From Octopus bimaculoides (taxonomy: Eukaryota): a stretch of DNA of 64,000 nt. The stretch is from contig NC_068988.1 of assembly GCF_001194135.2 (NCBI RefSeq), forward strand, positions 10,135,847-10,199,846, in the 5' to 3' direction. Under the pieces are notes generated by a model that saw nothing but the letters and a program-made list of their open reading frames with translations, ran no database searches and was not told the DNA's origin. Made by a program: the position numbers and the translations under genes. This document shows, one piece after another, positions 1 to 64,000 of this stretch (position 1 is the stretch's first letter; each line of letters begins with the position of its first letter).

Positions 1-350
1 AAAACAATACCTATTGTCATAGGTGCCCTGGGAATGACAGCGAAACGGGCTGATTACTACCTAGCTCAGATACCAGGAAACCCCAAAATGGCTGAAGTTC
101 AAAAGATAATGCTCATGGGAACTGCCCATATCCTACGTAAAATACTGTCTATGTGATCTCAAATTTTAAAACAAACACATAATTTTCTTATGGTTTCTTA
201 AACATTCACTTGAACAAAACTGTACAAATCCAAATATATGGTACCCTAGGCATAACACCTACATGAACTTCTAACTTGTTGTCTCTTGAGGTCTCTGGGT
301 GAGACTTGGATCCAACTTGTACAAATGCAAAACAAAAGTCAAACATAAAA
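1..350 (+). mobile_element. R4/Dong-type non-LTR retrotransposon 3' end (subfamily A), runs off window start
   Basis: Frame 1 from base 1 reads KTIPIVIGALGMTAKRADYYLAQIPGNPKMAEVQKIMLMGTAHILRKILSM* (stop at 154-156), the typical C-terminus of RLE-clade ORFs (PIVIGALG...Q K..L.GTAHILR). A 3'UTR follows, then (TAA)n at about 351-390. Confidence 0.85.
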
Positions 351-390
351 TAATAATAATAATAATAGCAATAGTTATAATAATAATAAT

Positions 391-752
391 AAACCATACT
401 ATACGAAGAAAAAAATGCTTTCTAATTGAATGCTTTCTAATTAAAAGAAATGGAGAAACTTTCAAAATACAAAGACCTGGAAATAGAGGTAACTCGAATG
501 TGGAATCTAAAAACAGAAACAATTCCTATCATAGTAGACGCCTTAGGTATGATAAAAACATATTCAGACAAATACATAAGAAAAACACCAGGACTTACAA
601 ATATATATAACATACAGAAAATTGCACTACTGGGCACTGCACACATCCTACGCAAAACGCTTCCAATACAGTAACCATAAGAGCATCACAGCAAACCACA
701 GGACATACCCAAGGCACACAGAGCTGCACTCGGTAGTGAATAAAACTACTGA
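391..752 (+). mobile_element. R4/Dong-type retrotransposon, 5'-truncated (subfamily B)
   Basis: ORF 450-674 MEKLSKYKDLEIEVTRMWNLKTETIPIIVDALG...QKIALLGTAHILRKTL contains the RLE K..KY motif. It ends ACTACTGAA followed by (TAA)n, with TAA repeats on both flanks. It is homologous to the copies at 42131 and 58843. Confidence 0.9.
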
Positions 753-782
753 ATAATAATAACAACAACAACAGCAATAATA

Positions 783-813
<31 letters not shown>

Positions 814-849
814 AGTATGATAATGATGATGATGATGATGATATTATTA

Positions 850-910
<61 letters not shown>

Positions 911-912
911 CA
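753..912. repeat. Compound trinucleotide microsatellite (AAT/AAC then GAT then ATT)
   Basis: Directly visible; the repeat switches from TAA to TTA orientation around 841. Confidence 0.95.
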
Positions 913-2219
913 TTCCTAGCATTTGTAATTTATATAAATTATTCCTGTGTAAGTTACTAATTTGCAACTATTCATTCTCAAAACTTCTACGTTATTTCAC
1001 GCTGAATTCACTCTGATTGCGTTATTTGTGTATACGCCATTTGGAGAAAAGTTCACTGTATTTATACAACGTGTAAAAACAACAGTATAAGGTCAGCGTT
1101 TTGTCAATATTTTGGTATGAATACAAATTATCTGTTCATCACGCCGATGAGAATTTAGAAGAAAACGGAAATGTCAAAAAAACATATATGCGATAACAAA
1201 AATGAAAAGATCAAGATGCAAAAATAGTAAGCAACAATTTCTTGAAAGTTGCAAGGTAATATAAATTTATTATGCTTTTTTATCATTAAAATAAAGAATT
1301 ATTTAAAATATCGGCTGCACCATTATTGATATTGTACAAAACATTGTGATTAATTTAGATCGCATTCCGCATTTCCTTTTAAAATAAAATTATATGAGTT
1401 TTCAACGGTTTTCCAAAATACATACAAATGCATTTATATATATGTGTGTGTGTGCGTGTATATNNNNNNNNNNNNNNNNNNNNNNNNNNNNNNNNNNNNN
1501 NNNNNNNNNNNNNNNNNNNNNNNNNNNNNNNNNNNNNNNNNNNNNNNNNNNNNNNNNNNNNNNNNNNNNNNNNNNNNNNNNNNNNNNNNNNNNNNNNNNN
1601 NNNNNNNNNNNNNNNNNNNNNNNNNNNNNNNNNNNNNNNNNNNNNNNNNNNNNNNNNNNNNNNNNNNNNNNNNNNNNNNNNNNNNNNNNNNNNNNNNNNN
1701 NNNNNNNNNNNNNNNNNNNNNNNNNNNNNNNNNNNNNNNNNNNNNNNNNNNNNNNNNNNNNNNNNNNNNNNNNNNNNNNNNNNNNNNNNNNNNNNNNNNN
1801 NNNNNNNNNNNNNNNNNNNNNNNNNNNNNNNNNNNNNNNNNNNNNNNNNNNNNNNNNNNNNNNNNNNNNNNNNNNNNNNNNNNNNNNNNNNNNNNNNNNN
1901 NNNNNNNNNNNNNNNNNNNNNNNNNNNNNNNNNNNNNNNNNNNNNNNNNNNNNNNNNNNNNNNNNNNNNNNNNNNNNNNNNNNNNNNNNNNNNNNNNNNN
2001 NNNNNNNNNNNNNNNNNNNNNNNNNNNNNNNNNNNNNNNNNNNNNNNNNNNNNNNNNNNNNNNNNNNNNNNNNNNNNNNNNNNNNNNNNNNNNNNNNNNN
2101 NNNTATATATATAAGCATGTATACCTATATATGGTAATATATGTACCTAAAATATTTATATATAAATACTTTATAATGTAATATAATATGGCATACATAT
2201 ATATGATGTGTATATGCAT

Positions 2220-2236
2220 ATTATTATTATTATTGC

Positions 2237-2294
<58 letters not shown>

Positions 2295-2320
2295 GTTGTT
2301 GTTGTTGTTGTTGTTGTTGT
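2220..2320. repeat. (TTA)n then (TTG)n microsatellite
   Basis: Directly visible; source of the poly-Leu pseudo-ORF 2188-2427. Confidence 0.95.
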
Positions 2321-3499
2321 GTAGTTATAATTTACATATCATACGTATTATGCGCTTATTTTTTAACATATTACAATTAGCTGCGAAATGGATAAATGAA
2401 ATTACATATTTTCTTTTCAGCTCATAACTCATGCTTGCTGGTTTACGGTTATACCGCGTCTCCCATTAATTATTCCGTTTCGCGAGTCACTTATGTATCG
2501 AGTTGTAGTTGGATGATAGTAGTCATCAAATTTCCTCATAAAACGCTGATGAGATATTTTTTTACAGTTATTTGTTCTTTGACAATAATTGAAACTGCGT
2601 GATACTTCTCAATTTACGTTTTCAATTGCATTCACTGAGATGTATCATTTTAAATGTATAATACCTAAAACTTTAAATTGCATATATAATTTATAATGAC
2701 AAAAGTTTCTAACGCATCCGGTTTCACATAACTTTGTGGCAAGGTATTTGTATGATTGTCACAAATATATATATTTCAATTGACGTAGCTATTGCGAATT
2801 GAAAGCTGTGTAAATATATATTTTTGTTTTAAAGAAAACTACACCGGCAGTTATCTCCTTCATTGGTTAAGGGATAGAATTAATGATGCTTTGTTTATTA
2901 TGATCTGTATAGCGTAAAGATGTTTTTCATCTTTGTAGTGTCATGAATCAGCAATTAGCGTCTTGCCATACTGCGAATAGAATCAGAAATTTCAACTTTC
3001 ACCTGATGCTAAGACTATCCTTTCAGACATGTCTTCAAGCTATATTTGTTTCGACACTTTTATTAAATCTCCACTAACTTTTACACCGGACACGTTAACA
3101 AAGAAACATCGAAATAAGTGCGCTGTGCTAAGATATTATCTTACAATAATTCATCTTAGAACTATATTTGTCTCTATGTACAAAACAAATAAATAAAATC
3201 AATACTGTGCTCACTTATTCCATTCCGTTGTCAATGTATAGCACCACCAGTAAAATCTGATTAACGCAAAAGTACAGTGTACTCAAGAAAACACCAAGGA
3301 ACAATAATAATGACATTACGTACAACATTTTAAGGAGACCACAAGTGCAAAAATGTAGTAAGTCTATAATTCCAATACTCACATAAGAACACGAGGAAAA
3401 CTATTCGTATTAGAAATATATATGTCCCTATACGCAAAGAGTTTCCTTGTATATAAGGTGAAATACAATTTAGTTGAGTTAAACTTGTTTTATTTTATA

Positions 3500-3551
<52 letters not shown>

Positions 3552-3554
<3 letters not shown>

Positions 3555-3900
3555 TAGCAGAGATACTCAGCGTTGCTCGGGATTAAAATGGCATAGTTTT
3601 TAAACAATATATTACAGTTGTGTTGTAATATGTAATATGGGAAAGTGCAGCATTGAGAACAAAACATTTGTGGAGTAAATGATGGGCTAATTCGAGTAAG
3701 CATCATGCTACGCGTCCGTTTGGAGTATCTGAGGCCCTAACTTGTCATGGAAAAAAATTTTGGGCGGTATGTGATTTTTGAACGCAACGAAAAGCTTTCT
3801 CTTTCGCAGCAGTCGGCGCTGCGTCTACCACAACCCATCATTTGAAAATTTGACACTTCCTTCGGGATTCTTGTCGTATATTACTCATAAAGTAAATTTG
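3552..3900 (+). mobile_element. Possible non-autonomous Helitron-like element end
   Basis: TACTAGCAGAGATACTCAGCGTTGCTCGGG next to an (AT)n run resembles the ACTAG...CCCGGCG termini of Lep1/HINE-type elements; a higher-GC body follows. Right boundary uncertain. Confidence 0.35.
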
Positions 3901-5412
3901 GAGGAAATGTGGTTGTTCATTTGTGGGTAACATGGAATCTACGAGGTGATAGACCTACCCTTGAACATTGACGTCGGCATAAATTCATGTTTATCTATCT
4001 TTTTAGATGAATTAAACAATGCCAACATTTCATAAAACTGGCAAAGGGAGAAGGTAACAAAATAAGCACCAAAATCACTATAATCTTCACTAGAATCACT
4101 GATATAAGACCTCATCTAAAGCCTCATCTGTCTACATGCTGTATTTAAGCATATATGTATTGTGTGTATATGTATTTCGAGTTTTGAAATGAACCTATGT
4201 TAACGTAAGCGGCAATATAAAGCATGGTCTGCTATGAAGAAATAGCACAAAAAACTATCAATAAACATTTGCAAAAATATGTCAATGAAGGTAATTTCTT
4301 TTTTACTGCATATACCGATATTTAAACATGTTTCGATATAATTATTTTTCTCAACTAAAATGAATACAAAATCAAATTTTCTAACGAATGAAACATTGGT
4401 TTAACATTTCACTTCTACTTTTAGCTGCAGAACGAACAAGTATGTATGGTACAACATCTAACCATTGGTAGTTCTTCGCGAAATACTTCTACAATAGTAG
4501 GAGATTATGTAAAACATCTATTCAGCTCTCATTTGCTTTGGATTTTCATTTATTGTCCCATGTCATTCATACTGCTGAAAACACATTAAAAAACACACGC
4601 ATACATAATTACACATCTGTGTCCATGTATTTATGTACATATGCAAGAAAATGTATGTATACATATATGCTTGTTTCTATACTAAAGATCGTGTGCACAT
4701 GCATAAATATATATATATATGTATGTGTTTAAATATTTATATGCATATATATGTATAAACCTGTGTACGTGTATCTGCAGAAATATATATTACGTATACA
4801 TTAAATTATATCTGATTCGAAGATATTATTGAGGAAATTATTTTCACAGCTTTTCATAGAATGATCATAGCCTCTGCTTTGCAAAACTTATAACCAAGAT
4901 CATATCTGTTTGACACAAAAGTTCTCAGAATAAATAAGTTTACGAATAGCCGCAAACACTAGACATATATTAATTATCAATCTGTATGATTTCTTTAACA
5001 TCAATGAAAAGAAAACTGTACACATCAAGAAATCTAAAAGAAGAGGTATGTTCCTTTATATTCGATTTCAGAGTTTCGCTTCGTCATTATATTAAGCAAA
5101 CCATAATTGACATAAAAGCCATTTTTTCTACTTTCACTATCTACAAATCTGTTCTTGAAGTCATGAATTATATGATAAAAATAGGTTCGGTACATTAGTT
5201 ACTGATGATTTGGTATATAGTTATGTCTAGCTGTGTCTATTCTTGCGTTGCACATAAAATCAGATATACGCTTATATATTCATACATACATTGTTATATA
5301 CGTAAATTCATATTGAAAAAGTGCATATAAATTATAGCAATATACATAGAAATAAAATTACTTATACGTATCATTATATAAGTGTACACATGTACATATA
5401 AACATATAGGTG

Positions 5413-5534
<122 letters not shown>

Positions 5535-6474
5535 TATATTTTATGTCTCTATCTATATATATACATATGCATATATATATGCATACATACATATACATAT
5601 ATATGTATGTATATATATATGTATATATATGCGTATATGAATTGTGTGTATGTATATATCTATATGTTTATGCAAACATAATAGCCCTATTTACGTATGA
5701 ATGTGCTTGCGATAGTATATATATAAATGTATATGTGTATATTTGTGTGTACTTGTGTGATTATGTTTGTTTGCGTTTGCCTGTATGTGTGCGAGTGAGT
5801 GAGTGTACCTGCAAACATAAAACACTCTTTTACATTTGTAGTGGCAGCTACATCCTTGTGTGGCATTGTCTGACGCTGTGTCCATGAAATTTATACATCT
5901 TTGGAAGTAGCTAATTTTATCAAATCATATACACACAGAGACATATAGTCTTTTATACGATATGCACGCACACAATATACAAGCACAGCTGCACAGACAC
6001 ACACACAGCCACACGCACACAAGCATACAACAAGAAGGCCTACAAGTGCGTTCAGACACACACACATTGTATGTCTGTGTGTATGAATCTCTGTATCTTG
6101 TGTGGTGTACATATGGGAATGAACGTCCAAATATGTGAACAATTTCTTTCTCATAAATCTAACATCAATATTGTTTGCACTTTATCTTTGTTCTTGTGCA
6201 CGAGACGGTTGTCTACCTATAACAATGAATATTGGGAAGAAATATTTTGCCGACGCACGTAACCACCCAGCTGCTCGCCGCGCAGACACACATAAACTGT
6301 TTATTAATTGAACCTTTTCAATAGGAAGCACTAACTTCACTCTCACTAATTGAAACACCCATAGCAACCTCATGATAAATAATAGCGGATATGATGGAAA
6401 GAATCTGTCTCCTCAAATTGTTCTGTAGCTATAATANNNNNNNNNNNNNNNNNNNNNNNNNNNNNNNNNNNNNN

Positions 6475-6520
<46 letters not shown>

Positions 6521-6618
6521 CACATTGCTTATATGCATGTTTGTATACATTTGTACACCCCACACACACGCGTACACACACAGAGAGACACAGATGTATA
6601 TATTCGTGTACGAGTCTT

Positions 6619-6653
<35 letters not shown>

Positions 6654-7329
6654 GTGAAGATCGATAGATATGCATATAAATATTGCATGTGTGTGTGAGA
6701 GAGAGACAGAGAGAGCGAGAGTGAGGAAGAAAGAGAATGACTATCTGTGTATATATAGAGTGAAGTGATATATAGATTTATACATGAAGAAAACGAAGAC
6801 AGGTTTGAAAGAAAGCTATTTCTACTTTTATTTTATGCATCAAAGCTTAGTGAAATCAAGCTGATTGCACTAACCTGATAATGACATGCTTCGGTATATT
6901 TTAATACGGATATTTGAAACATTAGGATATAATTTATGTCACAGGGCAGAAGAGGAGTAGTAAAGTTATTATTAAATTTCAGCTCTTTGTATGATAAATA
7001 CATTAGCATTAATTCTGGTTAAACTAGAGTTGACAGGTGTCGTTGAAGTGTTCCGATGAGAGGAGCGGGAAAAGATTATGTGATATGTTACCGACCGGAA
7101 AAAATTTCGAACTTAATTTCTTTGCCGTATTTAAATTCAAATTTTGTGATTGTATGAATAAGTTTTCCAGGTATATATGTTTAACAACTCATAGTTATAT
7201 TCAGAGATAGAAACTTATTACTTAAAGCCTTTTGTAAGCACCCTTGGACGTGTAGCAGCAACAAAAAATGGACTTGATACATCAGATAATTTCAGTCTAA
7301 TTTTTAATCAATCGTAATTATTAGCTCCA

Positions 7330-7446
7330 CCAATATTCTTTTTATGAGGCCACTGATATGAGGCCCACTTGCTAGATCAACTGGTTATCAAATAAAGCTC
7401 AATATTCTTATGAGGCCCACTTGCTAAATCAACTGGTCATAAAATA
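7330..7446. repeat. Local tandem duplication of about 58 bp
   Basis: TATGAGGCCCACTTGCTA(G/A)ATCAACTGGT occurs twice, each preceded by CAATATTCTT. Confidence 0.8.
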
Positions 7447-7671
7447 ATGCTGCTGCTGTTACTGTTTTTGCAATTATGCTCAAGACACCAAGAGAGAGCT
7501 CTCATCACACAGATACATGGTCAAAGTTCCTCCAGATATGACCATCCTGTCTTATTTTTCCAGGCATTGTGTACTAACTTTGAATACATTATCCAAGATA
7601 TAACTTTTCTTTGAAGACATTATAGTGAGAGTTCATGGTGATCTGACTGTTACTTCTAGCAAAGCTCATTC

Positions 7672-7735
7672 ATCATCACCATCATTTAACGTCTGTTGTC
7701 CATACTGGTATGGGGTGGATGGTTTGACAAGCGCT
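7672..7735 (-). mobile_element. Short 3'-end fragment of an RTE-type LINE/SINE
   Basis: CATCATCACCATCATTTAACGTCTGTTGTCCATACTGGTATGGGGTGGATGGTTTGAC resembles the reverse complement of a common octopus retroelement tail ending in (GAT)n; recognised from memory only. Confidence 0.45.
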
Positions 7736-7790
7736 GGCGAGCTGGCGACGGTGTTGTTGTTTATAGCTATATTTTAATCAATACACACGT

Positions 7791-8620
7791 CCCTTCCTCA
7801 GAACTTTCCAGGGAGTAATTAATCCCCATCCCTTTCCCCGGAACATACCAGGAAGTAATTCATCCCGCTCCTCCCCTTCTTCCCCTCATCGGAACTTTCC
7901 AGGAAGTAAATCATCTCCATCCTCCCCTTCTGACGAAGAACTTTCCAGGAAGTAATTCGACACCTCGTCCCCTTCCTCCTCCCTCAGAACTCTCCAGGAA
8001 GTAATTCATCTCCCTCCTCCCCTTCCTCAGAACTTTCCAGGAAGTATTTCATCCCCCACCTCCGCTTCTCCCTCCCCTCCTTGGAATATTCTAGGAAGTA
8101 ATTCATCCAACTCTTCCACTTTCTCGGAACTATCCAGGAAATGCTTAGTACCCCTCCCCTTCCCCGGAACTTTCCAGGAAGTAATTCATACCCTGCTCCC
8201 CTTCCTCGAAACTTTCCAGGAAGTAATTCATCCACTCTTCCCCTTCTCCGGTACATTCTAGGAAGTAATTCATGCCCCTCCTCCCATTCCTGGGAACTTT
8301 CCAGGAAGTAATTCATGACCCACTTCCCTTTCCACCCATCCTCCTTTTCTTCTCCTCGGAACTTTGCAGGAAGTAATTCACTCATCCTCCTCTTCCTACA
8401 CTTCTTCGGAAATTTCCCGGTAGTAATTAATTCTCCTCCCCCTTTCCTCGGAACTTTCCTGGAAGTAATTCATTCCCGGCCTCACCTGCCTCGGAAGTTT
8501 CCAGGAAGTAATTCATCCAGAACCCCTCCTTCGGAACTTTCCAGGAAGTAAATTATGTTCCTCCTCTCCTACCCTTCCTCCGAACTTTCCAGGAAGTAAT
8601 TCATAACCATCCTCCCCTCA
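7791..8620. repeat. Minisatellite, 18 units, conserved core GGAACTTTCCAGGAAGTAATTCAT with variable C/T-rich linkers
   Basis: 18 core copies counted by eye at roughly 40-65 bp spacing. The + strand linkers are CCT-rich. ORFs 7984-8385(-) and 8315-8551(+) are repeat translations. Confidence 0.95.
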
Positions 8621-9547
8621 AATTTCCCTCTCTGGAATGTTGAAGATTCATTCCTCCCCTTCACTCTCTTAAATACCCCTCTCTGGAAGCACATGACTAT
8701 AACTTTGTTTCTCAAAATACATCAGCAATGAGACTTGAAACAAGGATCCACTAGATTGTGCCTTAACTAAATTTAGAAAGATATATACCTTAATATATAT
8801 ATAGACTAATTGAATAAAAAAGCAATTCAACTTCTATATATTAAAATAAATATATATTTTATTTGAATATATAACCATTCTCTCTAATACTCACTATTCT
8901 TGCCTGTATTACTTCTCATATTTCTTTCTTTCTTTCTTTCTTTCCTTCCTTCCTTCCTTCCGTCGTTATTTCTCCGAGTCTTACAGTATTTGTATGTATA
9001 TACATGTGGGTGAAGCGTGTGTGTGTGTGAGTAAAACAGTTAACTTTTATGTACTAAATGTTGTATACGATAAATTGTTACATAAAATGTTTGTGTCAGA
9101 TGGAGCAGAAGAGCAAAACTTACCGATAAAACTCAGAAACAGTGAATTAGCAGCGGAGAAAGTTTCCAAGGAAAACGGAAAATAAGTTTCTCTGAACCAC
9201 GTTTCGGTAAAAATTAGAGAATGACAATTTGTGTCGGAGAATTGGGAGACATAAGAATGAATTTTGAACTTGGTGTTATCTGAATTGCATAACATATGTA
9301 CTGCAGATTTCAAGTATTATAGACAGGTTCACTCGTTAAGAAATATTACAGTACATAACTGGCTAATGTGAGTTTTCTTAACATATATTCAAGACCTGAC
9401 AAACTATCTCAAAAGAGCCTGTTGCATGAATTCAAAGAGTTCATTATTGAATTGCCTGTACGCTGTATGCTGAATTTGTATAGTTTCTGATACTTCCATG
9501 GGTAGTAGATTGACAAGCATAGTAAAATATATAGGTAATAAAATTAC

Positions 9548-9708
9548 CTGGATAAGGTACGAATTTGCCCATATGTATCCTCTATTTTGAAAAAAGGAAT
9601 ATTGAATTTACAATTAATATTTGTTGATATAATTGAAAATCCTATCTGGTAATACAACTTATCGTCTGAAGTATAATTTGTGCATGGCAGTGAAGTTGCA
9701 TGTGGTTT
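9548..9708 (-). CDS. Candidate coding exon, unknown product
   Basis: CATTCAG| acceptor, 161 nt open in one frame (KPHATSLPCTNYTSDDKLYYQIGFSIISTNINCKFNIPFFKIEDTYGQIRTLS), CAG|GTAATT donor. No recognisable homology. Confidence 0.2.
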
Positions 9709-9826
9709 CTGAATGTGATTACGTTTATGAAGAAAAATATTATATGCAATCAAAGAATGCAGAGAAATCCAAACAAGATATATTAAAATAAAATTTAAAA
9801 AAAAGAAAAAATCAAGCGTCTTTCTC

Positions 9827-9989
9827 AGACGCAGGTGTGGCTGTGTTGTATGGAGCTTGTCTACCAACCACATGGTTCCGGGTTCATTCCTACTGCGTGG
9901 CACCTTGGGCAAGTGTCTTCTACTATAGCCTCGGGCTGACCAAAGCTTTGTGAGTGCATTTGGTAGATGGAAACTGAAAGAAGCCCGTC

Positions 9990-10033
<44 letters not shown>

Positions 10034-10247
10034 ATATGTTTGTGTGTCTGTCTATCTTCCCCCAACATCTCTTGACAATCGATGGTGGTGTGTTTACGTC
10101 CCCGTAACAAAGCGGTTCGGCAAAAGAGACCGATAGAATAAGTACTAGGCATCCAAAGAATAAGTCCTGGCGTCGATTTGCTCGACTAAAGGCAGTGCTC
10201 CAGCATGGCCACAGTAAAATAACTGAAACAAGTAAAAGAGTAAAAGA
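9827..10247 (+). mobile_element. tRNA-derived SINE, family B (microsatellite-containing), full length
   Basis: Head GCAGGTGTGGCTGTGTTG...GGTTCATTCC (degenerate A/B boxes), body CACCTTGGGCAAGTGTCTTCT...GAAAGAAGCCCGTCG, central (TA)n, 3' half ending AAAGAGTAAAAGAG. Homologous to 46767-47382 and 55346-55520. Confidence 0.9.
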
Positions 10248-10742
10248 GGTTATTCATAACCGATTTTCTTATTCTGGAACATATTCTCATGTACTCTTCT
10301 GTCAATCGCATCCCGTTCTTCGTTAACGAGGAATCTAGAAATAGACATTTGCGAAAGCCATTGCCCGCAAGCAAAACAACATCAACACAGCAACAAGAAA
10401 CTATTGCCATTATAGGAACAAGCGTATGAATGACCGGATCGTTACTCATTAAAATTCTGGCATTAACACAAATGATTGCAATTTCATGTGACCCACAGCA
10501 TAAGGTTGAAATGATTTAGATGAATGATATTAGAGAATTTTGGAACTTGGAGCATTGAAATTCAAGTCCATTTCATTAACCGATATTAATACGGTGATGA
10601 TGACAGTTTGTGCTGTTTATATCATAAGGACTCTCAATGGCTTTGATGTATGTTTCATCAGCACCAGTTAAGAGAATTAATGATGTAATACTAGAAGATG
10701 TATGCAAGTGCATATTTGTGAATACGTGTGAGCGAGGATGCG

Positions 10743-10776
<34 letters not shown>

Positions 10777-10866
10777 CATATATACATGTGTGTGTAGGAG
10801 TGGGCGTGAGTGTATATGTATATGTATGTATACGTAGTTTCTATATATTCATATACGTACATATAC

Positions 10867-10901
<35 letters not shown>

Positions 10902-11321
10902 NNNNNNNNNNNNNNNNNNNNNNNNNNNNNNNNNNNNNNNNNNNNNNNNNNNNNNNNNNNNNNNNNNNNNNNNNNNNNNNNNNNNNNNNNNNNNNNNNNN
11001 NNNNNNNNNNNNNNNNNNNNNNNNNNNNNNNNNNNNNNNNNNNNNNNNNNNNNNNNNNNNNNNNNNNNNNNNNNNNNNNNNNNNNNNNNNNNNNNNNNNN
11101 NNNNNNNNNNNNNNNNNNNNNNNNNNNNNNNNNNNNNNNNNNNNNNNNNNNNNNNNNNNNNNNNNNNNNNNNNNNNNNNNNNNNNNNNNNNNNNNNNNNN
11201 NNNNNNNNNNNNNNNNNNNNNNNNNNNNNNNNNNNNNNNNNNNNNNNNNNNNNNNNNNNNNNNNNNNNNNNNNNNNNNNNNNNNNNNNNNNNNNNNNNNN
11301 NNNNNNNNNNNNNNNNNNNNN

Positions 11322-11374
<53 letters not shown>

Positions 11375-11682
11375 AAACACACACTGAAACGTATGCTTGT
11401 GTGTCAGACGGTGAGATGGTGAGTGCAGCTATCTATATTTGTATAGCTTGATGCAATCACGCACGTACTTGTCAGTAACACGAAGCGAAGCATATTTGCA
11501 TGGATATAGTGCAGATAATAATAGTTTAACCTAATCTGTAAAAACGAACTTGGAAGAATACATAAAAAGATGCAAAATGTATTTTCTTCTCGCGTTTGTG
11601 TGTGTGTGTGTGCGTGCGTAGAATATAATTAAGATTCAGTTGAAATATGTTCTTAAATTGAAGCACGACGCCAGTTCGGTTC

Positions 11683-11742
11683 ATGTCGCGCAGCGCGAAG
11701 TCAGGTGCAAATATAAAGCAAATAAGTAACAAGGATGTCCAG
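11683..11742 (+). CDS. Candidate first coding exon, unknown product
   Basis: ATG to CAG|GTATCA: 60 nt, MSRSAKSGANIKQISNKDVQ, in a locally GC-richer patch. A possible upstream 11-nt mini-exon CAG|ACGGTGAGATG|GTGAGT lies near 11408. Confidence 0.2.
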
Positions 11743-12419
11743 GTATCAGTGCATTACGGCTGTTTGAAGCGGCTCCATTTAATCGATCGATGAAAACATT
11801 ACATCAATTTAAAAGAATCCGCTCTTCACGAATGTGGGTAGCCATATAGATTTCGTACATGAAGGATAAATCATTTTTTGCAAAATTCATATCAGTTATA
11901 GAAACCGAAATAATGCATTGATTCTTTTGTTATATTTGTAGTAGAATGAATTTAGAGAAAAAAATATGTAGCGTGCTAAGTTTACTATAATTTAGAGCGT
12001 AGCAAAGGAAGATAGTGGGGGGGGGGTCAAGACATAGGAGTGGTGAGATAGTTATTTATAACTATTTAAAAAATTTATTTATAAGATTTTATGCAGAATA
12101 TAATCTATAAATATTTAGAATTAAATCTTACTGGAAGTTGCCTTCTATGTTCCAGTTGATGGTGATAAATTAATTAATGCTATACAACTTCCCAGACCCG
12201 TTTTTTACTAGGACCATATATCTAGCGTTATGTACATAAAAAGATATGTCTCAGAGTTGCTATTCAGAGAATGACTGATGGAGAAGTGGTGATAACTCGA
12301 AGACGGAAGAGTACGGGTGTCTAGCACCTATTTAGATTGTCAAATAAAAGGGGAATATAGTAAACTCAAAGGAAGTAAAAATAAGCTCTAATGGTGGGAA
12401 TAATAATTGAGATATACAG

Positions 12420-12520
12420 GACGAGATCTAGAACAATTCGCTGTAGAACAAGAGGCCGTTGGACTATTCGCCGTAAGACAATGCACGTACGGAAAATTTC
12501 GCCGCAAGGACATTTTGTGG
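12420..12520. repeat. Degenerate ~15-bp tandem motif GGACAATTCGCCGTA, probable DNA-transposon subterminal repeat
   Basis: Units GAACAATTCGCTGTA, GGACTATTCGCCGTA and GGAAAATTTCGCCGCA are visible at about 15-bp period. Confidence 0.5.
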
Positions 12521-12619
12521 TAAAGTATAAGAAAAGAAGGATAAAAAATAATAAAAATAATGGTGGTGCATGTCTGTGTATGTGATTGTATGTTGGATAT
12601 ATTTACGGATATAGTACTT

Positions 12620-13165
12620 ACACTTGCTAGTTTGCACATACATAACGACACTAAGCACACGGCGAAGTCTACCAAAAGATGAATTGTCAATCGCAATATA
12701 AAATTATTAGAATGGCCAAGCCAGTCACCTGACTTGAACCCCATTGAAAATCTGTGGCGTTATTTGAAAATTGAAATTAATCCAAAAGCCCCAACGTGCA
12801 TTCCAAATTTGAAAAAAAATTGTCAAGAAGAATGGGAAAAAATTCCTAAAGAAACATGTAAGTCACTGATTAAGAACTACAACAAGTGATTGGTTGAAGT
12901 GGAACTGAATAATTGTTATGATACGAAGTATTAAATCAGAATTATCAGTTATTTATGTTCTGTACGAATACGTTTTTCACCCCTAAATATTTATAATTCT
13001 ATATAATTTCATTAGTTACTATAATTTATTAGTTTCTTTTGCATATTCTTACTTTATGCATGTATATGCAAATATAGTATTGGTATATCCTATTTATGCT
13101 CATTAGAAATTAACTAAATAAAGAATTTTGACATCTACGAATATTTATCCCCCCCCCCCAACTGT
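12620..13165 (+). mobile_element. Tc1/mariner (DD34E) transposon, 3' fragment with right IR/DR terminus
   Basis: Translation from 12643: [38 protein letters not shown]...CQEEWEKIP...KY*. It has the diagnostic [11 protein letters not shown] motif and two in-frame stops. It terminates ...CAACTG|TA at about 13165, with related TACGAATA...CCCC motifs near 12962 and 13136. Confidence 0.92.
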
Positions 13166-13772
13166 ATGTATTGCATCAAATAAATGACAGAACTGATCCT
13201 GTCGATATGAAAGGCTTTGGATTTGTCGGTTGTTTAAGTAGAACGCTTCTGATTTGTGTGATCTCAGTTTTGGTTACTATGTTATATGTTTTTATCGTTC
13301 CTTTAGGTCGAGCGAAGTTCTTGAGAGAGCATTGCGTAGAAGTCGTTCGAAGATCGTGAAAGTCATATCATTTGTAACTCGAAAGTGCGGTCTCGTCACA
13401 AACATGGCATCATACTGATTTAAAATATTCTAACCCTAGATTTTGCTTCTTTGGAAATATTCAGCCATCTACACACTATTTTACAACTGGTTATTTCATA
13501 CCATCTTATACCTGAAACTTAATCGTCGAAACAAGCATTGATATACCAAGTTTTATATTATATATTTTGTTATATACACATGTGATTACCTTTGCAATTT
13601 TGTCTTCAGTAGCAAAGTATAGTTTTTACAATGAGATTTTTAAGATTGATAATGTCTGAAATTTACTTTTATGTTGGCTTTATCGGTCGTAAAAATCTCC
13701 TTTCTCAAAGATGATTTTTAAAAGTGGTAATTGAAGGATACCGTTATTGTCGTTTTGTTTATACTTCTTTAC

Positions 13773-13923
13773 CTACTAAAGTGAGGAGAGCTATCTTATC
13801 GTAGTTCACATTCTCAACAATGTTAACTGGTCCATTGAGATTTATGTGTTTCAACCACTGATCATAGGAAGTTCTGTGACACACTTCATTGCCAGTAACA
13901 ACAACTAAGTTTATAATTGACGC
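13773..13923 (-). CDS. Candidate coding exon, unknown product
   Basis: TATTTCTAG| acceptor, 151 nt open (ASIINLVVVTGNEVCHRTSYDQWLKHINLNGPVNIVENVNYDKIALLTLV), TAG|GTAAAG donor. Confidence 0.3.
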
Positions 13924-15214
13924 CTAGAAATATACACCAGCGCACATCCACGCTTACATACTTGCAAAAACATACACACGCACGCACACATATATATTGA
14001 AATAATATATATATCCATATACATACGTATATGTTCATATATATGTGTTTGTGTGTGTATGTAAAACCGCGTGCGAGAGAGGGAAGGCCAGCGAATGGAA
14101 CAACAACATGAATGTATTAAAATGTAAATATGTGCATGTATATATAGGCATATATCCCCATATAAATATGTAAGCCTGCACATCTACTACACGCACAGAC
14201 ACACACACACTCACATACGCGCATGTATATATAAATGGATTGAAAAGAAGATACATGTATGTATACATACATACATGCATACATAAATACATACATACAG
14301 AAGAAAATCATTCATACATGCATACATACATACATACATACATACGTACATAATACGTGTATATATGCATAGACAGGTAGAGGAATGGATGGATACAGAC
14401 ACACGCTTTGAAATGTACAAGACAGTTTTGATAAATGGAGTAAAACAAGATTGCTTAATGGCGCAGAAGCTTCACACTATCATTCTAATTATTGAATTTT
14501 TCGATGATTGTCTGTAAATTCCCAAGTGGTTATCATACATATGACGTGGCTATCATATATGTGAGCACGCAGAGAGCAGTCATTTCAGTTGTCGCTAAAC
14601 CTCCGTTCCAATAAAGGCCAATTTTCGAAGTGAAACAGAAATCTTTAAGTATGAAATCGCACAATATGTGCGACATCAGAAAAAGTTCTAATTGCAAATA
14701 GAGATGGGTTCACTAAATGGAACCCTTAAAACATATAGATTAAATGCTCTACACGGAAATGGATCGAAAAGGCAATTACCTGGTCCTCAAATTCAGATAT
14801 ATTGACTGACTACGAAAATTAACAAACACTTATATCTGCTGAATACTCCTAAAAAATATAATTGTGCATTCTGATGAGTCAGTCTGTAAAAGAGTGAGGT
14901 GCCATAATATTTGATCGAATGAAACAAAAATATTATATAACAACATATCCGAGGGAATACCCAGAAATATTCAGAGATTGAGCTTTAACCTTCGGAGTGA
15001 TATTTTCCTTTATAATTTGAAATACACTCTAAGATCTAGTACACTTTTATACGTTATATGATATAAATATTTTAGAAATGCAAGCGCATAAATGTAGAAA
15101 ATGTAAGAATAATTATTTACTATTTACGTATTACTGTAACAAATGAGAATTTATGCTGATTTTTTGTGAAGGTTGTGCTACAAATGTATATCGAAATTAC
15201 ACGGCCACACTCAC

Positions 15215-15352
15215 ATATCCATCCGTTCACCCATTCATCCATCCATCCATCCTTCCGTCCGTCTGTCCGACTGTCAGTCTGACCATCCGTTCATCCGCCT
15301 GCCTATCTATCAATCGATCAATCAATCTATCAATCAATCAATCAATCAATCC

Positions 15353-15419
<67 letters not shown>

Positions 15420-15420
15420 C
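15215..15420. repeat. Compound tetranucleotide microsatellite (ATCC, ATCA, ATCT)
   Basis: Directly visible. Confidence 0.95.
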
Positions 15421-16511
15421 TGTAATTCGCCCCTGTGTTTACATATATTTTTAACATAAGATAATGCTCTAACGATATAACAGAATTTGAAATTCGACCT
15501 TGAAATTAGGAACCTATCGTGTTTCTGGAAGCAAATATTTTATGTTTAGTTGTTGAAGCTATAAAAACCTATTTTACTCACAAAGAAGTCTTTCTCTAAT
15601 ATAATTATTTTCATTGAAAGTAGCCTAAACCTTTTGTGTAGTAACAATAGCCGACGCCATATTAGAAATTCACTTCATTCAAATTTACAAAAATGTAGAA
15701 AGTTGTGTTGAAATATATTATTCAGATTTTCTTCCAATGCTTATGATTTTATTCGTGTTTCTTCTTTCTTTTTTAAAAATTGTGTTACAAACCCGCTGGG
15801 TCTAGAAGAAATTTATTGTCTTCCTATGTTTACCATTATCGAGATTGTTATCTAAATATATCTAACTGAACAGGGTCAAAGTTCCCCAAATGTTCATTAA
15901 TCTTAGTTCATTGTTGATGTTTGTGTTTTTAACCATTAATATATTTCTGTTCCCATTATTTATAGCATTTTGTGAATGGAAAAACTTTACAAATTACCTT
16001 AACTTTAGTTTCTTGTGTAAGAACTAAAAATGTTTCTCACTTTTTACACCTAATTTAATTAAATGTTTTCTAAACACTGACAATACGATATGCATTAATG
16101 CTGAAAATCTGTGCAGTCTTTAGTATGTTGGATAGATCAGTCTGCTGTATGCACTCGGGTTATTTGTGCTCAGAATGGGACCTCGGTGTTATCAGATTTG
16201 CGTTTCGTTATTCCTCGGGCAATAAATAAAGTAACAAGCTAATACCAGACTCGATTATTTGCATTGAGTATTTTTTTTTCGTCACTAATACGTTGTGAAA
16301 CATTGTGTTGACCACATCATAACTGCGTTAGGAATGTATCCGCTGCGGAATACTGATCCGCTTGTACTTTACTGCCAAATGTTGGAATTCCTTTTAAAAA
16401 ATGAGTGATCATGATCGAAACTTCATTTTACAATTTTATATATTGTATTTTAAAAACGAAGCACACGAACCATATTCAAATTAATCCTTGAAATGTCATG
16501 TTGTTGTTATT

Positions 16512-16680
16512 GAGGCGGTCAGCTGGTAGAATTGTTAGCACGCCGGGAAAATTGCTTACAAGCACTTCGTCATTAGACTCTAAGTTCAAATTCCTCTTTC
16601 CGGAATCGATCAGATATTTATCAGTTAATCGATATAATCGGCTTACTCCGTCCCTTTTGCCAAAATTTGAATCCTATTTC
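16512..16680 (+). mobile_element. tRNA-derived SINE, family A, degenerate
   Basis: GGCGGTCAGCTGGTAGAATTGTTAGCACGCCGGG...GTTCAAATTCC head matches the better-preserved copy at 49522. Confidence 0.75.
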
Positions 16681-17741
16681 TAAGATTGTTCGTTAAATAA
16701 TTTTGCTCTTCTTGAAATTACATTCTCATTTTGCTAAAGAAAACGTATTGCCCCCTGCAGATTTATGAGCTGCTACAATGAATTCTAAGTAAGGCGCAAA
16801 GCCAGCTTTTTGGAGGAGAAAGATAACTCGATACCACGGAGCGCAGTAATCGACTGGTATTTATTTTACTGATCCCTGATACACTTATTTTGGTATTAGT
16901 TCAATATAACATGGAAGGACATTTCACCTAATAAAACCAAAGATATATATATATACATACACAAACTCACACACGTAATTATGGCTTCTTTTCCGGACAA
17001 ATATTACTGAGTGAGGTATACAAGATTCGATCACATTGCCTATGGTATTCTGAGTTTTAATATAAGAAGAGCAAATACTTAATGACACACTGATTTGGAG
17101 CAGGTGGAGCACTGTTGGGGCAGTGATGCGAAGATAGTTCTTAAATCTTTAAATATACTCCTACACATAAAAGGGAACTAGCTTTTGAATATTCCTTATA
17201 TCTTTAAATCTCAAAGATAATTAGGAGAGATGCACACATTCAATATTATGCATCTAATAATGTGCCGCATTAGGAAACCATTAATAAATTAAATGATATT
17301 AATATGATCCCTATCTTTTAGGTATATTAAAGCGAAAGCTGAATAGTCGAAACTGACTCGTGTTTACATTGATTTCTGAATTGGTTAAGTATGTACATGT
17401 ACTTTCAAAACCTATCCACTTTCTAAAGCTAAGATGTATAATAACGCCTTATAATAAAACCGTATCAATGCACACGAGTACCCCAAAATATCCCACTTCT
17501 CTCTATATTTACAAATACACACACACACACGCATACATATATGTATATACATATGTATATATATATATATACATATGTGTATATATATATATATATATGC
17601 ATATATACATATATAAACTTCTATATACATAAGGATAAGATCGTTATTTTAAATAGTGTCGACATCAAGTGGCATCATGGGAAGAAAAATCCTTATATGT
17701 TATAATAATTATTATAATTACATATAAGGTTATCTAAGATA

Positions 17742-17894
17742 CCACCATGCTTGAAATAGAGCCAGAACCCAAGGGTCTGAAATTATATAATTTTTACTGG
17801 TTTTATTTGCCTATTTGTCTTTTCACCTAGTACTGTATTGAATACTTGAAGTGTTCGTAGAATCAGGTTTTGACTGCTATTTCAAGCATGATGG
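17742..17894. mobile_element. MITE with ~28-bp imperfect TIRs and TA flanks
   Basis: CCACCATGCTTGAAATAGAGCCAGAACC ... GGTTTTGACTGCTATTTCAAGCATGATGG, with TA on both sides (Tc1/mariner-like TSD). Confidence 0.75.
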
Positions 17895-17902
17895 TATATT
17901 CT

Positions 17903-17937
<35 letters not shown>

Positions 17938-18940
17938 GAGCAGGAAATAGAGAAAAATTTTGATCAACAATCCAATTGACTACCATCGTTTAAATATTTT
18001 ATATTACAAAGCTTAAACGTTGCATACAGCAGTTTCTGCTGCCAATATCAGTCGGTGTCGTCAAGGAAAATTATGAGAATAATATTCGTCATTGTTATAG
18101 CACATCCGATCTAGTATATGGAGCTTCATCAGAGAGAAAACAAATACATAAAATAAGAGGNNNNNNNNNNNNNNNNNNNNNNNNNNNNNNNNNNNNNNNN
18201 NNNNNNNNNNNNNNNNNNNNNNNNNNNNNNNNNNNNNNNNNNNNNNNNNNNNNNNNNNNNNNNNNNNNNNNNNNNNNNNNNNNNNNNNNNNNNNNNNNNN
18301 NNNNNATATATATATATATATATATATACGCAAATTTATTTATGAATGTATAAAATGTTCATACAACATTCATAATGGTGCAATTTGGTTTTTTCACCGA
18401 AGTTATTTCTTTAAAATCTCCTTAACAATGCATATATTTGATATGAAACTTTAAGGCAATAAAGTTTTGCAGATATATATGTCATTCATTTTCACATTGT
18501 TATTGTATCCATTTTTATTGTTGTTTGCTTATTGAAATACGAGCTCCATATCTTCACAACCGTTAAATGAGTTGCTCGTGATCATTTTTATATTATACAG
18601 ATAAATGACAATTTATAAAACCATGTGTCGTGGAGTTTAATATATATAGAAAAGATCTCTGTTTACCTTCAGTATATTGCAATACGAATCTCAACTCTTG
18701 AGGCTATTGTATTTACTCGATTTGCCTTTGGTTGGCTAAATTTAAATACGGAATGTGTTTGTTACTGGACATTATGAAAAGGAATCGTAACATTCAGGAT
18801 AAATCATAGATTTAATTATGAAATTTCATAACCGTGAATATGTTCTTAAATGAATTATTAAATGTGTGTCTATATGTTGATGTATACATGTGTATATATG
18901 CATATATATATATGTGTGTGTGTCTGTCTATGTATGTATG

Positions 18941-19005
<65 letters not shown>

Positions 19006-19650
19006 NNNNNNNNNNNNNNNNNNNNNNNNNNNNNNNNNNNNNNNNNNNNNNNNNNNNNNNNNNNNNNNNNNNNNNNNNNNNNNNNNNNNNNNNNNNNNNN
19101 NNNNNNNNNNNNNNNNNNNNNNNNNNNNNNNNNNNNNNNNNNNNNNNNNNNNNNNNNNNNNNNNNNNNNNNNNNNNNNNNNNNNNNNNNNNNNNNNNNNN
19201 NNNNNNNNNNNNNNNNNNNNNNNNNNNNNNNNNNNNNNNNNNNNNNNNNNNNNNNNNNNNNNNNNNNNNNNNNNNNNNNNNNNNNNNNNNNNNNNNNNNN
19301 NNNNNNNNNNNNNNNNNNNNNNNNNNNNNNNNNNNNNNNNNNNNNNNNNNNNNNNNNNNNNNNNNNNNNNNNNNNNNNNNNNNNNNNNNNNNNNNNNNNN
19401 NNNNNNNNNNNNNNNNNNNNNNNNNNNNNNNNNNNNNNNNNNNNNNNNNNNNNNNNNNNNNNNNNNNNNNNNNNNNNNNNNNNNNNNNNNNNNNNNNNNN
19501 NNNNNNNNNNNNNNNNNNNNNNNNNNNNNNNNNNNNNNNNNNNNNNNNNNNNNNNNNNNNNNNNNNNNNNNNNNNNNNNNNNNNNNNNNNNNNNNNNNNN
19601 NNNNNNNNNNNNNNNNNNNNNNNNNNNNNNNNNNNNNNNNNNNNNNNNNN

Positions 19651-19698
<48 letters not shown>

Positions 19699-21254
19699 TA
19701 TGTGTGTGTCTGTGTGTCTGCGTGTGCGTATGTGAGTGCATGTGTATGTGTGTACGTGTGTGTCTGTGTGTGTGTATAGGATCGTACATATATACGAATA
19801 TTTATACATGTATGTATATACACAGTAATGATCCTCGGAAATTTGTATAAACTATTTAGCATACTTTTGAAATGTAAATATCTGGTTTTACTTTTATGTT
19901 TCTGAAACATGTCGTGAAAAAATGTGTATTGCTTTTTTCATCGCTTCTTTCGCATTATTTTACATTTTCTTGGTCAAGTCCTGCGGATAACCATCATTTC
20001 TGGTAATTTTCTCTTCATATGCTTATGATATCATGCTGCATTTTTTTTGGTGGGTGGTGGTGTATATATATATATATATGGGGATTTATGAGACCTAGTT
20101 TTCTGCTACTGGTCGAATTTCTTATAGTCTCCACTTTTTTACATTAAGAGAAGTGGTTCTACAAATGTTAACACCTAACAATGGAGACAAACATTTCCTT
20201 TCTGAAAATTTAGAACTTTGCGTGGTACATTTTAGAATCATGGACCTGTAAATTTGTTGTAGTATATGCATTCTGTTCCTTTAGGTTTTATAGTCAGCCG
20301 AATGTGCACCGGATTGTTTTTCTGGTTTAGTTAGTGAGTTGGAAGAACTTTAATCCAGACTTTCACAGGAGACAATACTCGAATTGCTTTGAGAAATTGT
20401 GGAGTGAATGTGACGAGGAAATGTATAAATAGTAATGCCGCATGTCCATATATCACCAAAAAGTTTAATGTTGTGTTTATGTTATTTTATTTTTATTGCC
20501 TTGTCACTTTTGTTGTCTCTTCTTCTTTGTAGTGTTGTTCTTTTTTTGCTTTTAACATTCTTTTTGTTTTTGTATAGGTCTTCGCTATACAAATCTTAGT
20601 GTTTGTAAATTAATGCAGTTTTCTCCTTCCCTCTTCTCACTAACTAATTTCCACGCTCTCCTATTTCTAACTCATACTAGCTGATATCAGCCCCCCCCCC
20701 CACTTCCTTCGATCATCAGCTCATACAATCTTCGAATCGAAACTAATCTATGATGAATCGAACATCTTCCACTGCAAGCAAGTGGTTCTCGAGTAACGAA
20801 CACATTCTGTACATCTGAGATTTCTAACAATGCCTTGTCTCCGATCTGGTTCCTGTTCGCTAAACCTTTTATAAATAAAGATTTTTGTCACGCGTATTAC
20901 ACATAGCGTGGAATTAAACCTTTTAACTTACATAATATTGCGCATGTTATTCGGACATTTGGCCCGTAAGTGGGGATGGCTGTTATTTCCACCTGTTCTT
21001 AATCCCTGGACAATAAACTAGAGCGAAGATGTTTATTCATGGATTTTTAATTCATATTTCATTCTCGATCTGTAGTAGTGAGTTGCCGGTTGGAAATCGC
21101 ATAAATGTATTTGATCGTAGTTCATTTAACTGAATAGCAACAACGACACTCCTATTTGTTGAATGCATTATCGTGACAGGATTACATCAGCCAGTTTCTA
21201 AATGTGGCGATTACAAACGGCAGCACGTCCATTTGATTTCAAATTCTGACTGAA

Positions 21255-21612
21255 GGCTAGAAATTCTGTGAAGTGGGCTAAGTCGATTTTCTCAATCCCA
21301 GTGCTCACCTGGAAGTTGTTTTATCGATTGTGAAAGGATGAAAGGCAAAATGAACCTCGGCGGAATTTAAACTCAGTATGTAATGACGGACGAAATACCT
21401 ATTTCTTTACTGCCCACAAGGGGCTACACACAGAGGGGACAAACAAGGACAGACAAACGGATTAAGTCGATTATATCGACCCCAGTGCGTAACTGGTACT
21501 TAATTTATCGACCCCGAAAGGATGAAAGGCAAAGTCGACCTCGGCGGAATTTGAACTCAGAACGCAGTGGCAGACCAAATACCGCTAAGCATTTTGCGCG
21601 GCGTGCTAACGA
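21255..21612 (-). mobile_element. Family A SINE, nested pair (young body inside or in tandem with an older body)
   Basis: On the minus strand: one head, a near-consensus body plus extra tail ending GTAAAGAAATA, then a second, more diverged body restarting at GGTATTTCGTC (junction near 21400). Confidence 0.85.
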
Positions 21613-22375
21613 TGCACGTCCATATGTATATTTAAATTATATCTAATCCCATGGTGATTAATGGTCTGACCACTGCAATGTATGGTGGATGTTAGGAGAG
21701 GAATTTCCAATGTGATCTTTCGCTTTTCTACAGACCGTTTATAAAATTCAGTCCTTACACTAAACAACATAAAACAGTCTCATTCATATACCTGTAGTAC
21801 TAGCTATCAGCAACACTTCTACCAATATTAACCCGTGTAGCATCCGTCCCAGAATCCAGTGGGTGATCACAAATCGTTTTGCGTTATACGTGTTACTATT
21901 TTTAGATGTATGTACTGACTACATATGAAAGAATATGGAGCATAGACGTATAAGCCACTTTTATGAAAATTCACGGTGATAACCGCTTCGAATCATTTTA
22001 CGTCATCCAACTCCATACTTGCATGCTTTGTTTTTCCAAGACAACAATGGAATAACTATTACAAATAAGAATTCTTCAGAGAGCTTCGATGGGATAAGAA
22101 TGCTTATTCGAAACAAAACTCAAGTACGTACATCGATGGTTGGAACTGTGAAGTGTTGCAGTATGCTCTGTTTCTCACGCAGGAAGAATTGTCAATTGTG
22201 ACATAGAGGTATATATGGAAGTATTTTATGTATGTTTTTAAAATTATACGTTTACATCGATATGAAAAATATATTTATCATATTTTATATATTTGTGGTT
22301 TAACCTGTGTAATGCTCGTATGTGTGCGTGTGTGGATATATATGTATATAAATTCACATATGCAAATATATAGAC

Positions 22376-22426
<51 letters not shown>

Positions 22427-22444
22427 TCTGTCTATCTAACTGAC

Positions 22445-22525
<81 letters not shown>

Positions 22526-23544
22526 ATATATATATATAATCTTATACAAGTGTGTTTGAACCTCTGTGAATATGCTTGTGTAGATACCTACATACCTACA
22601 TACATATTTCTTGCCAATATGTCTCAGTGTGTATTCTTGTATTTGAGGAAAACAAACACGTTTGAATTATTTCTCTATAATGAATGCTTTATTATTTTTT
22701 TTACATCTATTCCTAAGCGTCTGGTTTGTTATATTCCGAAAAGTGAATAACATTTTGGCAAGTTATTGAAAATCACTCATATTCAAGCTTCAAACTATAC
22801 ACATCAAAAACATTCGTTTGTAAGTAAATCTACTTCCTTTAAATTTTCATCTTTTCAAATATTCAATTGAAACGAAAATTCGTGTAGTTTCTTTTCCATA
22901 CAACTGAAGCCATGCTTTCTCATACACTTCGTCTGTGATGTTTTATTTCCTTCACAGCATCCGTTGTTATAGAAATTAATGTGTATGTTTATATGCACTA
23001 TGTTCAACTTAAACACCGATTCAGAAATATCTCTATTAAATAACTATTTAACACCAGCACATTCAACCAAAAATATATACACAGAAACACGCATAGATGC
23101 AAATGTGCATGGACTAACTTACAAATAGATCCGTTAAATTTTCGCTACATCACATTACATAGTATTATGAACAACATGACGCTAGAAACAAAATATTTTC
23201 AGATTTTGTTTGGCTTAGAAAATTGACACGTTTCATTTGCGATGTTTTCTACAAACGACTTGATTAAGAAATCAGACAGCAATGGCATAAAAACCTAAGA
23301 GTACAAACCAACTTCGATGGATATACAGAAATAAGTAATTCAACATTTAATTTGTTTACTGCAGACGCGTGTGAAAATTCGCATTGTGAGGAAATTTGGC
23401 ATTTCATATGCAACTGTGTACCATCCACATGAACACGCTTCAAATTATTTTGATTAGAAAATAACTATAAAAGCTTTAACATGGTTGGAAAATCTTGTAT
23501 GCAAACATCCTTTTCTTTCCGACCTGTAAAGTATCAATGCGTCT

Positions 23545-23705
23545 GTCTAAACGTTATGAGTTCAAATTCTGCCGAAGTCGATTTTGCCTTTCAACCGTTC
23601 CGGATCGACAAAAAAAAAAGCAGTTGAGTTTTAGAGTGGATGTAATCAAATTATCTCCTTCCTACAAAGTTGCTGGCCTTGTGCCAAGATTTGAAATCAA
23701 TATAA
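23545..23705 (+). mobile_element. Family A SINE, 5'-truncated
   Basis: GAGTTCAAATTCTGCCGAAGTCGATTTTGCCTTTCA...GCTGGCCTTGTGCCAAGATTTGAAA. Confidence 0.8.
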
Positions 23706-23971
23706 AGGGACATTATCGAGTACAGTAATTTTATTTTGTGAATCTATTGCGTCTGTAAATTTGTAACTTCATCGTAAGCATGCCATAGATATGTGCCGTA
23801 GACTTTACGAATAAAAGGAAAAACTGTTTGTTGTATATCTATAGCTCTTCTTTATCTGCTAATTATGAAATGATTGCAGTGTATACAATGAGAGAATCGT
23901 GTGTTGCACCTCCCTTCGAATCCTATTTCCAGCTAGGTAGAATGAATCGAGGAATATAGCATCATACTTTT

Positions 23972-25427
23972 ACTTACAGACGCTAAGAGACGCTTTCTAA
24001 ATATTCTTACATTTTCAAGATATTTGTAATTATGTTTCGGTTTCAATAATACTATTCGATGAAACTAAAATAGTGAAAAAAAAACCTAGAGGTGTATACA
24101 GGTAAACAAGAATACAGAGACATGCGTTCAATAAAAACATCTCCATAAAAATTTGAATATTGAGTTTGAAGTGAAAAACGCATTCACCGACGAGACTAAA
24201 GAATAAAAAGTGAACGAATGTATAACATTCAAAACGTGTTTCCTATAGTAAAGGCAACGAGAAAATCTGAAACCTCAAATTTGAAATTGGAAGACACTAG
24301 CATGCGTTCACTCTGAAACCAAAGCGCATTAAATGAAATATTTTTGTCTGAAACTAAAAGCACTCAATATGTATAAATTGCTTTCTGTATAATTGCTAAA
24401 TGTGACAAGTTTCTCCGCTCAGATACAATCCAACATGTCATTTAGTATATTCCATTCTCGCTTCGCACTAAAAGGCTTCACCACTTTATATTAGGCTCTC
24501 TGTTAGCTCCGAACATTTTACTGTAGATGGTCTTAAATTTAGTTATTTATTTTTTGCAAGTTACTAAATGAATAGACTAAAGGAATATGAAACTTAACGA
24601 GTCAAAATGTTCTGCAATAGTATATGGAATTGCAGATGAATATACGTTAATATGAAATATATTTTGAGATTCCTCAGTTCCAGATTATTTAGAATTTATC
24701 AGCTGTTCCATGCATACAATCTTCTGTGCATGAATTTCGAAAACTAATAATTGCATTCTAAGGCGTGTTCGTTATTTCTCAGTGTAATACAATTTTGATG
24801 TGTAAACATCAAAACAAAATCAATAATCGTGCTGGTTTGAACAACATCGTCAAATTGCTTCTTTCGTTCGCTTGGTAACTCTCATGCTAATGAATAATTC
24901 CACAAAAGGAAGGTAATATTATTATAACCATGTTTTGGTAAATATACTCACAGCAAACTATTCTTTAGAGTACTTATCTGTAAATATTACCAGTTGTCTG
25001 ACGCTATCAAAGTAACAGAATTTTAATTCAGCTGGATTATTTCCTAAAACAGGTAGCTTATGGAAGCTTCTACAATATGTAATATTTTTCTGTTTTCTTT
25101 TTCTTTTTTTTTTCATATATCAAATTAGATTTCTTTCAAGATTTAAAAAAAAAAATGAAACATCTTCTTTGACTTACAGACGCCAAGAGAAACTCATTTA
25201 TTTTCTAAATATTCTTATATTTTGAAGAAAGTTTAAATTGTGTTTCGGCTTCAATAATCAGATTCCAAGAAAATATATATCAGTAATAAACTACAGGTGT
25301 ATACAGGTAAACAGGAATGCAAACGGACATGTGTATGCTAAAAACATCAGACGGGAAATTCTCCCTAAAAAATGTTTATGTTGTCGTTGAAGTTAAAAAT
25401 GCATTCACCGACGAGATTAAGGAATAT
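23972..25427. repeat. Diverged direct repeat pair (about 240-255 bp each; 23972-24207 and 25172-25427)
   Basis: Shared blocks ACTTACAGACGC(T/C)AAGAGA, TTCTAAATATTCTTA, TGTTTCGG(T/C)TTCAATAAT, AGGTGTATACAGGTAAACA and GCATTCACCGACGAGA in the same order. Confidence 0.85.
23978..24064 (-). CDS. Candidate coding exon, unknown product
   Basis: Acceptor GGTTTTTTTTTCACTATTTTAG|, 87 nt open (FHRIVLLKPKHNYKYLENVRIFRKRLLAS), donor TCT|GTAAGT. Confidence 0.3.
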
Positions 25428-25689
25428 ATGACGTCAAATAAATGCACAAAGATATTGATTTAGTTTTAACCAGGATTTGATGTTAGTATAGCGCATATAG
25501 AATTTGTCAAATCCACAGTTATCTTTTACACTAAAACTTATGAACTTATGAAGACTTTTACATGGTTTTATTCCAAAGCTTTTAAAGACACAATTATAAT
25601 ATAACCCCAACTAATACTGGACATGAGTCCGTTGTCGCGTGGAACTGTAAATTTTGGTTGTAGATGTTGATCAGCTTGTAAAGTTTATT

Positions 25690-26510
25690 GGCATTGTTCA
25701 TTATCAGGGATTTGTGAGACAGAGGCAGCTAAAGGTCTTCATAAACTAAGAAAATAACTTTTTAACCTACATGAGCTGGTGTGGGTCAGTTCCGGAATGC
25801 TGAGTTCTTCGGGAGAAAATTATTGGAAACAGATGGTGCTTACTATAGGTTATTCTGTGCAGTGTGACAGGACGAGAGTAATTCCTGGAGGTAAGGCAAA
25901 CAAGTTGATCCGTGAGGGAAACGTTATGTTTAGCTGTTGCAAAAAGTCAGAAGGCTCAAAGAGTACGGATCTGGGATAAAGGCTGTTGTTTGTCTTGAAA
26001 TGACTTTAAAGACTTAGTCAACTTACATTCCACGGGATGGATTCTAATTCCTACAAGTAATGATAATTAATTATCACCAAACATGAGTTTTATAGAGTAG
26101 CAATGAAGAATTGATTGGTTTTCTATTCCTGAAAAAAGCTCCAGTTTTTAAGATGGCATTGACTCATTTCGTTTCATCGGAAGTGGTGTAGTTGTATAAT
26201 GTTTATGGTGTTGGCGTATGAGTTGCAATGAATGTTTTGTTTCGTATGAACGCAGTGGATTGTTTCTCGATGTTGAGAAGATATGATCAGCATGCCCTAT
26301 TTGTAGTTGACATTAGGTGTCTCCTATTATGGGACCAATGTGAACTTGACTTCAGCGGCCCAGGTTCTATGTGAATAGCATATAATTGTGGAGAACAGGG
26401 AGTAATATATGGAAATATCATCTGTATAAGAATGAGTTTTATTAAGTGCATCAGCAGTTAGGTTATTTATGTACTATGGAGACCCTTGAATATTTCATGG
26501 AATTAATGAC
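25690..26510 (-). mobile_element. CR1/L2-group (Daphne/Kiri-like) LINE, decayed 3' part of ORF2
   Basis: Minus-strand fragments YINNL...HSYTDDISIYYS (RT YADD-like), ILKTGAFFRNRK...LLLYKTHV, and NNFLPKNSAFRN*P (the SFLPRT..LWN.LP motif). Many stops and frameshifts. Confidence 0.75.
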
Positions 26511-27362
26511 AAACGTATTCGGTTATATCTGAAAACTATATAAAAAGACCTGAAAATGTGACCTGTGCTGTTTCTGTATCAAAAGATAGACGTTCATATG
26601 AAAATCATTGTAAAGTGAAGTATATTGGACTGTGATGATTATTTAATACATTTTATATATATACACATTGTATACTTTATGCACAATTTTATAGGCTTAA
26701 CACACAACACACTTTTTCTCTCTCACACTTCACATTACCCATTAATATCTCGTTGCCTGTTGTACATTACTTTGAGTCTTCCACATTTACATTGTCATGT
26801 TACTGTGCACTGCTATGATTCTGCTCGCATCCTAGAGTTAAATCGTTCTCAAATTCATAACACCCATAAAAGCTATACACATTTCATACTAATATACTTT
26901 TAAGTGCTAAACAACTTTTAGATAAAACTTGTGATTATATTTTGAAAACTTTTGATAAGAAATTTACTTGAACCTCGTTGGCCTGCAGTGGAGAAAAGAG
27001 GAAAAACACGCAAACATGTTGACTAGAATATTGTAGCCGAATAATAAGAGAGTCCAGCACAGCTCTATAAAAGTATTTAAATATAAGAAAAATAATCTGC
27101 AACATAGAATTCTTCGTTTCTATCTTATAGTTTACAGCAGTGTGGATTGGTATGTACTTTGTTTTCAGCTCTGTAGGGAAATGTCAAAGAATCAGTAGCT
27201 AGAATAATGTATTGTGCTCTCCGTTTACTGCAATATTAGCTGTACATCTACATGTTTTGACGAACAGGAGCAATAACCTATGCTAACAAGTTATATGAAA
27301 TATCGAGCACAATCAGTTCTTCAATCAATTTAAGTTCGTAGAATATATAGAATACATAAGTG

Positions 27363-27436
27363 ATTCTCCTTAAGATATTCCTAGAATATCTTAAGGAGAA
27401 TTTTACAATACATAACAGATTCCCCTTAAGATATTC
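27363..27436. repeat. Perfect 18-bp-arm palindrome plus a third, direct arm copy
   Basis: ATTCTCCTTAAGATATTC-CTA-GAATATCTTAAGGAGAAT; GATTCCCCTTAAGATATTC recurs at 27418. Confidence 0.9.
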
Positions 27437-29594
27437 AAAATCGACAGAGATTTCATACATGCATACTGAATATGTTACATATAACAGGTAGATATGACTG
27501 TGGGATAATTATATAATTCCCTTCTAGAATGTTTAAACAAAGAAAAAAATGCTTTTGGTATACACTCGTCGAAAAACCATGGCTGTCATTCATTTTTCCC
27601 AAGTACGAAAATATCATTGATCTGGAATCACACCGTTTGCTCTACTCCGTTCTCGAATCATTTCATTTCGAACGTTCTCTCTTAGTGATTAAATAGTAGT
27701 ATTTTTAACTAATAAAGCGAGATGATCAGAATTTGAGTGCAACTGGATATTTGGCTGAAAGTCAAATTTTCACACGAAAAAAGAAAAACATTTAGTATCG
27801 TACTTAAATACAACACACAGGATGCTCCCAGTTATACCACAGAACATGTCAACAAGTAAAAAGTTTACGAAGTATTCCAAGGAATATTTATTAGATAATG
27901 TAGGAAATATAATTCCGTTCAGATTTTCAGATATTCAAAAGCTCTTTCAAGTATTCTTTGTAAATTGTTTTCTTTAGATAATCTTTTGAAATGCACTGAC
28001 TTCTTTTCCCTGTCCGATCAATAACCGATATTCGTTAATTTATTGCGGAACTTGTAGAAAGATTTAAATACTTTTCAGCAGAAATTCGATTGGCAATTGG
28101 CATTCGTTTTATGTTCAGCTTTCTAAACAAAAGAAGATTAATAATTCTGTTTTATGACTTCTTTCATGGAAATTTCCAGAGTGATGACTATTTATGTTTG
28201 AAGAAACCGATAAAATATAGCCGCTGTTAACTTTGTTAAGAATCGCATTCCTGAAACATAAACGATGTAATATTCTTAACTTAGCAACTACGTATGTAAA
28301 CACAATAAAATTGCTCTCAAAGAATCTAAGAAAATGAAAACAATAGTAAAATTTCGGCTGTAAATTCCGATATAATAGAATGTCGATTATGGATTTAAAA
28401 GTAGGTGTAATATTTGTTTATTTCAGAAAATCCAAAGAGACAGAACCAAACAAATGGAAAATATTCAGCACTATGTTGACGTTGTCAAGATATTTCTAGA
28501 GGTGCTTGAACGTTGAAAATAAATCACTTTTTCTGGATCTGAAATTGAAGTCATTCCATTTCAAATGGATTCAACAAGTGATTATGTACTCCAGTCAGAT
28601 CAATCTAAAATTGCATCGAACGCCGTTAGTAAAAACATTATAGCACATACGGTGCTGTAACTGGGGACGAATAAAAATGGAAATTGGTAACAATGAGAGA
28701 TTTTTTTATCATTGATGTACACGCTGAAGACAACGAACACATGCAAAATATAAACATTGGCACAGGCGAAAAGTAATAAGAGAAATATGAATATCAATAA
28801 ATCTTACAAAAGAAATTTATTCAGAAAATGGAATCTTGTAACATCCATCTAGATAGTGATGAGTTACGTACCTTTTAACGTAAATGAATCCCTGACAAAA
28901 TTGCTGAAAGTCTATCGAGTAACACGGATAGCTATCCACTCCACTCTTTCACAAAAATTCATTGGGTATCCTCTTCCACCACCTTCTCCTCCTCCTCAAA
29001 ATCATTATCGTCGTCAACGTGATCATCATTATCATCACCATCACTTTCATCTTTGTCATCATCCTCTTCATCATCATTATTAACTTCGTTGTCGTCATTG
29101 ACATCATCATCTCCATCATCATCGTCATTGTCATCTTTTCTTTTTTAAAGAGATAAAATTCGCATTAAATTCACTCTCAAAGCAAAACAGTTTACACGAT
29201 AAAGTACAGTGTTTAACATAAATACATACTCGTAACATTTCCAAAACTTGGATTCTCGCCAAACTGAGATAAAGAAAATAAAACAATATAGATTGTTTGT
29301 TATTTTATGAGAAAATTTATTATTACATTTCATTTCACGCATATGAAAAAAAGGACCACAGATATGTGAAGCGCTACGGAAAGAAAAAGAAAATACAAAA
29401 CGTACAATAAAATACAGTCCACATGCAGAGAACATGTAAAAAAATATTTGAACAGCTTCACAGAATATTCAAAGAAAACGTAAAGTTGAAATTTCATCAA
29501 CAACAAAATAAACAACAGTATGCAAGAATATATTTCTTCTGTCATAAATATGTATAACTTAATGTGATTCTTTCTATTTCTCAACGTGAAACAT

Positions 29595-29790
29595 CGGCGA
29601 GCACGCTGGTTGAGATGTTTACCGGCATTTCACCAGTCTCTACGTTCTGAATTCAAATTCTGCCAGAGTTGACTTTGCCCTTGCTCCTTTCAGTGTCGAT
29701 AAATTAAGTGCTAGTCAAGTACTGGTGTCAATGTCATCGATTGTCCTCCTCTCCGCAACAATCAAGGCCTTGTGACCTTTAGTAGAAAGA

Positions 29791-29795
<5 letters not shown>
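29595..29795 (+). mobile_element. Family A SINE with (ATT)n tail
   Basis: TCAAATTCTGCCAGAGTTGACTTTG...GTCGATAAATTAAGTG...GGCCTTGTG...AGAAAGAATT followed by (ATT)n. Confidence 0.8.
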
Positions 29796-29843
<48 letters not shown>

Positions 29844-30245
29844 CGATCATTATTGTCTTTGTATGGTTTCTAACGCTGGAGATGTACTACGGTGTCAGAT
29901 GCTCACTAACAGTGAACGAAGGTAACACCCGTATTTTTCGAGCACCATCCGGAGTTTTAGAGCGTTTCCAAGCAATGCGGTTTTCTGCAAGTGTTCCATC
30001 CTTATTGCAGCCCATATTTGCTCCATGTACTTCTAAAGATTTTTTACTCACTGTTCCCAAGACTCCGACAATTATTGTTACCACTGCTACCTTTTTCACC
30101 GACAACAACTGCTAAACTTCCCAAGCTAACCTGCTATGTATATCGACTTTTCTTTTTTCCTTATCGATAATTTGTTGTCGGCCGGGAATGCTACATCAAT
30201 GATCTAGCTCACGTTTTCAAGTTTTTCTTTTTAGTATCTTATCTT
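29844..30245 (-). mobile_element. R4/Dong-type retrotransposon 3' end (subfamily C)
   Basis: Minus-strand fragments IIDVAFPAD, LAWEV*QLLSVKKVAVVTIIVGVLGTVSK and KYMEQI...MEHLQKTALLG. The 3' end abuts (TAA)n at 29790-29843. Confidence 0.8.
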
Positions 30246-30394
30246 CTCAGGGTGCTGGACGGAAGGACAAGTTAAATTGTTAAGGGCCTGATTTGCTCCG
30301 GATATCCAGCTGGACAAGAACTTGGGAGAGATAACGAGCAAGGCGGTGAGTCTCACCCAGAAAAGGGTAGAGAGGAAACTGTCCATGAAGAGTC

Positions 30395-30539
30395 AGGCGG
30401 TGCTCAAATTCCACCGAAGGCGTCTTTGTTTTTCCTCGTTTCTGGGTCGATGAATTAATCACCAGCTGAAAAGTGGGCCGATCTAAACGACGTACCCACT
30501 CACTCGAAATTGCTGGCTGTGTGCCTATAATAGAAAGGA

Positions 30540-30540
<1 letters not shown>
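30395..30540 (+). mobile_element. Family A SINE, 5'-truncated, with (TTC)n tail
   Basis: CTCAAATTCCACCGAAGG...GGGTCGATGAATTAA...GCTGGCTGTGTGCCTATAATAGAAAGGAT. Confidence 0.7.
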
Positions 30541-30834
<294 letters not shown>

Positions 30835-31114
30835 ATGAAATTTCTCGAATAATATCTCCCAGTGTAACTGTCCCGATTGAGATCGCATCAGCGACTAGAA
30901 TTTCCTAAGCCACGTAACTATTGCATATATGCGAACTTGCTATTAAATAATTTCTCACTGTGTCTCGTTCCCCCTCTCACTAATTTCCATATCTCCCTTT
31001 TATCGATCTCTTAATCTCTCTATCTGCTTCTTTTTCTCAATGAATAATGTAACATACAGACCAACTGACATACAGAAAAAGAACTTAGTATACTTCAAGA
31101 CATTGATTGATTAC

Positions 31115-31181
31115 CATCATTAGTATTTCCATATGAACTAACATCAGATCCAGAGTTTCCATCAGAGCTAACATCAGATCG
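31115..31181 (-). CDS. Candidate coding exon with internal 30-nt repeat
   Basis: TAATAG|, 67 nt RSDVSSDGNSGSDVSSYGNTND, ATG|GTAATC. The two repeat units differ at three synonymous third positions (AGC/AGT, TCT/TCA, AAC/AAT) in this frame. Confidence 0.3.
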
Positions 31182-31635
31182 CTATTAATACATCGTATCG
31201 TAAAATCTAATTCAATACGTAAAACTATAGTTTGTCAATACACTAAGCATACGATCGAATATATACCACATTGGAAAAATAATTCTATGTAGCTTTTGAA
31301 ATGATTAACTTCCTTCCAGAAACTGACTAGTGACGGATATTCCTTTGAATTACGTCTTTGATTCGAGGATATTAATTTCATAACGAGAGTATAAGTAGAT
31401 AATCGCACACTGATTAAAACTTGTTTCGAAGTTTTCGCATTGACTTTTAATAAGTTGACGGCTGGATCTTAATACATTTAAAGTGATTTAATAAGTTATA
31501 GAAGTAGAGTACTGGTGGGGCAAGTGTGTTTGTGCGCAAGAAAGAGAATGTTTGCGTGTACGTGTGTGTATGCGAGTGTAGTCAGGTGCATACACGCACA
31601 CACATATATGCACTCTGTCACACACAAACACACAA

Positions 31636-31706
<71 letters not shown>

Positions 31707-31827
31707 TAGAGAGAGTCTGTATGAGATGGAATGAGGGAGTTAGGGAGACAGAAACATATATACATATACCCATATGTGTGTGCATGTATGTATATATGCA
31801 TATTTGGTTTTGTGCTAAGAATAATTG

Positions 31828-31874
<47 letters not shown>

Positions 31875-33017
31875 CTGTGTGTGTGTGTATGTATAAGCAT
31901 ACATTTATGCATATTACATAACTGTATGCTTATACATGTATACACACACATACACACACACTCACACACACACATACACACACACACATATATATATATA
32001 TGTATGTATGTATGCTTATATGTATGCGCACACACGTGCATACTCAAGTACACAAACAGGCAGATATAAATTCGTGAATATGTGTATATCTGTGTTTGTG
32101 TGGGTGCCTACACATATTCAAAACGAATATTGATTTTTGTTTCGATTACTTTAACAATACACCTCGCAGATTAAACCGGTGGTAAGGAAATGTTTTGCTT
32201 GTATCCTCTCAAGCTATAACTATAACAGCTGCAGAGAAATCGCCTAGGATTTGACAATGACTTTGATAAAATAGACGCCATATTACACATCCATCCAAAT
32301 AGTCTGCTTCATAGAATATCATATGTAGAATAGGTTATATTTAGGTATAAAGAAGATTAGAATGCAAATGACGTAAGAGGCAAAGGGTTTCTAGCCGAGG
32401 TTATATGCACTCATCTCTCTGTTTCTGAAGATAGGCCACTCACTTTGTACATATATATGTACAAACATGTTCACACGAGCATATACACATGTATATGTAT
32501 AGAGGATTACATATATACACACATGTACATGCGTCTGTATATGTAGAGAGAAAAGGAAAGACTTGAGAGATGTGGTTATATGTGGCAGTACTTTCATCTG
32601 CAGTTGGTGCTTTGTAACTGAATGGATAAGGTCATATCGCAATCTGAAGATGCTAGTTTCGATCCTACAGCGAGGTTTCTGGTGATAATTTCATATGTCA
32701 TACCCTGGTGTACATGCATATATCCTGAGAGAAATTGGAGAAACTAAAATGATATTGAATAATGTTGGATTTATTGTACCAATAAGACCAAAAGTTAGAC
32801 TTTCAGACTTGATGTGTCTCGCAGAGGTCGTTTCCAAGTTTTGAAGTCATTTTGATATCTTCAGGTCCTCCTCTCCTCCTTGTTCTACACTTTTCTCTAC
32901 TGTTTCCTATTGGAGATTGTCGATCCGATAAATTCGTACGTAGGGAAAGTAAGGCAAAAAAGCTTCATTAAAATTTAAAATGTTTAATTACTTTTCATAG
33001 CCACCATCCTACAGTTG

Positions 33018-33060
<43 letters not shown>

Positions 33061-33342
33061 CAATATTGATTTGCTTGGAATACACATGGAGATCTAACAT
33101 TTTGTGAGATATATAATTTAGTATTTATGATGTGAATACATTTCGATGACAATTAGTCATTATATATATTGTGTGGAATCTATTGATAAATAACTTTACA
33201 CATGAGTCAAGCAGTTATTGCCAATATCTCTCTCCAATAGCTTAGATACAAGTCTTCATTGTCCATTTTAATAAATCACAATAATGTTGTTGAAGTATGT
33301 TTCATAATATCTCAAACTTGCATAAACATACAAACACGTACA

Positions 33343-33403
33343 CACGACCTGTTCACTAACATAATTCCGTGCAGCACGGAAATTTGTCAGTGATCAGGTC
33401 GTG
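33343..33403. other. 61-nt fold-back (29-bp stem, 4 mismatches, 3-nt loop); palindromic mini-element
   Basis: CACGACCTGTTCACTAACATAATTCCGTG-CAG-CACGGAAATTTGTCAGTGATCAGGTCGTG; a one-arm copy sits at 34699-34726. Confidence 0.85.
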
Positions 33404-33501
33404 GTCTCAAAGCGATGAAAATATTGTGGCAAATTAAATTTAAATGTTGAAGTGAATCTAGCGGTCTTTGTTTGCTTTGAAACGGTTTATAAACACGCTG
33501 C

Positions 33502-33532
<31 letters not shown>

Positions 33533-33764
33533 TATNNNNNNNNNNNNNNNNNNNNNNNNNNNNNNNNNNNNNNNNNNNNNNNNNNNNNNNNNNNNNNNNN
33601 NNNNNNNNNNNNNNNNNNNNNNNNNNNNNNNNNNNNNNNNNNNNNNNNNNNNNNNNNNNNNNNNNNNNNNNNNNNNNNNNNNNNNNNNNNNNNNNNNNNN
33701 NNNNNNNNNNNNNNNNNNNNNNNNATATGTATGTATGTATGTATATATGTATTTGTGTGTCAGT

Positions 33765-33955
33765 GTGTGTGTCCCCAACATCGTTTGATGATCTTTGTGT
33801 GTTTATATCCCCGTAAATTACTGTTTCGGCAAATCGTACCGGAAGAATACCTAATAGAGTTATAAGTGCAGGTCTCATTTTTTGTCGGGTAAAATTATGT
33901 AATGCGATAATGGAACATGGCCTCCGCCTGGTGATTGAAACTAGTAAGATGTAAA
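33765..33955 (+). mobile_element. Family B SINE 3' half, degenerate
   Basis: GTCCCCAACATCG...GTGTTTATATCCCCGTAA...TTCGGCAAA...CATGGCC aligns by eye with 10060-10230. Confidence 0.65.
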
Positions 33956-34292
33956 CATTCGCATGAAGTGTATACAATACGAAGTCACGATTCAAATTTT
34001 AGAAAACGTCTCACTACGGACCAATATTGCTTCAAAACATCCATAATACCGTATAGTACATAGAACGAGTTCCTCTGCTCCATCACGTTTTCCACTGTCC
34101 TTAATAAGTTAGAATATGACCTTCAGTGAGAACTCTGCTATTGAATACGTAACCAGTTACATTCTTAAACCCCTATTGCAAAAATGATAAAAGTTTGGTC
34201 CTTCCAACTGAATTGTGTCAAAGCTTCCATTCTCTACGAAAGAATGAACATAAGATTCTTGGTTATTGATTTTGTTTGCAGTAAAGACTTAC

Positions 34293-34471
34293 CCGGGCTC
34301 CGTCTGGAACGATTTCACCCGATCTGTTCACATAAATTTTTTGTTTTCCTTTTCTTTCTTGTTTTTCTAATGAGACGCTTTTCAGTGGTTTAAATAGCAC
34401 ATGAATAACATCATGAACACTCGCATGATTGCTCTTATATGAGACTATTTTGTGATTTACAGCGAACAGAT
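34293..34471 (-). CDS. Candidate coding exon, unknown product
   Basis: Acceptor AACTTCCTCGTTTTAG|, 179 nt open ((D)LFAVNHKIVSYKSNHASVHDVIHVLFKPLKSVSLEKQERKGKQKIYVNRSGEIVPDGAR), consensus donor CGG|GTAAGT. Confidence 0.35.
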
Positions 34472-35432
34472 CTAAAACGAGGAAGTTTACTAGCAATATT
34501 TGTTGTTGGATCATTATATCATATGAAGCATATGTTAAGCCACAACGCATTTTTTTTATTCAATATATATATTATTTCCATACAACAACAATTGCAGCGT
34601 GAAGGTGTTTATAAACCATTAAAAACAGACAAAAACTCTTAGATTCACTTCAATATATAAATTTAATTTGTCAAAATATTTTTGTCACTTTCATACTGCG
34701 ACCTGTTCACTGACAAACGTCCGTGCTACCAAACGGTAACATAGTAACAAAGGTAAACGTCAGTACATGCTGTTCTTTGCAACTCTACGGTGTAAATCCT
34801 AAAAACTCAAAGAAGAAATTTAAGCACACCATAGGGCTCTTTACGTTTTCACTTCAAATTTTGTTCATATCATCCAATGTTAACTGTGCCTTTCAACACT
34901 TCAAATTGATTTAAATCTAATCGAATTCTCCTCTCTCTGCAATATTGCTGGATTTCAAACAAGCAAATGGATAGGCGTCGAGTTCAGGAGAATGTTCTGA
35001 TCTTGGTCATTCATATGCGCTGGAAATCGGCCACAATCCTTATCCTTCTAGGACACAAGAAAAGAAACACAAACAATCAACAGCTACAACTGAATCAGCA
35101 TTAGTTGCTTTTATGTGATATATGTAAATTTTAAGATTTAGATACGTTCAAACATTGTACATTTTGCCGGGATTTTCAGTTACTTTGATCATCGTCCCAT
35201 AGAAATATATTGAAGGGTGAAAATTCAATGAGAATAGTGACAAATATAAGCAAACATTAACTACAACCGTGCACATAGATGCAGCTTAACGTATTAAAAT
35301 AAAAAAAAAACCGGAGTTGTTATTTGCGAATTATTGGACTTGGGAAGGAAAAATTTTCACCTTCACTTAGGTTCATGATTATTTCATTACAGAAGAATAC
35401 ACATGCACAAATGTGTGTGTATATATGCATAC

Positions 35433-35495
<63 letters not shown>

Positions 35496-35679
35496 TGTGT
35501 GTCTGCGTGTGTGTGTGTGCGTGCGTGTATGTGTGTGTGTGCGCGTGTGTGCATGTGTGTTTGTGTTTCTATGTCTGTGTGTAAACATAGATACATTTGT
35601 ATATATGTATCTAATGTACTCTAAAGTTTACAGTACTACTTGAACATGGATGCTTGCATATAAATCGTGTTTTATAACA

Positions 35680-35713
<34 letters not shown>

Positions 35714-36315
35714 ATTACACACACAGGCGCACATGCACGAGCGTACACACGTACACACACATACATATACACACATATATAAATAGAAAGCATCCCTTTG
35801 TTTTGCAATTTTCAAGTTTGTTTCTCAGCTTTACTTTAATTCTACTTTGTGTTCCTTTGCATTAAAGCTTCATAGATTAGTAATATAAAATACATCACTG
35901 CATTTCTACCGTTTATTTTTCATTTAATCGTATTGCGTTGCATGTTTAATAAAAAAAAAGGAGAGATAATTTCTCTCGTGTGTTGGGCCATAAAACGAAA
36001 TTTCAAGAATGCGTTGAATCCAGTCATATTCAGCGAACCGATTTTATTCGCAACTTGTCAAAACAAATCAGAATACAAAAATACAAAAACAAAAGCAGAA
36101 ATTTAATATATTCTACATTAAGAGAACAGATTTATCAGTTGGCTGGATTCCAATGTACATTTACATATACACTTAGAACAGAGAACTTTGTCACTTTCGA
36201 AGCCATCAATCGTCCTTGTAAGTAGCGTGCACAGCGACATTTGAAGTGTGCACAGAAATTCATGCATAAATACATACAGAGAATTAAGCATGTGTGCGTG
36301 TGTGAGTGTGTGTGT

Positions 36316-36348
<33 letters not shown>

Positions 36349-36418
36349 TTCGAAAGGCGGCTAAACACGCTCAAATGCACATACTTGTTTGTGTGTGTAC
36401 ATATATATAGATATATGC

Positions 36419-36464
<46 letters not shown>

Positions 36465-36844
36465 ATATNNNNNNNNNNNNNNNNNNNNNNNNNNNNNNNN
36501 NNNNNNNNNNNNNNNNNNNNNNNNNNNNNNNNNNNNNNNNNNNNNNNNNNNNNNNNNNNNNNNNNNNNNNNNNNNNNNNNNNNNNNNNNNNNNNNNNNNN
36601 NNNNNNNNNNNNNNNNNNNNNNNNNNNNNNNNNNNNNNNNNNNNNNNNNNNNNNNNNNNNNNNNNNNNNNNNNNNNNNNNNNNNNNNNNNNNNNNNNNNN
36701 NNNNNNNNNNNNNNNNNNNNNNNNNNNNNNNNNNNNNNNNNNNNNNNNNNNNNNNNNNNNNNNNNNNNNNNNNNNNNNNNNNNNNNNNNNNNNNNNNNNN
36801 NNNNNNNNNNNNNNNNNNNNNNNNNNNNNNNNNNNNNNNNNNNN

Positions 36845-36892
<48 letters not shown>

Positions 36893-37554
36893 TTAATCAT
36901 CTGTATATGTTCATACACACTCAGAAACACACCTAGAGATACACACATACAAACACACACGCACACATATATGTGTATACAAGTGTGCTCATGACACGTT
37001 ATTGTTTACAAAATTATTTGTACTTATGAAAACATAACTCTGTAATTATATTTCTTACTAATGAATGTAAATAATTCATAGCTCATAGTTCTTTTTTTTT
37101 TTATTCCAGCATATATAATGTTCCGAAGTCTTTAGTCATACCTATTTGTCTCTTAAAATCTATTTACTTATTTATTTCCTATTTCTGAAGATTTTGCTAA
37201 ACTTCAATCAAATCTGAAGACGCAGAAATTATCATTCTTCGTTGTGATCGTCCACAAACCTGTGATTGCAACTAATTGAAACAATTTCCGCATGATCACA
37301 GACAGTATAGTCGCACTAGATATGGCTTTTCTATCATTTCAGTCCCTTTTGCAAAATTTCATTATTGTGCTTATTTACATTTTAACCGTCTCTATCCACC
37401 CCTCTCTCCAGACATCATTTTGTTTTGTGTCATTTTGTCTATTATGCATTGTATCTCATTTTTCTATCGTTCATTTCCCTAATGCTACTACTTTCTTTTC
37501 GAGTTCACCTAAATTACTATATAAATACATACTTTCATATTTACACACACACAC

Positions 37555-37585
<31 letters not shown>

Positions 37586-38042
37586 CANNNNNNNNNNNNN
37601 NNNNNNNNNNNNNNNNNNNNNNNNNNNNNNNNNNNNNNNNNNNNNNNNNNNNNNNNNNNNNNNNNNNNNNNNNNNNNNNNNNNNNNNNNNNNNNNNNNNN
37701 NNNNNNNNNNNNNNNNNNNNNNNNNNNNNNNNNNNNNNNNNNNNNNNNNNNNNNNNNNNNNNNNNNNNNNNNNNNNNNNNNNNNNNNNNNNNNNNNNNNN
37801 NNNNNNNNNNNNNNNNNNNNNNNNNNNNNNNNNNNNNNNNNNNNNNNNNNNNNNNNNNNNNNNNNNNNNNNNNNNNNNNNNNNNNNNNNNNNNNNNNNNN
37901 NNNNNNNNNNNNNNNNNNNNNNNNNNNNNNNNNNNNNNNNNNNNNNNNNNNNNNNNNNNNNNNNNNNNNNNNNNNNNNNNNNNNNNNNNNNNNNNNNATG
38001 TATGACGGGCTTCTTTCAGCTTCAGTCTAACAGTTCCAGTCA

Positions 38043-38464
38043 AAAATCCTCTGGGATTTTGATTTCCAAACAGACAAAGTGTTAGAGCAGCGAACGCCCG
38101 ATATTGTAACCTTTAGGAGGGACCAACAAGAACGCCTAATAATCGACGTAGCAGTGCCAGGAGATCAACACATTGGGATCGCTAACATGTGACAACTACA
38201 TAAGTCGAACATAATGTTTATCCCTATTGTCATCGGAACATTGGGTTCAATAACACCCAATCTGAAAAAGAAAAACATTGGAAACCTTAGAAATACCCTA
38301 CAATCTAGATGTATTGCAAAAGTCGGCATTACTTGGAACTGCATGCATATTGCATAGAGTATTGTCTGTCTGAGGTCCTTGTTATGAATTGACAAACAGT
38401 ACAAAACCCCGGTAGACATATCTTCAATGAACAACCTCACGATATTTTATACTGTAGGACGTCT
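38043..38464 (+). mobile_element. R4/Dong-type retrotransposon 3' end (subfamily D)
   Basis: KILWDFDFQTDKVLEQRTPDIVTF...LIIDVAVPGD (PD-(D/E)xK RLE core), then FIPIVIGTLG and LDVLQKSALLGTACILHRVLSV*. An internal deletion removes the K..KY segment. Followed by ATAATAAC and (CTA)n. Confidence 0.85.
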
Positions 38465-38471
38465 ATAATAA

Positions 38472-38542
<71 letters not shown>

Positions 38543-38725
38543 ATAATAATAATAATAATAATAATAACAACAACAGCAGCAACAATAATGGCAACAATAA
38601 CAACAACAACAATAATCATAATAATAATAATAGCAATAATGATAATAATAATGATGATGATGTTGATAATAATTATGATAATAATAACAACGATAACAAC
38701 AACAGCCAGCAACTACAACAATAAC
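38465..38725. repeat. Compound trinucleotide microsatellite (CTA, TAA, CAA/CAG, GAT)
   Basis: Directly visible. Confidence 0.95.
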
Positions 38726-40296
38726 AACACTGAATAAAGGAATAACGAAACAACATTCTTTAGAAAGCAAAAATATCTAGAGTTTTCTACAGATTTTCTA
38801 TAGAACATATAAAAATAATTCACGTATAAAAGTGCAAAAACGTAACAGATTACAAAGAAAACATGACATAATACAACAAACACGCATTCACAATATAATC
38901 AAACGATATGGAATACTATAAATATTACATCGAACATAACAAGGAAGACATAACAGGGAATAAATGATGAGGTAGAAAATTTGAGAAAGAAGTAAAGGAA
39001 CAATTCCTCAGAAATAACACAGGAATAAGTACGGGCAACAGATATATATAGGGTTCTATATATGGAGATGTGAATAACGTGAACAAAGAAGTTTAATTGA
39101 GCATAAAACAAGAAGCCAATAATGCCGAACATCCATATATTACGCGAGGAAAGGAGCAAATGTTGGATACTTGAATGGTTTTTGGATGTGGATTCCCTGT
39201 CTGTTCCGGAATGGAACGTTCGTGAGTTCGAAAATGAATTTCAACTTGAAATTGTTATATGATACGTGAGGAGAAGGTATAAAAGATGTTGCATGTAACG
39301 CAATTTGCGCACGCATTAACCCCCCCCCACCAAACACAAACACACACACACACACAAACACACACAAGTATATATACATGGCTGCGCATGTAGCATGCGT
39401 ATATAGATAGATACGTACAGACACAGAGGTGTATATATATATGTATGTATATATANNNNNNNNNNNNNNNNNNNNNNNNNNNNNNNNNNNNNNNNNNNNN
39501 NNNNNNNNNNNNNNNNNNNNNNNNNNNNNNNNNNNNNNNNNNNNNNNNNNNNNNNNNNNNNNNNNNNNNNNNNNNNNNNNNNNNNNNNNNNNNNNNNNNN
39601 NNNNNNNNNNNNNNNNNNNNNNNNNNNNNNNNNNNNNNNNNNNNNNNNNNNNNNNNNNNNNNNNNNNNNNNNNNNNNNNNNNNNNNNNNNNNNNNNNNNN
39701 NNNNNNNNNNNNNNNNNNNNNNNNNNNNNNNNNNNNNNNNNNNNNNNNNNNNNNNNNNNNNNNNNNNNNNNNNNNNNNNNNNNNNNNNNNNNNNNNNNNN
39801 NNNNNNNNNNNNNNNNNNNNNNNNNNNNNNNNNNNNNNNNNNNNNNNNNNNNNNNNNNNNNNNNNNNNNNNNNNNNNNNNNNNNNNNNNNNNNNNNNNNN
39901 NNNNNNNNNNNNNNNNNNNNNNNNNNNNNNNNNNNNNNNNNNNNNNNNNNNNNNNNNNNNNNNNNNNNNNNNNNNNNNNNNNNNNNNNNNNNNNNNNNNN
40001 NNNNNNNNNNNNNNNNNNNNNNNNNNNNNNNNNNNNNNNNNNNNNNNNNNNNNNNNNNNNNNNNNNNNNNNNNNNNNNNNNNNNNNNNNNNNNNNNNNNN
40101 NNNNNNNNNNNNNNNNNNNNNNNNNNNNNNNNNNNNNNNNNNNNNNNNNNNNNNNNNNNNNNNNNNNNNNNNNNNNNNNNNNNNNNNNNNNNNNNNNNNN
40201 NNNNNNNNNNNNNNNNNNNNNNNNNNNNNNNNNNNNNNNNNNNNNNNNNNNNNNNNNNNNNNNNNNNNNNNNNNNNNNNNNNNNNNNNNNNNNNNN

Positions 40297-40341
<45 letters not shown>

Positions 40342-41203
40342 ACAGACATAAGAAGTAGAACAAGCCTGTATTTTATTTGTTGAAAGCATGGAGCAAAGCG
40401 CACCGCGTAGGGATTTCAGTTCATTCAGCAGTCATTCGCCGTGTGATTGTGCAAATTCAGTTTATTAAAACGTTACTTATATTTTGATCCCGATGATATC
40501 CATATCAAAAAACGAGAATCTCATTTCAAACGCTACATAGCATGAATTATTCGTATGCGGACAGAACACAACAGTAAATCAACAGTATCAAAGATGATGA
40601 CTATATAACAACAAGAGAAGCAGCGAAATAGAACCTAAAGCAATGTAAATCCAACATTGTATCGAAACACCTTTTTTTTCTGAGGCATTTGCATATATCC
40701 TCGATCACAACTGTAGAACTGACAGTGTTGTACAAAACTTGCATAAAAGAATGTTAACAAATAAATCGTAGGAATCGGAAAGGTAGAAAGCAAGAAAAGA
40801 ACACTAGGTGAACTTGATGATACTGAAGGGGATGTAGGGGAATAGAAGGAGGTGGAACAGGTAGAAAAAGAAGTGCCTCTGGTTCTTTCTCATGAACAGA
40901 TGACTGTATTCCGTATGTATCAGATATGTATCGAAATAGTGTCATGACGAATATTTCATTTTTATTGATTCATTTCAGATTAACGGCAAAATTTAAGGCG
41001 TGATTTGAATCAAAAACAGAAATGAAAAACGTAGAAATAAATGTAAACAAAAAAAAAATCTACAAAATATGTAGACACCACTGAAGCTCAGTTTAGCCGG
41101 CGTGGTTCCTGTTGGTATTCTATGTCGGCTCCATGATGACATGTTCTGCTGCAGTAGGTATAACAACAGCAGCAGCAACAACAACTGCAATAACAACAGC
41201 AAG

Positions 41204-41255
<52 letters not shown>

Positions 41256-41420
41256 ACGTAAAAAAGTCTTTGCGTTCATAAGAAAGGTGGAATAGAATTA
41301 AGCCACACTTATCCATGAATCTTTAAAGCGTGATGGGCTACACAATCTGTCAAAATATAACTGGTCTCCTTTCCCTGCAGAGCCATGCGCAGTTTGTCTT
41401 CATATGAGATCACCATGTCA

Positions 41421-41686
41421 CGCACATACGTTTGTGATGCATGTTACTGGTGTACCCTTATAAGACAGTAGTCTTTATGAGTATGTTGCCAGTCATATAT
41501 TTGTATCCCAGGGTCACATCGATGGAGTATGCTTCTCTAATTCATTATTTTATATTATTAAGTTAGAGAACAGTCCATACCATCAAAGTAACGCTGGGAT
41601 AAAATATACGAAGCCCCGTATAACCACCATGACTACCAATCTGATAAGCTTCCACCAGTTACATGCATCACAGCCATATGTGCACG
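41421..41686. mobile_element. Two tail-to-tail copies of a ~125-bp interspersed repeat
   Basis: 41421-41543(+) GCACATACGTTTGTGATGCATGTTACTGGTG...TATCCCAGGGTCACATCGATGG and 41561-41686(-) GCACATATGGCTGTGATGCATGTAACTGGTG...TATCCCAGCGTTACTTTGATGG are colinear homologues. Confidence 0.8.
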
Positions 41687-42067
41687 ACGTGGTTATCTTA
41701 TATCAAGATAAACAGGGCGTAACTTTGCTGGTGGAGTCCAGTTAGAATTGTTGTCATGTTGCTCAAAAGGTCCCTGAATAAGGTTTGATGTTTGTTTAAG
41801 GATGGCGAAGAAAACAGAATTCCTCGCAACACATATGATGCTCCCCACTATTCCTGCTCGTGATAAGAGATGCATATATCATCATCCACTACGGGACTTG
41901 CTCAACGGCTTATGGTCAAACGGCTGACAAGCAAATTTCTGATATTGAGCACAGTATTTTCTATAGCACCTCTTTTATACCAAGACAAAACTTTCACATG
42001 ATAACACTTCCAAGAACTTAAGATCAGAAACCCTGAGAGCCGGTCCCTGGTATTTCATCGGGGCATC

Positions 42068-42130
<63 letters not shown>

Positions 42131-42131
<1 letters not shown>

Positions 42132-42435
42132 GTTCAGTAGTTTTATTTTTATAACGTGCTTTCACTTCACTACCGAGCGCAGCTCTGTGCGCCTTGGGTA
42201 TGTGCTGTGGTTTGCTGTGGTGCTCTTATGTTTACTGTATTGAAAGTGTTTTGCGTAGGATGTGTGCAGTGCCTAGTAATGCTATTTTCTGTATGTTATA
42301 TATATTTGTAAGTCCTGGTGTTTTTGTTATGTATTTGTCTGAATATTTTTTTTATTATACCTAAGGCACCTACTATGATAGGAATTGTTTCTGTTTTTAG
42401 ACTCCACATTCGAGTTATCTCTATTTCCAGGTCTT
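42131..42435 (-). mobile_element. R4/Dong-type retrotransposon (subfamily B), 5' part in N gap
   Basis: Minus-strand DLEIEITRMWSLKTETIPIIVGALGIIK; the 3'UTR is nearly identical to 675-752; (TTA)n on both sides. Confidence 0.9.
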
Positions 42436-42520
42436 NNNNNNNNNNNNNNNNNNNNNNNNNNNNNNNNNNNNNNNNNNNNNNNNNNNNNNNNNNNNNNNNN
42501 NNNNNNNNNNNNNGGGCATC

Positions 42521-42586
<66 letters not shown>

Positions 42587-43045
42587 CATTATTATTATTA
42601 TTCTTAAGGTAATAATAATATTAATAATAATAATAATAATAATAATTTTAATAATAATGATAATATCAATAATCGATGTGCTTATGGTGATGCCCAGTAT
42701 GTCTTGTATTTGAGAAGGTAAGCACTTATCTCAGCGATATACGAATGTTTTATCTTGTAAGTCAATCAAGCGTGCAGAACCCATCACCTTGTGACCAATG
42801 TTTATGTTGGGGAAGGTGCTGATAGCAATCGTTATGTCGCAAAAATTGTGGTAAAAGATAAATGTCATCATAATAATGTACAAAATAATAGATTAATTCG
42901 ACAACCTAACAAAATTGTAACGAAACATAATTTCATGCATTCGATTTTTTAAAACTTTCATTTTGTTTTTAATTTTTCTAAATATACGCATGTGTGTGTG
43001 TGTGTGTTTGCGTGTGCGTGTGCGTGTATTTGTGTAAGTGAGTGT

Positions 43046-43093
<48 letters not shown>

Positions 43094-43297
43094 ATACATA
43101 TATATATATATACATACGCATATATATATAGATATGTATGTGGGGTATGTATATATATGTTTATACATGAATATATATATATACATATATAAGCATATAT
43201 AGAAACATACACCCTCCTACACACATATCTATATATATATGTGCATATTCACACACCTATATATATGCAAATGATATATATGTATACGTCTATATAC

Positions 43298-43348
<51 letters not shown>

Positions 43349-45049
43349 TATATATAATGTATGTATGTAGGTATGTATGTAAAGCTTATATATGTAATTG
43401 TTTTTATAAAAAACATAATCTCAGACAGTAAATAACAAAAACTGAAAGCAAAAATCAAACAAAAGCGGTTATTGAATATAACACAATCTCATATTTGGAC
43501 GTTGCGTCTTATTTTACGACTCATTTCTCTTCGTAAGATGGTTTGATTAAATTTCATTACGAATAACATATATTGTTCTTTTACTAAGCTAGCGTTTAAA
43601 TGCTCTTTTATTTGACATAGATCGATGGCTACAAAGTTAATTTATTGATTGATTCCATTCCTTTTCACATTCTTTATACGTCTTCGTTTTTGCGCTTACT
43701 TATTTTCGCTCGAATACTATATAGTTTACAGTCAATAATCTAATGAGAAACTAGATATAACACTTCTCTGATATTTCATAGATAAATATTGAAAATGGTC
43801 AGTTTATGAAAGTGAAAGTAAAGACGGGAAGCAGGATAGTTTTACAACAATTTTGGCGGGTGTAGTTTCATAATTTCGATTTAAATCTGTGCGAGTTTAC
43901 CCATATGATCTTAACCATTTGGTTAAGATTACTATGTCAAATGTTATGCTTATATTGTCATACGGTTTTGAATTATCTTGTAGCTTGAAGAATTTGATGA
44001 TGTGACTGTTACATTTTAAAGTAACAATGTAAGCTAGATATGAGAAGCAGGATCTGTTTGATTTGAAAAGAAAACATTTGGATGATTTTGGCCGGATATA
44101 TCCGGTTTAAATGCTAAAGGTTTATAATGAGGTGGGATACAGTTGACGTCCTAGGAATGTAAAGGTCATTGTATATAGTCGAGCCCTAACTACAAATAGC
44201 AGTGACATATTAGATAAATTACCTCATCCTAATGCACAAAATAGAGGTAATAGACATAATATTTTTATTAATTGTAGCAGCAGCTATATGTCTCATAGGC
44301 ATTACTGTCTTGAGTTCTAGCACTCACAGCGTCGGTTACCTGAATTAATACGACGTATATGATCCCCAAACCCCAATATTTACTTGCAGTGTTACTCATT
44401 TAATATTTAGTAGATTGGAGCAACTGAAAATAAAGTGTTGAACTCAAAAAGACAACTCGTCAAGCAATCTTGCATTCGAAATTGTGATGTCGCGACCATG
44501 AGTGCAACGTCATATCCACTAGACCATCCAACGTTACGATGCAAAAATACAGCACTTAAAAAGGTGGGGGTGAATAACTTTACTGTCCTTGAAAACAGTT
44601 GGAAACTGATGGAATAATAATGCAGCGAACCACTTTAATCATATACCTACTTAATCAGCGTTTGCTTGGGTTTAAGCAACAATAACACAAACAGATTCGG
44701 AAAAGGAGTCTTTCCTTACTGAATTGTTAAGAGGATTTGTAATTTGTCAATCGATAAAATCATATATGTAATCAAAATCCTCGTTGAATGTTATCCAAAC
44801 CACTCCTATTTTTGATTAATCCGCTTTTACATTATCGCTATTCTGTTAGCATCGATGTGTAATAGCCCACTGCTAAAAGGGGTTGATTTAATGCAAGCGT
44901 GGTAATTATTCACTATAATAGAAATTAGTGAGATGATATATATTAATGTTATGCAGGTAAATACGAAACAAGGATGAATCAACGAAATCATATGTATGCG
45001 GTCGTTGGAAATGCAGATAATTAAAAATCAAATCACCATAAAATCTTTC

Positions 45050-45900
45050 GCTAGAATCCAAGAAAATTTGGGACACACTTGACAATTTACATCTGGTTGT
45101 AATTTAACTGAAATCTAGGGAATATGTTCACGACGAGAATGCATGAACAAGCTGACACAAAGTACGGTATCAACTGCCAACGTTATCTGGTGTAAAACTA
45201 GAATCGGTATATAGATCACTGCCTTATCCTGTCGACATAGTACCAAGATGCTTCAAATTCTTAATGTCGTTAATAACAGTTTTCGGTTCACAATGGGATT
45301 TAGTCATAAAAAAGCACCCTTCTAAGACACTTGATTATAATGTATGACATGAATAGAGTGACCGACATGTGCTACAAAACAGACTCTAAAGAATATCTAC
45401 TGTTTACTTCATGCCACTCCAAACATATCAAATCAATCAAAAACTCCATTTAACATAGGCAGTAGAATGTGAGCAATTGACTCCAATCCAAATGTTCAGC
45501 ATAACATGTCAAAAGAAAGAAAACCTACTTGAATTAAAACAAATTCTACTTGAAAGAAAGTATTTGTCTATTCTGATAGAGAATGCAATGGAACGCACAG
45601 ATAGAATAGACATCGAAGAATAACGAAAAGACAGAGACAGTTCAGATGCGCCCAAATCTCTGTCATTAGTTACTTCACAAAACATATTAAACAGAAACAT
45701 TCACCATTATCCATCAGAACATGCCGTTATGGGTCAAAACTTAAGAATGGAAAAGCCGTTTGAATCGCAAAAGAAATATTCTAATGTAAACGGTAACCAA
45801 AATCCCTCAAACAACTACACACGTATGCGAAACTGCTCGTCATGCACATACGCATACACCAGGACAAAAGAAATGTGCTCGTCCAGAATTATAAAACTGG
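45050..45900 (+). mobile_element. Penelope-like element, decayed RT/thumb/linker
   Basis: RYIDHCLIL (YIDD-like), LNVVNNSFRFTM, DMCYKTDSKEYLLFTSCHSKHIK, LLELKQILLERKY..ILIENAMER, R*PKSLKQL; frameshifts and stops throughout. Confidence 0.8.
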
Positions 45901-46577
45901 TATAAATCTCATAATCCTTTTTTTGTGTCCGTTACTTATATTTTCTCTACTAAACCCCTATATTTCACATAGCATTCCATTGGCTTTGAACACACACGCA
46001 CACACGCACACACATACACACACACAGACACACACATACATATCCAATCTATCCTGTAATCTTGATGTCTATATAGACACCAAAATTTGCCGTTAAGTAT
46101 ATAAACTTGAGTACCGTAGTTACATCTCTCTATGAGATCACTGTAAGAATAACCAGCGCGGAAAGGCAGTCAATTAATGAAAGCGTTGTACAACCTTGGT
46201 GTCACATCACTGAAGATTTCCTTAAGTAAATCTCACACAAGAAATTTACTGCAGTTCTATATGCTACATTCGTTATGTTTGAAGTAGGAAACGGCCAATA
46301 ACCTCTCATTCCTTGTAATAAATTCTACCAAAATGATATAACTCTACATCAATTAGGTATCAAACCGAATTTAAATCGGCTCTACATGGGGCTTACATAA
46401 GTTATAAACGATCAAACAAATGATTTTGTTATTTAAGTAGACATTTTACATTTGGTGTTCTCATTCCAGTACATTACAGTCCATACATTCCAATACACAT
46501 GGAAATAAGCAAATAGATATGTGTTTAATGTGTATGTGTGTGTGTTTGTATTTGAGAATGTACGTGCGTGTGTGTGC

Positions 46578-46703
46578 GTGGCTACGAACATCACTCGTTA
46601 TATATACATATGGATATATAGATATATGACGAGTGATGTTCGTAGCCACTTCAACATGGCTGTCAGTTCGAACGGACAGCCACGTAGAAGTGGTTACGAA
46701 CAT
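46578..46703. other. Nested inverted-repeat cassette, probable small MITE or transposon end
   Basis: Perfect 21-bp arms 46578-46598 and 46629-46649; 8-bp hairpin 46657-46682; third arm GTGGTTACGAACAT at 46690-46703. Confidence 0.85.
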
Positions 46704-46766
46704 TGCCTATTAGTACAACTATTGCGTTGAACTTTATATATATATATATATATATATATAAGTACG

Positions 46767-47382
46767 TATTTATTTATTCTTTTAGTTCTTTCAGCCATTT
46801 GAATTCGTCCCCGATGAAGCACCGCCTTTAGTCGAGCAAATCGACTAAAGACTTATCCCTTGTAATCCTAGCACTTATACTATCGGTCGCTTGTGCCAAA
46901 CTGCTAGGTTACGGGACGTAAACACACCAGCATCTGTTGTCAAGCGATGTTAGGGGGACAAACAAGCACACACAAACATATACACACATATACTCACACA
47001 CATCCATCCATCCATCCATCCATCCATCCATCCATCCATCCATACATACATACATACATACATATATTTATATATACATACATACATATATATATATANN
47101 NNNNNNNNNNNNNNNNNNNNNNNNNNNNNNNNNNNNNNNNNNNNNNNNNNNNNNNNNNNNNNNNNNNNNNNNNNNNNNNNNNNNNNNNNNNNNNNNNNNN
47201 NNNATATGCGTGTATACACATGACGGGCTTCTTTCAGTTTCCGTCCACCAGATCCATCCCCAAGGCTTTGGTCTGCTCGAAGCAAACCAAAATCACTTGC
47301 TCAAGGTGCCACGGAGGGGGACTGAACCCGGAAGCATGTGTTTGGTAAGAAAGCTACTTACCACACATCCACTCCTGCGCCT
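46767..47382 (-). mobile_element. Family B SINE, full length, with central ATCC/ATAC/AT microsatellite and gap
   Basis: Head reverse complement CCACACATCCACTCCTGCGCC at 47362-47382; GACGGGCTTCTTTCAGTTTCCGTC; 3' half homologous to 10060-10247. Confidence 0.9.
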
Positions 47383-47385
47383 ATG

Positions 47386-47425
<40 letters not shown>

Positions 47426-49266
47426 CATGCCTTCGCGCACGCGTGTGTCTAGTTAGCAATCATATTATTAGAAATTATTATATGCATGCGCACTTATGTG
47501 TATGCATGGATACTCATTTGTTATAAAGTGATCTTTGCCAGTACACTCTTCAATATCTAAATGGATATTTAATTAATTTTCTCTATATTACATAAATCAC
47601 AAACTTATTAGCAAAGCTTCGACTCTTGTATTTCATCATGTCTGGAAGGTTTCGTGAATTAAATTTAATCTAGAATTCTAAGTAATTATCTTCAATATTC
47701 TGGATTTTAATTTTCGTTCGACTGTGAAAATAACAAGCGTGGCGGCTGATACTATTAATATATACAAGTGAATAGTAATACATACGTTCGACATTGCAGG
47801 CCGTAGTTTACCACCTCTATATTTTAAATCTTGTTTTGTGTCACTTGTTTCTCGAAGGTCATATTTTAAGTAAGTCTTCCTGATATTTTTCTAACGAAAA
47901 CAAATTGGCTTTACTTTTAATTAAAAGCAAAACAAAATGAAAAAAATAAGTTAATAACGAAAAACTTATACCTACGTCAAACACAATTTTGTTTTTGTTA
48001 ATTCTATGTGAATGAAAATTGATTTTTTGTAAATTAGATATCCTAAATTTCAAAATTTGATTATTTTTATACAATTTGAGAACAAATGTCATTTGCCAAA
48101 TCTAAACGGGTATCGATGTTAGTCAGAATAGGTCAGCTTCTATAATAGACGTTTCTATTTTATAAATCTGAAATGAAATGAAAGGAAAGTGTACTATTTA
48201 TGAAGGTTTCTCGTTATTATGTATATATGGAGAAATTTTCATCTTAGACGTAGATATTCATATAGAAATCCAGATATGAAAGATTATTTCTGTAGAATTG
48301 ACGTGGTCATGTATAGAAAGAACACGCACATTTTCTAGTTTTTTTTTTCATAGTGGAAACTGAATACTACTTTGAAATAAATATAAACTCTGAAAAATAG
48401 TTATGCGTTGGAAACTATGGAGGAAGACTTTTAGTGCCATCGCTGTTATAAGAAAATGCTTCCAATATTCTCATGAATCGCAACCTACTGATATTTAAAA
48501 AATATATACATCCAGCAGTGTAGTCACGGATGCCTGGAAATACACATTATAGTTGAGTATCATGATTGAATGGTAATGGTCATCGATCACATTTCAGGCA
48601 TGTAGGTAGGCTCATCTGTGGGTGTTGAAAACACATAAAATTTCAACGTAAGATGGAGTCAAGTGTTAGAGCAGGAGAGTAAACTACACAGCCACTCCTG
48701 CGCCTATATTGTTTTTATCTAGATGCATATTGTATTTTTTTTATCAAGAGAAAATTGTTCCTGATCATATATTTACATCTTATAAATTGAGACTTTTTGC
48801 CAGACATTCTCATCATTTGCTTCGCATAGTCACCAAGCGTTTGATAGTATTCATCTGTACAGGCTTGTACACTTGTACGCTTAGTGCTCAAGTCCTTTGC
48901 TCAAGTATATGTGTTGCAAATTCTATTTCATTGCTCACCGCTCAGTTATGGGAAAGAGTTCTCCGCAAATTTGCTTTTCAAGTAAGAGATGATTTACAAT
49001 AATTTTCTATTTTTGCCATTGCCTCACCTATCTAGTTTTTAAATACAATCCGCTCTACGATGTATTTACTGCAGCAGACACAGCAACAAATACTTCTACC
49101 TTGCATCATCAATCATATATTCTTGTCTAGACAGAACAATATTTCACGACAGTTTCTGACTATTCAATTTCCTGCTTGTCTCTTTTCAAAAACATGAAAA
49201 TAAATTTGTTTGACATTGTTCCTTTTCACAAATAATGACATTCAGTTTCATCAACTGAAATGCTGC

Positions 49267-49480
49267 CTTCAAATTGTGGCACGAGGCCAACAATTTTGTG
49301 CATGGGAATAAGTCAGTGGTATCAAGCAAGTGCTCAGGCGATTCTTATCTTATCAACCACTAAATAATGAAAGGCAAAATCGAAGTCGGCGTAATTTAAA
49401 ATCATACTGCAAAAACAGATGAAATGTCGCTAGGAATTTTGCACGATGCGTGCTTACGATTTTGCCAGCTCCTCGCCTTA
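49267..49480 (-). mobile_element. Family A SINE, old copy
   Basis: Reverse-complement head TTTTGCCAGCTCCTCGCCTTA and body ATGAAAGGCAAAATCGAAGTCGGCGTAATTT. Confidence 0.8.
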
Positions 49481-49521
49481 TCAACATGTGAAATATTTGC
49501 ATGACATTATATTAGATGTTG

Positions 49522-49737
49522 TAAGACGGCGAGCTGGCAGAAACGTTTGCACGCCGAGCAAAATGCTTAGCGATATTTCGTCTGTCTACGTTCTGTGTTC
49601 AAATTCCGCCTAGGTCGATTTTCCTTTCATCCTTTCGGGGTCGGTAGTCTAAGCACCAGTTGCGTACTGGGGTCGATCTAATCGACTGGCCCCCTCCCCA
49701 AAATGTCAGGCCTTGTGCCTAAAATAGAAAGGATTAT
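49522..49737 (+). mobile_element. Family A SINE, full length, well preserved
   Basis: GGCGAGCTGGCAGAA (A-box-like), GTTCAAATTCC (B box), CCTTTCATCCTTTCGGGGTCG core, AGAAAGGATTAT tail. Confidence 0.92.
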
Positions 49738-49959
49738 ATTAAATGCTGTATTTCTTGTAATTTGTAATTTCCGCTTTATTCTTTTTAATGGATGTACATT
49801 TTTCAATATACATGTGCTTAAACGCATACATATATATTAATTATGTAATACACATTCACATGCATATATATATATTTCTCTTTCTCTCTCTCTCTCTCTA
49901 ACTATTTATCTCTATATGTGTATTTGCAAATATATATATGTATATATGTGTGTGAGGGC

Positions 49960-49991
<32 letters not shown>

Positions 49992-50536
49992 NNNNNNNNN
50001 NNNNNNNNNNNNNNNNNNNNNNNNNNNNNNNNNNNNNNNNNNGTCTGTTATTTTTGTGTCATTGTGGTAGGGATGGTGGTTGTGTGTGTGTGTGTAGGTA
50101 GGTATATATTACGTAGAAAAAAAATAAAGGCATTAATTGCCACATGTGCAAAACATCGGCACTTTTTAGACCATATCAAATTATTTTAACGTAGTACTTC
50201 ATAACTGCTTCCACAACTGCTTCCAAATAAATGCATATAATTTGTGATTTCTATTTGATTTTATACATACATAGATATATTTACGTACATCCAGGTACTG
50301 ACGTTCATATTATAAAATAAAATTATATACAGATCAATATATGCGTAACAATGCATTTCCTTGCAACAAGTGTTCATAATGCTAATGGTGGTATGCAATT
50401 AAAATTACACAACACTACGCTTCGTATGCGATGTACCGGCTTCGATGAGTATATGTATAATTTGTATGCACATTCCCAGCGGCAACATGGATTGCTTTCC
50501 TCGAGCACTACACACGCACATACACACTCACACACG

Positions 50537-50612
<76 letters not shown>

Positions 50613-50770
50613 TGAACACACGTATACGCGTACAGATGCACAAACACACACATACGCAAACATAGAAACGCAGACACATTTTTACGCATCCTATAAATGC
50701 ACAAGTCTCTATATGACTTAAATACATGTAAGCACACGTATCTTAATGATGTAAATAGATACGTATGTGC

Positions 50771-50809
<39 letters not shown>

Positions 50810-51272
50810 TAGATAGATAGATATATATATACATATATATATATACATATACATATATACATATATATACATGTATGTATNNNNNNNNNNNNNNNNNNNN
50901 NNNNNNNNNNNNNNNNNNNNNNNNNNNNNNNNNNNNNNNNNNNNNNNNNNNNNNNNNNNNNNNNNNNNNNNNNNNNNNNNNNNNNNNNNNNNNNNNNNNN
51001 NNNNNNNNNNNNNNNNNNNNNNNNNNNNNNNNNNNNNNNNNNNNNNNNNNNNNNNNNNNNNNNNNNNNNNNNNNNNNNNNNNNNNNNNCATATATATATA
51101 AATATAAATGAGTATATTTATTTATTTATTTATGTGTTTCAGCCAAGTGGCTGCGGTCATGCTGGTGCATATATGTATTATATACACATATAGAGGAAAA
51201 CTCGTATACAATATTTACATATCCATCCATTTGTGTGTGTATATATATATCTATATAAACACACACACACAC

Positions 51273-51356
<84 letters not shown>

Positions 51357-51857
51357 GCAGAGAGATATGTAAATATGTGGATTTCTTGTTCTGTTTTGTA
51401 GCACCATTTCATATAATACACGGATATATTTCTATATTATTGCTCAGGTTATTAATTATACTACCCAAGAGTTATTTTCTACGCTATATTATATACTTTT
51501 AGGTGAATTTATATTATTTGTCATGTAGATTCGTATGTGTTCTTTTTTCTTTTTTTCTATTACGTATATTTTGCAAAATGATGACATCGAATTTCCAATA
51601 AATGAATAAATACGATACTTCGCGTATTGTACTACTTTTACTACCGTAATTCCATTCGTATAACTATAACAGCAAAATACAATTTTCTCATATGCTGATG
51701 ATGTAATGATGTAGTAGACATTGAAACCACTTCTTTGGTGTATTTGCTGCCTTGATATAAATCACGAAGACGACTTATTACATAATGTAAATATATAAAT
51801 ATATATTTACATTATATAATTACGAACAGACATATACACAAACACAAATATACATGA

Positions 51858-51915
<58 letters not shown>

Positions 51916-52449
51916 GTAATACTGGTATCTTTAAAAAAAATTGCGCCTCCACTGTCTGGAACAAAACCTGGAGTGTTATGCAGTGATATAGAATGGAAGA
52001 TTCTAGAAGAGCTGGCACCAAACATCGCCTCCTATATCTTATAGCTGGTCCTGAACAGAGCGTCACTGCATTGATACAAATGCTCAACGCTTCCAATCTT
52101 TAATAATGAAGAGGTACTCAAAACCCTACAGCTATTTAATATCATTCCACTAAACCTGAGTGTAATATGTGAAATAGTGCTGGATGTTTCCGTCATGTAC
52201 CTTGACATTTCGATGTCCAAAATCACAGATCGACCAACATCTCATCAAAGAAATTTAAACAAGCTAAGCAAGAACAAACTCCATCAATCACCAAAAGCCA
52301 TGTACAGAGGAATGTGCTTTGAGTAGATGATGGTAATGTTGATGCCGCAACATGCGCATAGCGTTTAGGCTGAAAATCATAAAGAATATATAAATAGAAG
52401 GTTCAGACATAACATTAAATTTTAATATGCTTATATATTTGTGCTGCAA

Positions 52450-52760
52450 GATTCTTGATGGATGTGAAATCGTGTGTTGAAACAGATATTGTTATACTTG
52501 AGGACGGTCATATTTTGCCAGTTAACCACGTGCACAATATCTGTGCATTTGGATTTTATGTATTATACAGTCTGTATTTGTGTCTCTTTTCATCTCATTC
52601 TGTCTTTAATCTGTTGCGTAGTGTGGTGGAGTGGTGGGTGTTATTATTCATGTCTTCTGTTGAGACCCGGTCTAGTTTATCTAGACTAGAACTATACGTG
52701 TGGCCTCCGTAATGTCTCTGAGTTTCGGGTCTCTTGATAATATCTTCACATACCTGTTAT
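52450..52760 (-). mobile_element. Penelope-like element, decayed linker and GIY-YIG endonuclease C-terminus
   Basis: Minus-strand HTYSSSLDKLDRV...STTLRNRL (PY..LSEKL.R....TLR.RL-like), IIHKIQ/CTD and HVVNWQNMTVL (H..DW.N..IL-like). Confidence 0.6.
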
Positions 52761-53469
52761 CAATCGAGTCTTTCAATCAAGCATATTGACAGAACACTGG
52801 CAAGCTTTAGTCCGCCACTGTTCTTGAGCGTCTGCTAGTATTTACCTACCCGTTCAACTATGCGACTTGCTGTCTCGCTAATGCTTGTTTCTTGTGTATA
52901 CATACACAAGACACACTCATGCCAAAGATAGAATGAGAACGAAGACATAACTCCACGCACACACATGCACGCAAACACACATACACTTAGATATAAAGAC
53001 AAATAGAAACGCACGCGCATTTAATGATAGATGCCATAGAATGACAAAATGAAATAGGGCGAACAAGAGAAGACAAGTGGAACAAAGAGTTGCTGAATCG
53101 GAAATAGAGGATGTGTCATAAAAAGGATTTGACAAAGAAACTAAAATATATGATAATAAAGCTGAAGTGAAGACCAAACTGTGTGTTTAATTGGCAGAAT
53201 ACGATTCTCCGTAGGTATAACAATACATTTTTACAGTTTCACTAAATTTGATGGAAAACATGCAATAAATCATCTCTGTTTGCTGAGTAGTGTTGCATCG
53301 TATGTTGGCTTCTATTCCTATCGAAATATTTTCTCGCCATTCACGATGCAGTGGACGTCCTGTTGTTGAATTTTGAAACTCTGCTGCGTCAAGTTTATCA
53401 CATTCACTTTGTGGAAGAGAAGAGAGAGCATCAGTATTCCTATGAGACACTTGTATCTTGTCGATGGCT

Positions 53470-54520
53470 CAAACAGAGTTTAATCCGACTTTTTTGAAAG
53501 GTAAAAACATACACGAAAAAAGAAGCCTACCAAGAGTAGATAACATTGAGTTACAACAGAATGCAGAATCTGGATTTAGCTGGATGTATCCAGATACCTG
53601 TCGCACTCTTATGTTGCCATGACATTAATGGTATTTTCATTCGTTTATTTGAAAAGAAAGATGTAAGCGAATGTTGACGTTTATGGATTCGTCAATACAA
53701 ATTTTAAAAGCTGTATTACTACATAATGGAAATTTAAAACCATCTCGCCATATCGCTCACTCAACACTTTTAATATATAATGCTATATTATCATGATGAT
53801 CCCTTTTTAATGCAATTCAATACAACGGATGCCAATGAAATGGTAGGAATTTTCAAATAAATTGTGTTTTTCAAAAACATAAAAAGCACAATCATCAACT
53901 ATCGATGCATTTTATGTCTTTGGGACAATCGTACAATTACGCAGCATTATTATAGAAGAGAATGGCCCACCTTCTCTGCATACTTTCCTGGAAGAAATAT
54001 CATTTACTCATCCATTAATTCGTCCGAATAATATAGTTTTACTACCGCTTAACATAAAACTTCTTTCAATGAAAATATTTGCTGAAGCCATGCGTAAGAA
54101 CGTTTCAAAATCTCAGAAATTTTGCAAAAACTAAATGAAGCGAAAATGAATAAGGTTTTTTTTTTATGTAACCAGCCAAAATGTATTAGAAGCGAAAGGA
54201 TTTGAGAAAGCATTATCAGAAACAGAGCTAAAATCTTCAGAAAGCTTAGAAATTGGTCGCTCTTAAGGATTCTTCGTTTCCATCTTAAGTATGAAAACTG
54301 ACTAAAGCTTTTAAACATATGTGTTATCACGCACCTATTAAATTTTATTTCTTACGCATACAAGTAGATTACTTATTCTGAAAACCCTAGCGTTCAGCAA
54401 TGCAAGTAAATTCTTCACAACGCCCAATCTACGGAAAGTCCTTAAAAAAAAACAGCAAAGAAAGTACGGTGGCGCATCACTGATGGATTACTTACAATGA
54501 TAACTCGAGTAGCATGAGCT
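53470..54520 (+). pseudogene. Decayed DNA-transposon transposase, Chapaev3-like (CMC group)
   Basis: Colinear motifs CHDINGI, FMDSSIQILKAVLLHNGN..PS.HIAHS, CILCLWDNR...HYYRREWP, PLI.PNNIVLLPLNIKL, LNEAK..., F.K.L...EL and RKYGG..LMDY, across several frameshifts and stops. The family label is from recalled motifs. Confidence 0.8.
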
Positions 54521-55130
54521 GGAAACTGCGCATATTTTCCCCATTTCTTTTTGTGGATGGTTTGTATACAATATATGCGCTTATTCATGTAATATACATA
54601 TACTCTCTATCTATCTATCTATCTCTCTGACCTTTCTCTCTCTCTCTCTCTCTCTCTCTGTATATATATATGCAGACACACACATACGCACATATATACA
54701 TATATACACACACACACACACCGATACACACACATCTCTCTTTATATATATGTGTGTGTACATATACATATACATATATATATATATACATATATATATG
54801 TACACATCTATTGGTGTGTGAGCGTATGTGCGTCTCCTTTTATTCATTTCCCAATGATCCTCATCTTCTTGAACGAAAATTAACATCTGCTGCAAAGCAA
54901 ATGCATCGCTTGCATAAAGAAAAAAAAAACACGTTCACAATCTGCATTAGATATTCTTTACAAAAATGCAAATTATTTTCAGAAATCTGATGAAGGAATA
55001 TTTCAACCGCCTTAACACAATTGTCATTCAATGCTTTGCTGATCTTTCAAGTAAAGAAGACTATTCTCGCTACACGATACATTTTCGTATTAATTTTCCT
55101 ATTGCTAATACACACAGACGCATATGTGTG

Positions 55131-55179
<49 letters not shown>

Positions 55180-55216
55180 TTGTACGCATGCGCATATATA
55201 TAAGACTGAGCCTTCA

Positions 55217-55520
55217 GGATCGTTAGCACGCCGAGCAAAATGCGGAGCAACATTTCCTATCGTTTTTCTTTTTTATGTTCTAAGTTGAAATTCCGCCAAC
55301 GTTGACTGTGTCATTCATCTTTTCGGAGTCGATAAAATAAGTACTAACTGATGGTGGTGTGTTTACGTCCATGTAAGTTAGCTGTTCGGCAAAAGAGACC
55401 GATAGAATAAGTGCTAGGCTTACAAAGAATAAGTCCAGGGGTCCATTTGTTCGACTAAAGGTGGTGCTCTAGCATGGCCGCAGTCAAATAACTGAAACGA
55501 GTACAATAATAAAAGAATAT
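55217..55520 (+). mobile_element. Chimeric SINE: family A 5' part joined to family B 3' part
   Basis: 55217-55345 follows family A (GATCGTTAGCACGCC...GTCGATAAAATAAGTACT); from about 55348 it follows family B (GATGGTGGTGTGTTTACGTCC...CAGCATGGCCGCAGTC-like). Confidence 0.85.
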
Positions 55521-56867
55521 AATCGAAGGATTCTAATGCTGGTTGTTAGCTGTCTAGAATGAGTGGCTGGTCCAGTTTTTCTGTGAGCCAGGTCGTTGAT
55601 GCCAGACTTAGGAGTAGACAGGCGTAGGTTTGTTTTTTTTTTTGTGTGTTTTCATCCCACGGTGTTCGATATTTGTTGTAAGACTGAAGTTGGCATTTTC
55701 TTACTTTAAGCTGTGAACTGGTCAAGAAATATCGAAGTCCTTTTGGCAACTCGTGTGGCATTATGTCTTTACTTTATTACACATACACACACACGCACAC
55801 ACATACACACACGCACACACATACACACACACACACATACACATGCACACACACATTCACACCCACACCCACATACACACACATGCACACACATACACAC
55901 ACATACACATATACACACGCGCACACACACACGCACATACACACAGACACACAGATACACACGCACAAGCACGCACAGGCATGCACACAAACACACACAC
56001 TTCTATATATATATATATATATATATATATCAATGTGTATGTGAACTGGGAATTATTGTGGTCATTAAAACACACACGTCATAGTCTCTTTTACGTTCGT
56101 TTTATCAACTTGTAATATTAGATATGAGATTCGTTCAGGAAACACCGAAAGTCTGCCCTGTGACACTATTTTTTTATAGTTTAGAAGTTAATATAACTTG
56201 ACCGCTGATTTTCATAAGAGAATTAGTTATTTCTTGCTTCGATTCCATTCTTCTTGTTATTGATTTTCTAGTGATGCTGTGCTTATGGTTCACGCACGTA
56301 TTACCACGATCTTTTGTTTCATGTCTTTTACGCCATAGTGTATGTTATCTTTCCGTTCATAGATTACTAAACGTTAATTCTATAAAACTGTTTTGCATGC
56401 ATTCTCAGTGTTCTGTATCATCCAATATTACTTTGAACATTCTCTGTGATGCTATTATTGGGTTATAATTGCCGAATATATTATGTAATGTTGTAAGAAA
56501 GTGTATTTACTTGAAAACAATATCTCCGAACTTTCTTCTTTCTCTTTATATTGTTCTTTCTTCTTTGATATAATTCCACAGTTGTTACTGCTATTTTTCT
56601 ACCTTAGCAAAGAATTGTTTAAAAATGTAAACATTTCGTCTATTTCACGTGTATTATTACAATGTATGGTGTTCGCTAGTCAAAGTTCACGTTAAAAATT
56701 AGTAAACAAGTATTATATTCTAATAATACTAAATTTTATGTCGTCTTTAGTATCTCGCAAAGTGAATGCACATTCATGTTTTGACTTAAATATCAACTAT
56801 ACGACGATATTATTAGATTTCCAATCCTCTTAACTAGATCGTACATACACGGCAAATATTAGTTTCA

Positions 56868-57245
56868 AGTTGAGGCTAACAAATTTGAAGGAGGAAACAA
56901 ATTGATTACATTAATCATAGCATTCACGTGATACTTTTTAATGGTATCAAAAAGATGAAAAGCAATGTCAATCTTAGCAGAATTTGAACTCGTAACGTTA
57001 AGATAGACGAAATGCCGGTAAGCATTTAGCCCAACGTGCTAACGGTTCTGCCAGGTAACAACCATAAAACACAGACAATATTCATTTCAACTGTTGGCAC
57101 GAGGTCAGCAATTTTGGTCGAGAGGTAAAGTGATTCCATTGACAACAGTACTCAACGGGTGCCTATTTTGTCGCCCCCCAAAAGGATTAAAGGCAAAGTC
57201 AACCGCCGCGGAATATGAACGTAAAGACGGACGGAATGATGGTAA
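56868..57245 (-). mobile_element. Two tandem family A SINE copies (about 56868-57056 and 57094-57245)
   Basis: Both show reverse-complement GGCAAAGTCAACC/AGCAATGTCAATC...GAATTTGAAC; head CGTGCTAACGGTTCTGCCAG at about 57035-57054. Confidence 0.7.
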
Positions 57246-58719
57246 GGATTTATACCGGAGTAATATATATATATATATATATATATATGCATATACATGT
57301 ATGCATATACATGTATGCGGCTGAGTCGTAAGAAGCTTACTTTTCATATATATGGTTCCGTTTTCAGTCCCTCTGCTTAGAATCTTGAGGAAGAGTCTTC
57401 TAACTCGATAGCCCTTGGCCGACCAATTATATCTGGATAGATATATTAAACAGGAACTCCCATCCTCTCTGTGTGTGTGTGTGTGTGTGTGTTTGTGCGT
57501 GCGCGCATGCATGTATATGCATGTGTATCTGTACCCACCATGGCTTCACAACCTGTGTTGTTTACCACCCCCCAACTTCCGGTTTGGGTGATAAGGATTG
57601 CCCGAGATTAATTGTCAGTCTTTAAACAATTAGATTTGTTGTCGATTTGTTCCCCTAAACGATTCAAGTTGGTACCACATCATTCTGGCTTTGCAATGAC
57701 TGAAACTATTAAAAGGTAAAATTNNNNNNNNNNGCTTTGCAATGACTGAAACTATTAAAAGGTAAAATTTTGTGCGTGCGTGCGTGTGTGTGTGTACATT
57801 CATATGTATGTATTCTAGCACATGCCGATCTGTATGCGTAGATATAAGTGTATACATTTGTAAACATCAATATTATTTTCGTTTCAAGTATTTCAATTCT
57901 ATAACATTTACAGCTTAAAGTATGCGAAAAATAACTGCATTTGTCGTTGAATCTGCTTTCTATATTGGTTCAATTATTTCATGTTCGATTGAGTTACTTT
58001 ATCTCTAGTGATTATCTCGCAAGTTATATTCGTTATATTTACTTAATTGTGCACATTCTTTTATATTTTCTTCACGATACCTTCAATAGAACTAATTTAT
58101 TATTGAGACAGTATTTTTCTATGAATTCATTTGTATGAAGTGAATGTAAATATTTTCATTAAGTCTGCATGGCACACAGAGAAATCTGAACAATAGCTTT
58201 CATCCAAATATATAGCTATATAAGATTTAATATATGATGTAGCTGAAATAAATCTATTTGTTACAAGTGCTCTGTAAAGAATTCTTTATATAACATTTAT
58301 GAATCTATGAAATAACAATGCCTGCAAGAATGACAGTGGATTGTCTGAAATAGTGAACTTATTAATCCTATCATGAGATTATTATTTCTCTTATATCATA
58401 TGTTTAAAATAAAGTTATCTGCAGTCACGTTTCAAATTCAAGTTTGATAACTAATATTTCAATCACCGTTGATAAAATCCATTTTAAATTTCCTGTGTAT
58501 GACAAGATGATATTTATTTCATCATTTATATCATCAAATATTAATATACTTTCTGGTATTATATTACCTTATATAGAATATGATAACCTAGAAGATAGTT
58601 CGAGAATGACATATACATACCTTAACAGGTATTTCCATATAGGTATGCCAATGAACTAAGATGTAATCGATTCATCCCTTCGTCCAAAATTGCCACCCTT
58701 GTGGCAAAATTTGAAACCC

Positions 58720-58842
58720 TTCTTCTTCTTCTTCTTCTTCTTCTTCTTCTTCTTCTTCTTCTTCTTCTCCTTCTTCTTCTTCTTCTTCTTCTTCTTCTTC
58801 TTCTTCTTCTTCTTCTTCTTCTTCTTCTTCTTCTTCTTCTTC
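58720..58842. repeat. (TTC)n tract, about 41 units; (GAA)n tail of the adjacent R4 element
   Basis: Directly visible, one CTC interruption. Confidence 0.95.
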
Positions 58843-59870
58843 AGTAGTCTTATTTTAATCACGTGCTTTCATTGCACTACCAAGCGCAGCTCTGTGTGCC
58901 TTGGGTATGTGCTGTGGTTTGTATGGCGCTCTTATTTTCACTGTATTAAAAGTGTTTTGCTTAGGTTTTGTGCCGTGCTTAGGAGTGCTATTTTCTGTAT
59001 GGTATATATATACTTGTAAGTCCAGGTGTTTATCTTATGTATTTGTCTGAATTTTCTTTCTTCATACCTAATGCGCTTACAATGATAGGAATTGTTTCTG
59101 TTTTGAGACTCCACATTCGAGTGACCTCCATTTCCAGATCTTTCTATTTTGAAAGTCCCTAAGTTTCTTTTAGAAAAACATTGTCATCAGTTGGTATTGA
59201 TACATCGATTAGAAAGCTTATTTTGCTTGGTGATCTCTGACAACTATATGCGTCTTATTGGCCTTAATTTCTCTCTCTCTGTGTATTGGCATATCCCAGA
59301 CTATTGCTGCTTTCTTATTTTCTGTGACCTTTTCTTTTGCTCTTCCATAATGTTGGCATGTCTTTCAGTATATATAGGTCCCAACTCTGTCGTGTCTGTG
59401 AATATATTCCTTCCTAGCCAGGACTGGGCAGCCAGAGACAATATGGTTTATTGTTTCTTCGCCATCACCACATACTCAGCAGTTTCATGTATATCTTTTC
59501 ATTACGTGGTTTTGGTGATTTCTGGTGGGAAAGCTTTGATATTGTGCTGCAAATTAAAAATCCTGTCTATTTCTTTTCTGTTTAACTTAACCCAATATTT
59601 GCCATGTACGAGCTTTTCTTGCCTTCATTTTGTCTTCATACGTTGCTGTTCCAGTGTTAGTTTGGATTTCAGTTGTATTACAGCTTTTATTGTTTCGTTT
59701 TTTCTTCTTTATCTTTGTTGTCTACTATGACTTATTATTTGTATTTGTCAGCTTCTTTAAAGACTGAAATTAGTTGTTTTTGTCTTGTTTTGTGGCTATT
59801 TGTATTAGTTTTCCTTGGTTTTGCACGTGTAGTTTAAGCCACGCACTTCCCGCTTTTAATCCTAGGGTTG
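58843..59870 (-). mobile_element. R4/Dong-type retrotransposon (subfamily B), longest copy, about 1 kb
   Basis: Minus-strand C*VCGDGEETINHIVSGCPVLARKEYIHRHDRV (CCHC knuckle plus RHD), VWDMPIH...IDVSIPTDDNV and KDLEMEVTRMWSLKTETIPIIV; stops and frameshifts. Confidence 0.92.
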
Positions 59871-60081
59871 AATAATATGGCTATTATTTAATTTAGTTTT
59901 TAATTTTTCTTTTGTGTGTGTGTATGGTGGTTGGGAATGGAAATGTTCTGATGGTGATTGGATCGTACTGTGGCGAGTGGGTGTACACGTGTTTTGAGAA
60001 TGAAGATGATACACAGTGAAAATACATCATATCATTTGGAAAATAGAAATAAATTTTCATGATTATTACTTACTAGGATAT

Positions 60082-60187
60082 ATCATCGTCATCAACATCA
60101 TCATCATCCTCATCAAACATCGTCATCATCATCATCATCATCATCATCATAATCATCATCATCATCATCATCATCATTATCATCATC
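60082..60187. repeat. (ATC)n microsatellite
   Basis: Directly visible; source of the poly-His pseudo-ORF. Confidence 0.95.
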
Positions 60188-61998
60188 TTGACTATTTGTT
60201 GTAGCTGTAGGAAAAGGTGTTGGAAGAGGTTTAGCAGCGGTATTTACACTAGAAATTTATATTTATATGAAAGCATATGTGATTATAACTGCTCTGCTAA
60301 ATCCGTTGGTATTTCTTATTATCTTGATTTATTAGTTGCTGTCATAGAAACTTCATTCATATTTATGAATGAAGTTATATGATAACCTTTGTAGTTAGCG
60401 AAATCTTAAAAACTCGTTAGAATATAAGATTATTCATAATTCAAGCAAATACAGATATACCTAAAAGAATAAATACATTTATACCAAAAACATATGAATG
60501 CCTGGAAACAATCTACAGGAAAATAGAGTGGAAAAGAAATTGAAGTATTTATTATTAGATTGCTAGGGAAATAAGAAAAAAAAATCTCATGAAATCGTTA
60601 TAATCCTCTTAAATGAATAGCAATATTAAAATACTAACGGCGGCAGTGTTTTTCCAGAATACAATGAGCATAGAAATATCTTATTCGGATTCTTTAGTTG
60701 TGTTGTTTAATATTCTTTGGCTCCATTGCAGAGACTGAAACCATTAACAGTATAATGATACCCACACAGTTCCTAAAGACTTTATGAAATATAGCTCAAT
60801 CCAAAATAATTTATATGAATAAAATACATTACATAATGTTATATAAAAATTGTTATATGTCGACGTCTACGTAGCGAGACATGGCAATAATATAGGTAAA
60901 TGAAACATAGAAAGACTTTTTGAAATATATTTTTATGGGCATACATACAGAAATACACAGGCATAATGTATACGTATATCATATATCTACTATGAACTTT
61001 TAAATCTCAACACCGAGCCCAGTAGCAAAGCCCTAGTTGCTATGTGCAGCGAGAGCATAAACAGTAGCAGCGAGTGAGTATTGCTGTAACTCACTTGAAA
61101 GTTTTGAAATTTTAACCAAGCATGTAATCATTTCGAAACCGTATGACATTTAGTAAAACGCTAAGAATCCATTCTCAGTGCGAGCGACGATTTATGAATC
61201 GATTACAAAAGAGTTCTATTTTTGTTAAAATCTAGTAAAAGCACGTAAGACACGGAGACAATCACAATATTTATTTGGTCTGGGAGAACTGAAATTGAAC
61301 AAGAAAAGAAATTGCTGAATGTTTTATCAGGAGCAAACCTAACATTTATTATCGGCTTTAAAATAACTTTACAACGAACGCCCGTAAATAACAATTTATT
61401 GAAGATAACATTAAATTTTAAACATCCTTATCTACAGATGTGATGAATACAATATATCATCCACACGCATAAAAGAAAGTAAATGTTCATCATTATATTG
61501 CCAGCTATATTTTATTTCAAGAATTATTAAATATCTCAGTATTTGAACTCTCTATTTTCAATATCTCATGTACGTTTTCTATTTAAAATGCAGGTGAAAT
61601 ATCCTTGTAAATAAGTTGAACAATAGTCGACTGATACGCAAATGCAATTATATGGAGGGAAACCTAAAGATTCAATAATTACTAAATCGCATATTTGTTT
61701 TTTAATTTCCAATAATTTTGACTTTATTAACATGAATACGTATAAAAGAAGTGAAATTCCAAATACAATAATATAAAATAATTACTTTAAAATAGTTACC
61801 CCATAATAACCCAGTTAGTGAACAGAAAATGCCCAGCATATATCAGTATTTTACACAAAAATGTTTATTGGAGAAAGAAACTGCGATGTATAATGTGAAA
61901 CTTTGAAATTAAATAATTTTCGGAGTTATGCTAAGTGTAGTGTGTTGTATACATACCGGCTATTAATATAGAGAGTAACAATGTTCTTATATGAAAAG

Positions 61999-62033
<35 letters not shown>

Positions 62034-63654
62034 CGTATATAATTCAATGAATATAGCTACATAGTGTATATATAGGAAAGAAAGTTAATATCATTAAAAG
62101 AGCAATATATAATATTCCTGCAAAAGGTTGATCTGCATTTTTGCTGCTAGTTTAGTTAATTATCCTAGAGAGAGAGAGAAGAAAACTAATAAAACAGAAT
62201 ATTGTGAAAAGGGATAATAAGTATCAACATTTTTGCCAAATATTCTCATGATTTAAAAACTTTGGCGAGTAACCAACTTCCTGATGATATATTATTTTTT
62301 TAGAGAATAATTGCGTATACGATCGAGATTGTCTTTTTTCAATTGAATTGAGAATAAATGCATTGAAGTGATCAGAATCAAAAATATTTCCTACCATATT
62401 CTGGACCAATTTCAGGTCTAGTTTTTTGTTGAACGCCACCTGAATCTCAGCGAGTGTTAATAACTATTAGTCAGATAGTTTTTATTTTTCTCTGCATCGT
62501 CAGATATATTATATATTCCCAACGTAAAGTAAACAGAATTTTCACTGTACTGTCATCGTTCATATAGACATCACATTATCATATACACTTTGTTTTTGCT
62601 GGCAGTTACTTGCCAAGCCACTTGCAAATTGCACTCCTACATGTACACTATACATCAGCCTATTTCTACTTTTTGCCAATGATATAAATCCAGTTTACAT
62701 TATACACATATTAATTATACCATCAATTTTTCTAAATACTTCAATTTGTGGTTAAGAACAATCTTGAAACAAGAACTTACCAAAACGTGCAACATTCAGT
62801 TAAAGGTGTTTCCGTATAAAATATAGTTTGTCTGAAGACTTTTATTTAAAGTTTCGAAATGATTACATTGTATGCACAAAATTCAAATTATTCGTACACT
62901 TTAAATTCCGTTTCTTCTTTTGTATTTTTACGTTTCTAACTAGTGTGCTTTCCTTCAGTAGTTTTTCTTTGGTTAGAAGGATAAACGATTTTGAATGACA
63001 ATACTATTAGGAGATATTGGTTTTTGAATTTCATATTTTGCTCTCTGAAGACTACTTCTTTAGTCTTTCAAAATGTAAATCATTTCCAACCGTCTGATTT
63101 AACTACAGCTAATAAAAAGATGTATATTTAATAGATCTATCCTAACATTTTCAAGTTATTTAAAGATGATAAATTAAAAAAACAACCGGAGGCATATGTG
63201 TATTGTGATTGCAGTTTCATTTCTCACAAGAAAATTTCAGGAAATCTATTTGTTACTCGTTTATCAGACACCAAGCATTATTTCTCTAATATTACGAGAA
63301 TTAAATACCATTACTGCAAAAAATAAATAAAAAGAGAATGAATACAATCTTCTGCAAAAAAATAATTTTCCTACGCATGATATACGTTGCCCACGAACAG
63401 GATTTACGGTGTAAATGATGCTGATTTTTATTTACCTGATCGCATATATTCCTTCTTCCCAAAAGGCCTACTCCTTCATGTAAACGAAGTCATATAGTAA
63501 CAGTATGGCATCGTGTTGCATCAGCAGTTGAGATGTTTATTATACAACCATAATACTAAATTTAAATATATCCATATGACTAACAGTTTAATGTGCATCA
63601 TATGAAGTATCCGTAATATAGGTTTCAAATTTTACTACAATGCCAGTAGTTCTG

Positions 63655-63755
63655 GGAAGGGAACTACTGGATTATATCGCATGCATTGATTTCTCAACTG
63701 GTATTTAATTTACTGACCACGAAAGGAAGGAAGATAAAGTAGACTTCGGCGGAAT
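63655..63755 (-). mobile_element. Family A SINE fragment
   Basis: AACTGGTATTTAATTTACTGACCACGAAAGGAAGGAAGATAAAGTAGACTTCGGCGGAAT is the reverse complement of the family core. Confidence 0.7.
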
Positions 63756-64000
63756 AAAAGTATTTGGAATATATATATATATATATACATTATTGTGTGT
63801 GTGTGTGTATTTGTGTGTAAGTATATATGTACGTCTGTGTATTAATATGTCTAAATCTGTATAAGTTATTAATTTTATGCCCATATTCCAAAGACAAACT
63901 AAAGCCAATTTAATTCATAAAAATTATCCGGCTTTCCGAAATGACTCACTTCGCACATTCTTTGAAAACAGTGTATTTGTCTTCAATTAAATTATCTCTT

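What the first reader, a model, noticed from the sequence alone, without database searches (positions are those of the whole stretch)
7791..8620. 18-unit array with a conserved core stacking kappaB-like, STAT and ETS motifs between variable linkers
Seen: the core GGAACTTTCCAGGAAGTAATTCAT is much better conserved than the C/T-rich linkers, which vary in length and sequence. 12 of 18 units keep TTCN3GAA (including variants TTCTAGGAA and TTCCTGGAA), 15 keep GGAAGT, and 5 have exact GGAACTTTCC. Established: TTCN3GAA is the STAT GAS element, GGAA(G/A)T the ETS core, GGRNWYYCC-type sites bind Rel/NF-kB, and nGAAnnTTCn is the HSF unit. Inference: a homotypic cluster of overlapping immune/stress factor sites, acting as a repeat-built enhancer or factor sink. 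The G-rich minus strand might also form non-B structures.
Basis: partly seen in the sequence, partly recalled or inferred. Interest (0 to 1): 0.7.

Follow-up and report, generated by a model that had tools for sequence, protein, structure and literature searches.

The report
Old GGAA-rich 43-bp minisatellite
This is a real 18-unit tandem repeat whose unit happens to contain GGAA/TTCC half-sites that resemble STAT and ETS binding sites. The sequence gives no solid sign that those sites are under selection, so it is best read as an ordinary, ageing minisatellite until chromatin or binding data say otherwise.

Summary
There are 18 head-to-tail units at 7784-8620, with periods of 40-65 bp. Each has a 24-bp core (GGAACTTTCCAGGAAGTAATTCAT) and a 16-41-nt linker that is 89% pyrimidine.

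The 'conserved core, variable linker' contrast is mostly indels: 24-26 events in the low-complexity linkers and none in the cores. Substitutions differ only 1.6-1.8-fold (8.6% against 13-15%), which is borderline once the post-hoc choice of core is allowed for.

Within the core, mismatches are spread evenly. The kappaB-like decamer is the worst-kept part, and no unit has an exact kappaB site or an HSF trimer. Only GGAAGT stands out (nominal p=0.009, scan-corrected 0.11). Two cores are intact, against 2.1 expected from random decay.

The STAT, ETS, kappaB and HSF readings all describe one arrangement, TTCC-tc-GGAA-ct-TTCC-a-GGAA-gt, amplified 18 times. The minus strand has no canonical G4, and the array has no i-motif and no H-DNA-type mirror repeat. 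No other copy lies in the window, and no eukaryotic genome could be searched.

Best reading: an old, strand-asymmetric minisatellite with no demonstrated function. An ETS/STAT tandem-repeat enhancer remains possible but untested, and has a mammalian precedent in the IFNB1-MRE.

The parts
7784..8620 (+). Whole minisatellite array: 18 units of core plus pyrimidine linker, period 40-65 bp, 48.7% GC in a window that is about 33% GC, and 34% purine on the + strand
7800..7823 (+). core of unit 1, AGAACTTTCCAGGGAGTAATTAAT (3 mismatches)
7840..7863 (+). core of unit 2 (2 mismatches)
7891..7914 (+). core of unit 3 (1 mismatch)
7937..7960 (+). core of unit 4 (3 mismatches)
7986..8009 (+). core of unit 5 (2 mismatches)
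8029..8052 (+). core of unit 6 (2 mismatches)
8083..8106 (+). core of unit 7 (3 mismatches; TTCTAGGAA variant)
8126..8149 (+). core of unit 8, the most decayed (6 mismatches)
8166..8189 (+). core of unit 9, intact consensus
8208..8231 (+). core of unit 10 (1 mismatch)
8250..8273 (+). core of unit 11 (3 mismatches; TTCTAGGAA variant)
8293..8316 (+). core of unit 12, intact consensus, followed by the longest linker (41 nt)
8358..8381 (+). core of unit 13 (2 mismatches)
8408..8431 (+). core of unit 14 (4 mismatches)
8450..8473 (+). core of unit 15 (1 mismatch; TTCCTGGAA variant)
8493..8516 (+). core of unit 16 (1 mismatch)
8533..8556 (+). core of unit 17 (2 mismatches)
8581..8604 (+). core of unit 18 (1 mismatch)
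8620..8699 (+). Two strongly degenerate units at the 3' edge: ...TTTCCCTCTCTGGAATGTTGAAGATTCAT-TCCTCCCCTTCACTCTC-...CCCCTCTCTGGAAGCACATGA
   Evidence: Read directly. Below significance in the profile search, so this part is tentative.

Best explanation
The array is an old minisatellite with strong strand asymmetry: pyrimidine-rich on the + strand and G/A-rich on the - strand. A seed of about 43 bp was copied head to tail by replication slippage or unequal exchange. The seed is a pyrimidine tract followed by four alternating GGAA/TTCC half-sites, TTCC-tc-GGAA-ct-TTCC-a-GGAA-gt, and then AATTCAT. The copies have since decayed independently. The 'conserved core, variable linker' appearance comes mainly from mutation. 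The C/T low-complexity linker gains and loses bases by slippage, and substitutes somewhat faster, while the higher-complexity core does not slip. The STAT-, ETS-, kappaB- and HSF-like matches are properties of that single seed repeated 18 times, not 18 independent observations. No sequence-specific function is demonstrated. Shown here: the anatomy, the decay statistics and the absence of other copies in the window. Inferred: the mode of origin and neutrality.
For: There are 18 units and no copy elsewhere in the window. Cores have 0 indels and linkers 24-26 indel events. Substitutions are 8.6% in cores and 13.4-15.3% in linkers. In a uniform-rate simulation, some 24-column window is at least as favoured in 23% of runs. 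Core mismatches are spread evenly (dispersion 1.13, chi-square p=0.30). The kappaB-like decamer has 1.9 mismatches per column against 1.29 for the rest. The non-motif tail AATTCAT (1.86 per column) does not differ significantly from the rest of the core (1.41 per column). Two cores are intact against 2.1 expected. TTCN3GAA is kept in 12 units against 10.5 expected, and GGAACTTTCC in 5 against 7.4. Identity between units does not fall with distance (0.70-0.73 at lags 1-9), so there is no higher-order repeat and no recent homogenisation. Jukes-Cantor distance from the consensus is 0.09-0.17, which means an old array. The array is 48.7% GC with 34% purine on the + strand, the strand asymmetry typical of classical minisatellites (my own knowledge). 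The surroundings are repeat-rich with no sign of coding sequence: no Pfam hits nearby apart from a Tc1/mariner remnant 4 kb away, no Rfam hits and no tRNAs.
Against: The core does have fewer substitutions than the linker (Fisher p=0.039 to 0.005, depending on the linker consensus used). GGAAGT is the best-kept hexamer, with 3 mismatches in 108 sites (nominal p=0.009, scan-corrected 0.11). A random 24-mer of this composition carries the STAT, ETS and 9/10 kappaB matches together only about 5 times in 100,000, so the seed is unusual, although those motifs were chosen after the fact. Tandem repeats full of ETS/SPI motifs can be real enhancers in mammals (PMC13373173). Neutrality cannot be shown without orthologous loci.
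Confidence: 0.6

Rival explanations
1. The array is a homotypic transcription-factor site cluster, essentially the reader's idea narrowed to what the sequence allows. It would present about 14 ETS-type sites (C)AGGAAGT overlapping 10-12 STAT-type palindromes TTCC(N)GGAA, with extra GGAA cores on the - strand of the linkers. It would work as a copy-number-dependent enhancer, a repressed enhancer or a factor sink.
For: AGGAAGT occurs 14 times, TTCC.GGAA 10 times, TTCN3GAA 12-14 times and TTCN4GAA 9 times at linker-core junctions. GGAA+TTCC density is 67 per kb against 7 per kb in the rest of the window. GGAAGT is the best-conserved hexamer (nominal p=0.009). The core has no indels. There is a precedent: the human IFNB1-MRE tandem repeat carries 45 PU.1/SPI motifs that are necessary and sufficient for both repression and enhancer activity, and such clusters are conserved across mammals although unit sequences differ (PMC13373173). 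GGAA microsatellites also act as EWS-FLI1 enhancers (PMC6075149).
Against: The GGAAGT signal does not survive correction for choosing the window (p=0.11). STAT and HSF positions are not better kept than the rest (p=0.15). The kappaB-like part is the worst kept. Intact cores match random decay. There is no exact kappaB site and no HSE trimer. No gene or promoter is recognisable within the window. The motifs were picked post hoc and are four descriptions of one GGAA/TTCC arrangement. There are no chromatin, binding or orthologue data.
Confidence: 0.15
2. The array is the internal or subterminal tandem-repeat block of a mobile element, for example a non-autonomous DNA transposon or a Helitron-type element. 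It would then be one member of a dispersed family, and its core could serve the element, for instance as a protein-binding site, rather than the host.
For: The neighbourhood is full of mobile-element debris. SINE-like copies lie at 9827-9998, 47213-47382 and 57316-57426, and a Tc1/mariner DDE_3 remnant lies at 12683-12886. The stretch just upstream (about 7670-7760) resembles, from my memory only, a widespread cephalopod repeat. From my own knowledge, many mollusc satellites and minisatellites derive from such elements.
Against: There is no second copy of the unit or of either flank in 64 kb. The only inverted repeats found around the array are AT/TA microsatellites, not terminal repeats. No element-encoded protein lies adjacent. 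Nothing matched in the collections that could be searched, but none of those holds eukaryotic genomes, so the test is very weak.
Confidence: 0.18
3. The array acts at the RNA level. If transcribed from the + strand, each unit would offer a pyrimidine tract followed by CAG|G, which looks like a 3' splice site, and then GAA|GTAAT, a weak 5' splice-site look-alike. It could then be a cluster of cryptic splice sites or of sites for pyrimidine-tract-binding proteins in an intron or a long non-coding RNA.
For: This rests on direct reading of the units. Single-strand folding is slightly better than shuffled controls (z=-2.2 and -2.5).
Against: There is no evidence of transcription and no Rfam match. 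The splice-site resemblance is generic. The folding z-scores are modest and are explained by GGAA/TTCC self-complementarity.
Confidence: 0.03
4. The array is an assembly artefact: short-read assembly collapsed or mis-joined copies, so the unit number and order are not real.
For: The window is a draft assembly with 14 runs of N, many next to repeats.
Against: There are no N bases within 6475-10901. The units differ enough from one another (about 71% pairwise identity) to be placed uniquely. The edges decay smoothly into unique sequence.
Confidence: 0.04

Closest known systems
Classical minisatellites (VNTRs) with purine/pyrimidine strand asymmetry
   Same: Head-to-tail units of tens of bp, an array under 1 kb, variant repeats interspersed, higher GC than the surrounding genome, one strand purine-rich, and degenerate units at the edges.
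   Different: Copy-number polymorphism between individuals, the property that defines a VNTR, cannot be tested here. There is no sign of recent homogenisation, so this array looks old and fairly static.
Human IFNB1-MRE and other MORC3-restricted tandem repeats, which are homotypic SPI/ETS, AP-1 or SP/KLF motif clusters (PMC13373173)
   Same: A tandem repeat with tens of GGAA-core, ETS-type motifs: 44 GGAA[A/G] matches on the two strands and 14 AGGAAGT.
   Different: For the MRE, motif necessity, PU.1 binding, chromatin state and cross-species conservation of the cluster were all shown experimentally. Here none of these is known, and the sequence statistics do not show that the motifs are preferentially preserved. 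The organism is an invertebrate, and no nearby gene is recognisable.
GGAA microsatellite neo-enhancers bound by EWS-FLI1 (PMC6075149)
   Same: A high density of GGAA cores on one strand. A true (TTCC)n/(TTTC)n microsatellite also lies 300 bp downstream at 8921-8960.
   Different: Those are pure 4-bp repeats, and activity needs contiguous GGAA units and an oncogenic fusion protein. Here the GGAA cores are spaced and alternate in orientation within a 43-bp unit.
The gypsy Su(Hw) insulator: 12 spaced copies of a short binding motif separated by variable spacers (my own knowledge)
   Same: The architecture: a short conserved core repeated about a dozen times with less conserved spacers, carried within repetitive DNA.
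   Different: The motif and the spacer composition are different (AT-rich spacers there). That array belongs to a retrotransposon and has proven protein binding. Neither point has been shown here.

Membership tests
Minisatellite / VNTR | Head-to-tail tandem units of about 10-100 bp forming an array of 0.1-30 kb | tested here: met
   18 units, period 40-65 bp, about 0.83 kb
Minisatellite / VNTR | Interspersed variant repeats and strand compositional asymmetry | tested here: met
   Mean pairwise unit identity is about 0.71. The + strand is 34% purine. GC is 48.7% in a window of about 33% GC
Minisatellite / VNTR | Copy number varies between individuals | not testable with these tools
   No population or second-assembly data. 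Exact-product look-ups found no other assembly of the locus
Homotypic TF-motif-cluster tandem-repeat enhancer (IFNB1-MRE type) | Ten or more motifs of one TF family packed in a tandem repeat | tested here: met
   14 AGGAAGT, 12 CAGGAAGT and 44 GGAA[A/G] matches on both strands in 837 bp
Homotypic TF-motif-cluster tandem-repeat enhancer (IFNB1-MRE type) | Motif positions preserved preferentially over non-motif positions, or across species | tested here: inconclusive
   GGAAGT has nominal p=0.009 and scan-corrected p=0.11. All GGAA/TTCC blocks together give p=0.16. Mismatches overall are uniform (p=0.30). Cross-species conservation is not testable
Homotypic TF-motif-cluster tandem-repeat enhancer (IFNB1-MRE type) | TF occupancy, regulated chromatin accessibility and enhancer activity | not testable with these tools
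   Needs ATAC-seq, CUT&RUN and reporter assays
STAT GAS element | TTCN3GAA palindrome | tested here: met
   Present in 12/18 cores and 14 times in the array. The full palindrome TTCC.GGAA occurs 10 times. This is a sequence match only
   0 exact matches to either formula on either strand. There are only 9/10 matches (7 on the + strand, 2 on the - strand). The decamer is the least conserved part of the core
Heat-shock element (HSF) | At least three contiguous inverted nGAAn pentamers in register | tested here: not met
   GAA..TTC..GAA and TTC..GAA..TTC both occur 0 times. Only the dimer GAA..TTC is present, in 12 units, and the third GGAA is one base out of register
ETS site | GGAA/T core with a favourable flank, e.g. 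(C/A)GGAAGT | tested here: met
   CAGGAAGT occurs in 12 units and GGAAGT in 15. This is a sequence match only
G-quadruplex, i-motif or H-DNA forming repeat | Four G3+ (or C3+) runs with short loops, or a homopurine-homopyrimidine mirror repeat | tested here: not met
   No canonical G4 on the - strand and no C3+ x4 motif on the + strand; only 9 two-tetrad G2 patterns. There are 8 pyrimidine tracts of 15-20 nt, but no perfect mirror repeat with arms of 9 nt or more and a spacer of 8 nt or less
Dispersed, mobile-element-borne tandem repeat family | Multiple genomic copies sharing flanks, with terminal repeats or target-site duplications | tested here: inconclusive
   There is no other copy in the 64-kb window and the only inverted repeats around the array are AT/TA microsatellites. 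The genome itself could not be searched

The most novel reading that the evidence does not exclude
The array could be an invertebrate counterpart of the mammalian tandem-repeat homotypic ETS/SPI enhancers such as the IFNB1-MRE. In that reading, a copy-number-tunable cluster of ETS sites overlapping STAT palindromes is kept silent or opened in immune cells and drives a distant gene. It would show that repeat-built motif clusters are an ancient, recurrent way to make inducible enhancers.
Probability: 0.08. Interest if true: 0.6.

Novelty: new member of a known kind. Interest (0 to 1): 0.2.

Why it matters
As it stands, this is one more minisatellite in a repeat-rich genome, and it matters little. 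The useful lesson is methodological. A conserved 'core' flanked by a low-complexity 'linker' is what slippage alone produces. Eighteen copies of one seed are one observation of a motif, not eighteen. If the ETS/STAT reading were confirmed by open chromatin, factor binding and conservation of the cluster in related species, it would extend the recently described tandem-repeat homotypic enhancers from mammals to a mollusc.

Tried and rejected
Searches outside the window:
- A gapped two-core pattern against metagenome contigs gave 17 hits. All are unrelated collagen-like or other coding repeats with no core match.
- The same pattern and a 21-mer of the core gave 0 hits against viral contigs.
- The 21-mer gave 0 hits against bacterial and archaeal genomes.
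- The 133-aa reading frame on the - strand of the array was used as a pseudo-protein to find other copies that might have been called as genes. It found 351 word candidates, none scoring E<=0.01.
- Exact-product look-ups for that frame and for a neighbouring 202-aa frame found nothing on record.
- None of these collections holds eukaryotic genomes, so the negatives say little.

Searches inside the window:
- Rfam and tRNA scans found nothing.
- The inverted-repeat search around the array was swamped by AT microsatellites and showed no terminal repeats.
- Pfam on 20 stop-free segments gave only a Tc1/mariner DDE_3 remnant.

Literature:
- A full-text search for GGAACTTTCC returned only primer listings.
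- Searches on octopus tandem repeats found no description of this unit.

Analyses set aside:
- The alignment-free 'purines in the linker' test gave p=0.002. I discounted it because 7 of the 18 linkers align a purine at one shared consensus position, so the ancestral linker was probably not all pyrimidine and the test overstates the contrast.
- A coding reading is rejected. Unit lengths are not multiples of three, and one frame on each strand carries a stop in every core.
- I did not verify the organism, because it did not justify another whole-database protein search. It fits the AT-rich, microsatellite- and SINE-rich draft sequence.

Full report
1. What is there.
The stretch 7784-8620 is a genuine tandem array. 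Tandem Repeats Finder reports overlapping rows of period 40-48, and 85/95 for pairs of units, from 7790 to 8618. It is the only repeat in the window with a period above 26.

A profile HMM built from the units recovers the same 18 at E<=1e-7 and nothing else in 64 kb. Periods are 40-65 bp. The linkers are 16-41 nt and 89% C/T.

At the 3' edge, two very degenerate units can still be read up to about 8699. The array is 48.7% GC, the window about 33% GC, and the + strand only 34% purine. That strand asymmetry is classical for minisatellites (my own knowledge).

2. Is the core really better conserved?
Yes, but much less than it looks.
- Cores carry 37 mismatches in 432 sites (8.6%) and no indels.
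- Compared without gaps, linkers are only 67-74% identical to their consensus.
- The linkers are nevertheless homologous to one another (about CCCC[A/G]TCCTCCCCTTCCTC). With gaps allowed, their substitution rate is 13.4% or 15.3%, depending on the consensus used, with 24-26 separate indel events.

The contrast is therefore mainly indels in a low-complexity pyrimidine tract, where slippage is expected, plus a 1.6-1.8-fold difference in substitutions (Fisher p=0.039 to 0.005). The 'core' was defined after looking at the data. In simulations with one uniform rate, some 24-column window beats the rest at p<=0.039 in 23% of runs.

An alignment-free test, counting purines in linkers as transversions, gave p=0.002. 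I discount it because 7 of the 18 linkers align a purine at one shared consensus position, so the ancestral linker was probably not purely pyrimidine.

3. Is there a footprint inside the core?
- Mismatches per column fit a uniform rate (dispersion 1.13, p=0.30).
- The kappaB-like decamer (columns 1-10) is the worst-kept part, at 1.9 mismatches per column against 1.29. It is intact in 5 units against 7.4 expected.
- The STAT and HSF positions are not significantly better than the rest (p=0.15).
- The tail AATTCAT belongs to none of the named motifs, and at 1.86 mismatches per column it does not differ significantly from the rest of the core (1.41 per column).
- Only GGAAGT (columns 12-17) stands out, with 3 mismatches in 108 sites. 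That is nominal p=0.009 but p=0.11 after allowing for the choice of hexamer.
- Two cores are intact, against 2.1 expected from random decay at 8.6% per site.
- Identity between units does not depend on their distance (0.70-0.73 for lags 1-9), so there is no higher-order structure or recent homogenisation.
- Jukes-Cantor distance to the consensus is 0.09-0.17. If the organism is an octopus, the calibration used for Octopus vulgaris repeats (JC 0.09 about 25 My, 0.2 about 56 My; PMC13282606) puts the amplification tens of millions of years back.

I did not verify the organism with tools, so that date is conditional.

4. The motif reading.
The unit is best written TTCC-tc-GGAA-ct-TTCC-a-GGAA-gt-AATTCAT: four GGAA half-sites in alternating orientation. 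Any such arrangement is flagged at once by every dimeric factor family that reads GGAA/TTCC palindromes, so the four labels are not independent.

Tested against their definitions:
- STAT: met. TTCC.GGAA occurs 10 times and TTCN3GAA 14 times. The linker-core junction adds TTCN4GAA 9 times.
- ETS: met. CAGGAAGT occurs 12 times and AGGAAGT 14 times.
- kappaB: not met.
- HSF: not met. There is no three-pentamer element, and the third GGAA is one base out of register.

A random 24-mer of this composition carries the STAT, ETS and 9/10 kappaB matches together about 5 times in 100,000. The seed is therefore unusual, but the motif set was chosen after the fact from hundreds of possible factor families, and amplification multiplies one seed rather than adding evidence.

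5. Non-B DNA.
The - strand has no canonical G-quadruplex motif, only nine two-tetrad patterns inside linkers. The + strand has no i-motif pattern. There are eight pure pyrimidine tracts of 15-20 nt, but no perfect mirror repeat with arms of 9 nt or more. Single-strand folding is only modestly better than shuffles (z=-2.2 and -2.5) and reflects GGAA/TTCC self-complementarity. That part of the inference is not supported.

6. Context.
The window is an AT-rich draft assembly with 14 N runs and about a hundred micro- and minisatellite rows. I found no convincing coding sequence anywhere in it.
- Twenty stop-free segments gave only a Tc1/mariner DDE_3 remnant at 12683-12886.
- There are no Rfam families and no tRNAs.
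- SINE-like copies lie at 9827-9998, 47213-47382 and 57316-57426.
- Both flanks of the array are unique in the window, and the only inverted repeats around it are AT/TA microsatellites.

No gene or promoter can be assigned to the array.

7. Related sequences elsewhere.
None of the collections on hand contains eukaryotic genomes.
- The metagenome scan returned 17 unrelated coding repeats.
- The viral and prokaryotic scans returned nothing.
- The pseudo-protein search and the exact look-ups returned nothing.

8. Verdict.
The best-supported explanation is an old, decaying, strand-asymmetric minisatellite whose core/linker contrast is largely mutational (confidence about 0.6).

The main rival is an ETS/STAT homotypic site cluster acting as a tandem-repeat enhancer. 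It is a known kind of element in mammals: the IFNB1-MRE has 45 PU.1 motifs (PMC13373173), and GGAA microsatellites act as EWS-FLI1 enhancers (PMC6075149). Here it rests only on motif matches and a borderline GGAAGT signal (about 0.15).

A mobile-element origin is plausible and untested (about 0.18). It concerns where the array came from, so it is not exclusive of the main reading.

Interest is low unless chromatin, binding or orthologue data change the picture.

Noticed in passing
window 9827-9998 (+), 47213-47382 (-), 57316-57426 (+), partial 38008-38046: A dispersed repeat of about 170 bp, 69-79% identical between copies, with a tRNA-like B-box stretch (GGTTCCGGGTTCA). Each copy abuts a (TA)n/(AT)n microsatellite. 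It is probably a tRNA-derived SINE family, although ARAGORN and Rfam do not call it.
   Followed up: partly
window 12683-12886 (+): A degenerate C-terminal fragment of a Tc1/mariner transposase (Pfam DDE_3, E=4e-7; ...WPSQSPDLNPIENLW...). The upstream part of the gene is broken in all frames.
   Followed up: partly
window 8921-8960: A (TTTC)n(TTCC)n microsatellite lies 300 bp downstream of the array with the same strand polarity, so it reads (GGAA)n on the - strand. It may reflect the same local pyrimidine/GGAA-rich mutational environment that seeded the minisatellite.
   Followed up: no
window 7670-7760: Just upstream of the array lies (CAT)n-TTTAACGTCTGTTGTCCATACTGGTATGGGGTGGATGGTTTGAC.... 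From memory only, this resembles the start of a repeat that is very common in cephalopod genomes. It has no second copy in this window.
   Followed up: partly
window 7358-7448: A local direct duplication of about 38 bp (ATGAGGCCCACTTGCTA[G/A]ATCAACTGGT...AAATAA), two copies about 53 bp apart.
   Followed up: no
window 30540-30724, 58719-58842, 38473-38687, 60082-60187: Unusually long and pure trinucleotide arrays: (TTC)62 at 98% purity, (CTT)41 at 98%, (ACT)23 followed by (TAA)49, and (ATC)35.
   Followed up: no
window, 14 N runs (e.g. 1464-2103, 10902-11321, 19006-19650, 39456-40296): Assembly gaps of 10-841 bp, many of them next to microsatellite or other repeat tracts. The window is a draft assembly, so repeat lengths near the gaps are unreliable. 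The array itself lies in gap-free sequence (6475-10901).
   Followed up: yes
window 7800, 7937, 7986, 8029 (column 1 of the core): Four of the five changes at core column 1 are G-to-A at the CpG formed by the linker-core junction (CTC|GGAA). CpG in the array is at 0.53 of expectation. This fits methylation-driven CpG decay rather than selection.
   Followed up: partly
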